From Heptranchias perlo (Eukaryota): DNA of 64,000 nucleotides. The notes under the pieces are model-generated. The model made no database searches and was not told the DNA's origin. It worked only from the letters and a program-made list of their open reading frames with translations. Shown here piece by piece: positions 1 to 64,000 of the stretch. Positions within the stretch are counted from its first letter, which is position 1, and each line of letters begins with the position of its first letter. The DNA lies in contig NC_090342.1 of NCBI RefSeq assembly GCF_035084215.1, positions 47,864,001 to 47,928,000 on the forward strand, read 5' to 3'. Position numbers and translations under genes: made by a program.

Positions 1-735
1 TGTCTCAATCTCATATAGATTCTGTTTCTATCTTAATTACTTATGTCCCTTTTTCCTATTGCCATTATGTTGCTCCAATTAGTACAGCTACTCCACCCTG
101 CTTCCTTCCCTATCCTTTCTAAATACGTTATATCCTGCAATATTTAACTGCCAGTCCTGTTCTTTATGTAGCCATATTTGAGTTATCCCTACTATATCTG
201 GCTCGTCGCTATGAATTATTACCTCCAGTTCCCCCATGTAGTATCTGATGCTGTGCACATTGCTATACAGGCAAATTAATTTGTTTCTAATAATTGTTCC
301 CCTCATTTTATTTTTGTCATTTTGTACTTATGTTCTATAACTGTATTTGTTCCCTGACCATTTATGTTACCCTTGTTCGTTACCTTAGTCTGACCTTCAC
401 TCTCATCTCCTATTTCTTTCATCTTCAGACTTACATTATTTTCACCAGATCCCTCCCCCCGTCTTACTAGATTAAAGCCCTAATGACAGCCCTATTTATC
501 CTTTCCGCTTGGACACTGGTCCCATTCCGGTACAGGTGGAGCCCAAACCAGCAGTACAGCCCCTTCCTGTCCCAGTATTGGTGCCAGTGTCCCATGAAAT
601 GGAACTCCTCTTTCCCACTCCCCTCTTTCAGCCATGCATTCACCTTCCTGATCTACCTGTCCTTATGCCAATTAGTAGGTGGCTCAGGTAGTAATCCCGA
701 GATTACCACCCGTGAGGTCCTGTTTTTTTAATTTG
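1..735 (-). mobile_element. Degenerate CR1 LINE: end of ORF1 (SGNH esterase-like) and start of ORF2 APE endonuclease; runs off the window start
   Basis: ORF 88-306(-) reads LICLYSNVHSI..ELE..PDIVGITQIWL..GYNVFRKDR (APE N-terminus). About 470-735(-) translates with a frameshift to RTSRVVISGLLPEP..VNAWLK..GLHL, typical of CR1 ORF1 esterase. Confidence 0.8.
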
Positions 736-737
736 GT

Positions 738-822
738 AATGCACTGAAGTGTCGGCCTAGATTATGTGCTCAAGTCTCTGGAGCGGGACTTGAACCCAAA
801 ACCTTCTGACTGAGAGATGAGT
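738..822 (-). mobile_element. 5' fragment of tRNA-derived SacSINE1/DeuSINE-like SINE
   Basis: Matches the head of the fuller copies at 37096 and 50565; B box GGGTTCAAGTCCC on - strand. Confidence 0.65.
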
Positions 823-1104
823 CAGAGACGCAGTAACTTCCTTCAGATATCATGTCCCTGGCCACTCTTGTGAATCTGGACAGTGGACTGCGAGTCGCCA
901 TACTGGAGTCAAATCCTGTCCTCGCTGGTTTCAGAGGCGCCAGTGCCACTCAGGCTGCCATCAGCTGTCAGCGCAGACAGGGATTGAACATTTGCTTTTT
1001 CTAGTCTCTGATTCAGTGCCACATTATGTGTTGTGTTTATTCATTGAGACCGTTCTTAAGGGGAAAGGAGATGCTCTATGCTTTCCCACCTGTATTCTGA
1101 CACT

Positions 1105-1440
1105 TTTCTGCCCCTTGCTCTCGAAGGTCATCACTCTTTGTTAGGGTCCAGTTCCACTGGTGCCAGGTACCCTTCCGTACATTGTGAAACTGACCATTCC
1201 CCTTGTGCCAGTCTAGGATATTGGCAGGCTGTTTGATTGAAGGGGAAAAATATCTAAAGGCCAGCCCAATCGTGTTCTCAGCCTGTGTTCAGACAAGCAC
1301 ACTTCCAGAAGGGTTCAGCCTGGGAGTGCTGAAACAGTCCCAGCTGACATCAGCTAGCTCAGCACAGAATGGAGATCAATCTCCGAGCCATATAGGTCTG
1401 CGTGGCTAAGCTATTCACTGCTTTAACCAGCTAAGCTATC
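1105..1440 (-). mobile_element. Ancient, diverged tRNA-type SINE (family unassigned)
   Basis: Shares blocks (caggct.ttt.a, agcccaatc, acttccag, cagctaactcagcacagac) with the copies at about 27465, 39055, 43735, 44500 and 58790. Confidence 0.45.
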
Positions 1441-2223
1441 TGGAAAACTTGCCACCATTTCTTATTCTCAAATCTTTGTTTGAACGTTCCAGACACAAGA
1501 AGCCTTCACCACTTCAGTAAATCACAGATCTCACTCCTGGGACTGGCTGTGCTCTGCATGCAGACGACCTGTATGTTTTTATATTTCACTTGCTATTTTC
1601 ATGCCCCTCATTCCCCTTGAGAGTGCAGTGTCTTTTTTGGGAAAAAAAAATTATATTTAAGGAAGTGGGGAATTAATCCATCCCCCTAACCCCAGCTGGT
1701 CCCACTTCCCTCTGGGTAAGGAAGCATGAAAAATGTGATCGTTAGCCTGTCGCATCTGTCAGTATACCATGTGCTGCCTGGGAAACTGGGTCAGACTCCA
1801 GGTGGGTGGGGATGTGCATCTGCAGTCTGTTCACATTCAAAATGGCAGCTCTGAATTATTTAAAAAGAAAGGCAGATTGGATGCGGAATCACTGTACTAG
1901 CAAATTCTGCCTCCAACAAAACCAAATGAAGAAATACAGTTCCTGTAACTGGCCACAAGTAGAACCTTGCAATTATAGGTGCAAACAGTGGCCCTGCGAA
2001 GTTATACTTGCTCGTCGTAGCGGGAGGGGTGCTGTAGCTTCTGTTGAAACGCAGATCACGAGTGCGCACACACAGGTTTGCATCTTCAGTTTAGGAGGGA
2101 ACTGAAGCACCCACTGCCCACTACCCCCTTTGATTTGGATGCACTCTGTCTGAAATTAGTGTCTTCTGGCTGAAGTGTGGAGGAGGGGCGGGTAGGGGAG
2201 TAAAGCCAGTACGTCAATTGATA

Positions 2224-2515
2224 AAGCTACATCATTAGATAAATTTAAAACAGAAATAGACAGTTTCCTAGAAGTAAAGGGAATTAGGGGTTATGGGGAG
2301 CGGGCAGGAAATTGGACATGAAGCTGAGTTCGGATCGGTCAATGCCCTGTGGGTGGCGGAGAGGGCCCAGGGGCTATGTGGCCGGGTCCTGCTCCGACTT
2401 CTTGTGTTCTTTAGATTTGTGGTTGGGATCAGATCAGCCATGATCTTATTGAATGGCGGAGCAGGCTCGAGGGGCCGATTGGCCTACTCCTGCTCCAATT
2501 TCTTATGTTCTTATG
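2224..2515 (+). mobile_element. CR1 3' fragment with an extra diverged copy of the 3' UTR
   Basis: Near-identical to 55637-56070 apart from 87 extra nt (2323-2409); ends in (TTCTTATG)n. Confidence 0.9.
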
Positions 2516-4179
2516 ATCAGTGTCCGTCTGATGTAAATTAGATTCTGGAGCATTGTGACCAGGGGCGGACTGGCTCCCCTGGAAAGGGCGCTTTGGGATT
2601 CTCGAGGAAAAATGGGATGCTGAGAATGCAATGCCATGGATCCATTTGCAGGGGCACTTCTCCCAGTTTCCCACATAGCAGTCCGCCCCTGGATTTGACC
2701 ATTCCAGCCGACCAATGGCAACACACGCGTGTGCACTCAGCCCCTTGCTCTCCACGGGTCTGGCCAGGAGTGATCTGGTGCAGTCAAGTCACTGAATTTA
2801 CACCAGTAAATCCAGAGGCCATAGAAAGAGCTACAGGCTCTTTTCCATGGCCTCTGCTTCCTGTTCCTTTTAAACATTTTCTTTCTACATCTACACTGCT
2901 CAGAGAAAGATAGAGGATGAAAGGCAAGAAGGATGCACAGGTAGAGCGCAATAAAAGAGCAAATAAGGGGGGTGGAAAGGAAAGGGGATTGGAGCATTGA
3001 ACAAAGAAGCAGGAAGAAAAGGAAAAATAATTGTAGAAGCTTCCCAGACCTGATGATCTGCAGCAAGAAATTCTTTCCTTCAGTCAAAGAATGTATATGT
3101 GTTAAAACCAGCCTTTCCCTAAATCGGGTGTCCATGAACTGACCTGCCCTGCTATATAAGAACAAGAAATGGGTTAGAGGAACAAAGAAACGAAGATAAA
3201 TGATTCTAAGTAAAGAACAGAACAAAAGAAGGATAAGACCCATGAGTGAGGGATGGGGAGAGAATAAAATCATTCAAGCAGTGAAATAATTCCCCTAACA
3301 CTCCGCAAATGCTGTGTACACACTCCCTGTATTTATAAATTATTCCCTGATTTTTTTTTTTTGAGTGCAAACTACTCCAGGGGGCTAGGGAAATTCTTAT
3401 GCCACCCCAGGGGAGAGTGGTAGCCTTTTTTGTTCCACTAGCCTTAGAGGTCATTTGCCACAGACAATCGGTTTCATTATTGCTCACTCAAAGCTCAATA
3501 GCAAGCGGCAGTAAAAACGGTTTTGTATCATATGGTTGTATCTTTTTTTCCTGGTCTGATTTTTTTTTTTTGAGATGGCGGTGGCTTGCCTGAGGATGTA
3601 ATAAAAAATTGATTACATTCTCTGTCAACAGAGTGTCCGGGTGCTGCAGATGTGACCCTGTTAGTAACCCATGCAGAAAGATGCTACTTTAGATATACAG
3701 TAAATGCAGCCTTTTTACTGATTTGCCAGCTCATTTTAAGCAGTGTTTACCTCTGTGAGGAACACGATTTGAAGCTGCTTGATTCATGGATTACTTTTTG
3801 GAATAAATCACCTCTGATTCTCTGCAATTAGTAACTGCAATAGAAAAAAAATGACCCTGCTTTGCCTGGAATTGGGGATGTGGTGGGTAAGATTAGTACT
3901 CCACCTGGGACAGTAGCCACTGTCAGTGGGCAACACTGAGTTTTTGCATCATTGTTTGGTGGAATGGTGGCAGAGTTCGGGACATGCAAGCTCAATTGAA
4001 ATGTGATTGACCAGGTTCCTGTAAGTTGTCAGTATACTTTCCATTTGACTGAAAAGATCTGACTTAAAATTGAAAGGAGATGCAGTTAGCTGCCTGTGTT
4101 TGAGTGTGTGTCTGTATGTTGAATTGCCAGGGTTTCAGTTTCTAATTGCCTTTCGCTGATCTGTGCTGGAAAGCACATT

Positions 4180-4693
4180 ATAGGAACAGGAGTGGGCCAT
4201 TCAGCCCCTCGAGCCTGTTCTGTCATTCAGTTAGATCGTGGCTGATCTGCACCTCAACTCCATTTACCAGCCTTTGATTCCTATCTCTTGATACCCTTAC
4301 CTAACAAAAATCTATCTCAGTCTTAAAAGCTCCAATTATCCCGGCATCCACAGTCTTTTGGGGGAGAGAGTTCTCGATTTCTGCTACACTTTGTGTGAGG
4401 AAGTGGTTCCTGATTTCACTCCTCCATGGCTTAGCTCTAATTTTAAGATTATGTCCTCTCATTCTTAATTTCCCCCACCAGAGGAAATAGTTTCTCTGTA
4501 TCTATCCTATCAAATCTTTTTATCATTTTACACACTTCATTGAGATCATCCCTCAACCTTCTAAACTCCAGGGACTACAAATCAAGTTTGTGCAACCTGT
4601 CCTCATAGTTTAATCCTTCAAGCCCCAGTATAATTCTGGTGAATCGGCCCTGCTCCCTCTCCATGATCAATAGACTCTACCTGAAGTGTGGTG
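4180..4693 (-). mobile_element. CR1 3' fragment
   Basis: CR1 tail (ggccattcagcccctcgagcctg..tggctgatctg on +) followed by degenerate ORF2 C-terminal sequence. Confidence 0.88.
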
Positions 4694-5416
4694 TAATATT
4701 TTCATGCCAGTTCCAGTTGGACTGTGAAAAACAGCCATCAGTTCAAGTATTGCCCTCTCAAACTTGGGTTATGTCTGGAGAGAGCATTTTTGAACTGTAT
4801 AATCCCAGAGTGGCAATTTACAGGTCTGTCACTGGTTGGGGGAGGGGGAGATGCGAATTGAAGTATTGCACATCATTAAGGTGTATTGATTTAGGTGGAG
4901 CTCCCCTCTCCCAAAACAGTAGATTGGCACTTTTGCTAAACTCGCATTACTTTGGATACACAGTAGATGGTTGTTATTGTACTGTATTTCCTATTTGACG
5001 TTATAGTGGATAATATTTTGGTGAACTTCTGTTACAGGAATGTAGATTAGATTTTGAAAAGAATAGGGTTCAGAATTCAAAACTGGCTTCCTTGCTAGTA
5101 TCTTGGTACATATGAGTTCAGTTATTCTTTGAACATTGTTTTGCTGCTAATGGTCTCTCTCAATACGTTACTATGATTTTTGGGGATGTGAACCTTTCCC
5201 AGTTCAAAAACTCCAATTTTGGTTCAGACCGGTGAAAAAACAGATGCTGACTGTCCAACAGCGATCTCCTCTTGGGCAAGGCTTGGACTTTGGCGCATGC
5301 CAAGGTGCAATATAAAATGGGCAAGTACTAATCGGTGGCACTGGTATTGAAACCACATGAAAGAGGTTGTCTCGCCCAGTAGGATTGGGCACCACCTGTA
5401 ATACAAAAGCAGTCGA

Positions 5417-5612
5417 ACGTATAACCGCCGTTCCTTCATCATCGGGTCAAAATCCTAGAACTTCCGACCTAACAGCACTATGGGAGCACCTTCACCCCAC
5501 GGACTGAAGCGGTTCAGGAGGAAGGCTCACCGCCACCTTCTCAAGGCAACTAGGGACGGGCAATAAATGCTGGCCTTGCCAGTGACACCCATGTCCCGAG
5601 AATTAATTTTTT
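5417..5612 (+). mobile_element. Older 3' fragment of the tRNA-headed LINE family
   Basis: Aligns to 7890-8075, including gggcaataaatgctggccttgccag. Confidence 0.8.
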
Positions 5613-6085
5613 ACAAAGTTGGTGCTAGGCTACACCATTTTTAAAAAAAAAGTAAGCTCTTAAAGTGAAGCACAAATTTTGTTGGTTGTTGTGCAACCAT
5701 TCACAATTTGATAGAAAAGAGCCTCTGTTAAGTTCTCTTTCAGTGACTGGCTCTCTAACAAAAAAAACGCATTAAACAGAATCTAGGATGTGCAGGTAGG
5801 CTAGATTATTTTTGTTTTGCCATTAATGTTGGAATATGTCTGACAATTGAGAATACCTGAGAGGTATGCTCTGCATCCTTTTGAGCTGTGCCTTGGGTAC
5901 CAGTTCAGTTTTCTAACCTGATGAATTTCTTAGCTAAGCATTTTTGGGCAATGTACTGGTGTTACTTAGATGAGCAACAAGTGGACAGCAAAAGTAAATT
6001 TTATTGTGATGACGCTTACCGGAATGGCCAATAGTAAGAATGTGCAAGCTTCAATACTGAATCAGTTTTGTTTTAATAGACTAAC

Positions 6086-8297
6086 AGACTTCCACCCTCC
6101 ATAAACTTAAGCTCATGCAAAACTCTGCTGTCCGTATCCTAACTCGCGCCAAATTCCATTTACCCATCGCCCTTGTGCTTGCCGATCTACATTGGCTTCT
6201 GATCCCCAAAAGCCTTGATTTTAAAATTCCCATCCTCGTATTCAAATCCCTCCTTGGCCTTGATCTTCTCTACCTCTGTAACCTCTTCCAGCCCTATAAC
6301 ACTCTTGAGAACTTTGCGTTCCTCCAACTTTGGCCTTTTGTGCATCCACTGCTTCCTTCACACCCCACCTTTGGTGATGGTGCCTTCAACCATCTTCAGC
6401 CAGAAGTGCCGAGTGGATAATCCATCTCAGCCTCCTCCCGATATCCCCACCATCACGGAAGCCAGTCTTCGGCCAATTCGATTCACTCCACGTGATATCA
6501 AGAAACGGCTGAGTGCACTGGATACAGCAAAGGCTATGGGCCCCGACAACATCCCAGCTGTAGTGCTGAAGACTTGTGCTCCAGAACTAGCTGCGCCTCT
6601 AGCCAAGCTGTTCCAGTACAGCTACAACACTGGCATCCACCCGACAATGTGGAAAATTGCCCAGGTATGTCCTGTCCACAAAAAGCAGGACAAATCCAAT
6701 CCGGCCAATTACCGCCCCATCAGTCTACTCTCAATCATCAGCAAAGTGATGGAAGGTGTCGTCGACAGTGCTATCAAGCGGCACTTACTCACCAATAACC
6801 TGCTCACCGATGCTCAGTTTAGGTTCCGCCAGGACCACTCGGCTCCAGACCTCATTACAGCCTTGGTCCAAACATGGACAAAAGAGCTGAATTCCAGAGG
6901 TGAGGTGAGAGTGACTGCCCTTGATATCAAGGCAGCATTTGACCGAGTGTGGCACCAAGGAGCCCTAGTAAAATTGAAGTCAATGGGAATCAGGGGGAAA
7001 ACTCTCCAGTGGCTGGAGTCATACCTAGCACAAAGGAAGATGGTAGTGGTTGTTGGAGGCCAAGCATCTCAGCCCCAGGACATTGCTGCAGGAGTTCCTC
7101 AGAGCAGTGTCCTAGGCCCAACCATCTTCAGCTGCTTCATCAATGACCTTCCCTCCATCATAAGGTCAGAAATGGGGATGTTCGCTGATGACTGCACAGT
7201 GTTCAGTTCCATTCGCAACCCCTCAGATAATGAAGCAGTCCGAGCCCGCATGCAGCAAGACCTGGACAACATCCAGGCTTGGGCTGATAAGTGGCAAGTA
7301 ACATTCGCGCCAGATAAGTGCCAGGCAATGACCATCTCCAACAAGAGAGAGTCTAACCACCTCCCCTTGACATTCAACGGCATCACCATCGCCGAATCCC
7401 CCACCATCAACATCCTGGGGGTCACCATTGACCAGAAACTTAACTGGACCAGCCATATAAATACTGTGGCTACGAGAGCAGGTCAGAGGCTGGGTATTCT
7501 GCGGCGAGTGACTCACCTCCTGACTCCCCAAAGCCTTTCCACCATCTACAAGGCACAAGTCAGGAGTGTGATGGAATACTCTCCACTTGCCTGGATGAGT
7601 GCAGCTCCAACAACACTCAAGAAGCTCGACACCATCCAAGATAAAGCAGCCCGCTTGATTGGTACCCCATCCACCACCCTAAACATTCACTCCCTTCACC
7701 ACCGGCGCACTGTGGCTGCAGTGTGCACCATCCACAGGATGCACTGCAGCAACTCGCCAAGGCTTCTTCGACAGCACCTCCCAAACCCGCGACCTCTACC
7801 ACCTAGAAGGACAAGGGCAGCAGGCGCATGGGAACAACACCACCTGCACGTTCCCCTCCAAGTCACACACCATCCTGACTTGGAAATATATCGCCGTTCC
7901 TTCATTGTCGCTGGGTCAAAATCCTGGAACTCCCTTCCTAACAGCACTGTGGGAGAACCGTCACCACACGGACTGCAGCGGTTCAAGAAGGCGGCTCACC
8001 ACCACCTTCTCAAGGGCAATTAGGGATGGGCAATAAATGCTGGCCTTGCCAGCGACGCCCACATCCCGTGAACGAATAAAAAAAAAGCTGTCTAGGCCCT
8101 AAGCTCTGGAATTCCCTCCCCAAACCTCTTCGTCTCTCCACCTCGCTCTCCTCCTTTAAGACACTCCTTAAAACCTATCTCTTCAACCAAGCTTTTGGTC
8201 ACCTGTCCTAATGTCTCCTCCTTTGGCTCAGTGTAAATTTTTGTCTGATTACGCTCCTGTGAAGCCTAGGGACGTTTTACTATGTTAAAGGCATTCC
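6086..8297 (+). mobile_element. L2 3' fragment interrupted by a younger LINE at 6387-8086
   Basis: QNSAVRILT..LHWL..FKI ORF2 C-terminus (ORF 6115); resumes at 8087 gctgtctaggccct; ends ataaatgcaagttgttgttg like the other L2 copies. Confidence 0.85.
6387..8086 (+). mobile_element. Young 5'-truncated copy of the tRNA-headed APE-RT LINE; uninterrupted RT ORF to stop at 8023
   Basis: RT motifs KAMGPDNI, NYRPISLL, LDIKAAFDRVWH, GVPQxSVLGP, FADD; 3' hairpin gctggc-ctt-gccagc; A tail; highly similar to 31143-32843. Confidence 0.95.
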
Positions 8298-9062
8298 ATA
8301 AATGCAAGTTGTTGTTGATAAAATGTGGTGCAATCTGAATTCTAAAAAACTAGGCCCAAAATGAGGAAAGCTGGTGATTGAGTGGGCAAAAATATGACAG
8401 AATAGTGCTTTGTCTCTTCAGGAAAATTTGCTTTGTCATCTTCGAATCTGCTTTTTAAGAACTAGAACATCAGCCTAGAATTCAGATGAGAATTCTCTCC
8501 ACCAGCCAAAGCTAATCAGTTTGACATGTCACTGGCTGCACCAACAGCAATGTAACAATGCATTTTCAGTTGGAGAGAGTTCTGCTCAACACAGCAACCA
8601 AAACAAACCCTGTCTTCATATAATGCTTCAAAGAGTGAGATTTTAGGTGGGTGTTCAATACTACTTTTATTCTTGACGCTGTGGTTTCTGAGACACAATA
8701 GAATGCCACTAAACCAAACCAGTTGGCATAGAGCACAGGTCAGACTGCAAATTATTCAGCCTGGTACAGTCCCCACCACTTATAGCTGGCACAGTGGTAA
8801 TGGCGCAATTCATCCGCTAAAAGCAGTGGACGGTAAAACCGTCATGGGGTGTAGGAATTAAACATTAGCCCCACAAACCCTCCAAAGGATTCGGAGTGGC
8901 CTAGTCGGTTGGATTTTGTACTTGGGGCAGATTTTTGCCCCCTTCAATCAACTGCTTTCTCCAACTTGGGAGTGGTCTAGTTGTTTGACTTTTGTACACG
9001 TGCAATTTTTAAATGATTGAACTGCTAAAACAGTACAGCAGAATCCGGGTGACAGATCCACG

Positions 9063-9172
9063 ATATGTTTCCTACATTACAACAGTGACCACACTTTAAA
9101 AATACTTCATTGGCTGTTCACAGGACATCCCGAGGTCATGAAAGGCACCATATAAATGCAAGTCTTTCTTTT
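9063..9172 (+). mobile_element. SacSINE1-like 3' fragment
   Basis: cctacattacaacagtgac..gaaaggcaccatataaatgcaagtctttc matches the tail of 37096-37548. Confidence 0.7.
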
Positions 9173-9291
9173 TACTGGCATTTGTGGCCCCTGCACGAGC
9201 CTTTTTTGTAATTAATTACTCTGAATTTGATTGGAATCAATGTATTTCACAGAAAGAAAATGGAGTAGTATGAGCATTCATTTTAATAAAG

Positions 9292-9387
9292 AAAAGAAAG
9301 GAGGACTTGCATTTATATAGCGTCTTTCACTACCTCACGATGTCCCAAAGCACCTTACAACCACAGACGTACTTTTGAAGTGTAGTG
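9292..9387 (-). mobile_element. SacSINE1-like 3' fragment
   Basis: acttgcatttatatagcgtctttcac..gtacttttgaagtgtagt, as at 50581. Confidence 0.7.
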
Positions 9388-9807
9388 AGATGAGTTGCCC
9401 TTTAAATATAGTATTGTAGCTTAAAATTGGCAGCTAAACTGAAGCCAGGATGTAGATTTGCCATGTCAGCGAGCATGAGTGGGCCATATGGTCCACTGTG
9501 CCTACTCTTCCATGGCAGTTCTAGCTTTTTAGTATTAATTATTTTTTGTCTTTTCTCTCTATCTCTCATTACCCGTGCTTTCCATGAAAATATCTCCCTT
9601 TTTAGCATATCAGTCAGTTTTTTTGCCTATAACTTTCTGGCGCATTGTGCTCCACATTTTCACAGTCTTTTTTGTGTGAAGAAGTTTTTTGCGGATTGGC
9701 CTTCAACCGGGTTAGTCCTAATTGTAAAACGGTGTTGCCTTTCTCTGTGGTCCCATACCAAAGGGGATAACCAATCCACATCTACCCGTCTTCCTCTCCT
9801 TCAAACT

Positions 9808-10034
9808 TGATGTGGAGATGCCGGTGATGGACTGGGGTGGACAAATGTAAGGAATCTTACAACACCAGGTTATAGTCCAACAGTTTTATTTGAAAATCAC
9901 AAGCTTTCGGAGGCTTTCTCCTTCGTCAGGTGAGTGGTAAAATCACCTAACGAAGGAGAAAGCCTCCGAAAGCTTGTAATTTTCAAATATAACTGTTGGA
10001 CTATAACCTGGTGTTGTAAGATTCCTTACATTAA
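9808..10034 (-). mobile_element. Short palindromic Penelope-derived element (inverted pLTR pair plus about 35-nt tail)
   Basis: Terminus matches the PLE end at 62044; 90-bp inverted arms 9844-9933 and 9943-10032 (3 mismatches); flanking direct repeat tccttcaaacttgat at 9797-9811 and 10035-10049. Confidence 0.9.
9897..9933 (-). ncRNA. Minimal type I hammerhead ribozyme motif
   Basis: UCAC CUGACGA A GGAG-AAAGC-CUCC GAAA GC UU GUGA: core CUGANGA/GAAA/UH, stem I UCAC/GUGA, palindromic AAGCUU at stem III. Activity untested. Confidence 0.75.
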
Positions 10035-11019
10035 TCCTTCAAACTTGATAATGAATTCAGTCAAACTCTTGTCACTATTCTTGTGATGCTCCCTTAAAAC
10101 CAGACTGCTTTCTATTTCTGGTTCGTTACTCATCACTAAATCAGGAATTGTCTGCTCCCTTGTTAGGTTGAAGACGTGCTCTAAGTAACTGCCTTGAATG
10201 CATTCTTCTCTCCCAATCTATACACAAGTTAAAATCTCCCTTTGTTATTGTATTTTTCTTCTTACAGGCCATAAATGCCAAGCCACAAAACAAGCAAAAG
10301 CTGACAGTCCCCAAAAAAGCTGACAACTCAAAAATGACCCTGATTATAAGTCTGTGACATGAAAATAAGTAGCTTCACAGGGTTTGTAACTTAAGCTGTA
10401 GATGTGCCCAGCATTCATTTACTTGTGTTGGAAGAAAAAAAATAAGTACATGAAATTCTGAGGGAAAATATAAATGTTGAAAGGAAAAAAAATTGATGGT
10501 ACATTTTTGGGAGGGTATATGCATGCTACCCTCAAATATTACATTTTTTAATGTGAAAAATTATGTGTTCTGGTTAATTTTAAGCACTTTTACACATTGC
10601 AATTAACAGATTCTTAATCCTGAAAATGCAAATGTTACTTTGTTTTTTAACAGACCATCACTTCCTTAATTCAACCTGGCACTCATCCCCCACACTGTTC
10701 CACTGTGCAAGCTGACAATCTCCTCCCTGTCCCTCACTCTCCAATTTAACCTGACACTTTTCACTCTTCAACCCACTTCAAGTTGGTATTCTGCTTCCAC
10801 AGCCTCCCCACACTTCATACGGGCACTCTTCTTTCTATCCTCCAAGTGAATGCTGATACTCACCCTTCCTACTCCCCCAGCTAATGCTGGCACTCTTCTT
10901 CCTCCCCATCCCAAAGTGCTGCTCCCAGCTTCTGCTCTCTTCCCTATCTATTGCATTATCATCTGTTCACCTTCCCCTCCCCTCTATTGCAATCCACTTG
11001 TTTTCTTTCTCTCCCTCTC

Positions 11020-11110
11020 CGGGTAAATGGAGTTGAGCTACAGATCAGCCATGATCTAATTGAATGGCAGAACAGGCTCGATGGGCTGAATGACCAACTC
11101 CTGTTCCTAC
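11020..11110 (+). mobile_element. CR1 3' tail fragment
   Basis: cagatcagccatgatctaattgaatggcagaacaggctcga matches the CR1 3' UTRs elsewhere in the window. Confidence 0.75.
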
Positions 11111-12724
11111 TTCACCTCTCCCCTCTCCTCCTTCCCCACCCCCCCCCCCCCCCCGTCCCACATTCCTCAGTCTCACTTCTACCTGAGCCCGAGCACTGTT
11201 GCTAATAGACTGGACTGGGCCTTGCCCACTCAGTGCAGATCTACCGTTAAAGAAAGTGATACCGAGCACCCAATGCTGTATGCTGGAATTAATGTTCTTG
11301 TGAGAATTCCCGTTCTTGTGAGAATTCCCACCTGTGGTACACAGCAACCATAACAGCTTTTGTTGGCATTGAGAGGAGTATGGCGTGGTCCGATCCATCA
11401 ACAGGCAGATTTAGGTAAAGGTGGCACTGAGTAGACAGGGGCTTGATCCACACTCATTTTTGACAGCAAATGCAGAGTGGGCCCCCAAAATGCTATCAGC
11501 ACTGACAGTTATTGTATATGCAGGTCTTATGATCTACATATGCATGCATTCCTCTAAAGCCATCGTACTTATTGCGGGGGGGGGGGGGGATTCTTTCAAA
11601 TACTCCCACCAGCATTTTTCATCCTTTCCTGTTTGATAGCTCCAGCCGTAGTGATTCCACCTGCGGATTACACGCCTTTTGATCATTTCCTTTCACTGGA
11701 TTGGCGGCTAAATAGAATGCACTTTTGGCCATGCAGCCTCCCTCCTCCCAACTTCAGTCCCAGCTCCTGCTCGTTTTAAGTTTGAAGTGTGCTTTTTAAT
11801 CTCGGGGACAATTCTTGCCGTCCATTCAGTCATTGAGCTAGTGTCACCCTTCCAATGTTAAATGTGCCAGCTCTGTCTGGGGAAGAGCGGATGGTCATTG
11901 GCATCAACATCAGCAAGCATTTATATAGCGTCTTTAATGTAGAAAACGACCTGTTTCTAGAGGCATTTTACAGGTAGCGGTTCTTGTTTTAGGCTGATGT
12001 AAGTTTGATACTGTCTTCAGAATAAGCTACTGAAGCTTATAAAGGCTGTGCCATCGCTCTGCGCCTATAGGAAGTGCACTTTTCAAAGCTAGCGCCTCTA
12101 TTCAGATTACTGACGTATGCGGACCTCTGGCACTCTGCTGTATTTGTTTTAGGCTGGCTCTTAGTGCTGCCTGCACCTAATATGCTTCTAACATTATGCT
12201 GAATTTGTTTCATGTAGGTAAGTATTTCTGTTGCTACTGACGACTGCTACAGATCGATGAATTAGGATGACTCAGTCGTCAGTCCGATTGGGCTTCACTG
12301 TAAAACATTAGTATAGGAGCTTGACCTTGTCATAGGATTTCTGCAAAGATATTTGAGAGAAAACGGAGCTGTGGTTCAATGTGCAGTCAGTGATTAGTAA
12401 TATTTACAAGACTTTGTGAAATGCATTCCAGCTGGGATATTGAATTATTTGGAGTTTGTTCTTCTGTCTCTTGTCATCTTTTATTTCATTGCAAATTATG
12501 CAATTATTTTCTCAGTGGAATCTCCAAATCTGTTTTTTTGTTGTTTCTCAAGCCATTCTGCAAAGGGCATGTTCTGGGTTTGTACAGTTTTTTTTTTACA
12601 ATTCTTAGTTGCCGTGTAAAATGTTATTAGTGTGCAGTGAAAGATTTTCAGCTTTCAAAATGTGCACATTTTTGTAACAAATCTCTGCATACATCTGAAA
12701 GTTATGTTGTAGAATAGAAGGAAA

Positions 12725-13093
12725 ATCCCTCCATGGCCTCGCACCCCCCCCCCCCCCATCTCTGTAACCTCCTCCAGCCCTACAACCCTCCAACAAGTCT
12801 GCATTGCTCTAACTTTGGCCTCTTGTGTATCCCCCACTTCCTTTGTCCCACCTTTGGCGACTGTGCCCTCTGTCATCTAGGCCCAGAGCTCTGGAAATCC
12901 CTCCCTAAATCTCCATCTCGCTCTCCTCCTTTAAGACGCTCCTTGAAATCTACCTCTTTAACCAAGCTTTTAGTCAACAGTCCTAATATTTTCTTCAATG
13001 GCATGGTGTAAATTTTGTCTGATTATGCCTCTGTGAAACGCCTTGAGGTGTTTTACAATGTTAAAGGCGCTATATAAATGCAAGTTGTTGTTG
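12725..13093 (+). mobile_element. L2 3' fragment
   Basis: Homologous to 6240-8297; ends aaaggcgctatataaatgcaagttgttgttg. Confidence 0.85.
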
Positions 13094-13886
13094 AAATGTA
13101 GAAATTATTAAAATGCCTAATTTATCACATTCTTGATTTTTCAAATTTTGATGCAGAAGTGCTCAATGGACTAAAGGAACTAATAATTTTGAGCACGAAT
13201 CCTTTACATGCAACAGTAACAACAGCTTGCATATATATCACACCTTGCACGTAGCAAAGCAAATCAGAGGATAAATGGTTGCCAAGCAGTAATGGAAAAG
13301 CTAGGAGAGATGGCTGAAGCATGGTCAAAGGGAACAGAAGGTAGGAACATAAATAGGAAGGTGGAGAGGTTTATGAAGGAAGTTCGACAGTACAGTCAAG
13401 ATTCAAGTCACTAATATATTGAAGGGAGCCTGAGAATCCATAGACAGAACACCGAAGGGACGTAGGGTTGAAGGGAATTGCAGATATAGGAAAGGATTTG
13501 TAAATAAGGGTGACGCAATTGAATTCTTTGGGCACAGGGAGTCAACATTGGTCGGATAAGACTGGGATGATGGGTGAGCAGCACAGGATGTAGCGGGCAG
13601 AAAGAAAGGCAAGAGAAGTAGGAAGACGGGGGTAAGGGGAAAGAAGGTGACTGTTGAAATCGCTGACAATCAGGAGTTGCTCAGTGCGAAGTAAGGGAGG
13701 AGATTTCTTTTTTTAAAAAAATCCACAGTGGGTCTTTCAGGAGTGCTGGATAATGTGGGCTTTAAAGCTGGAATGGAAAACTGTTTGGTGCTCCAACAAG
13801 ACAAAGTTGCCAAAGAAGGAGGCTGAGATGGGATCTAGTGGTAATAGCCATGCTGCCGCCATGGCAGTTTGGGTGGGGTGCATGAT

Positions 13887-16245
13887 GAACATAAGAACAG
13901 GAGTAAGCCATTGAGCCCCTCGAGCCTTTTCCGCCAGTCAATGAGATCATGGCTGATCTGTATCCTAACTCCATCTACCCGCCTTGGCTCCATAACCCTT
14001 AATACCCTTGGTAGCAAAAATCTGTTGATCTCAGATTTAAAATTATAAATTGAGCTTGCACCGACTGCTTTTTGTGGGAGGGAGTTCCACACTTCTTCTG
14101 CCCTTTGTTTGAAGAAGTGTTTCCTAACTTCTATCCTGAATGTCCTGATTCTGATTTTAAGGTTATGTCCTCTTGTCCTAGAATCCCCCGCCAACGGAAA
14201 AAGTTTCTCTCTGTCTACCCTATCAATTCCTTTCAAAATCCTAAAAACCTCAATCAAATCACCCCATAAACTAGGCTTATATTCCCTGGAATATAGAAGG
14301 TTATGTAATCTCTCCTCATAGCCTAACCCTTGGAGCCTTGATAGTATTCTGGTGAATCTGCGCTGCACTCCTTCCAAGGCCAATATACCCTTTCTAAGAT
14401 GTGGTGCCCACAACTGTACACAGTACTCCAGATTTGGCCTAACTGGGGCTTTGTTTAGCTGTAGAAAAACTTCCTCCCCTTTATAATCTAGCCTTCTAGT
14501 TATAAAGGCTAACATTCCATTAGCCTTTTTGATTATTTTTTGTACCTGACTACTACATTTTAGTGATCTGCGTACATAGACCTCTAAATCTCTTTGGACC
14601 GCCGTTGCTTCTAGTTTTTCACCATTTAAGAAATACTCAGATCTATCCTTTCTGGGGCCATAATGGATGACTTCACACTTACCTGCGTTGAAATCCATCT
14701 GCCACAATTTTGCCCACTCACTTAATCTATCAATGTCTCTTCATAATTTTATGCTACCATTTACACTACTTACTATGCCACCTATCTTTTTGTTATGGGA
14801 AAACTTGGTTATATGGCTGTCTCTTGTGTTAGAATCATAGAATCGTTACAGCACAGAAGGAGGCCATTCGGCTCATCGAGCCTAGGGCTGGCTCTTTTTA
14901 AGAGCAATCCAGTTAGTCCCATTCCCCTGCTCTTTCCTGGTAGCCCTGCAAATTTTTTCTCTTCAAATATTTATCCAATTCCTTTTTGAAAGCCATGATT
15001 GAATCTACATCCACCACCCTCTCAGGCAGTGCATTCCAGATCATAACTAAAAAAGTTTTTTAAAGTTTTTACTTTCGTCACCTTTGGTTCTTTTGCCAAT
15101 CACCTTAAATTTGTGTCCTCTAGTTGTCAACCCTTCCACCAATGGGAATAGTTTCTCTTTATTTACTTTATCAAAACCAGTCATAATTTTAAACACTTCT
15201 ATCAAATCTCCTCTGAACCTTCTCTGCTCTAAGGAGAACAACTGCAGCTTCTCCAGTCTATCCACATAACTGAAGTCCTTCATCCCTGGAACTATTCTTG
15301 TAAATCTTTTCAGCACCCCCTCTAATGCCTTCACATCCTTCCTAAAGTGCAGTGCCCAGAATTGGACAAACTACTCCAGTTGTGGCTGAACCAGTGTTTT
15401 ATAAAGGTTCAACATAATTTCCTTACTTTTGTACTCTATGCTTCTATTTATAAAGTCCAGGATTCCGTATGCTTTTTTAACCACTTTCTCAACCTGTCCT
15501 GCCACCTTCAAAGATTTTGCACATATATCCCCAGGTGTCTCTGTTCCTGCACCCCCTTTAGAATTGTACCCTTTAGTTTATAGTGCCTCTTCTCGTTCTT
15601 CCTGCCAAAATGTATCACTTTGCACTTCTCTGCATTAAATTTCATCTGCCATGTGTCCGCCCATTCCACTAGCCTGTCTATGTTTTCTTGAAGTCTATTA
15701 CTATCCTCCTCATTGTTTACTACACTTGCAAGTTTTGTGTCAGCTGCAAATTTTGAAATTGTGCCCTGTACACCCAAGTCCAAGTTATCCAAGTCATTAA
15801 TAAATATAGTGACTAGTTGAGGCCCCAGCACAGATCCTTGTGGGACACCACTAGTCACTTCCTTCCAATTCGAGTACATCCCCATTATCCCTACACTCTG
15901 TCTTCTACCGCCTTACCAATCTCTTAACCAGTTCAACAATTTGCTTCAAGTCCATGAGCTTTAATTTTAGCTAACAGTTTCTTATGTGGCACCTTATTGA
16001 ATGCCTTATGGACATCCATACAAACTGCATCCACAGACATTCCCCAGTCTACTACTTTTAGTTACTTCCTCAAAAAATTCAATTAGGTTCGTTAGACATG
16101 ACCTGCCCATTCCAAATCCAAGTTGGGTCTGTTTAATCAGCTCAGATTTCTCTAAGTGCTCAGTCACTCTGTCCTTAAATATAGATTCCAATAACTTCCC
16201 CAAATAGGTCTATAATTTCCTGGTTTCTCTTTCTCACCTTTCTTT
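13887..16245 (-). mobile_element. CR1 ORF2 3' half, interrupted at 14831-15783
   Basis: ORFs 16006 (GKLLESI..SCLTNLIEFFE), 15508 (GVPQGSVLGP) and 13835 (WQMDFN..LVRP-like, LEYCVQLW); tail gaacataagaacagg at 13887. Confidence 0.9.
14831..15783 (-). mobile_element. Second CR1 subfamily copy nested in the CR1 above
   Basis: Own tail agaatcatagaatc at 14831; ORFs 15047 and 15508; 3-bp repeat GTT at 14828-14830 and 15784-15786. Confidence 0.88.
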
Positions 16246-18670
16246 GTTTGTAGCTGGGTGGGGTGGTTTCAGTGAAGGGGAAGGAGTTACCATTTAAGAT
16301 CCAGATTTTGCTTAGGGAGAAGATAATGATTTGAGATTGTAGATGGTGAGGGCCTTGTTCACATGACAGCAAGCATTCTGGGGGATGGCCCAGAGCAAGC
16401 CTGTGGATGAAGCAGGGGGAAGCTGTACACATGTCCTGGAGGGATTTGAGTTTAGCAGTCCTGGCAGCAGAGGGATTTGACGGGCATAATTTCGAGTGGA
16501 GTGGGGGACCAAAAGGGTCGTGTCGCAGGACACAATGAAGTGAGGGCGGGAGTGGGAGTATGGGCATCAGAAGCTGGGGGTGCAGAGTGAGCCAAGGGAT
16601 GGCCAGCAGAGGGTTAGAGCAACTCTGGTCTAGAGCAGCAGCAAGTTTCAATATGCAAAGAGACGCAATGATAAAAGCTTAGATGGTTAATGTATAAGAT
16701 GCAGAAAAAACTAAACATGGCTATGGAGGCCTGGGAAAATGGCAGTTGGAAATCCAAGGCTGGATTAAATGTTGTTGGAATAACCCGGCATGTCCTGAGG
16801 CTGAGGTGCAAGCCTGGTGTGGTGACTGAGGACCGGGGCCTAATTTTTGGTTGACTAGCGAGGTCTGGCCAGTGGACAGAAAGTAGGGGATGATCCAGTG
16901 TTGTCTAGCAGTCAGTGATCCATTTTTTTTCTATTTTTCGATCATCAACTGACTAGCAATTGGGAAATTTTGTACTCTGCATTGCCTTGTGTGTAGGGTC
17001 ATTCATAGGAATGTTGTCCAATGTTTGAAGCTGTTCAAAACAGAAACTTTTTTTCAGCTGTATTGTGCAAGACCCTGTATTAGATGAAATTACTTCAGAA
17101 AATACCCTCAGTGCCGCATGTGCAAAATTCCATGAAATAGAAGTGTTAAATATATTCGATCCTCCCACCCTCATTGTTAAAACAATAGTAATTTTTACTG
17201 GCTTCAGATTTCCAAATGATAAAACCATAATGGGAAGCGTGCAATTATTGAAGCACACAGCAACAGTTCATTAAAGAATATGTACTAAAGATACATGTAT
17301 GATGTACCTGCTTTGAGCATCACAGACATGCTTAAAGATGCAAGTTCTTTTCATTCCATTCCTTTTTTTTTATTTTTGGAAATTTTCAATTCATGTTGGT
17401 GAACTTCTTTCTGAAGTAGGTCATTTGGCCCATCGAACCCACTCCTTCCATTAGCCTAGGGTTTTCCAAGCTGTGGCCAATGAGCCACACGTTACCACCA
17501 AACCCTAGATTCGGGCCCTTGAAGTCCAGTCCTATTTGTGCTTATATTTCTTGCTCGCTGGTTTGTCCTGTTTGAATTTTGTGAGCTTGGATGTTTGGAA
17601 AGGGGAGTTCTTAGCGCTGTTGTCTCATTTGTGGATAAAACCCAAATCCGAACACCAAAATCTTTTGTATTAGCAGCTTGAGATATATGCAAGGAGTTTA
17701 AACTTTGTACATAGCCCAGAGGCTCTCCTGTGAACATCTATGCAACCCATGACAGAAAGCATGGACAGCACTGCGTTAGACCGTGTACTTTACTTATCCG
17801 GTGAAGGAATTGAATAACCATTGCTTAAAAAGCAGCTAGAGCTCTACAAGGTTCCTCCATGCCCATCAGGAAAACCAAAAACTGCAGGTCATTAATTAAA
17901 CATTAGTATATGAATTATTCAGTGCTAATCAATTGCAGATGAGATTCCCATGGGCCGAGCATGAGGTTCCATTGAATTTTTGATGGTCATTTAACCATCA
18001 ACTCTTGTTAATATACATATTCACCCAGGTCCATTTCAAAGGACATAATTAATGCAGTTTACTCGCAGATATCTGCTGTTCTTTGAGGAGCCAGGGAGGG
18101 AAGGAACTTCTGATATTTTGTCCTGCTCGAGGCTTGTTAATTCTGTTCTCCTACTTTGCAGATTAAATTCTAAAGTAAATAACCAATTTGCACCTGTATT
18201 ATCTTTGCCTTTCAGCATTTCAAATACTTGGATCATGTCCCCATGAAATCATCTTCCCAGTAGAAACAATTTCAGTCTGTGAACCTATATTTCAAGGGCT
18301 GGTTTCACGAGAATGGAGCCACGTCTGCCTGCCAGTGCTGCAATTTCACCCAGCACCATTCTTTTTCAGGTACCAGGCACAACTTGGAGCTGGTTACCCC
18401 AGCAGCACCTCCTGTGACCCCTGAAAAGTGCATGTCTGTTGCTGCTAGAACAAGGGAGCTCAGCAAGTTTATATTACTAATGGTACCATCGGCTGAAGTA
18501 CTTAAATCCAAAAGATCCTTGAATTCACCGCTCAGACTATAAGTCTTGGAATTTGCCAATCAGGGTTGAAGAAGAAATGTGTTTACATACTGTAAGACTT
18601 TTCAAAATAAAGGTTAGGCAGAGGTACATTTTCATGGGTCAGCTTACAAGAAGGAAGAAGTCAGGGGCAC

Positions 18671-19278
18671 ATGAACAGGAGTAGGCCATTCAGCCCCCTC
18701 GAACCTGTTCAGCCATTCAGATAGATCATGGCTGATCTGTACCTCAACTCCATTTACCTGCCTTTGACCCATATCCCTTGATACCTTTACCCAACAAAAA
18801 TCTATCGATCTTGGTCTTGAAAGCTTCAATTGTTGCAGCATCCACAGCCTTTCGGGGGGAGAGTACCAGATTTCCACTGCACTTTGTGTAAAAAAAGTGC
18901 TTCCTGATTTCACTCCTAAACGGCCTAGGTCTAATTTTAAGATTCCGCCCTCTTGCTGTGGATTCCCCAATAAGAGGAAATGGTTTCTCTGTATCTACAC
19001 CATCAAATCACTTCATAATTTTAAACACCTCGATTAGATCATTCCTCAGCCGTCTAAACTAAAGGGTACACAAGCTCCAGATAGAGTCTGACCAAGACTC
19101 TATGCAACCAAAGCATCACTTCCTCACTATTGTATTCCAACCCCCTTGAGATAAAGGCCAACATTCCATTAGGCCTCTTTTTGATTTCTTTTTGTATCTC
19201 TGCATTAGCTTTTAGTGATTTGTGTACATGGACACCTAAATCCCTTTCCACCTCCATAGCTCCTAGTCTCTCATCTTG
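18671..19278 (-). mobile_element. CR1 3' fragment with internal deletion
   Basis: CR1 tail at 18671; ORF 19054 ERDLGVHVHKSLK..NGMLAFISRGLEY. Confidence 0.88.
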
Positions 19279-20406
19279 TTATAAATGGCCCCTTCGTTGT
19301 TTAGAAGGCAATTCTTTAATTCAGGAGTGCCCATGGGCCACTTAGTTAATACCTTTAAGCCTCAGGGGGGCACATATAAACTTTAAGTCCTATTAATTTG
19401 CATATATCTCAAGTTGCTGATACTAATAGGTTTTAGTGTTCAGATGTATCTACTAATTAGCTAACAGTGCTAAGAACTGCTCTTTCCAAACTTCCAGGCT
19501 TTCAAAATTCAACAGGACAACCTATCAGTGAGGAATATAAGCGCAAATAGAATTGAGTTGACTGGGTTCATTGGTTGGATTGCCACGGCTTGCTGGCTGG
19601 AAATGGTCTACAGGTCACTGGTCTGGACAGTCTTGTTCTAATCTGTGATTCTATCTACTGTGTGGCGAGGGGAGGTGGGCAGGGATTATCAGGATCAATT
19701 TTGAAGTTTAAGAGTATATCTACTATTATCTGTATTATGTTGAAATAATGCAGGTAGAAGTATATTACATCAAACAATGCCCAAAGCTACAAGAACAAAA
19801 CTTGAGTTGTTTCTCAACATTGCAATGTGTCATGTCTGCAAAAACAAAAGCACTGCTAGCAACGTAGATAGTGTGTGCAGTTATGCACAGTTGGAATTTT
19901 GTTCCATCTCTGTTGGTGGGGGGTTGTGAACACAAGGTGTCTGCGACTGAATCGAAGTACCACTGCACGAAAACCTCACTTCATTATAAGGTGAACTTCA
20001 CTGTACACTGTTGCAAATGACTTCTACTCATGTTATTCTTTATTAAAGTATTCCTTTTTGTGCTATTTCAGTCTCTTTTTTTACATGCCTGGTTATTTTC
20101 CCTCTGCAAATGTGCCCTATGCCAGCTGGCACCCATGACTCCACTGTGACCAATCCCCAATAATTGCAGCCTAAATGGAGATTTAGAAGATGGATAGAAA
20201 ACAGTTTGATCATTTTCAGCTGTTCCCACTCCACTGAGATCTCCCACGTAGTCTTGATGCCCTTTGCATATTACTTAAACAAGCCTAACAATTGGCAAGA
20301 TCTTTTGTACCAAAATGGTGAATGGGGCAAGTAGCAATTCGGGTTGCCAGCTTTTTACCCAATCCAGAACTGGGTACAGGAAATAGATCTCTACAAGGGC
20401 AGGAGT

Positions 20407-20703
20407 TAGGGTTGCAACCCTCCAGGATTGTCCTGGAGTCTCCACGAATTGAAGATTAATCTCCAGGGTACTGCTGCAAGTAACCTGGGTGAAAATGATA
20501 GCATTATAAAAATGTGTTCATTTCATTTTCTTTTAATACTTTCATTTATTAGTTAGAATACTATTAGAGATGAGGAAAAAAGGCTGTTTGACTAATAGTC
20601 AAGAATCATCCAATCGGGTGTTGACTTTCCATTTCGAGTAGGAAGGCAGGAGGTCTTGTGATGAAACCCCCAGGAATATATCCAACCAGAGTTGGCAACC
20701 CTA
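20407..20703. mobile_element. Non-autonomous hAT-type DNA transposon (MITE)
   Basis: Termini tagggttgca / tggcaacccta; 8-bp flanks gcaggagt / gcttgagt (6/8); right end is the reverse complement of the left end of 44859. Confidence 0.75.
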
Positions 20704-20992
20704 GCTTGAGTCTTGATTACAAGAAAGTGCCATTGCTGTGATCTGTGGCTGCTTCTTCACCACAAAGTGAACGAACTTCACTTTCTAATCGGAATGAGGA
20801 AGGACAAACCCAGCAGTTCATGCACAATCATTTCAAATCCAGAATTTTGCTCTATAGTTACCCAGTTATCAAAATTACCAGATGGACTGGACTGGAATAT
20901 ATATGAAAAGCTTGTAACTAAAATGCAAATCAAACATTATAGCTTTATAAGCCAGGAAATGAGGAACTGTGTAGCAGCACTGTAATTTACAG

Positions 20993-21935
20993 CAACAACA
21001 GCTTGCACTTATATGAGCACCTTTTAAGAGTTAAACCTCCCGAGGTGCTTTACAAAGAGGAAACTGGACACCGAGCAGATACCAAAGGCATGGTTGAAGA
21101 GGTAACCTTTTGAAAGTAGGGAGAGACATGTCAAGGCAGAAACTATGGGAAGGGAATTCCAGAGTGCTGGGGCATGATGTTAAGGTTTTGCCACTGATTG
21201 TGGAGCTGAGAGAGGGATGGCTGCAAAGTGGCCAAAATCACGAGCAGCGAGTGAGAACTGGGCCACAAGGCTGGAAAAGGTGGCATAAGTGGGGTGGGGT
21301 GGGGTGGGGTGGGGAAGGCCATGTAGAGATTTAGATGAGTGTGTGAATTGATTCTATCCCCAACGTTGTGGGGATAGAAAGCCTTTGGAGGTTGGCGAAG
21401 GCGGGTCTGATAGGGGAGTGGGGCCTAGCTTAGGGTAGGATGCTGGCGGCGGTGTCCTGGATGAGCTTGAGTTTGTAAAGTGTGGAACTTGGGAGCAGAA
21501 AAGAGAACATTGGAGAGTCTGTAGGTGACAAAGGCATGAATGAGTGTTTCGGCAGCAGTGGGGGTGAGAAAGGGCAAAGGGAAGCAGTATAACAGCACGA
21601 GAAGTAAGCAATCTTGATGATGTAATAGGTGTGAGATTTGAAGTTCTGATCATGGTCAACCAAACCACCATAGTCTGGTTCGGCTTGAGCGAGCAGCCAG
21701 GATGTGGGATGGAATCGGGGAAAGGGAGGGGAGGTGCTAAGGTACAAAATTTCTGACGAGCCAAAAAGAATTGCTGCGGTCTTCCTGATGTGGAGCTGGA
21801 GGAAGTTTCAGCTCATCCACAGCTTGAAGTTGCCACAGGCAGTATGACAGCACAGCAAAAAAAGTTGGAGTGAGGGGTGTTGGCAGGGAGGAGATTACCG
21901 GCGTATGTATGGAAGCTGACCCCATGCTTACAGGT
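20993..21935 (-). mobile_element. Old L2 3' portion
   Basis: Tail caacaacagcttgcacttatat; ORF 21430 ..LPSSTLYKLKLIQDTAASIL resembles the L2 ORF2 C-terminus. Confidence 0.7.
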
Positions 21936-22324
21936 GATGTTCATCTGGAAGAAACATTTGGGTTCAAATACTTAGTGCACTGAAGATACTAGAGTGTAGT
22001 AATGTTGGACAGGTGATGATTCAAACAGGACAAGGTGTTTCTACCCATTGGTTATAACTGGTTGGAAAACCTAGTGCTTATATTACTTTTAAAGAAAGTT
22101 TTCAGTCATAGCAAATCCAGGGGAAAGCTAGGGATAGTTATGAACCTGAACTTGAACCTCAGTTTCAGCTGATGCCAAACTGAATAAAACCAAGACTTTT
22201 TTATTTCTTTAACTAAGACTTGATTATATTGAGGTGCAGATTAGCCACAATAAAATTCACCACTTCACATCAATTCTGAGTAACTACATTATATTTTGAA
22301 TTAATCATCCTCATTGATCAATAG

Positions 22325-22487
22325 TAATTTTCAAAAGTGTATTGGATAAACACTTGAAGGGAAAAAATTTACAGGCCTATGGGAAAAGAGCAGGGAAGTG
22401 GGACTAATTGGATAGCTCTTTCAAAGAGCCGGCACAGGCACGATGGGCCGAATGGCTTCCTTCTGTGCTGTATGATACCATGATACT
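22325..22487 (+). mobile_element. CR1 3' tail fragment
   Basis: gatgggccgaatggcttccttctgtgctgtatgat; homologous to the 14831 tail. Confidence 0.75.
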
Positions 22488-22541
22488 ATTTAATTTTACT
22501 CCAGATGTGCTGCCATTTCGGACAATTGTGTCTGCATTGCA

Positions 22542-22997
22542 CACAACAACGTGCATTTATATAGCGCCTTTGGCAGAGTAAAATGTCCCAACGTGCTTCA
22601 CGAGCATAATGAGACAAAAATTCACATTAGGACGACATTAGGACAGGTGACCAAATGCTTGGTCAAAGAGGTTGATTTTAAGCAGCGTCTTGAAGGAGGA
22701 GAGGGAGGTGGTGTGACTAAGAGGTTTGGGGAGGGAATTCCAGAGTTGAGGGCCTAGACGGCTGAAGGCACGGAAGTGGGGGATGCACAAGAGGCCAGAG
22801 TTGAAGGAGTGCAGAGTTCATGGAGGGTTGTAGGGCTAGAGGAGGTTAGAGATAGGGAGGGATGAGACCATGGATGGATTTGAACTTGAGGATGAGAATT
22901 TGAAAATTGAGGGGTTCGTGAACCGGGAGCCATTGAAGGCCAGCGAGCACAAAGGTGATGGGTGAACGGGACTTCGTGCGAGTTAGGATACGAGCAC
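22542..22997 (-). mobile_element. L2 3' fragment
   Basis: caacaacgtgcatttatatagcgcc tail; reverse complement aligns with 6130-8297. Confidence 0.85.
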
Positions 22998-23739
22998 ACT
23001 TAGCTTTTGAACAAACCAGTCACAAAGTGAGCATATTGTGTTTTTTCCACTATCCCTGAGCACAAACCTGCAGTGCACTGCTGGTCTCTGCATCCGGAAA
23101 GAAGCCAGATTCGGTTATCTGGCACAGAAGTGGTGCTAGGGGTTTATGGAACATGTTACTGTTGGCAAAAGAAGAATGCGTCAATATGCAAGACGACATT
23201 AATAAACTTGCAGAATGGGCATGTAATTGGCAAATGAATTTCAATATAGGTAAGTGTGATGTGATGCATTTTGGTAGGAAGAATAAGGAAGCCACACACT
23301 GCTTGGATACTAAGGGGGGAAAATTGGATAGAGCCTGTTTTTGGGCGGGGGTAGCACGATCCGCTATTACCCCACGCCCAGTGGCCCCTGCATAGGCAGG
23401 ACGAGTCTTTTGTCACGCCTGAGCACTTACCTGCAATCTGCATTGGAAATCAGCATTGAACTCTGATTCAGTGCAATTTGCAATTTCTGCCAGTAGGGGG
23501 AGCTCCAATCTTTTAAAGGCAGGCTGTCTGTTAGAAATCTCTTAAAGGTAGGTAGTACCTGTTATTTGCTGAAAATAACAGTCTGCTGTCCGAACGGAGA
23601 TCAGACATCACACACGTAAAGAACAGATGCAGGTCCCGTCCCTATGTTTACACACTGATGAGTTATGTTAAAACATTGAATAAAGGTTGTGCACCACTAA
23701 ATTCTACATCCTCCAATCTGCACGCCAAACCTCACCAAT

Positions 23740-24265
23740 CTGAGTTTGTACCAGGCCTGCGAGAGTGCATGCACCAAGGTTCTCTGCTGATGCACCAGGG
23801 CTTTGATGCAAGAGCTGGACAGAAAGAGGGACATCCTATATCCGCTGTGGAGGAAGGGGGGGTGCGGCAAGGGGCCCTCCAGACATATACCGCCGAAAAG
23901 GCAGTAAGGGATGGAGTCAATGCCAGGCGCACAGCATCATGAAAAGGATGCAGTGCAGGAAGAAGTTCAAAGCTTTGACATGAGTGGTCAAGGTGAGTGA
24001 GGTCAACTGTCAAGTGGCGTCTCCTACCAACTGCACCACGCACTACACACCCCATCCCCCACTTACCAACAACTCTTTCCATTAGTACTCAACTCTTCCC
24101 ACCAGATGCTTCCTCTCACCCTTACACATTACCACTGTTCCAAGCCGCCCATCCACAACTCACAGGCCACACAAACTGGCAGCTATTTAACCATGACAGG
24201 CACATCACCCAGACACACGTCCTGCTTTCTTGCAGGAGAAGGTGGTGCATATCAAGAGGCAGCAA
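23740..24265 (+). pseudogene. Remnant of the Harbinger Myb/SANT-like DNA-binding gene with an intron (23993-24235)
   Basis: VNARR..MQCRKKFKALT*VVK, donor AAG|gtgagt, acceptor ctttcttgcag|, then EKVVHIKRQQ; stops and frameshifts present. Confidence 0.65.
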
Positions 24266-24272
24266 ATGGTGG

Positions 24273-24552
24273 TGGCATTTAGCCCCTCAAGCCTGTTCCA
24301 CCATTCAATGAGTTCATGGTGGACATGTGACCGAACTCCATATACCCGTATTAGCCCCATATCCCTTAATACCCTTGGTTCACAGAAATCTATCAATCTC
24401 GGATTTAACTTTCACAAGTGAGCTAGCATCAATTGCCATCTGCAGAAGAGCATTCCAAACATTTCCCACCCTTTGCGTGTAGAAGCATTTTCTAACTTCA
24501 CTCCTGCACGTCCTGGCTCTAAATGTTAGGCTATGTCCCTGCATCCTAGTAT
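24273..24552 (-). mobile_element. CR1 3' fragment nested in the Harbinger element
   Basis: ORF 24380 ..FYTQRVGNVWNALLQMAIDASS..KSEIDRFL; CR1 tail at 24273. Confidence 0.8.
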
Positions 24553-25710
24553 TCAAGTACAGGAAACCTCCAAAAACAGTTACAAATGTCTCGGCAGCCA
24601 GAAGCAATAATCCAGCCACTAACCTGTAAATCCTGCATGGTCCCTTTAAATAGCGCTGGTGGGGGTCCTCCATGCACTTTAAGACACGTTCAGATGGTGG
24701 GGTTTAAGACTGTGTGCATTGAGTTGAGCGTTAAGTCCCAAAATGGGGTCTGTTACTTTAATTCAGCGTTGCACACTGAAGCCATTTTCTCCCTACTTTT
24801 CATGATCTCAGCGGTCGTTATCTGCGCCTGCGCTAACTCCTGTACCAAGATGGCGTCTGGCGCACGTCACGCTGGAAACGTGTGTGCGCATCCAAGATGC
24901 CATCTTGGATGTCGGAGAGGCCGTGTAGTGCCAAAACAACGGGCGTTACGTGGCCCAATTTAGCGCCCTAAGAGTCTAAATGGGATAGAGGAGCAATGGG
25001 ATCTGGAAGTACAGATGCACAAATGACTAAAAGTAGTGACGAAGGTTAATAAAGCCATAAAAAAGGCAAATCAAGAACTATGGTTCATTTCTATAGGAAC
25101 AGAATTGAAAAACAAAGAAGTTATGTTAAACTTGTATTGAACCTTGGTTAGATTGCATTTGGAGTATTGTGCACAGTTCTGGTCTCCATATTATAGAAAG
25201 GATATAGAGGCATCGGAGAGGGCGCAAAAAAGATTCACAAGGATGATTCCAGAACTGAGAGGAAAAAACTTGTCAGGAAAGGCTGAACAGGCTGGGGCTC
25301 TTTTCTCTAGAAAAGAGAAGGATGAGGGGTGACCTGATAGACGTCTTTAAGATAACGATAGGATTTGTTAGGATAGACTTGGAGAAAATGTTTCTACTTG
25401 TGGGGGAGTCCAATACTAGAGGTCATCAATATACGATAGTCATTAATAAATCCAATAGGGAATTCAGGAGAAACTTCTTTATCCAAACCGTAGTAAAAAT
25501 GTGGAAAAGGCTACCAAAAGTAGTAGTTGAGGCAAATAGCATCGATGCATTTAAGGGGAAGCTAGATAAGCACATGGGGAGACAGGAATAGAAGGATATC
25601 CTGATAGGGTTAGATGAAGTAGGGAGGGAGGAGGCTCGTGAGAAGCATAAATGCCGGCATAGACCATTTGGGCCAAATGGCCTGTTTCTGTGCTGTGGTT
25701 TTGTTGTAAT

Positions 25711-25890
25711 AGAGAGAGAGAAAAGATAAGGAGCGGCAGAGAGACTGAGGGAAAAGAGCGAGAAAATGAGAAGGGTGGGGCAAGAGATGGTGGGACTGAG
25801 AGCAACAGAAAAAGGGGAATGAGATAAATTGAAAGAGTGAGAGGGGAAGGGGCAATGATTGAAGTTGAAGGGGAGGGAAAGAGAGAAGAG
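25711..25890. repeat. Purine-rich (GA) low-complexity tract
   Basis: Almost entirely G/A on +; explains the Leu/Ser/Phe-rich antisense ORFs. Confidence 0.75.
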
Positions 25891-27029
25891 CATAAGTGTC
25901 CAAAGGGATTCCAGGAAAATAGTTTAAAACCAGAATGTCATAAGTCAATTGGCAGTGCTAGCTTTCAAAATTTCTTGCATGATTTACATGTAGCAACTGT
26001 CAGAATATTGTACGGTTCTGATACATATCATTTTAAAACTTGTGGTACCTTATCGAGGTAGAAAAAAACATTTATTTTCTGATCTTGGTCTTTGAAAGTT
26101 TGGTGGTACCTGGATGCTTATGGATAAAGGAATGGGACAGGATGGTCCAGTGAATTAACAGACTGCACTTTTGTCAGAGGGATTTGGATTTCTGTCTAGT
26201 TCAGAACAATGGAGTGGACAGAGCTCTGTGAAGTGTGTTTACCGGTTTGTGGTATGTGGTTCCACAGCACAGTACTGTTCATTGTTTGGCAAAAAGGTTC
26301 ATGCTGAACAATTAGTTTTACTTGGGCTGTCATGACGATTGGTGTGAGCAATGGACACATTCACAACCATACAGCAGGCGGTTCTCTTTTGAAGTTGGGC
26401 TTGAGCTGGTTTGTCGGAACAAAATAGAGGGAATCTTTGACTGCACCTACCTGTGCTGGATGCTGTGACTGAGTGTTAGAAGCTGTAGAGGTGATGTTCC
26501 CCAGCCTTGACATTCTTCATCTTTAATGAGTATGTTTTAAAAGTAAAGTCACCAGAGATGTGGAAAGACACTGGACTTGTGTTTTCTCTCATGATCATTT
26601 AAACAGAAGTAGAATTTGGCAGCTGATGGAAACTAGATTAAAATGAAGGAGGCCAATTACCTTTCTAAAGTGGGACTTCAGTTCATGCGTTATTGATGGA
26701 GTAAGGTAACATGCAAAAGAACAAATACACTGGGGCTCCTCTTGCTGAATATAACTGACTTTTTTTTCTCCTGTGCAATTTTTTATTAAAAATTTTCCTC
26801 ATATTAATATGAAAAGATCAAAGAATAAGCACTTCAAAAAATACTGTAAGAACAGTGTTTTAATCTTCACAGCTAAGCTAGTTTAGAGTGATTTTTGCAC
26901 TAGCTTTTTTGAAGTGCAGAGATAAGTGAGATTGGAATATGATGGTAAAGGTATGGCCACAAAATTAAAATATTAAATAACCATAAAATTCAATTATTGT
27001 ACAATTTAATCTATTGTACATGTTATTTA

Positions 27030-27160
27030 CATAAGGAGATATGGGAACAGGGCAGGCACATGGGATTAGGACTCCTGCTTGTGTGGCGGATAAACAGCAA
27101 CGTGGACTGGTTGGGCCAAATGGCCTGTTTCTGTGTTATAATTTCGATGTAATACTATGG
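27030..27160 (+). mobile_element. CR1-type 3' tail fragment
   Basis: ttgggccaaatggcctgtttctgtg as at 25668. Confidence 0.7.
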
Positions 27161-27464
27161 ATGACGCAGAGGTAAAATCACTAACTCCCACCATTCCCAA
27201 AATCTTTTTAGAAGCAACATTGTGCATTCTCAAGACTTGTGACATCAACCAGCATTCTTTCTTTTCTTTATCTCTTTTTCCTCCCACCCCATAAAAATTA
27301 ACTCTGGTGCCAACTAATTCTGGAATTGGGGTTAAGAGTAGAGGTCGGTGCCCAAAAAGGTGTTAAATGTTTGATTCTTTCCCTCCCCATCACACAGGTA
27401 GATTTTTTTGCTTCACCCACTAAAAATTACTGGTGCAATGCAGCTTTAATCGACTTCTTTATAT

Positions 27465-27775
27465 GTGAGACTCAATATTGAATGCTAGGGTGTTGAACTA
27501 TTGGGAGAGGAGAGGGTGACGTCACAGCCGACTACAATACCTCCAATGTCTATGCGAGCTTTTCCAACCAGGGTCAATGGAAAGAGTCAAGTGGGAATCC
27601 TAGCTTTATTTTCTCTGCTCCCTATCCCAGGGGCACTGAGACCCCTGGGATAGTAGTACCCAAAATGCCCCACTGAGATCAGCTAACTCCGCATAGGCCA
27701 GGGTCACACTTGGGGCCTTCCTGGTCGATATAACTCAGTATCACTCCAGATGGTGCATTTAGCCACTGAGCTGAA
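27465..27775 (-). mobile_element. Ancient tRNA-type SINE (same unassigned family as 1105)
   Basis: ctgagatcagctaactc..ccttcctggtc..tgcatttagccactgagc; A-box-like GCTCAGTGG on -. Confidence 0.5.
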
Positions 27776-28459
27776 GAGCCATATGTATGCATGTCTATAT
27801 GTATAATAGTGTCTGTGTATGTAAATATATATGTTCATATACATTCATTTTAAGAACTATATTGTATGTACTTCAAATTTTGCATTTAATTGTAGTACTT
27901 AGATTTTGCATTAAACCTATTACATTGATCATTTTGAAATGATGCTGTTCTTGCATGCAAAATGAATTTGAGAGAGACTTGGCAGGGTTTACTTAAATTA
28001 TTCGTGTTCCTTGGGTAAAATCCCAGATTCACTAACTCTTTAAAATAATAGTAGACTATCAGTGGTAATACAGTGCAGTGAGCAACAGCACTTAGAAAGC
28101 TTGCACTAAATGCATTCAGCACATAAAGAGCATTTTACGTTTGTTTTCCATTCAAGTTAAACGCAAGCATTCTGATGAAGCAGTTTTATATATTAAAAAA
28201 ATGTCATCTGTAAATTGAATGCTTATTGAATCCCTTTATTCAATCACCGTAACCATGGAAACAAAACCCAAGTTGCAACACATCAATTTTCGGGCATGAT
28301 CCATCATGTTCTTAGTTACGTTCTTAGTTTTACTCTTTGCATGTTGAATTTTGATGAGTGGCTCCACGGTTCTGGCGGAAGTCAGTTATGGGCCAGCGAA
28401 TGCAGTACGGCTGTCAAATACTTCTCTCTGCCTCATTGCTTGCACCCTTTCCCCATTAG

Positions 28460-28543
28460 CCCATCCCAAGGAAAGCCGCCGGTCAGCATCACCACTTCGA
28501 AAAGCCACCCGGGACGACCTACAAGATCCAACCCAAGCAGCAT
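28460..28543 (+). CDS. Candidate 84-nt internal exon of an unidentified host gene
   Basis: Pyrimidine tract cttgcaccctttccccattag|, donor CAT|gtgagt, length divisible by 3, all three frames open, CpG-retaining, repeat-free flanks with eight (T)GCATG motifs. Frame and gene unknown. Confidence 0.5.
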
Positions 28544-28685
28544 GTGAGTATTTGACATACCAGGACAGGCATGTACTCTTCAGTGCAGTGGAAGGGCTCA
28601 TGCCGTTCCTTTCATAACGTGTCAGGACCAGTTACTGTAAGTCAGCTCAGCCTCAATCTGTTGCTTTCTCATTTTCTCTCTTTAG

Positions 28686-28703
28686 CCGCATGCATAGTCA
28701 ACA
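28686..28703 (+). CDS. Candidate 18-nt microexon
   Basis: ctgttgctttctcattttctctctttag|CCGCATGCATAGTCAACA|gtgggt; 142 nt downstream of the 84-nt candidate. Confidence 0.33.
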
Positions 28704-29060
28704 GTGGGTTCAGTAATTAAAGATTTTAATAGGAGAAAAAAAATTGTTTCTGTGACTAATGAGCTGCAGCAGGATGCATTAAGGATTTCAGCTTTTTTAA
28801 AATCATGGAAATGCTTTCAAATTACACTTTAAAGCTGTGCATGTATATCAAATTTTGACAGTAGTGGAACAGAATCATTCACCACCAAGTTTCTGTGCTC
28901 TGCGATGTGTAATAAAGAGAAGTAGATTTTTTTTTTAAATTGTCAAATGTAAATATTCAACTAAGGATGTTGAGACCAAAATATTTGTGTATTGTTCACA
29001 ATTGTATGGTAAACCATGTTGCCTCATATAGACGAGTGAAACAAATGTCCTTCCTAATTA

Positions 29061-30140
29061 TAGAAAATGCTGGAAACACTCAGCAGGTCAGGCAGCATCT
29101 TTAGAATCATAGAATCATAGAAGTTACAACATGGAAACAGGCCCTTCGGCCCAACATGTCCATGTCGCCCAGTTTATACCACTAAGCTAGTCCCAATTGC
29201 CTGCACTTGGCCCATATCCCTCGATACCCATCTTCCCCATGTAACTGTCCAAATGCTTTTTAAAAGACAAAATTGTACCCGCCTCTACTACTGCCTCTGG
29301 CAGCTCGTTCCAGACACTCACCACCCTTTGAGTGAAAAAATTGCCCCTCTGGATCCTTTTGTATCTCTCCCCTCTCACCTTAAATCTGTGCCCCCTCGTT
29401 ATAGACTCCCCTACCTTTGGGAAAAGATTTTGACTATCGACCTTATCTATGCCCCTCATTATTTTATAGACTTCTATAAGATCACCCCTTAACCTCCTAC
29501 TCTCCAGGGAATAAAGTCCCAGTCTGTCTAACCTCTCCCTGTAAGTCAAACCATCAAGTCCCGGTAGCATCCTAGTAAATCTTTTCTGCACTCTTTCTAG
29601 TTTAATAATATCCTTTCTATAATAGGGTGACCAGAACTGTACACAGTACTCCAAGTGTGGCCTCACCAATGCCCTGTACAACTTCAACAAGACATCCCAA
29701 CTCCTGAGAAACAGAGCTAACGTTTCAGGTTGGTGACCTTTCATCAGGACTGAAAGTTGCTAGAGATGAACAGCTTATGGAAACAAGAAATAGACATTCT
29801 GTAACCGTTTACACTTCCTCTGTACCCATCTTTTGTTTCTATATTTGTCCCATTATCACCTTCTTTTGCCTTCCACCATTATCACTTTTGTCATTTAATC
29901 ACTCCTGCCCTCCACCCTATCATAGACTTCTCCCTTTTGTTCTTTTTCCTGCCTCCTATTTTTCCTGGCTATGCTACTGCTTAAAAGCTGTTCACCTCTA
30001 ACATCTTCCAGTCCTGATGAAAGTCATCGACTTGAAAAGTTAACTGTTTCTCTCTTTGTCAGATATTGCCCGACCTGCTGAGTGTTTGCATCATTTTCTG
30101 TTTTTACTTCAGATTTCCAGCATCCGCAGTATTTTGCTTT
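29061..30140 (+). mobile_element. Palindromic Penelope-derived element of a second family, interrupted by CR1
   Basis: Inverted arms (agaaaatgctggaaacactcagcagg / cctgctgagtgtttgcatcattttct) plus about 40-nt tail; hammerhead-like cores at 29715-29751(-) and 30010-30045(+); flanks tgtccttcctaatta 29046-29060 and tgtccgtcctaatta 30141-30155. Confidence 0.78.
29102..29706 (-). mobile_element. Young CR1 3' fragment
   Basis: ORF 29187 from RSWDVLL onward; (CATAGAAT)n tail; nearly identical to 57214-57816. Confidence 0.95.
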
Positions 30141-31206
30141 TGTCCGTCCTAATTACTTGTATATTAAAAGCGGAGCCAGATGTTTCAGATGACGGATGTT
30201 GCCGGTTTAAGTGAGTGCATCTGGATATATCCCGTCGGTGGCCTTATTCTGAAAGCCCCACCGCAGTCACCTCAGGCTACATAATTCTACAAAAATAAAA
30301 TTGCTCAAGTGATTTTTAAACTAGATTCACGACATGACAGCTTGCCTTCCGATCCAAGACAGCATTGTTCCGATATTTTGGAAGCTGGTGTGCTTCAATA
30401 TAAAATTCCTTTACTTTGCCTCCGCTCTGGGTATTCCCTGCTTCTCTCCCGAACAAGACCAATGGGACATGCCTCCAAGGAGGGCTCCAACAGCAGAAAG
30501 TGTAGGACAGTTACGTATTGCTTTAGTGTTTGCAAAACGTCTACTAATGAGAGTTGAGCTATGAAGGTAGATTGTAATGAAATGAGGAACCAAGATCAAG
30601 CGTTTGAACGAAGAAATAGTGACGGCCACTAACTTGAAACTGTGCCCTGTAGTCCAAACTCGTTGACAAGACTCTGTTCCTTTACAGCTCTGACAGTTTC
30701 GACTGTCCATCCTCTTCCTCCCCTGCTGCCTCATTACTTTTCTGATAAAATGGGGCATGGGATAGCAAGGAATTGAATGACATTGGCATAAGTATGAGTG
30801 TATCTACTTCACCATCAATAACTCAAACTCTTCCTTCACAAAGCACTGAAGGGATATAATTGTTACAGTATCAATGCTAACCTATTAATCGTGCAAATTG
30901 AATTCCATAAATAAGTCACCACTTTCTGTGCTGTTTGATTGATGAAAGATTTTGTTCCAGTCCATCAGTTGTTCCTTTCCCCCTTTAACTCTTTTTGCAC
31001 ATCATCAAAGACTGACTTGGTCATTGTATTTCAACATAATTTGAAGTGCTTTCCTTGGCTCTGTGTGGTTTAAACACGTTTATAAAACAAAAAAGCAGAA
31101 ACTCTGGCTACCCTCCAAATTGATGATACTTTCGAGAAGTACTTTTTTTTTTATTCGTTCACGGGATGTGGGCGTCACTGGCAAGGCCGGCATTTATTGT
31201 CCATCC

Positions 31207-33966
31207 CTAATTGCCCTCGAGAAGGTGCTGGTGAGCCGCCTTCTTGAACCGCTGCAGTCCGTGTGGTGACAGTTCTCCCACAGTGCTGTTAGGAAGGGAG
31301 TTCCAGGATTTTGACCCAGCGACAATGAAGGAACGGCGATATATTTCCAAGTCGGGATGGTTTGTGACTTGAGAGGGGAACGTGCAGGTGGTGTTGTTCC
31401 CATGTTGTGCTGCTCTTGTCCTTCTAGATGGCAGAGGTCGCGGGTTTGGGAGGTGCTGTCGAAGAAGCCTTGGCGAGTTGCTGCAGTGTATCCTGTGGAT
31501 GGTACACACTGCAGCCACAGTGCGCCGGTGGTGAAGGGAGTGAATGTTTAGGGTGGTGGATGGGGTGCCAATCAAGCGGGCTGCTTCATCTTGGATGGTG
31601 TCGAGCTTCTTGAGTGTTGTTGGAGCTGCACTCATCCAAGCAAGTGGAGAGTATTCCATCACACCCCTGACTTGTGCCTTGTAGATGGTGGAAAGGCTTT
31701 GTGGAGTCAGGAGGTGAGTCACTTGCCGCAGAATACCCAGCCTCTGACCTGCTCTCGTAGCCACAGTATTTATATGGCTGGTCCAGTTAAGTTTCTGGTC
31801 AATGGTGACCCCCAGGGTGTTGATGGTGGGGGATTCGGCGATGGTGATGCCGTTGAATGTCAAGGGGAGATGGTTTGACTCTCTTGTTGAAGATGGTCAT
31901 TGCCTGGCACTTATCTGGCGCGAATGTTACTTGCCACTTATGAGCCCAAGCCTGGATGTTGTCCAGGTCTTGCTGCATGCGGGCTCGGACTGCTTCATTA
32001 TTTGAGGGGTTGCGAATGGAACTGAACACTGTGCAGTCATCAGCGAACATCCCCATTTCTGACCTTATGATGGAGGGAAGGTCATTGATGAAGCAGCTGA
32101 AGGTGGTTGGGCCTAGGACACTGCCCTGAGGAACTCCTGCAGCAATGTCTTGGGGCTGAGATGATTGGCCTCCAACAACCACTACCATCTTCCTTTGTGC
32201 TAGGTATGACTCCAGCCACTGGAGAGTTTTCCCCCTGATTCCCATTGACTTCAATTTTACTAGGGCTCCTTTGTGCCACACTCGGTCAAATGCTGCCTTG
32301 ATGTCAAGGGCAGTCACTCTCACCTCACCTCTGGAATTCAGCTCTTTTGTCCATGTTTGGACCAAGGCTGTAATGAGGTCTGGAGCCGAGTGGTCCTGGC
32401 GGAACCCAAACTGAGCATTGGTGAGCAGGTTATTGGTGAGTAAGTGCCGCTTGATAGCACTGTCGACGACACCTTCCATCACTTTGCTGATGATTGAGAG
32501 TAGACTGATGGGGCGGTAATTGGCCGGATTGGATTTGTCCTGCTTTTTGTGGACAGGACATACCTGGGCAATTTTCCACATTGTCGGGTAGATGCCAGTG
32601 TTGTAGCTGTACTGGAACAGCTTGGCTAGAGGCGCAGCTAGTTCTGGAGCACAAGTCTTCAGCACTACAGCTGGGATGTTGTCGGGGCCCATAGCCTTTG
32701 CTGTATCCAGTGCACTCAGCCGTTTCTTGATATCACGTGGAGTGAATCGAATTGGCCGAAGACTGGCTTCTGTGATGGTGGGGATATCGGGAGGAGTCCG
32801 AGATGGATCATCCACTCGGCACTTCTGGCTGAAGATTGTTGCAAACGCTTCAACCTTGTCTTTTGCACTCACGTGCTGGACTCCGCCGTCATTGAGGATG
32901 GGGATGTTTGCAGAGCCTCCTCCTCCCGTTAGTTGTTTAATTGTCGACCACCATTCACGACTGGATGTGGCAGGACTGCAGAGCTTTGATCTGATCCGTA
33001 GGGTTGATCCCCTGGCTTGTTGGTAATGGTAGAGTGAGGAATATGCCGGGCCATGAGGTTACAGATTGTGCTGGAATACAATTCTGCTGCTGATGGCCCA
33101 CAGCGCCTCATGGATGCCCAGTTTTGAGCTGCTAGATCTGTTCTGAATCTATCCCATTTAGCACGGTGGTAGTGCCACACAACACGTTGGATGGTGTCCT
33201 CAGTGCGAAGACGGGACTTCATCTCCACGAGGACTGTGCGGTGGTCACTCCTACCAATACTGTCATGGACAGATGCATTTGCGACAGGTAGATTGGTGAG
33301 GACGAGGTCAAGTAAGTTTTTCCCTCGTGTTGGTTCGCTCACCACCTGTCGCAGGCCTAGTCTGGCAGCTATGTCCTTCAGGACTCGGCCAGCTCGGTCA
33401 GTAATGGTGCTACCGAGCCACTCTTGGTGATGGACATTGAAGTCCCCCACCCAGAGTACATTTTGTGCCCTTGCTACCCTCAGTGCTTCCTCCAAGTGTT
33501 GCTCAACATGGAGGAGGACTGATTCATCAGCTGAGGGAAGACGGTAGGTGGTAATCAGCAGGAGGTTTCCTTGCCCATGTTTGACCTGATGCCATGAGAT
33601 TTCATGGGGTCCAGAGTCAATGTTGAGGACTCCCAGGGCCACTCCCTCCTGACTGTATATCACTGTACCACCACCTCTGGTGGGTCTGTCCTGCCGGTGG
33701 GACAGGACATACCCAGGGATGGTGATGGAAGAGTCTGGGACGTTGGCTGAAAGGTATGATTCTGTGAGTATGGCTATGTCAGGCTGTTGCTTGACTAGTC
33801 TGTGGGACAGCTCTCCCAATTTTGGCACAAGTCCCCAGGTGTTAGTGAGGAGGACCTTGCAGGGTCGACTGGGCTTGGTTTGCCGTTGTCGTGTCCGGTG
33901 CCTAGTGATCCGATGCCGGGTGGTCCGTCCGGTTTTATTCTTATTATGACTTTTCGTAGCGAGATT
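31207..33966 (-). pseudogene. APE-RT polyprotein ORF broken in two places
   Basis: ORFs 32929, 31799 and 31207. Frame break at about 33000 (KPGDQP joined to RIRSKLCS; internal deletion inferred). 2-bp AG loss at about 31880 relative to the 7341 copy. Confidence 0.88.
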
Positions 33967-34201
33967 TTACAACTGAGTGACTTGCTAGGCCATTTCAGAG
34001 GGCAATTAAGAATCAACCACATTGCTGTGGGTCTGGAGTCACATATAGGCCAGACCAGGTAAGGACGGCAGGTTTCCTTCCCTAAAGGACATTAGTGAAC
34101 CAGATGGGTTTTTACGACAATCCGGTAGTTTCATGGTGCTGGTATTTTAATTCCAGATTTTATTTAATTGATTGAATTTAAATTCGCCAGCTGCCATGGC
34201 G

Positions 34202-34275
34202 GGATTTGAACTCATGACTCTGGATTTTCGTCCAGGCCTCTGGATTACTGGTCCAGTAACATAACCACTATGCTA
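34202..34275 (-). promoter_or_regulatory. Type 2 Pol III internal promoter (A and B boxes) in a class II tRNA-like head
   Basis: TAGCATAGTGG fits TRGCNNARYGG; GAGTTCAAATCC is a B box; 51-nt spacing with hairpin ctgga-ccagtaa-tccag (7-nt loop) and a second hairpin ctgga-cgaaaa-tccag. Confidence 0.8.
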
Positions 34276-37095
34276 CCGTACCTTAGAGATGTCATGGGGT
34301 ATCAGCATTCATAGATTTTTATTGGTTGGAAGAAAGGCTATGCAGATGAAACGTTGCTACTTATTGTGCTTTTTGTATACCTCTGGATTTGTGTTGATAA
34401 CCTGGGAGTTGCTATGTTACAGTGCAGTTATGTGAAAACTGAATACCTAGCCATAGGTAAGGACACTGTTCCCCTAATTTCAAGGGGAAGTTTACTCCCT
34501 GAACAATTGCTTAAGCCTGGATGTGTTCCATGTGATCCTTATCACAGTGATACACAGATTGGTGGAGCCAAGGTATAAGGACCCCTAGTGTGTGTGCAAA
34601 GGTAAAGTTGGAGTTTAACTAACTAAAACTGTGTAGTATACCAATACAGAGTGCTGATAAGCTTCCTGTTTCTCATCCAGCTAGGAACACCCTATTCACT
34701 AGGGCATTGTCTTGTAGGGTTATTTGGAGCCGAGTGGGAAGAATCCCAGCACCCCAGTGATGAGTCTACCTGCCCAGGTTCCATTAGCGAGCTAGGCTGT
34801 GCACATCGTCAACAGTACCCTGGAACACTGCAGACATGCCTGGCTTAGTTATCAGATTTCCAAGTTATATTTACAGGTTCTTTTCTAAGACTTTATACTT
34901 AATCACCACAAAATTGCAGCAGTTAAATTTTGTACTGACTGTTAATTTAACATTATAGTCCATGCAAAATAATTATCATGAAACTTGGTGCACCTTTAAA
35001 CAGTTTAACTTATTTGTGAACTTTTTGCTCATCCAAGCCAGGGATGTTAGTGCTGGGAAACGAAGTATTTTCTTTACCCATCGTCTGCATCTGTCCTGTA
35101 TTCTACATGGACTGGACTCGATGCTGGGTGAAGCTCTCCACACCAATGTGGTAGAACATTAACCTCAGAAATTCACCCTGCAGTGTATTAACAGAACATT
35201 TCCATTTCCCAAACCAGCTATCCTGTTTGTGAGGTTGCCAATTTGTGCACTGGGAACTTGACTGAGACTGCCCAAACTCATTTCACATGGGATCCTGGAC
35301 ACTGGAAGACTATTGACCCATCAGCCTCAAAGGATTTTTTTTTAGACAACATTTGACCTCTTATTTTCATTTTAGGTTATGAAGCACCAGCAGTAGAGAT
35401 GGTGAATGGGCAATATGCTCCCAGGCCTCGTCGGTGCAGTTCCAAAGTACCCAACAAGGGTTGTGTGAGAGCAGGCTTGAGTGACCTCCTTTTTGCGTGA
35501 GGAAACAGGAAGTGAAGGCCAGACAGTACTCCACAGTAGTACACCTGCAATAGAGGATTTGACCTCGTGGCTTTCGGATCTGTGTCCCATCGCTCCACAG
35601 TGCTGCGTGTTGATTCTGAACCCGAGCACAGTTCTTGGGAGACCTGCAAACCCAGTTTTACAGCCCAGCCACTTCCCCAGTATGAACTCTGCCTCATCTG
35701 TATAGTAACCCTGAATGTCTTGGAAAAAAGACATCCTGTTAATGCAAAGCTCAGTTATCTTTCTGCACTTGTCACTTTTATGCCTGGCAGAGTGACAGGA
35801 AAGTATTTAGTAGCACAAGCTCGCCTACGTGCAATCAATGCTTAGTGCATCAGGTTGCTGAGCAATATACAATGCCTTCTTCGGACTGAGAGAAAGGAGG
35901 CAGAGAAAGAGATCCAGATTTCATCCGCCTATTGCACCGACTCCCATTTACAGCTTCTAGTTTTTTTTTGTATTAATTTCCTATCCTTGTTTTTTTTTTC
36001 CATGTGCCAATTTTCTTCTATTTTCGCGAACTTATTTTTTTCCTACCCATCTACACTTTGTGCCATTGGGAAAAATGAATTGGGGGTGGGGGGGAAACTA
36101 GCAGACCATTACGCTGGGCTGAAAGCCACCCAGCTCTAGCCTCCTCAATGGCTTGAGTCCTTATTTCAGATCATCAATTAGTCAATGTGATCATGGCAGG
36201 GAAAAGTATCTGATTCATTTTTAATACCACTTACGCTTTCAGTAGCACATTGTTAACGGGATTGAGTCCAGTGTTTTTTTTAAGATTACAGTAGTTTAAA
36301 GGACACTGGTTATCTGAAATCTATCATTAGTGACATGCTGCTTTGAGCAGGATCTGTTGTCCTGATTTTTCAAGTCTTCTGAGATCACCGCTCTGAAAAC
36401 TGACCTGTCTCACGAGAGCTTATTTTTATTTCATTCTCTGGAGTATTTCCAGTCTTAAAAGTCAAACCCCAGTAGTTGCTCACTAACTGGGTTTTGAAGA
36501 TCTGTTTTGTGTTGCAAGACAGATTGGGACAATTTCATGAAAAACAGGAAGTGTTTGTGGAATTCAAGGTGTGGATTGAAAATGTAGATTCAAGGACTGG
36601 TGATTTCCCTACAAGCTGAAAGGACTGAATGGCTTCCAGCCCAGCCATTTTGCTAACGTTCAAAACATTTGTGTCCTTACACACTGACGACAGCGCTGTG
36701 ACATAAATGAAGAGTTACTGCTGCCTCCAAGAACCATTGAAGGAGGTGGGTTTCAGCTGGACCTCCTGAGGTCGTGGGCATTACTGGCTTGTATAGTTCT
36801 TCCACAATGGTTGAGAATTGATAAGGTGGCAAGAAACAAGGTTGCACACATTCATTTGTTTATCTGTTGCTCCAGTGAGAGAGAGTCTGTCCCACAGCAT
36901 GAAGCAGGAAGGTCCCACAGCACCAACAGCCTGGGTATTACAAAACCCAAACTACTACGTTGTACATTTGTAGGAACTGAAGGTGTCTATTCACCATACA
37001 TGCTATTTAACAGAGGAATTTCAGAACTTACCCAGAAGGCTCCCCTCATCTTGTTCTTAGCAGTAATTTTTTTTGATTTTAGCTACAATTTCGAT

Positions 37096-37700
37096 GTGTC
37101 AGCCATGGCTCAGTGATAGCACTCTCACCTCCGAGTCAGTTTGTGGGTTCAAGCTCCACTCTAGGACTGGAGCATATAATGTAGACTGACACTCCAGTGC
37201 AGTACTGAGAGAGTATTGCACTGTTGGAGGTGCCTTCTTTCGGTTGAGACGTTAAACCGAAGACACATCTGCTATCTTGGCTGAACAGAGACGATCCTAT
37301 GACACTATTCGAAGAAGTGTATGGGAGTTATTCTGGTGTCCTGACCAACCTTTGTCCCTCCTCCAACACCACTAAAACAGATTACCTGATTATTTACTTC
37401 ATTGCTGTTTGTGGGTCTTTGCTGTGTGCAAATTGGCAGCTATGTTTCCCTACATTACAACAGTAACTACACTTCAAAAGTACCTCATTGGCTGTAAAGT
37501 GCTTTGAGACATTCTGAGGCCGTGAAAGGCGTGATATAAATGCAAGTTAGTTCTTGCTGCTTGTGAGACCTCATTGTACGCAAATCGGCTGCCACATTTG
37601 TCGACCTAAAATAGTGACGACCCTTCAAAGTAATTAATTGGCCGTGAAGTGTCTTGGAACATCCTGAGGTCTTGAATGGTATATAAATGCAAGTTCTTCC
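37096..37700 (+). mobile_element. Full-length SacSINE1/DeuSINE-like SINE (37096-37548) with a second tandem 3' tail
   Basis: A box TGGCTCAGTGA, B box GGGTTCAAGCTCC, central domain, tail atataaatgcaagtt; last about 140 nt repeated to 37700. Family name is from recollection. Confidence 0.85.
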
Positions 37701-38016
37701 TTTTGCACAACAAAAAGAAAGCTGAAAATGAATATTTTCAATTTACTGCTCGCAGCAATAATCTGCTTTGTGCCGACAGCCTCTTGTCATGAGGTGTTAC
37801 ACTGCACGCTTTCAGCTCCATGGCAAGATATTTTTGCACTCTACCTGACAAGTTGAGCGTGCCATTGGCTCATTTTCCAGGGGTACTACAACAGTTTATG
37901 ATAGACTATATTGTTCTCCATATTACCACAGGATTCCAGTAGAACATAATGGTGGGCTGGTGAAATCTTTGCAGCATTTTCTGTTTTTATGTGACTTGTG
38001 TGCTCTTTTCCTATAG

Positions 38017-38038
38017 TGTATTGATACCAATGTGCTAC
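38017..38038 (+). other. Candidate 22-nt microexon
   Basis: tgtgtgctcttttcctatag|TGTATTGATACCAATGTGCTAC|gtaagc; strong sites, but not frame-preserving. Confidence 0.33.
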
Positions 38039-38387
38039 GTAAGCCTGGTGAGAACATTGCTTCTGCTTCTCATCACTTGGAGTTCGAATCCTAAGTATAA
38101 TAACTTCAGAACATCATTATATGTTCTCCCTTCTCCTCTTTCCCCACATCCCCCTTCTCCCTTTCCAACTGTAGATCACTTTTTGGCACATGATAAAGGC
38201 TAAATTAAAACAAAAAACTTATAAAACTTTTTTAAAATAATTCTTTTTTTACTTTCGGCTGCAAAGGTTGATTACTCCCTACTGAGGCCCGAGGCACCGT
38301 GAGTGACAGTTCTTTTCTCCTGTACTGGTCTTCAGCCAGTGATTCTGCTATTTAATCCTTATTCCTTTTGGAGCAACAACTGGACAG

Positions 38388-38725
38388 AACATAAGAAATA
38401 GGCGCAGGAGTAGGCCTGCTCCGCCATTCAGTCAGATCATGGCTGATCTTTAACCTCAATTCCACTTTCCCGCCCGATCCCCATCTCAGCCTTGAATATA
38501 TTCAATGATTCAGCATCCACAGCCCTCTGAGGTAGAGAATTCCAATGATTCACAACCCTCAGCGTGAAGAAATTCTTTCTCATCTCAGTCTTGAATGGCC
38601 GACCCTGTATCCTGTGATTATGCCCCCTAGTTCTAGACTCTCTAGCCAGGGGAAACAACCTCTCAGCGTCTACCCTGTCAAGCCCCCTCATAATCTTATA
38701 TGTTTCAGTGAGATCACCTCTCACC
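38388..38725 (-). mobile_element. CR1 3' fragment
   Basis: ORF 38437 RGDLTETYKIMRGLDRVD..RTRGH..WNSLP; tail aacataagaaatagg. Confidence 0.88.
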
Positions 38726-39054
38726 TTTTTTATACAACATCGGTCTCTGCAACATAACAGCACAAGGTTTTAGCTCTGAGTCTTTTTTCCTGAAAGTTTA
38801 ATGGATTCGGGTTATAGATAATTATCAAAGCTTTGAAATTGTGTTGATGTTCCAATTTGTCTGGTGCTTTGATCATTGTTTTGCAGTTCTGGCAATTTTA
38901 ATTAAACATCCTCAGATCGGTGTGGAATGATTGTTTAATAGCTTTTTCCGTATGCACGTTTTTGTCTTTTTTCCCCCTTTCTCCAGTCTTCTCTTCTGCA
39001 TGCTCCTCCCCCCATGAGGGAGGCTGACTAGGATATAGTGCCTCAGGTGCTGTC

Positions 39055-39335
39055 TGCTAACTTGCCCGAGTGTTGTCTTCATATGTGAGCCCAAGCAATG
39101 AGTTTCAGCAGCCTGCTTTACCGTGGTGTGGGGTGGGATCACAGCCAAGCCTAATGTCCACATGTGCATTTTCCAGGAGGTGTTGCTGGATAACAGTTAG
39201 GAACAGAACGCTGTTTCCCCTCTCCCCTACTTTTAGCCCAGGGACACTGAGGCTAATTTATAGCGCCCCTGCTGCTCCCATGGTTGAGACCAGCAAACTC
39301 AGCCATGAAACAAATTAAGCTGGGACCTTCTGATC
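39055..39335 (-). mobile_element. Ancient tRNA-type SINE (unassigned family)
   Basis: tcacagccaagcctaat..ttccag..gacactgaggctaatt..cagcaaactcagc..gggaccttctgatc shared with 27465 and 44500. Confidence 0.5.
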
Positions 39336-40059
39336 TGAGTGGTTGATGAGGATGTCCTTATGCACTAGGTCATTGGGTGGGGGGGGGTCTCTTCTTTGCA
39401 CGATTTTAATCAAGTGATTGAAGTATGTTGTATAGTGGATATAAACTGCCAAAGATGGTATTGTGTAAACCTTGCACTTAACTGAGTATTGAGGATTTGA
39501 TTTATGTTCGACTATCATCATCATCCCAAAAATTTGACTGGTCAAGAGATCTCTACAGTTGATCCTACTCTGTCAGGCGACTCCCTACATTGCCCAGTCA
39601 GTGTAAATAGTTATACCTCCTCTGTGAATCTGAATGAAGCATTCTCCAGGCGGGTGTTGCTGCAGCCAACACCCCCTCAACTGACACTGGTGATGGTTGT
39701 TTCCCTGTATGTGTGGGAGAGACACTTGTAGGATGAGCGGACTCTAGACAGGTGGATTGTGGACAGGTCCGCCTGGCACATCACCAATTAGCCCCGAGAT
39801 ATTTTCAGACCTTGGTGCAGGGCATCTCTGGGCGAAGAACAGTTGCCCAGTGTATTGACAAACACAGTAGAACCTTTTTTATGTGACTGTTTCCCAGTAC
39901 ATGGCCCAGTGCCACTTAGTTCCGTCAGAGCGTGGAAGAGACTAATTTGAAGAATGAAGACAACCCCACAAAGCAGGGAATGTGCTTTAACTAGTCATGT
40001 GACCGGAACATGAGACTGTTCTGTCTACTGTAACACTGATTGTTACTAAACAACAAAAC

Positions 40060-40260
40060 TGGCTCCATTGGTAAATGAGTGACCCATTGTGAAACTGAGC
40101 CCAATCGATCAGGAAGATATCCAGTTTACTTCCTATTCTGCGCTGCATTAGCTAATCTTAGCTGGGACAGGTGTAGGGAACGGTGCTACAATTGGCCCCA
40201 GTGTCTTTGGTCTAGAATGAGAAAATGTCCGCCTTGGTTCCCACTCACAATTCAGACCAA
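40060..40260 (+). mobile_element. Ancient tRNA-type SINE (same family, + orientation)
   Basis: ttagctaatcttagc..gtgctacaattggccccagtg is the reverse complement of blocks in 39055 and 44500. Confidence 0.45.
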
Positions 40261-40847
40261 TGACTCTGTTGGGAAGTAGATGCTTCGGAGTGTGTGACAA
40301 GAGGCTGCAGTCCAATCAGAGGGTTCCATGTTCTTACTGCTTTTTTACACGCTCGGTGCTAATAAAAATGAAAGTGGACTGAGAAGCCTTGACTCCCACT
40401 GTATCTGTATGGTATCTGAACATCTCTAGTGGTTTGTGATGTTGTGTAATATGAATCCAAAAATAACTTGCAGTTTTATTTTTTCCGATAATTTCCACAC
40501 ATTGCTTTGATGCTGAACCTCCAATGTTGCACTATGTTTAGACCTCATGACAGGAAGATCGGTGATATAACTAGTGAAATAAGTTACAGCAATACAGTGT
40601 TGTATGGAAGGTATTAGAAGTATTGTACGGTGGATTTTTTTTAAACAGTCGAGATAATCAAGTATGAGAGATTGGGTTCTTCACCAACTTGACACGGTAG
40701 AACTGATGCAGAGATTTTCCCGATAACGTAAACAAGAACAGATCTTGTATAGTTTATTTGGAATTTCCCCTTTCTTCCCTGTCCTGAAATTGAACGATTT
40801 GCTTTAACTGTCCGTGGCATTTTCAATTATATAATCTGTACAAATTG

Positions 40848-41020
40848 AATTACATAGAATTTACAGCACAGAAACCGGCCATTCAGCCCAAACGGTCTAT
40901 GCGGTGTTTATGCTCCACACAAGCCTCCTCCCATTCTATTTACTTCATCTAACCCTTTCAACATATTCTTCTATTCCTTTCCTCCTCATGTACATATCTA
41001 GCTTTCCCTTAAATGCATCA
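40848..41020 (-). mobile_element. CR1 3' tail fragment
   Basis: catagaatttacagcacagaaaccggccattcagccc; reverse complement of 25540-25700. Confidence 0.8.
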
Positions 41021-41620
41021 AATAGAATAAAAACTTCAAAATTTTAAAGATGCAATTTATAATTTGCACCATTTCCAAGCTTAGTAATGTAAAGGCAGTG
41101 GTCTTGCCAGTGCAGACTGCCTCCCATTACAAATATATTAGTAGAACAGTTGATTGCAGCTTTCTGGAAGCAATGATTGCAGTTTAATGATTCACAGTTT
41201 TGTACATCATTTTTCAGTAGCTTCTGGAGTTTCATCCTAGGTCTCCATATAAAGGTAATGGAGGCCAGCTCGACTGTATAGGGGAATCAAAGATGCACAT
41301 TTTCAGATTAGGCTCTAAATGCCCTTAATCCTTTCAACAATACCGGCATATTCTTTCCAATATGTTGGGGGAAATTGTTCTCCTTAAGCTGTACAGCACT
41401 TCAAAGTTAAAAGCATGGACATGTCATGAAAAACAGCTGTCAGAAATTATTTTCCCAATCCTTCCACCACCTCATTTCTCCTTGCTTTTCAGAAAATCTG
41501 AACCAACTAAAATTGTATTACCTCTGTACACTTTGAATTGATCATTAATAATAAAATAAACATTATAGTGTTTTCACTAACTTAATATTTAAGACCGTTA
41601 TTAACGTTGAAAGGTTTCTC

Positions 41621-42136
41621 AACAACAACAACTTGCCTTTAACATAGTAAAATGTCCCAAGGTGCTGCACAGGAGCGTGATCAGACAAAAATTGACACCA
41701 AGCCAAAGAAGGGGAGATTAGGACAGGTGACCAAAAGCCTAGTCAAAGACGTTGTTTTTAAGGAGCGACTTAAAGGTTCAGGGAGGGTATTTCAGGGTAC
41801 ATTTGATGTACCTCATGCAATATTGTTTAAACCTATTTGTAAAAAAGGGCCTAGATAGCCGAAGGCACGGCCGCTAATGGTGGGGCGAAGGAAGTGGAGG
41901 GTGCACAAGAGGTCAGAGTTGGGGAAACGCAGAGTTCTTGCAGGGTTGTTTGGCTGGAGGAGGTTACAGAGATGGGAAGGAGCGAGGCCATGGAGAGATT
42001 TGAACACAAAGATTAGAATTTTAAAATCGAGGTGTTGGCGGACCGGGAGCTAATGTAGGTCAGCGAGCACAGGGGTGATGGGTGAACGGAACTTGGTGTG
42101 AGTTAGGATATGGGCAGCAGCGTTTGGGATGAAGTT
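41621..42136 (-). mobile_element. L2 3' fragment containing an inserted copy of nearby DNA
   Basis: (AAC)n tail; ORF 41813 FKSLHGLAPSHLCNLLQP; foreign segment at 41799-41845. Confidence 0.85.
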
Positions 42137-42985
42137 TTCTCACCTTGAGTGTTGAAGCTAAAGAAACACTAAATTAATGCCACCTGGAATAACAAGGACA
42201 GACTACTTTTCCAACACTTGATGTACCTCATGCAATATTGCTTAATCCTATTTTTAAAAAAGGGACTGGCAAATTCTAATTCATTATATCATTGTTTCAC
42301 ACAAATTTACATTAATTGTACCAGTTCAGACTAAATCCTTTATATCTGTTGCATACTTGCCAGCCATTTGGGTTTAAGGCGGCCAGTCATGGATGTTTGA
42401 GTCATTGCTCGCGATTGTGCCTGAAGATCAGCCCTGCTTCCAGTTCCCACCTGCTATTACTGCTGCTCATGGGGATCAAACTGCTTGAACACCGTGGGAA
42501 GGAATTCTTGTGATAGTTTTGAGAGATCAGGTATTCTCAGCTCCAGCTTCCAGCACAGTTCCATCTCCCAGATTGACAGCAGGTTCAGGAAGGAGCAGGG
42601 AGAGGCAGATTGGGGAGGAGGGTGCCAAGGTAACTTAGGGTAACTCCCCAGTTTGAACTGCATTGGGGAAGGGAGGAGAATGTTGGCTTAAAATGTGGGG
42701 AAGAGGAAGGGAAAGGCAGGTGTTGGTTTAAATTGGGGAGGTGGGAGAAGAGTGCCAATGTCAACTGAGAAGGGTGGAAGGGAAGAATGCCAGAATGTAT
42801 TGAGGAGTCTGTGCGATAAGTAGGCTTGGGGGCTTCTGTGAATTGGGGAAATGGAGGTGAGTGCCTCTGTCACTGGTGACAGGAGCAACAATTTGACAAT
42901 CAGGTTCAGCAATAGACTATCAATATACATCTACGATATTTTCTGCAGGTAATGAGGGAAAAGCCGCACACCTTTTTGCTACAAC

Positions 42986-43693
42986 TGAGGCCTGACTGCC
43001 CTCTCAGGTAGATGTAAAAGATCCCATGGCAGGGGAATTTTCCCTGTGTCCTGGCCAATATTTATCCCTCAACCAACATCAGTAAAACAGATTATCTGGT
43101 CATTATCTCATGGCTGTTTGTGGGACCTTGCTGTGTGCAAATTGGCTGCAGTATTTCCCTACATAGAATCATAGAATGGTTACAGCATGGAAGGAGGCCA
43201 TCCATGCCGTCTCTCTGCAAGAGCAATCCAGCTAATCTCACTCCCCCGCCCTATCCCCGTAGCCCTGCAATTTTTTTCCCTTTAAGTGCTTGTCCAATTC
43301 TCTTTTGAAAGCCACGATTGACTCTGCCTCCACCACCACCTCAGGCAGCGCATTCCAGATCGTAACCACTCACTGTGTAAAAAAAAAGTTTTTTCTCATG
43401 TTGCCTTTGGGTCTTTTGCCAATCACCTTAAATCTATGTCCTCTGGTTCGTGACCCTTCCACCATTGGGAACACTTTCTCTCTATCTACTCTGTCTAGAC
43501 CCTTCATGATTTTGAATACCTGTATCAAATCTCCTCTCAACCTTCTATGCTCTGAGGAGAACAATCCCAGCTTCTCCAGTCTATCCACGTAACTGAACAT
43601 TACAACTGTGACTACACGTCTAAAGTTGTTCTTCAGCTGTGATGCACTTTGGGATGTCCAGAAGTTATGAAAGGTGTAAAATAAATGCAAGTT
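42986..43693 (+). mobile_element. SacSINE1-like SINE (5'-truncated) interrupted by CR1
   Basis: Matches 37260-37548; breaks at ttccctacat and resumes at tacaactgtg. Confidence 0.8.
43165..43596 (-). mobile_element. CR1 3' fragment nested in a SINE
   Basis: ORF 43370 SYVDRLEKLGLFSSE..RGDLI; same subfamily as 14831; ACAT repeated at 43161-43164 and 43597-43600. Confidence 0.9.
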
Positions 43694-43734
43694 CTTGCCT
43701 TTTTATTTTTTAATTCTTTACCCTCCTCACCTGA

Positions 43735-44060
43735 AGGCACTCATTCAAGCTTGAAGTGCAGTTCCAGTGCAGCCAGCAGTCATCCACTACCTTTGCTAAG
43801 ATGACATTCCTCATGTGTGAGTCCAGACAGTCAGCATTGACAGGCTATTCAATATTGGGGGACATCACAACTAAATCCGACCCTGTTGATGCTCAGTATC
43901 CATGGATGTATTTTCTAGCAGAGATCACTGGATCGTGACCAAGAGCAGGAGCCCTGCTTGATTTGTTCTTCTACCTTTCCTAACTCGGTCATCCTGGCAC
44001 AAATGTAGTACCCCAAGTGCTGGCCTGGCTAAGACTTGCTGACACGGCACAGGCTGGGGA
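43735..44060 (-). mobile_element. Ancient tRNA-type SINE (unassigned family)
   Basis: ttgacaggctatt..gacatcacaactaaatccgaccctgt..tcactgga shared with 44500 and 58790. Confidence 0.45.
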
Positions 44061-44499
44061 AACTATCCCTTATTAAGGCCTACAAAAACTTAAGAATTCA
44101 CAGCAGAATAAGTGCATTATCATTTTCATCTTGATTTTGCTGAATCTTTATTCATCAATTTGTCAAAAATTACCATATATAAATAACTTTGATGTATATA
44201 GACCTACAATTTATTATATATATTTGCCATGATTGAATTTGATTCATGAACGATTTTGTCAGCGTTTATTTAAATGCTGCTAAATTTATTAATGGATCTG
44301 GTGATAAACAATGTTTTTTTGGCTCCAGTGCACATAGCCATTTAAGATGACCTTGCACCTTTTGTCCTGTGCTCCATCCCATTAAAAATCTCTTTCAACA
44401 ATGCTTAATTACATAATAAAAGTTTCTGAATGTGTGTAGGGCCTGTTCTTTTAAAGATGATTTTTTTTTCTTTTTGGATCTATTTTCTTTTCCCAGTCC

Positions 44500-44842
44500 C
44501 CTCTCTTCCCTTGCCTCCTGAATGTATTGGCTCCTCAGCTGGGGTACAATTCAACGGACATTGCGAATGGGTGAGCCTTGACAACAGGCTGTTCTTCGGT
44601 GGTTCTGGGAAATGACATCACAGCCAAGCCCAATTCTGTCCCCCGCCTAAAGACCATACAGGCCACTTCCAGCAGGTCACACTAGATGGTGACCAGGAAT
44701 CCAGGTGGATTTCCCCCAGGTATACTGAGGTCAACTGTAGCACCCATACCATTATCCCAACTGAAGTGGGCTAACTCAGCTCAGACTGGGGACTGGTTTC
44801 AGGACCTTTCTGGTCTGTACTCACTGGATAAATTTGCTGAGT
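44500..44842 (-). mobile_element. Ancient tRNA-type SINE (unassigned family)
   Basis: gacatcacagccaagcccaattctgtc..gctaactcagctcagactgggga..ggacctttctggtctgta. Confidence 0.5.
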
Positions 44843-44858
44843 TAAAGTTACCTCAGTC

Positions 44859-45842
44859 TAGGGTTGCCAACTCTGGTTGGAAGCATTCCTGGAGGTTTGA
44901 TCATGTGACATTCTGATCACATGACATCTGATCATGTGACATATCACGTGATGCATGATCAAATATTTATCCCATTCCCTTTGAAGTGAAGTTTTAGTCT
45001 CTACCTCACTGGCCACGTGTGGTGATGGACCCCATGGTCTAAAAGCTTCAGTTCAAGAACCTTCCTCCTCCCTTCCCCTTTGTTTCTTCCAGTGAAAATA
45101 CTTGGTTTCTGTTCCCTAGTACCCCATTCGCCCACCTCTGGAAACAATATTTCACTGTTTACCCACAATAAGGTCCCCAGGCTTCACTTATCCCTTTACT
45201 GGCTGCTCCTCTCTTAATGCCGTTCCCACTCACTACCTTGCTACTGCTCCTGGCTCTGTGGGAAATGCTGGGCCCCGGGCCCACCCCATTCCCCAGTCTC
45301 CCTCCTTCCTCAAGCCCCCATTCCCCAGTCTTCCTCTCTCCCTGATCCCCCATTCCGCAGTCTCCCTCTTTCCTCGAGGTTTCATGCCCCAATCTCCCTC
45401 TTTCCTCGAGCCCCCATTCCCCAGTCTTCCCCTGATCTCCCATTCCCCAGTCTCCCTATTCCCCCCCCCCCCATTTCAGAGCCCATCCCCGATTCCCAAC
45501 TCTTTACCCCCGCGCTCCCCACCCCCAACACCGGTCGCAGCTCTCTGCGGGTGCCAGCTCTCTGCGGGTGCCAGCTCTGAACAGCAGCCGGTGACGAGCT
45601 CCGTGGAAAAGGCTGGGAAATGATTCTGTTTAAAATTAATGCAGTTTCACCTCGTTCTAACTCCTGATGCCAGGCTCAATCAGTAATTGTTTACAGTGCC
45701 TCACACAAGTGTCTGTTCACGTGGGCACACGACCGCGGGAAATTTAAATCACTGATCTCCTGGGCTGCTGGAGGCAGCACTTGGGATCGGAACCCCCGAT
45801 TCCAGGGAATTCCCAGTCATTCCGGGAGGGTTGGGAACCCTA
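44859..45842. mobile_element. Non-autonomous hAT-type DNA transposon with internal minisatellite
   Basis: TIR tagggttgccaac / gttgggaacccta; 8-bp flanks cctcagtc / cctcactc (7/8); subterminal gatcatgtgac repeats; ccccattccccagtctccct repeats at about 45283-45460. Confidence 0.82.
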
Positions 45843-46600
45843 CCTCACTCCCATGTTTTGTTTGATTTCTCTATGTGCTCCATCAGCTTGTCAAGTTTAT
45901 TTTAGGCTTTTAAAATTTATTGTACTGGTGGTTCTGTGCTTGTTTTTCTTCCAGATCTTGGATCAAAGCCAAAATTCAGCTTTCAAAAATGCATTATATT
46001 CTGGGTCTTTATTTGCTCCTTTTAAATCCCGACTGAGCCATCAGTATAATCTGGTGCATTTAAGGCCTAGTCACTGTGCTTAGGCCTGCCAATTCAAATA
46101 CACACACATGCATTCTAACGCACACTCACTCATAGTGTAAAAATCTTTTACTAATTTTAAAGTCCCTGCTTCACTGAGGGCGCTGGTGGGATTTCCGGAG
46201 GTGAACACGTGCCATCTTTCGTGGTCGGCTCCAGCAGTTGGGGGGGGGGCGGGGGGTGCTATGGTTGTTATTGGTGGAGGTGGGATTTTGCTGGCTTTTC
46301 TCGTGGCGGTTGGCTCGCCTCCTGGGCAGGATCGTGGGGGTGTGTCTGAGCCAGCAGATCAGCTGATCGATCTCTCACCCATTGATACTGCCGGCAGGAA
46401 CAGAGCATGGTGGGGCAATGCTGTGGTCTCCACTAGCTGGCAGTTTCCACTGTCTGTCAGGAAGAGGGGTGGGGAGGTTGGTTTATCAAGGTCCACTGTA
46501 TTCCACTGAAGTGGAGTGCTCTTTATGCTTGTGCCTGGAGCTGTTCATAGAATTATCCAGCACAGAAGGAAGCCAGTCAGCCCATCATGCCAGTGCTGGC

Positions 46601-47779
46601 TTTTTTTTTACGTTTATGGGATGTGGGCGTCGCTGGCGAGGCCGGCATTTATTGCCCATCCCTAATTGCCCTTGAGAAGGTGGTGGTGAGATGCCTTCCT
46701 GAACCGCTGCAGTCCGTGTGGTGACGGTTCTCCCACAGTGCTGTTAGGAAGGGAGTTCCAGGATTTTGACCCAGCGACGATGAACGAACGGCGATAAATT
46801 TCCAAGTCGGGATGGTGTGTGACTTGGAGGGGAACGTGCAGGCGGTGTTGTTCCCATGTGCCTGCTGCTCTTGTTCTTCTAGGTGGTAGAGGTCGCGGGT
46901 TTGGGAGGTGCTGCCTTGGCGAGTTGCTGCAGTGCATCCTGTGGATGGTACACACTGCAGCCACTGTGCGCCGGTGGTGAAGGGAGTCAATATTTAGGGT
47001 GGTGGATGGGGTGCCAATCAAGCGGGCTGCTTTATCTTGGATGGTGTCGAGCTTCTTGAGTGTCGTTGGAGCTGCACTCATCCAAGCAAGTGGAGAGTAT
47101 TCCATCACACTCCTGACTTGTGCCTTGTAGATGGTGGAAAGGCTTTGGGGAGTCAGGAGGTGAGTCACTCGCCACAGAATACCCAGCCTCTGACCTGCTC
47201 TTGTGGCCACAGTATTTATATGGCTGGTCCAGTTAAGTTTCTGGTCAATGGTGACCCCCAGGATGTTGATGGTGGGGGATTCAGCGATGGAAATGCCGTT
47301 GAATGTCAAGGGGAGGTGGTTAGACTCTCTCTTGTTGGAGATGGTCATTGCCTGGCACTTATCTGGCGCGAATGTTACTTGCCACTTATGAGCCCAAGCC
47401 TGGATGTTGTCCAGGTCTTGCTGCATGTGGGCTCGGACTGCTTCATTATTTGAGGGGTTGCGAATGGAACTGAACACTGTGCAATCATCAACAAACATCC
47501 CCATTTCTGACCTTATGATGGAGGGAAGGTCATTGATGAAGCAGCTGAAGGTGGTTGGGCCGAGGACACTGCCCTGAGGAACTCCTGCAGCAATGTCCTG
47601 GGGCTGAGATGATTGGCCTCCAACAACCACTACCATCTTCCTTTGTGCAAGGTATGACTCCAGCCACTGGAGAGTTTTCCCGCTGATTCCCATTGAATTC
47701 AATTTTACTAGGGCTCCTTGATGCCACACTTGGTCAAATGCTGCCTTGATGCCAAGGGCAGTCACTCTCACCTCACCTC
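46601..47779 (-). mobile_element. 5'-truncated copy of the tRNA-headed LINE
   Basis: ORF 46662-47771 nearly identical to the 6387 copy, with an in-frame 9-bp deletion; T tract at 46601-46609. Confidence 0.95.
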
Positions 47780-48251
47780 GGCACCTTTACACTTCAACGT
47801 GTAGCTTGGTGACTCACCGGATAAATCTCAGCACCATGAAATGTATGCACGCGTGAAGGGAGTTTTAAAAATTAATTCACATGGAGACTGGATGTTGCAG
47901 TCGTTCAGCGAACTGTCTGTTTTTTGCTGAAACAGGTGAGATGGAAACTGCATCTCCCTGACAACTGCTGGTTATGTTGCACTTTTGAAATCATAGCAGC
48001 TTTGTATGTCATGCTCTCCTTCCAGTTGAAGCAAAAAAAGCTTTTCACTGTCTGACCCGTTTGACCTAAAACCAGTTGCGGAGCATTTTTTTTCATGGTG
48101 TTTTTCGCCCTGCTAATTTTCTCTATTTCGCTCCTCTTATCCTGGCAACTTAGGAGTGTGTTTTTTTTTTCCTCCGTTTGCTTTCCAAAATCCGTTGTGG
48201 TATGATACAACAATGAGACTCGTGCGGCACAAAGAAATTTCTATAATACAA

Positions 48252-48678
48252 GTTCGGATGGATGTCGGCGTCGCTGGCAAGGCCAGCATTCATTGCCCAT
48301 CCCTAGTTGCCTTTGAGAAGTTGGTAATGGGCCTTCTTGAACTGCTGCAGTTCTTTGTAACTTTTTTTTTGATACAACTGAGTAGCTTGTTAGGCGACTT
48401 GGTTCAACCACGTTGGTGTGGGACTGAACTCTCATATAGGCCAGACCGGGTACGGTCGTCAGGTTTCCTTCCCTAAAAGGACATTGGTAAACCAGTTGGG
48501 GTTTTACAACAACCTGACAGCTTCATGGTCACGTTTACTGGTACCAGCTTTTTATTTCCAGATTTTTGTTTTCTCAAATTGCCATAGTAGGATTTGAACT
48601 CACATTCTACTGGATTATTAGTCCAGGCCTTTGAATTACTAGTCCAGTAACATAACCACTATGCTACCCTACCCGTAC
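48252..48678 (-). mobile_element. tRNA-derived SINE sharing both 5' head and 3' tail with the LINE at 31143-34282
   Basis: 48373-48669 aligns to 33968-34282 and 48252-48351 aligns to 31153-31258; A box 48656-48666, B box 48590-48601. Confidence 0.88.
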
Positions 48679-50399
48679 AATATACCATACTGCTTAGCCC
48701 AGCTACGGAATCAGTTCATGTTTGTACATTTGCAAATGGAATCAGAGTTGTCCTAGCATCTGGCCCCAACAGCTACTGTATTCAAGAAATAAGTGAACCG
48801 GGATTGAGCGAACTCAGTCCTGTTCATGGGAAGCACAGGGCCATGATTCAAAATTACTGATCATTCATTGAATTGGAAATACATCGTGGAGTGCTCTGAC
48901 ATGAGGCCTTTAGCACGTGAGGGAAGAGTGGAGGGAACTTTGCCTCGATCAGATCTGTGCAGGAGAATCCCTGACCTGGGAGTTCTTGATGGTGCACAGA
49001 ATGAAAGAAGCAGCATTGATATCAATGAACCTTGTATAAGTTCAACCGAGAATTTCACAGGTGAAAAAGTTCTCCTGCCTGCATCACCATTTTGTTTGAA
49101 AAATGCTCTTCAAGAGCTCAGCATTTAGAACTTCTGTTCAACACTGTAGGTCGAACATGATCATACGTACTCAGCAGGGCGTTAACTAGAACCCGATGAG
49201 ACACTTGATAGTCATTTTATTTAACAGATGTAAGTGCAACGAACGCACACACATAAAACTTTAAAAATTATATTCTCTATTACAAGCTTGTTCAGACATT
49301 TTAAATTGTTCTAGTGAAGTGCATGCTGGACCATACCTCCCTCCCACCTTCCTTTCCTTCCCTCCCACTACTTATAGGAGCCAATATACACATCACTAAC
49401 AATTTATATCTACTACTCACCCTCCCATGGCATTGCATGTGGAATTGAGACCAGGTGTAATGTTCTGGTTAGCTGGGTTTACAGTGTGAGTGATAATTGG
49501 ACCGGGGCATGCAGACATAATTCATTCCCATTTTAAAGCCATACATTCAGTCCTTATTTCTATTATAAATTCCTATGTCCATATTTCGAATGGAAACGGC
49601 CTATGTAAACTTGTCATGCTGTAATTACATCCTCCCACCAGGGGAGGCTCTGCAAACAGGAATTTATGATGGAAAAAGGTTGACATAAAAAGTGTGATTA
49701 AAAACTTAGTTAAGTGGTGCAGACAGTGAACGCAGACGCAAGTTATTAATATAAATATTATGGCTTCAGTGAATGTCTAACGAAAGAAATGTCAGTGACA
49801 ATGTTGTGATATTTGTTGTTCAGAGATATATATGTCTCTTCAGTCCAATAAATGTCTCAGATTTGTACAGATGACACATAATTTTGACCAAAGCGGGACT
49901 ATAGAGATATGCACAGAAATACAAACCTGAAGAGGCAGTGAGTTAGTAGCAATTGATTTTATTACAGCAACAAAGTAATCTACAGCCAAGGAGCGAGACT
50001 TTTTTTTAGAAGAACATACTTTTCAACTTTATTTGTTAGTACGCTGCTCAACTGCAATGGTTTTTTTTTAGAAATGTATTTATTTGGTTGGCAAAAGGCC
50101 TGCTGTTTTTGTACAGATTGTGAAGCGTCTGTTACTCTCTGGAGATTTTCCTAGGCTCTCCACCAGCTCAACCTCCCACCTGCCCTCCCCCATAATCAGG
50201 AGCAAGCACTTCACCTCACACGGAGCTGTTGCTTACGTCGATGGGACACGGTTGGCCAAAGGGAGCTCCTCCACTTTCCAGCTCCCAGCTTACTTGTGTG
50301 GGTGTCGAGACGTGGCAAGGAACCCATGTCTCTATTAGCACTGTCCCAGTTACTGGTTAATATGGATGCTTGAGGGGAATAAAATGAATGTAGCACAAG

Positions 50400-51320
50400 G
50401 GTTCACCGGTGGCTGGTTTTAATGGTAAAGTGGCAGCATGGATAGCGGGATGACTGAAGGATTTGAAGTAGGAGTGAAGAGATGTTTCTCAGATTGACAC
50501 GATGTAGCTTGTGTTTTGTCCCAGGGATCTGTATTGGGACCACTTTTCTTACATATGTCCATATAAGAAAGAAAGAAAGAACTTGCATTTATATAGCGCC
50601 TTTCACAACCTCAGGACATCCCAAACCACTTCACAGCCAATTAAGTACTTTTGAAGTGTAGTCACTGTCGTAATGTAGGGAAACTCAGCAGCCAAATTGC
50701 GCACAGCAAGCTTCCACAAACAGCAATGAGATAAATAACCAGATAATCAGTTTTACTGATGTTTGTTGAGAAATAAGTGTTGGCCAGGACACTAGGGAGA
50801 ACTCCCCTGCTCTTCATCGAATAGTGTCACGGGATCTTTTACATCCACCTGAGAGGGCAGACTGGGCCTCGGTTTAACGTTTCATCCATAAGACGGCCCC
50901 TCTGACAGTGCAGCACTCCCTTCGTACTGCACTGAAGTGACTGCCTAGATTATGTACTCAAGTCTCTGGAATGGGACCCACGACCTTCTGATTCAGAGGT
51001 GAGAGAATGCTACCAACTGGGCCAAGGCTGATACATACGTATATCCAAATACATATATGTGTGTGTGTGCATGGTTTGGACATGGTCGTAGAGGGAGTAA
51101 TTTCAAAATTTGCTAATGACATCAAATCAGGTGCATAGGTAGGTTAGAATGGGGAGATATGAGGTGAATACAGTTCAATGTAATAAATGTGAAATAGAAC
51201 ATTTTGAGAAAAACAACAGAGTAGAAATATGACCAAAACAGTGAAACTATCAGGGACATGGAAGAACAAAGTGATATAATAGTACAAATACATAGATCTT
51301 TAAAAGCAAGATTTCAGAGG
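50400..51320 (+). mobile_element. Old CR1 RT fragment split by a SINE
   Basis: gtcccagggatctgtattgggacca (VPQGSVLGP) before and atttcaaaatttgctaatgac (ISKFAND) after the SINE. Confidence 0.6.
50565..51034 (-). mobile_element. Full-length SacSINE1-like SINE
   Basis: Reverse complement of 37096-37548; (AAAG)n tail; possible decayed 16-bp duplication 50550-50565 / 51036-51051 (13/16). Confidence 0.88.
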
Positions 51321-51424
51321 CAGATCACAAAAGGGGCAGTTGTTTTGAAAGATTGCGCATCTTAAACTGATTAAGAAAAGTTTACTGTGTTCCGACTTCG
51401 AGTCCCTAGTAAATTAAGAGAAAA

Positions 51425-51872
51425 GAAAGACTCCTGCTTATATATTGTCACATCCCCAGGCCATCCCAAAGCGGTTTACAATCAATGGATTACTTTTTGA
51501 AGTGCAGTCACTGTTATGTAGGAAACGCTGCAGCCAATTTGTCCACAGCAAGGCCCCACAAACAGCAAATAAATGAATAACCAGGTAATCTGTTTTTTTG
51601 GTGGTGTTGGTTGAGGGTAGAAGGTTGGCCAGGACACCAGGGGAACATCCTTCTCAATTTTGAATAGTGCTGTAGGATCTTTTACATCGACCTGAGCAGG
51701 AAGGCTGGACCTTGGTTTAACATCTCAAACAAAAGGCAGCATCCCTGACATTGCAGTACTCCCTCGGTATTACACTGACATCTCAGCCTGGATTAAGTGG
51801 TAAAATCCTTGAGTGCGGCTTGAACCTCCAACGTTCTGACATGACTGTTACCCACTGAGCTAAGCTGACACC
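51425..51872 (-). mobile_element. Full-length, more diverged SacSINE1-like SINE
   Basis: Colinear with 50565-51034. Confidence 0.8.
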
Positions 51873-51934
51873 CATTCAGGCAGGAGAATGGCCTCATTGG
51901 TATAAGCAGCTAATAGAGATTTTTAAAAATTGTT

Positions 51935-52248
51935 TTATTCTTATTCATTCTAGGGATATGGGCGTCACTAGCAAGGCCCGCATTTATTGCCCATCCCTAG
52001 TTGTCGTTTGAGAAGGCAGTGGTGGGCCTCCTACTTGAACCATTGCAGTCTGTATGGTGAAAGTGCTCCCACAATATTGTTAGGTAGGGAGTTCCAGGAT
52101 TTTGACCCAGCGACGATGAAGAACGGCGATATATGTCCAAGTCAGGATGTTGTGTGACTTGGAGGGAAACTTGGGAAGTTATGGCGTTGCTATGCGCCTG
52201 CTGCCCTTGTCCTTCTCGGTGGTAGAGGTTGCAGGCTTGAGAGGTGCT
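51935..52248 (-). mobile_element. Older 3' fragment of the tRNA-headed LINE family
   Basis: Colinear with 31150-31458. Confidence 0.85.
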
Positions 52249-55200
52249 TTGGTTCTTTGGTTTTAAATTTCCAGTTTAAAACCAAACGTTTCAGGCCGGT
52301 AGTTATAAACCCTACAGAACTACATTCAATTCAGGTCCAAACTGATGGACGGCCAATATAACCATACAAGCACTTCCACTTCTATAATTACTCACGTGAT
52401 GAATTGCTGATTTTTATTTGCGCTTCCTGCGGGAGACTTGTGTGGACGACGGGTGGGATAGAGCAGTGTAAGGAATGGGATGGGGGGGAACGGGGGGAAT
52501 TGCTGAGGTGCTTGTTGGCAGAAGGAACCTTAATTTTTTTTTCCCTTTTGATTTTCTCTCGCCACCCCCGGAGGTGAAGACACCCCCTATTACCTCACCC
52601 AAGCAGCTATTGTTTAAATCTGAGCCTGGATGATGATTGTTGACTGTCCTATCCTGTCCTCTGAGCAGAGTGACTGGCTAGTGATTGGGAGCAGGAACCA
52701 TTATTTCCCCTTCCTGCTGCTTAGCTGTGTGATCAGACTGAACCTGGCTTTTCTGGCTCGGCCTCAAAGCTTCACTTGACCTTTACCCATAAGGCCACTG
52801 GGGCAACTAGGCAATCATCTGTTTTTGAAGGTGACCTGCTATTTGCAAGTAGATTTTTGGAAAGGGATACTGCAACTTGAAAAGCTTTTGCAGTAAAAAA
52901 AATAACGTGCTAAATTTAGCCCTGCTTAAACTGGAACCTTTTTTTTCCCCCCTGAGGTAAATTCAGCAATTTTTTTAAATTTGAAGTCTTAAACGTTACC
53001 CTTTACCAAACAGTGCTCCAGTGTAAAATTGGCAAGAGCACCCTGCCTCCCCCTGCACCCCCCGCCCCCCCCACACACACACACACACAAAGGAATCAGC
53101 GCACGGTTTATATTAGATTATTACCGAGATTTGTTTTAGTGTCATGCTGCCGGAATACGTGATCATGCACCCACACAATGAGCAGCTTGACCGCTGATAT
53201 AAACAGGCCATCTCTGATCCATGTTACAGTGATCCCTGGAATAAATTGCTACCTTGTCACTTTCTGGCTTTTGTTACAAACGGGGCTTTTGAAATTCTGA
53301 ATTGGATCTTTTAACTACTTCTCTCTCTGACTGCTCAGAGCTGCCCCCCCCCCCCACTCCGTGTTTCTGGGATGTTGCGGGGGGTGGGGGGGAGATGATG
53401 CGTAGAGTTGAAATTTTGGTGCAGGCTCTGCAGGAGGCTCGTTGGACCCATCTGCTTCACGCCAGCTGGAAAATAGGACAGTGCCTGGTTTGTGGGAACA
53501 GATGGCCTCTGGGGAATGGGTGGGGGTGGGGAGGGAGAGGGTTTCCCGCTGCAAGTTCCTGTTTAGGGCAAATTAAACCAGATGTGCCCAGAAGAAGCAG
53601 AGTTTACACTAATGAGATTTCATAGAGGTCAAGAACAGGAACTGTCCCTAATTAACCCTTCGAGGTCTACGTTTCCGCAGACATTGGATGCAAAACGTTT
53701 CTCTATCAGCTAATGTTAGAACGTAGCCTAGAAATGCTGGATTAATGCAAACTTAAGGGCTTCTACATAAAGAAGCTACAACTCATTCTCCAAAGCACCA
53801 AACAGCTGATTTTATTTCAATCTATATCCTGGACAAGGAATATTTAAGCTGCATTCTTATAATTTTGTGTAAACTTACAATTAGTACTTGAAGCATAAAG
53901 GAGGAGGTTTAAAGATTTTTCTCATGCAAAGGTTATTAAAAGTATAGAATGAAGTTGCATCAATCACAATGTGTAAGAGAAGATTAGATAAACACTTGAA
54001 GAGAAGTGTTACAATATGGGAAAAAAAGCAGGAGAACAGGATTAAAGTATCTAACTGAATTGGAGCTAATACTGGTGCATGTACAAGGGATAGAATTCCC
54101 CCCTCCCCCTTCCAGGAATAGGAGTAGGCCATTCAGCCCATTGAGCCTGTCCCACTGCTTTGTTAGTCATGCCAGCTCTATCTTTTAAACCACAATTCCT
54201 TACCCTTTTTCCCAAATTACATATTAATCCACTTGCTTCCCAGTAATAACAAATCTCCCTTGATTGATTCTGTATTTATGTCCATTCCACATTCTCACTA
54301 CCCTCAATAATTGGTAATAATTTTCCAAAATTCTCTGGACTCGGCAAAGGTCCCGGCAGATTGGAAAACTGCTAATGTAACACCCTTATTTAAAAAGGGT
54401 AGTAGGCAGAAGGCTGGAAATTATAGGCCAGTTAGCCTAACATCTGTGGTGGGTAAAATTTTGGAATCTATTATTAAGGAGACAGTAGCAGAACATTTGG
54501 ATAAACATAATTTAATAGGACAAAGTCAGCATGGCTTTACGAAGGGGAAGTCATGTCTGACAAATTTGCTTGAGTTCTTTGAGGACATAACGTACAGGGT
54601 GGATAAAGGAGAACCAGTGGATGTAGTGTATTTAGACTTCCAGAAGGCATTCGACAAGGTGCCACATAAAAGATTATTGCTCAAGATAAAGAATCACTGG
54701 ATTGGGGGTAATATTCTGGCATGGGTGGAGGATTGGTTATCTAACAGGAAGCAGAGAGTTGGGATAAATGGTTCATTCTCGAACTGGCAACCAGTAGCCA
54801 GTGGTGTTCCGCAGGGGTCAGTGCTGGGTCCCCAACTCTTTACAATCTATATTAACGATTTGGAGGAGGGGACCGAGTGTAACATATCAAAGTTTGCAGA
54901 TGACACAAAGATGGGAGGGAAAGTAGAGAGTGAGGAGGACATAAAAAACCTGCAGGGTGATATAGACAGGCTGGGTGAGTGGGCGGAGATTTGGCAGATG
55001 CAATACAATATTGGAAAATGTGAGGTTATGCACTTTGGCAGGAAAAACCAGAGAGCAAGTTATTATCTTGATGGCAAGAGACTGGAAAGTACTGCAGTTC
55101 AAAGGGATCTGGGGGTCCCAGTGCAAGAAAATCAAAAAGTTAGTATGCAGGTGCAGCAGGTGATCAAGAAGGCCAACGGAATGTTGGCTTTTATTGCTAG

Positions 55201-55770
55201 GGGGATAGAATATAAAAACAGGGAGGTATTGCTGCAGTTATATAAGGTATTGGTGAGACCGCACCTGGAATACTGCATACAGTTTTGGTGTCCATACTTA
55301 AGAAAAGACATACTTGCTCTCGAGGCAGTACAAAGAAGGTTCACTCGGTTAATCCCGGGGATGAGGGGGCGGACATATGAGGAGAGGTTGAGTAGATTGG
55401 GACTCTACTCATTGGAGTTCAGAAGAATGAGAGGCGATCTTATTGAAACGTATAAGATTGTGAAGGGGCTTGATCGGGTGGATGCGGTAAGGATGTTCCC
55501 AAGGATGGGTGAAACTAGAACTAGGGGGCATAATCTTAGAATAAGGGGCTGCTCTTTCAAAACTGAGATGAGGGGAAACTTCTTCACTCAGAGGGTGGTG
55601 GGTCTGTGGAATTTGCTGCCCCAGGAAGCTGTGGAAGCTACATCATTGAATAAATTCAAAGCAGAAATAGACAGTTTCCTAGAAGTAAAGGGAATTAGGG
55701 GTTACGGGGAGCAGGCAGGAAATTGGACATGAATTTAGATTTGAGGTAGGATCAGATCAGCCATGATCTT

Positions 55771-55983
55771 ATTGTAAACAATTTTACAACACCAAGTTAT
55801 AGTCCAGCAATTTTATTTTAAATTCACAAGCTTTCGGAGATTTTCTCCTTCCTCAGGCAAATGTTTCAAGATCTCCTTGAAGCCTACGCATTGTGAATTT
55901 AAAATAAAATTGCTGGACTATAACTTGGTGTTGTAAAATTGTTTACAATTGTCAACCCCAGTCCATCACCGGCATCTCCACAT
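55771..55983 (+). mobile_element. Short palindromic Penelope-derived element inserted in the CR1 3' UTR
   Basis: Perfect 59-bp inverted arms 55771-55829 and 55891-55949; tail matches the PLE terminus at 62044; catgatcttattg duplicated at 55762-55774 and 55984-55996. Confidence 0.92.
55824..55860 (-). ncRNA. Minimal type I hammerhead ribozyme motif
   Basis: UUGC CUGAGGA A GGAGA-AAA-UCUCC GAAA GC UU GUGA; stem I relies on G-U pairs. Confidence 0.68.
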
Positions 55984-56864
55984 CATGATCTTATTGAATA
56001 GCGGAGCAGGCTCGAAGGGCCGATTGGCCTACTCCTGCTCCTATTTCTTATGTTCTTATGTTCTTATTATGTTTAATGTAAAGCCATATTTTTCTGGATT
56101 TTTTTTTAACTGGCTTGGTTCTGATTTTAAGATTATGTCCCCCTTCTGTGCCAAGATTTTTGTGATAAAATACATGCTGATAATTAATTGCCAGCCAATA
56201 TTATCAGCGTTAAAACTTTTGAAAATCTGAGGAACCATATGACACTTTAAAAGCCCGATGATTCTCCTTGTAGTTTCTTTTATCATTGAATTTATGTTGC
56301 GGCTCCTGTTTTTAAGAGACTGGTTCGGAGTTTCAGGCAGACTCAACTGATTTGTTTGACTGATCTGAACCAGTCCAACTGTTCCATTGGAAGGAAAGGG
56401 ATCTCAGCATTTCAGCCCTGCCATGGAGCCAAGAGTTAAAGTGACCTGGGGCCAGAGATCGTGTGGGAGCTGAGCAATGCCAGATTACCACATACTGTCA
56501 TGTGTAAGTGAGAAGCAATCAACAGCTTACTTCACCAGTGAAATGAATATGGCGAAAATATACTTATCTCAGCAAATTGTTTCTATCAGATTGAGTAAGT
56601 TGATGAACATAATGAAATTGAGCCAAATCTGTGGTGAAATACTTTTAAAGGAGAAGAATGGTTTGAATTTGGCCTAAGGCTGTTTAAGCTCGACATATTA
56701 TTTGAGTGCTTATTCTTAGCATTTCCCAGCAGCAGGGCCCCTTTTTATTGGAAATCCTGAGATTTATTTTGTTTTCTCCTTTACTCCTAATTCCAAATAA
56801 CAGACCTGATAACGTCAGGAGAAATTGGATAAAGTGTTTGTTTCCTTCGTTCTAACAAAATTAC

Positions 56865-57182
56865 TTTGAGTCAAAAAGTTGTGGGTTCAAGCCCCTCTGC
56901 AAGATCCATAATCTAGTGGTTCAGGTGCATGTTAAAGATCCCACGGCAGAATTTGAAGAAGAGTTGGGAGTTCTCCTGGTGTCCAGGCTAAATTTCTTCC
57001 CTGACCAGCTCCACCAAAAATAAACTGGTCAGTCATCTCATTGCTGTTTCTGAGCTCTTGCTGCATGCAAAATGGCTGTCGGATTATTCTACTTAATAGT
57101 CACTGCACTTCAAGGTAATTCACTGTGCGAAGCATTATGAGATGTTTCTGAGAGATGTGACACGATACTCTATTAATGCAAT
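56865..57182 (+). mobile_element. Diverged SacSINE1-like SINE with internal deletion
   Basis: gagtcaaaaagttgtgggttcaagccc head; aaagatcccacggca central block; ttaatgcaa tail. Confidence 0.7.
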
Positions 57183-57213
57183 TCTGCATTTGTTACAAAT
57201 TGTCCAGGCATCA

Positions 57214-58396
57214 AATCATAGAATCATAGAAGTTTACAACATGGAAACAGGCCCTTCGGCCCAACATGTCCATGTCGCCCAGTTTATACCACTACGCTAG
57301 TCCCAGTTGCCTGCTTTTGGCCCATATCCCTCTATACCCATCTTACCCATGTAACTGTCCAAATGCTTTTTAAAAGACAAAATTGTACCCGCCTCTACTA
57401 CTGCCTCTGGCAGCTCGTTCCAGACACTCATCACCCTTTGAGTGAAAAAATTGCCCCTCTGGACCCTTTTGTATCTCTCCCCTCTCACCTTAAATCTATG
57501 CCCCCTCGTTATAGACTCCCCTACCTTTGGGAAAAGATTTTGACTATCAACCTTATCTATGCCCCTCATTATTTTATAGACTTCTATAAGATCCCCCCGA
57601 AACCTCCTACTCTCCAGGGAAAAAAGTCTCAGCCTATCCAACCTCTCCCTATAAGTCAAACCATCAAGTCCCGGTAGCATCCTAGTAAATTTTTTCTGCA
57701 CTCTTTCTAGTTTAATAATATCCTTTCTATAATAGGGTGACCAGAACTGTACACAGTATTCCAAGTGTGGCCTTACTAATGTCTTGTACAACTTCAACAA
57801 GACATCCCAACTCCTGTATTCAATGTTCTGACCAATGAAACCAAGCATGCTGAATGCCTTCTTCACCACCCTATCCACCTGTGACTCCACTTTCAAGGAG
57901 CTATGAACCTGTACTCCCAGATCTCTTTGTTCTATAACTCTCCCCAACACCCTACCATTAACGGAGTAGGTCCTGGCCCGATTCGATCTACCAAAATGCA
58001 TCACCTCACATTTATCTAAATTAAACTCCATCTGCCATTCATCGGCCCACTGGCCCAATTTATCAAGATCCCGTTGCAATCCTAGATAACCTTCTTCACT
58101 GTCCACAACGCCACCAATCTTGGTGTCATCTGCAAACTTACTAACCATGCCTCCTAAATTCTCATCCAAATCATTAATATAAATAACAAATAACAGCGGA
58201 CCCAGCACCGATCCCTGAGGCACACTGCTGGTCACAGGCCTCCAGTTTGAAAAACAACCCTCTACAACCACCCTCTGTCTTCTGCCGTCAATCCAATTTT
58301 GTATCCAATTGGCTACCTCACCTTGGATCCCGTGAGATCTAACCTTATGTAACAACCTACCATGCGGTACCTTATCAAAGGCTTTGCTAAAGTCAC
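57214..58396 (-). mobile_element. Young 5'-truncated CR1 with uninterrupted RT ORF
   Basis: ORF 57297-58400 DFSKAFDKVPH..VPQGSVLGP..FADD; same subfamily as 29102. Confidence 0.96.
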
Positions 58397-58789
58397 CCAT
58401 GCTTTAGTGATACTTGCTCTGATTTATGCCTCTATTTTAAGAAATTTGATTTCTTTTAGTTGCATTTTATAAAGTTGTACAACTATCTGCCCTTCTATAA
58501 CGAGCACATCATTCTTTGCTTACAACTGAAGCATTTGTTTTTTGAATTGATGGTGCTAATGCAGTCTCAAATCCTGTTCAAAGGAGAAAATTGTTGAATA
58601 AACTAGCAATTCAGCTTCTGTTTGCCACTTAACCAGAGTAAACTTGGATTAAATGAAACACATTTTGTATGTGAATAATATTCACCCTGAATGAACTTGC
58701 ATGTGGGTGCCAGAATGACGATGCTCAGTCCAATTTCTGAAATTTTGGTGGTCAGAAAAAGTACTTGTCACCACCTGTCTCCTATCGTC

Positions 58790-59290
58790 CAACACCATTT
58801 CTGCCTACTTGTCAACGGCCTTTGGTACTTCACCTGATTGGCTATTCTAAATATGTGAGACTGGAGAGGAAGAGTTGACAGGCAATTTGTTTGGTGAGGG
58901 GGATGATCAGCATAGCCGAGCCTAATCCTGCCCTCACCCAACATCCACATGCACCTTCCAACAGGGGTCACTGGATAGTGATTGGAAGTGGGACCCCTTT
59001 CTGAAAGTTAATTTGCCATTTTAATCTAAGGTAGTAGAGGAACCTGCTCACCCAGTGACCTGATGAAATGGTCCAGTCAGTAGCTAAGCCAGACAGACCA
59101 CAAAGGTTCCAGGAGCAATTGGTGGTCTGTGTTGAGTTACAGTTCGCCTCAGCAACCTTGGGGCTGGGAGGATTTCTGTTCCTGATTGCCATCCAGAAGC
59201 CCCTGTTGGAAGAACCCGTGTGGCCGTTGAGTGAGGAAAGGTTCAGGTGGGCTGTGATGCCTCCCACATTAAATACCACAATACTCACCG
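58790..59290. mobile_element. Two fragments of the ancient tRNA-type SINE in opposite orientations
   Basis: - copy at about 58790-59000 (ttgacaggcaatttg..agccgagcctaatcctg..gggtcactgga); + copy at about 59080-59290. Confidence 0.4.
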
Positions 59291-59730
59291 TTCTGACTCA
59301 AACACGGGCATAATGGCCACTAGGCCAAAGGTGCCCGAGGGATCAGTGCCCATCAAACCAGCACGAGGCAAGACCTTCAGGAGAGAAGGAAGAGGAAATA
59401 CAGTAAGAAAAAGAACTCAGTGAAGGACAGCAGCTAGTAAATTTTTTAGAAACCTAACATAAATAACGGAATGGAAGTAGAGCAGGTCATATATTTTTCT
59501 TTCATTGACTTGAATGTTGTTCTAGTCACTTCCCAAAAGGGCTTATTTTTTTGTATGTTTATAGAATTCAGCAGCAGCTGAACCAAGAGTAAATTGAAGC
59601 TGCTGTTCACTACGATAAACAAAGTACACCTGAAAATTTAAACTGCGCTCTCTAAAGTCACCACAAGGAGTAATTCTTAATTTTATCAAATCTTTGAGTT
59701 CAGCCAACTAGAAATTGTAGCTCTGTTGTA

Positions 59731-60040
59731 CTACTGATGAGTGTGATGGTGTTTTGAGAGAGTTGCTTGTACTCCTTTGGCTCCTACTGGGTGTGATGGT
59801 ATTTCGGGACAGTTGCTTGTTGTCCTTTGGCTTCTACTGATGAGTGTGATGGTGTTTTGGGAGAGTTGCTTGTCGTTTGGCTCTTACTGGTGTGGTGGTG
59901 TTTCGGGAGAGTTGCTTGTTGTCCGTTGGCTCCCACTGGTGTGGTGGTGTTTCGGGAGAGTTGCTTGTTGTCCTTTGGCTCCTACTGATGAATGTGATGG
60001 TGTTTCGGGAGAGTTGCTTGTTTTCCTTGCCTCAGCTCCT
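59731..60040. repeat. Minisatellite, about 6 copies of a 49-53 bp unit
   Basis: Unit ctactg(atga)gtgtgatggtgtttcgggagagttgcttgttgtcctttggctc. Confidence 0.9.
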
Positions 60041-60502
60041 AAGAGTGAGTGTGAAACTGTTTGAGAGTTATCTGTTTTCCGTGATGTATAACCAAAAAAG
60101 AATCTTAATCAATTTGTTTGTGGTTGTGGTTGTGGTATTCAGCAGTTTTTTTTGGTTTGCTGTCAGCCGTTTCAGTCCTTAAAGAAACAGTGAGCAATGG
60201 GGCGCAGGTTTAGAATTTATATTTGAAACCTATGCAGCATTTTAATGTTACAAATCTGCAGCTGATGACAAAGATAAGGTTCCCCCACTGTCGCCTACAC
60301 TTAAAACTATAAACTGCCTGATTTACCGTGTTCGTACAGTGGTGAAGGCCCAATTCTCGTGGGTCTCACTAACTTTAGCCAGACTCGCCATCTCTGCTTC
60401 TGACATCAGGTGGAACTGTAAACGTGAGAGAGCTGTGCGTTGAGACCAATCTCCGCCAACACCGGTGCCGTAATGTTAAAGCACCTCAAAAACGGCACAC
60501 TT

Positions 60503-60635
60503 TACTGTGTGCAAATTGGCTGCCACGTCTCCTACAATTACAAAGTGACTTCACTTCAAAAGTGCTTCACTGGCTGTGAAAGGTTTTGGGACGTCCTGAG
60601 GTCGTGAAAGGTGCTTTAGAAATGTGAGTTCTTTC
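60503..60635 (+). mobile_element. SacSINE1-like 3' fragment
   Basis: ctgtgtgcaaattggctgccac..gggacgtcctgaggtcgtgaaagg. Confidence 0.75.
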
Positions 60636-62132
60636 TCCCATCTTTACGCCAACAATGGACTTGAAATAAACATGCTCCTCTACCATCTCTTTGGCTATTG
60701 TGTTAGTCCTGACAAATCATTTTAGCTCCCTTATTTTTCTGTAGTTCAATGGCCGTTAGCGCCAGGAATGAGTTCAGCATTTGCTGATGAGTGGCTGGAC
60801 ATTTTGGGAAACAATGTGGGAAAATTTAGACCTGTTTATTTTGTTCCCACATTGTCCTGATTGATATCAGTTGTTATCTGTTTCATTCTGAGATAGCCAG
60901 CAGGAAGACAGAGTACAGTAGTACAGTTTTCAAAATTATACCCTTTGAGCAAATAAGGTGAATACTGAACCAGTGTCCCCCTTCCCCCTTGCCATGCCTC
61001 AAAAAAACGCCTCTTGTAGAGGGGCACATGTAATTGCAGGGCAAATGTAATTGCAGAGCAATGCAAGGGGAGAAAAGGCACAGTCCTGCTGACATTCAGA
61101 CCAGGCCTCAGAAGGGCGTGCAATCCAGTCAGTTGCTGTTGTCTGACTCGCTCTTGAGATAAAATGATACACGGCGGTTATGGAACCTTCTATTTTGTAG
61201 CTGAAAATATTGGAGAGGGTGGGGTTTAATTGTTTGTTTGGTCCAGATTAGCCATGAAACAATCGCAATAGGTTTGAACAATTGCAGTCTCAGTGAAATC
61301 CATGCCGAAAGACTGCTTTGCATTTTATTGCATCCTCTTTCCCGCCCCCCCTAACAACTTGACAGTAGTTTCTGGGTTCACACTTAGGCACACAAAGGAC
61401 TTGTGGAATTTATCTGTATCCTTATCACTGTTTTCTTGGTGGCTAAGGAGCAATTGGATGGAAGCTTTTCCTTTCTCGTGCAAAGTCTCTCATTCCAAGG
61501 AGTATGAAGTGTTTGGCAAGGTTCGTGTGAATCTGCCTCCTGCACAATAACAGCTGAACACGACAGGAAAGCAGATTCCTCTGGTTCACTGGTGTCTATG
61601 ATGTGTGCAAGAGGAATTTAAAATATCTCCTTGTTCAAGGTCCTGTTTCCTTCCAGCCAGCTGGGAAACGTTAAGGGTGTTCTTTCCCCCCAAAGTATAT
61701 TGACAGTGAACGTCCAGTATATAAACTGGAAGTCTTGTAGAAAATGCCACAGCCGCTGATGAGTGATGTGGGAACTGTTCAATTAAACGTTGTCAAAGGA
61801 GCAGTTTGCTTTGATATACAGTTATATTATGTGATCTCTTAAGTATCAGAAAAAAAGGGGCAAATTTTAATTTAATACCAGCTGATCTTTCTGTGGTGTG
61901 TCTCACAGTCTGTGATCTGGAGGCATTTAGAAGCAGCTGCCAATCCAAAGAAACTTTCCTTAACAACTAACTTCTAATTGACCCTAGGATGTGCCCAGTT
62001 AGAGCTCTTAAGGAAGTAGTTGAGTAATGGTCTTAAAGGAACATGATGTGGAGATGCCGGTGATGGACTGGGGTTGACAATTGTAAACAATTTTACAACA
62101 CCAAGTTATAGTCCAACAATTTTATTTGAAAG

Positions 62133-62169
62133 TCACAAGCTTTCGGAGGCTTCCTCCTTCCTCAGGTGA
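62133..62169 (-). ncRNA. Minimal type I hammerhead ribozyme motif in the PLE pLTR
   Basis: UCAC CUGAGGA A GGAGG-AAG-CCUCC GAAA GC UU GUGA; hammerheads in PLE pLTRs are established. Confidence 0.8.
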
Positions 62170-62435
62170 ATGTGGAAATGAAATCCTCGAACCTATCGCA
62201 TTTATAAATCACAGAACAATACCTGGTGATTACAGATAGTCTTTCCAACTGGCCGTTGCGAAGGCAATCAAGGTGTTCAGACAGAGAGGTGTTACCTACG
62301 GGGCTACCGAATATACAAACAACCAAAAAAAAAACAGAGAGAGAGAGGCAGAAACATAGAAACATCCGGAAGGAAGAGAAAGACAGCAAATGACCCGTTA
62401 TATTAAAAACAGATAACTTTTGTTCGCTGGTGGGG

Positions 62436-63905
62436 TTACGTGTGGCGTGACATGAACCCAAGATCCCGGTTGAGGCCGTCCTCATGGGTGCGGAACTTGG
62501 CTATCAATTTCTGCTCGACGATTTTGCGTTGTCGTGTGTCTCGAAGGCCGCCTTGGAGTACGCTTACCCGAAGGTCGGTGGCTGAATGTCCATGACTGCT
62601 GAAGTGTTCCCTGACTGGGAGGGAACCCTCCTGTCTGGCGATTGTTGCGCGGTGTCCGTTCATCCGTTGTCGCAGCGTCTGCATGGTCTCGCCAATGTAC
62701 CATGCTCTGGGGCATCCTTTCCTGCAACGTATGAGGTAGACAATGTTGGCCGAGTCACAGGAGTATGAACCATGCACCTGTTGAGTGGTGTCCTCTCGTG
62801 TGATGGTGGTATCTGTGTCGATGATCTGGCATGTCTTGCAGAGGTTACCGTGGCAGGGTTGTGTGGTGTCATGGACGCTGTTCTCCTGAAAGCTGGGTAA
62901 TTTGCTGCGAACGATGGTCTGTTTGAGGTTGGGTGGCTGTTTAAAGGCGAGTAGTGGAGGTGTGGGGATGGCCATAGCGAGGTGTTCGTCGTCATCGATG
63001 ACATGTTGAAGGCTGCGGAGAACATGGCGTAGTTTCTCCGCTCCGGGGAAGTACTGGACGACGAAGGGTACTCTGTTGGTTACGTCCCGTGTTAGTCTTC
63101 TGAGGAGGTCTATGCGATTTTTCGCTGTGGCCCGTCGGAACTGTCGATCGATGAGTCAAACGTCATATCCCGTTCTTACTAGGGCGTCTTTCAGCGTCTG
63201 TAGGTGTCCATCGCGTTCCTCCTCGTCTGAGCAGACCCTGTGTATTCGCAGGGCCTGTCCATAGGGGATGGCCTCTTCGACGTGGTTAGGGTGGAAGCTG
63301 GAAAAGTGGAGCATCGTGCGGTTGTCCGTGGGCTTGCGGTAGAGTGAGGTGCTGAGGTGCCCGTCTTTGATGGAGATTCGTGTGTCCAAGAAAGAAACTG
63401 ATTCTGAGGAGTAGTCCATGGTGAGCTTGATGGTGGGATGGAACTTGTTGATGTTATCGTGTAGTCTCTTTAGTGATTCTTCGCCGTGGGTCCATAGAAA
63501 GAAAATGTCGTCGATGTATCTGGTGTATAGCGTTGGTTGGAGGTCCTGTGCAGTGAAGAAGTCGTGCTCGAACTTGTGCATGAAAATGTTGGCGTAGTGG
63601 GGTGCGAATTTGGTCCCCATGGCTGTTCCGTGCGTTTGGGTAAAGAACTGGTTATCGAAGGTGAAGACATTGTGATCCAGGATGAAGCGGATGAGTTGTA
63701 GGATGGCGTCTGGAGATTGGCTGTTGTTGGTGTTGAGTATTGATGCTGTCGCAGCGATGCCGTCAACGTGGGGGATACTGGTGTAGAGTGCCGAGACGTC
63801 CATCGTGGTGAGAAGTGTTCCTGGTTCAACTGGTCCGTGGGTACTGAGTTTTTGTAGGAAGTCTGTAGTGTCGCGACAGAAGCTGGGGGTTCCCTGTACG
63901 ATGGG
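62436..63905 (-). pseudogene. PLE RT-GIY-YIG ORF with one in-frame stop
   Basis: ORFs 63156-63803 and 62436-62975 are in the same frame; a single TGA at 63156-63158 is followed by 60 open codons. Confidence 0.9.
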
Positions 63906-64000
63906 TCATGTTAAACGTTGCTCCATTTTAGCAGCTAACCTTCAAAACTATGCTTCAAATCCCACCCCCTCCCCCAGATTCCCCATGAGCTCAACCAGGA

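Follow-up and report, generated by a model that had tools for sequence, protein, structure and literature searches.

A tRNA-like head and depletion of Pol III terminators in a shark Zenon family: a candidate Pol III-transcribed, protein-coding LINE

We describe an autonomous, single-ORF LINE of the Zenon type in the shark Heptranchias perlo over whose whole length RNA polymerase III (Pol III) likely transcribes from the A and B boxes of a tRNA-like head. The copy from which we describe it lies on the minus strand (34282-31143) of the window, that is, the whole 64,000-nt stretch of DNA that was analysed (NC_090342.1, positions 47,864,001 to 47,928,000), and is a decayed member of a ~3.3-kb single-ORF APE-RT LINE family. 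In its fuller form the proposal is of a shark and ray retrotransposon that would code for protein in a 3.3-kb, uncapped, terminator-free Pol III RNA, be translated from a non-AUG start through a SINE body, have been kept since the shark-ray split and give birth to SINEs by deletion of its ORF; taken as a whole, we find this somewhat easier to believe than to doubt. The head, the terminator depletion and the AUG-less ORF appear to be the new features here of an already published Zenon family; if Pol III transcription were confirmed, the element would be categorically new.

Layout of the element and the 5' end of its family

The window contains the following features:

34190..34282, minus strand: tRNA-derived head, the element's 5' end lying at tRNA position +1 (Rfam tRNA 14.1 bits, below threshold)
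34265..34275, minus strand: A box, tRNA positions 8-18, read in the sequence
34220..34235, minus strand: hairpin between the anticodon-like arm and the B box, like a long variable arm (sequence and centroid fold)
34202..34213, minus strand: B box, read in the sequence, ~50 nt past the A box
33967..34189, minus strand: Deu-like body common to the LINE and the SINE family (comparison of copies)
33001..33966, minus strand: ORF piece 1, with an Arg/Lys-rich leader, the APE endonuclease and the start of the linker (PF03372, PF14529)
32995..33005, minus strand: junction of a copy-specific ~150-nt deletion, with frameshift (gap relative to other copies)
31799..33000, minus strand: ORF piece 2, linker and reverse transcriptase (PF00078, E 1.5e-37)
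31207..31896, minus strand: ORF piece 3, with the C-terminal region and the stop codon, set off by a frameshift in the window copy
31143..31206, minus strand: short 3' UTR, in common with the SINE tail, and poly-A tail (comparison of copies)
6387..8086, plus strand: 5'-truncated family copy, 97% identical, without sense TTTT
46601..47779, minus strand: 5'-truncated family copy, 94% identical
48260..48673, minus strand: ORF-less SINE of greater age that shares head, body and tail, 77-82% identical
54311-55732, 57297-58403, 13835-14740 and 29187-29759: canonical CR1 copies (control)
62436-63905: Penelope-like element (control)

Among the controls, the CR1 family of 54311 is very young, with 99% identity among its top matches, and the element at 62436-63905 has a reverse transcriptase and a likely GIY-YIG region, from which we take it to be Penelope-like.

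The earlier note on this DNA had read the element as a class II (Leu/Ser-like) tRNA-shaped head with A and B boxes, followed directly by one APE-RT ORF and no ORF1. The boxes are present, the tRNA-model scores are weak (14.1 bits with Rfam tRNA against a gathering threshold of 29, and 0 tRNA genes found by ARAGORN in the window), and the class II assignment derives only from the A-B spacing and the extra hairpin. Weak scores with tRNA models are usual for SINE heads. The head and the ORF are not adjacent, as ~230 nt of body sits between them; we take this body to be Deu-like, a label drawn from its layout, the host group and the description of SacSINE1. The body contains several upstream AUGs, and ~14 nt of it are missing near 34135 in the window copy, which also begins with GG where most family copies begin with GGG. 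The single ORF without ORF1 is a property of the family and not of the broken window copy, whose ORF is split in three frames: the endonuclease (~33843-33241, with no in-frame AUG ahead of it) lies in piece 1, the reverse transcriptase (~32545-31895) in piece 2, and the C-terminal region of piece 3 stays in one frame in the copy at 6387-8086. With its three frames and the ~150-nt deletion near 33000, the window copy is dead. Its poly-A tail occupies 31152-31143, and it has no clear target-site duplication; such duplications are mostly not evident in the other copies, one of which has a clear 17-bp example.

When the first 583 nt were used as a query against the 3.25-Gb genome, 5339 first-look candidates were obtained, and the head was joined to the ORF in all of the best 40, which were scored (39 besides the window copy). 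Two further searches were made independently of the head, with endonuclease-region DNA as the query; each yielded a list of 39, from which 29 other loci were taken for examination. Among the resulting 58 copies, 28 have their start no more than 10 nt from tRNA +1, the other 30 start at scattered points from 26 to 809, and their upstream flanks contain neither a recurrent sequence beyond unrelated repeats nor a recurrent alternative 5' end. Because so many begin at +1 and the rest look like scattered truncations, the head is the true 5' end of the family, whose full length is ~3.3 kb; the suspicion that it might be unique to the window copy is thereby removed. A query built on a diverged 3' fragment brought back mainly young copies. 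The A-box pattern is intact in 40 of 50 head-bearing copies and the B-box pattern in 38, with no majority difference in the B box between the LINE and the old SINE family. One old copy (L336:1100-1320, 71-76% identity) has a tRNA-like head joined to the ORF, the additional hairpin and the greater part of the body being absent, an arrangement seen in this copy only. Several full-length copies (L215, L223, L224, L057, L079, L080) sit within older family copies in the opposite orientation.

By sequence, the family matches the elasmobranch Zenon elements of PMC13343379. It has a single ORF with APE and RT domains and no ORF1, as in Zenon of the CR1 group, and a poly-A tail, a feature that within the CR1 group is reported for Zenon alone. 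It is homologous to the published elasmobranch consensuses over their first 400 nt, as judged by eye and by exact short motifs, two short window motifs occurring in the elasmobranch Zenon rows of the PMC13343379 supplement. Elasmobranch Zenon elements such as SquAca_Zenon-1 and CarCar_Zenon-1 are likewise ~3.3 kb long, with APE, RT and a poly-A tail and without ORF1. In a midpoint-rooted RT tree of 40 rows, which included no named Zenon or L2 reference, the family sits in a clade of 21 rows (99/99), among them a protein of the crab Scylla olivacea, away from canonical CR1; RT identity to the CR1 proteins of the window is 32-34%. Membership in canonical CR1, a lineage with an esterase ORF1 and no poly-A tail, was rejected on account of the separate clade and the poly-A tail.

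All seven elasmobranch rows of the PMC13343379 supplement, where the first 400 nt of each consensus are given, open with the head and the body; they represent 5 species (one row each for white shark, whale shark, catshark and stingray, three for dogfish); in that stretch A- and B-box-like motifs can be seen by eye in 7/7 rows and no run of four T in any. On these sequences, sharks and a ray alike have the head as their fixed 5' end. It opens none of the three rows from hagfish (two) and coelacanth (one) in the same supplement, and these rows are T-rich. The arms of the 34220-34235 hairpin differ in sequence in the white shark, catshark and whale shark rows of the supplement, with pairing kept by eye. 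The words tRNA, promoter and polymerase have no match in the text of PMC13343379 or its preprint, so the family is published and its head unremarked; the head, the terminator depletion and the AUG-less start are all absent from the Zenon description given there. A literature search, of which Repbase and Dfam were not part, returned no description of the head, nor of any autonomous LINE that begins with a tRNA head or is transcribed by Pol III. Among more distant sequences, ARAGORN, run on 54 of 80 metagenome loci, found no tRNA in them, and a regular expression for the boxes matched no A/B pair ahead of the longest ORF in any of the 80 metagenome relatives, most of which are distant or incomplete; a viral contig search gave no matches, and a genome contig search one, unrelated. 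A clade relative with 42% protein identity (L130:100-480) has a 5' UTR with two short repeated motifs, no tRNA head and 20 sense T4 runs; these repeats resemble RTE-type 5' ends. The 5' ends of Zenon elements look like modules that have been exchanged.

Depletion of terminator motifs on the sense strand

Read by eye, the sense strand had been said to contain no TTTT and about seven TTT, with more than 15 runs of four or more T on the antisense strand. The counts agree: 0 runs of four or more T (T4+) and 7 of three or more (T3+) on the sense strand, and 19 T4+ runs on the antisense strand, one of which is the poly-A tail. On neither strand of the window is there a longer stretch free of T4 than the element itself (3344 bp), and the next two in length are the two truncated copies of the same family; the CR1 ORF at 54311, credited with at least 4 TTTT in 1.4 kb, does have 4 T4 runs in 1419 nt. 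Base shuffles of the whole element in 3 natural copies give 4.3-4.6 T4 (P 0.005-0.015) and 22 T3 (P 0.002), in line with the rough expectation of ~4 and ~20 made beforehand, and dinucleotide shuffles of 3 natural copies give P 0.07-0.12 for T4 and 0.005-0.018 for T3. At the level of the family, 45 of 60 copies have no sense T4 in their aligned part and any one sense T4 site is common to at most 2 of 28 near-full-length copies, which makes for a consensus free of sense TTTT. TTT is the second most depleted of the 64 trimers and TTTT the second of the 256 tetramers, the top ones containing CpG.

With column-majority codons as the yardstick, synonymous-codon shuffling gives 12.3 T3 runs where 5 are observed (P 0.002) and 2.0 T4 where there are none (P 0.095, not significant), the test on TTTT alone lacking power. 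TTN codons follow a T-ending codon in 0/29 cases, against 184/845 for codons that do not start with T (P 0.002). Human Pol III terminators are described in the available part of PMC3141230 as declining in strength in the order T4/5 > T3VT2/T2VT3 > T3VT/TVT3 > T2VT2, an isolated T3 being inactive. The depletion follows this order, the rules being those of human and not of shark: T3VT/TVT3 is found 0 times in the ORF where 3.8 are expected, whereas the weakest class, T2VT2, is found twice where 2.1 are expected. One copy (L212) has six TTT, none with another T within two bases. When T4+, T3VT and TVT3 are combined, a set taken from PMC3141230 and applied after the TTT deficit was known, the whole element contains 0 against 7.3 expected under synonymous shuffling (P=0.0007), and the ORF by itself 0 against 4.5 (P 0.003). 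Depletion under codon shuffling thus survives for TTT and for the combined motifs, and not for TTTT taken singly.

The same combined motifs are not depleted in the controls, namely CR1 (9 against 10.7 expected and 9 against 10.0) and Penelope (6 against 4.8); the clade relative L130 has 40 against 43.9. CR1 copies (n=28) contain 2.3 T4 per kb, and T4 is present in the longest ORF of 78 of the 80 metagenome relatives. Among the families tested, the terminator-motif deficit is specific to this Zenon family. Three loci that were T-poor at first look (L131, L148, L201) have T4 runs elsewhere and no 5' end. An older lineage of the family, 13% diverged (229/1778 columns against a young copy), has 0 T4 and 4 T3 at majority level over 23 loci; being related to the young family, it is no independent replicate. 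Avoidance of splice acceptors was considered as a cause and rejected, 8-nt pyrimidine tracts not being depleted (18 against 10.6 expected).

The dinucleotides TA and TT are also depleted under synonymous shuffling (P 0.0007 each), as strongly as the terminator motifs, so a general avoidance of U may contribute. Such avoidance may serve RNA stability or the evasion of a nuclease that cuts at UU/UA, RNase L for example. It is a component of the foremost alternative, which we regard as unlikely though worth serious weight: a captured SINE head serves as the 5' UTR, RNA polymerase II (Pol II) transcribes the element from an internal promoter in the head or body, and the scarcity of T reflects avoidance of U-rich dinucleotides. 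The TA and TT deficits speak for this explanation, but TTT is still low when dinucleotide counts are fixed, as in the dinucleotide shuffles above, and CR1 of the same genome has no TA, TT or T-run deficit.

Reading frame, translation start and transcribing polymerase

At majority level the family ORF is open for 972 codons, and its first Met is codon 249, past the endonuclease. Variants present in at least 3 copies comprise 35 synonymous and 16 replacement changes, private ones 236 and 560; in the endonuclease, the shared non-CpG variants are 14 synonymous and 4 replacement, against 58 to 138 among the private. The 972-codon ORF, including its AUG-less endonuclease, is under purifying selection. 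Given that the endonuclease is selected and yet has no prior Met, we infer translation from a non-standard start. In most of the published consensuses (rows of the PMC13343379 supplement) an AUG stands ~30 codons upstream of the endonuclease; by eye, the two share a frame in one deleted dogfish row but not in the stingray row. The Heptranchias perlo codon at that site is AUA in all 51 copies (of 60) in which the site could be matched. From these sequences, the start of translation does not look like ordinary cap-dependent scanning. A Met-Ala-stop mini-ORF is found at the end of the body (window 33984-33992) and, by eye, in 6/7 of the published elasmobranch rows. Read-through of its stop was considered and rejected, most copies having a second in-frame stop and the frame differing, by eye, among the published consensuses.

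We propose that TFIIIC and TFIIIB would start the RNA at tRNA +1, that selection would have removed T4 and the weaker T3VT/TVT3 terminators, letting Pol III run for 3.3 kb, that translation of the RNA, which we predict to lack a cap, would do without an in-frame AUG, perhaps aided by the Deu-like body, and that target-primed reverse transcription would let the APE-RT protein copy the RNA that encodes it. The suggestion of a Pol III-transcribed autonomous LINE, first made in the earlier note, is favored by the head and by the tests on TTT and the combined motifs, and tempered by the result for TTTT alone and by the low TA and TT. Further points count against it: the A and B boxes could have been kept because the head is needed as an RNA structure, and the element has no Pol III terminator at its 3' end. 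T runs do occur there, 12 of 50 parsed tails having 2-7 T ahead of the A run. As terminators these were rejected, because the T + A length stays near 10-11, as expected from decay of the A tract after insertion; A tails are often converted to a T run plus an A run with the total length unchanged (e.g. L031, L044, L061). The lengths reported until now for Pol III elements are 0.1-1.3 kb, a range attributed to low processivity in the available text of PMC10886601. In four contig sets, presumably of RNA and from 4 other organisms, 30/30 bins are covered and head-to-tail joints are present; since these carry no start, strand or level, they were not used as evidence of expression.

Transcription by Pol II accords with the general habit of LINEs (as stated in the available parts of PMC10886601 and PMC5786205), and with an AATAAA-like junction ahead of the poly-A tail, and any internal promoter predicts a sharp 5' end. 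However, the AATAAA is produced by GAAT and the A tail itself, and scanning from a cap would meet the several upstream AUGs of the body and no in-frame AUG ahead of the endonuclease. A division of labor, in which Pol III makes the template RNA and capped Pol II read-through of some copies gives the protein in trans, would spare any uncapped RNA from having to be translated, and short ORF-less derivatives with the head do replicate in trans. We consider it rather improbable, as purifying selection on the ORF along a replicating, headed lineage fits action in cis, and as mobility purely in trans favors short derivatives, yet LINE copies make up 23 of the top 29 head-only matches. That the locus is a chance SINE-LINE chimera, lacking T runs by accident, allows for an absence with P ~0.01 by itself (~4.5 TTTT expected), but with the head-ORF junction in 39/39 other scored places (best 40 of 5339) and in 5 other species it is already refuted for the head and scarcely credible overall. 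Transcription by Pol III from the head is the reading that we prefer.

Birth of SINEs and relation to other retroelements

An older SINE family (30 loci) has ~330 nt of head and body and a ~105-nt tail in common with the LINE, the tail including the last codons of the LINE ORF. The LINE has the head with A and B boxes that marks tRNA-derived SINEs (SINE2), its Rfam score being below threshold; as a short, non-coding and non-autonomous SINE it was rejected in view of its 3.3 kb and its selected 972-codon ORF. The 6 of the top 29 head-only matches that are not LINE copies are short elements; of 23 LINE-diagnostic alleles they have 21-23, whereas alleles of the old SINE are absent from them. Four of them, on different contigs, have one shared deletion junction and their own A tails. 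Together these observations show that the LINE makes replicating SINE-like elements by deletion of its ORF. The four (L383:1500-1934, L393, L394, L401) form a young ~435-nt SINE-like subfamily with one shared internal LINE deletion, and two other short elements (L385, L403) have other deletion junctions.

SacSINE1 and LmeSINE1 are non-coding DeuSINEs of ~430-460 nt with a tRNA head, a central body and a LINE-derived tail, and are described in the available parts of PMC5499810 and PMC4824008 as taking only a LINE 3' tail (L2-2_CM or CR1-4_DR-like). The layout of the old SINE family is the same and fits SacSINE1 as described in PMC5499810, a match by description and not by alignment, but this SINE shares both ends with its LINE, and the autonomous LINE carries head and body too, not the tail alone. 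For chimaera and coelacanth there are reports of the SINE module and none of a headed Zenon, which favors capture of a SINE front end by the LINE in the elasmobranch ancestor.

R2 elements have an uncapped non-LTR RNA that is translated without a standard AUG start; it is a Pol I co-transcript released by a ribozyme, and the elements encode a restriction-like endonuclease. The uncapped RNA and non-AUG translation proposed for the shark LINE would resemble these, the polymerase, the ribozyme and the endonuclease type being different. Persaeus elements (SIDEs), as described in the available part of PMC6740152, are short derivatives of the lepidopteran Zenon that arose by internal deletion with both ends kept, as did the shark short elements. 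Persaeus is described there without tRNA homology or a Pol III promoter, whereas the shark derivatives carry a tRNA head and a predicted promoter and so resemble ordinary SINEs. Cassandra, Helenus and Ajax (TRIMp3) are likewise retroelements other than SINEs with Pol III promoters derived from small RNAs, but are described in the available text of PMC10886601 as LTR-type, non-autonomous, non-coding and at most 1.3 kb long.

Whichever polymerase is used, a LINE already equipped with a head has a direct route to the birth of a SINE, namely the deletion of its ORF, and the family suggests that annotation splits such elements into a SINE and a LINE. The origin and role of the Deu body are an open question according to the available part of PMC5786205, and Pol III transcription, if true, would offer a possible function for its conservation. 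It would also supply a long mRNA made naturally by Pol III, on which cap-independent, non-AUG translation could be studied as a test case, and would break two textbook divisions, namely that LINEs use Pol II and that Pol III makes only short non-coding RNA.
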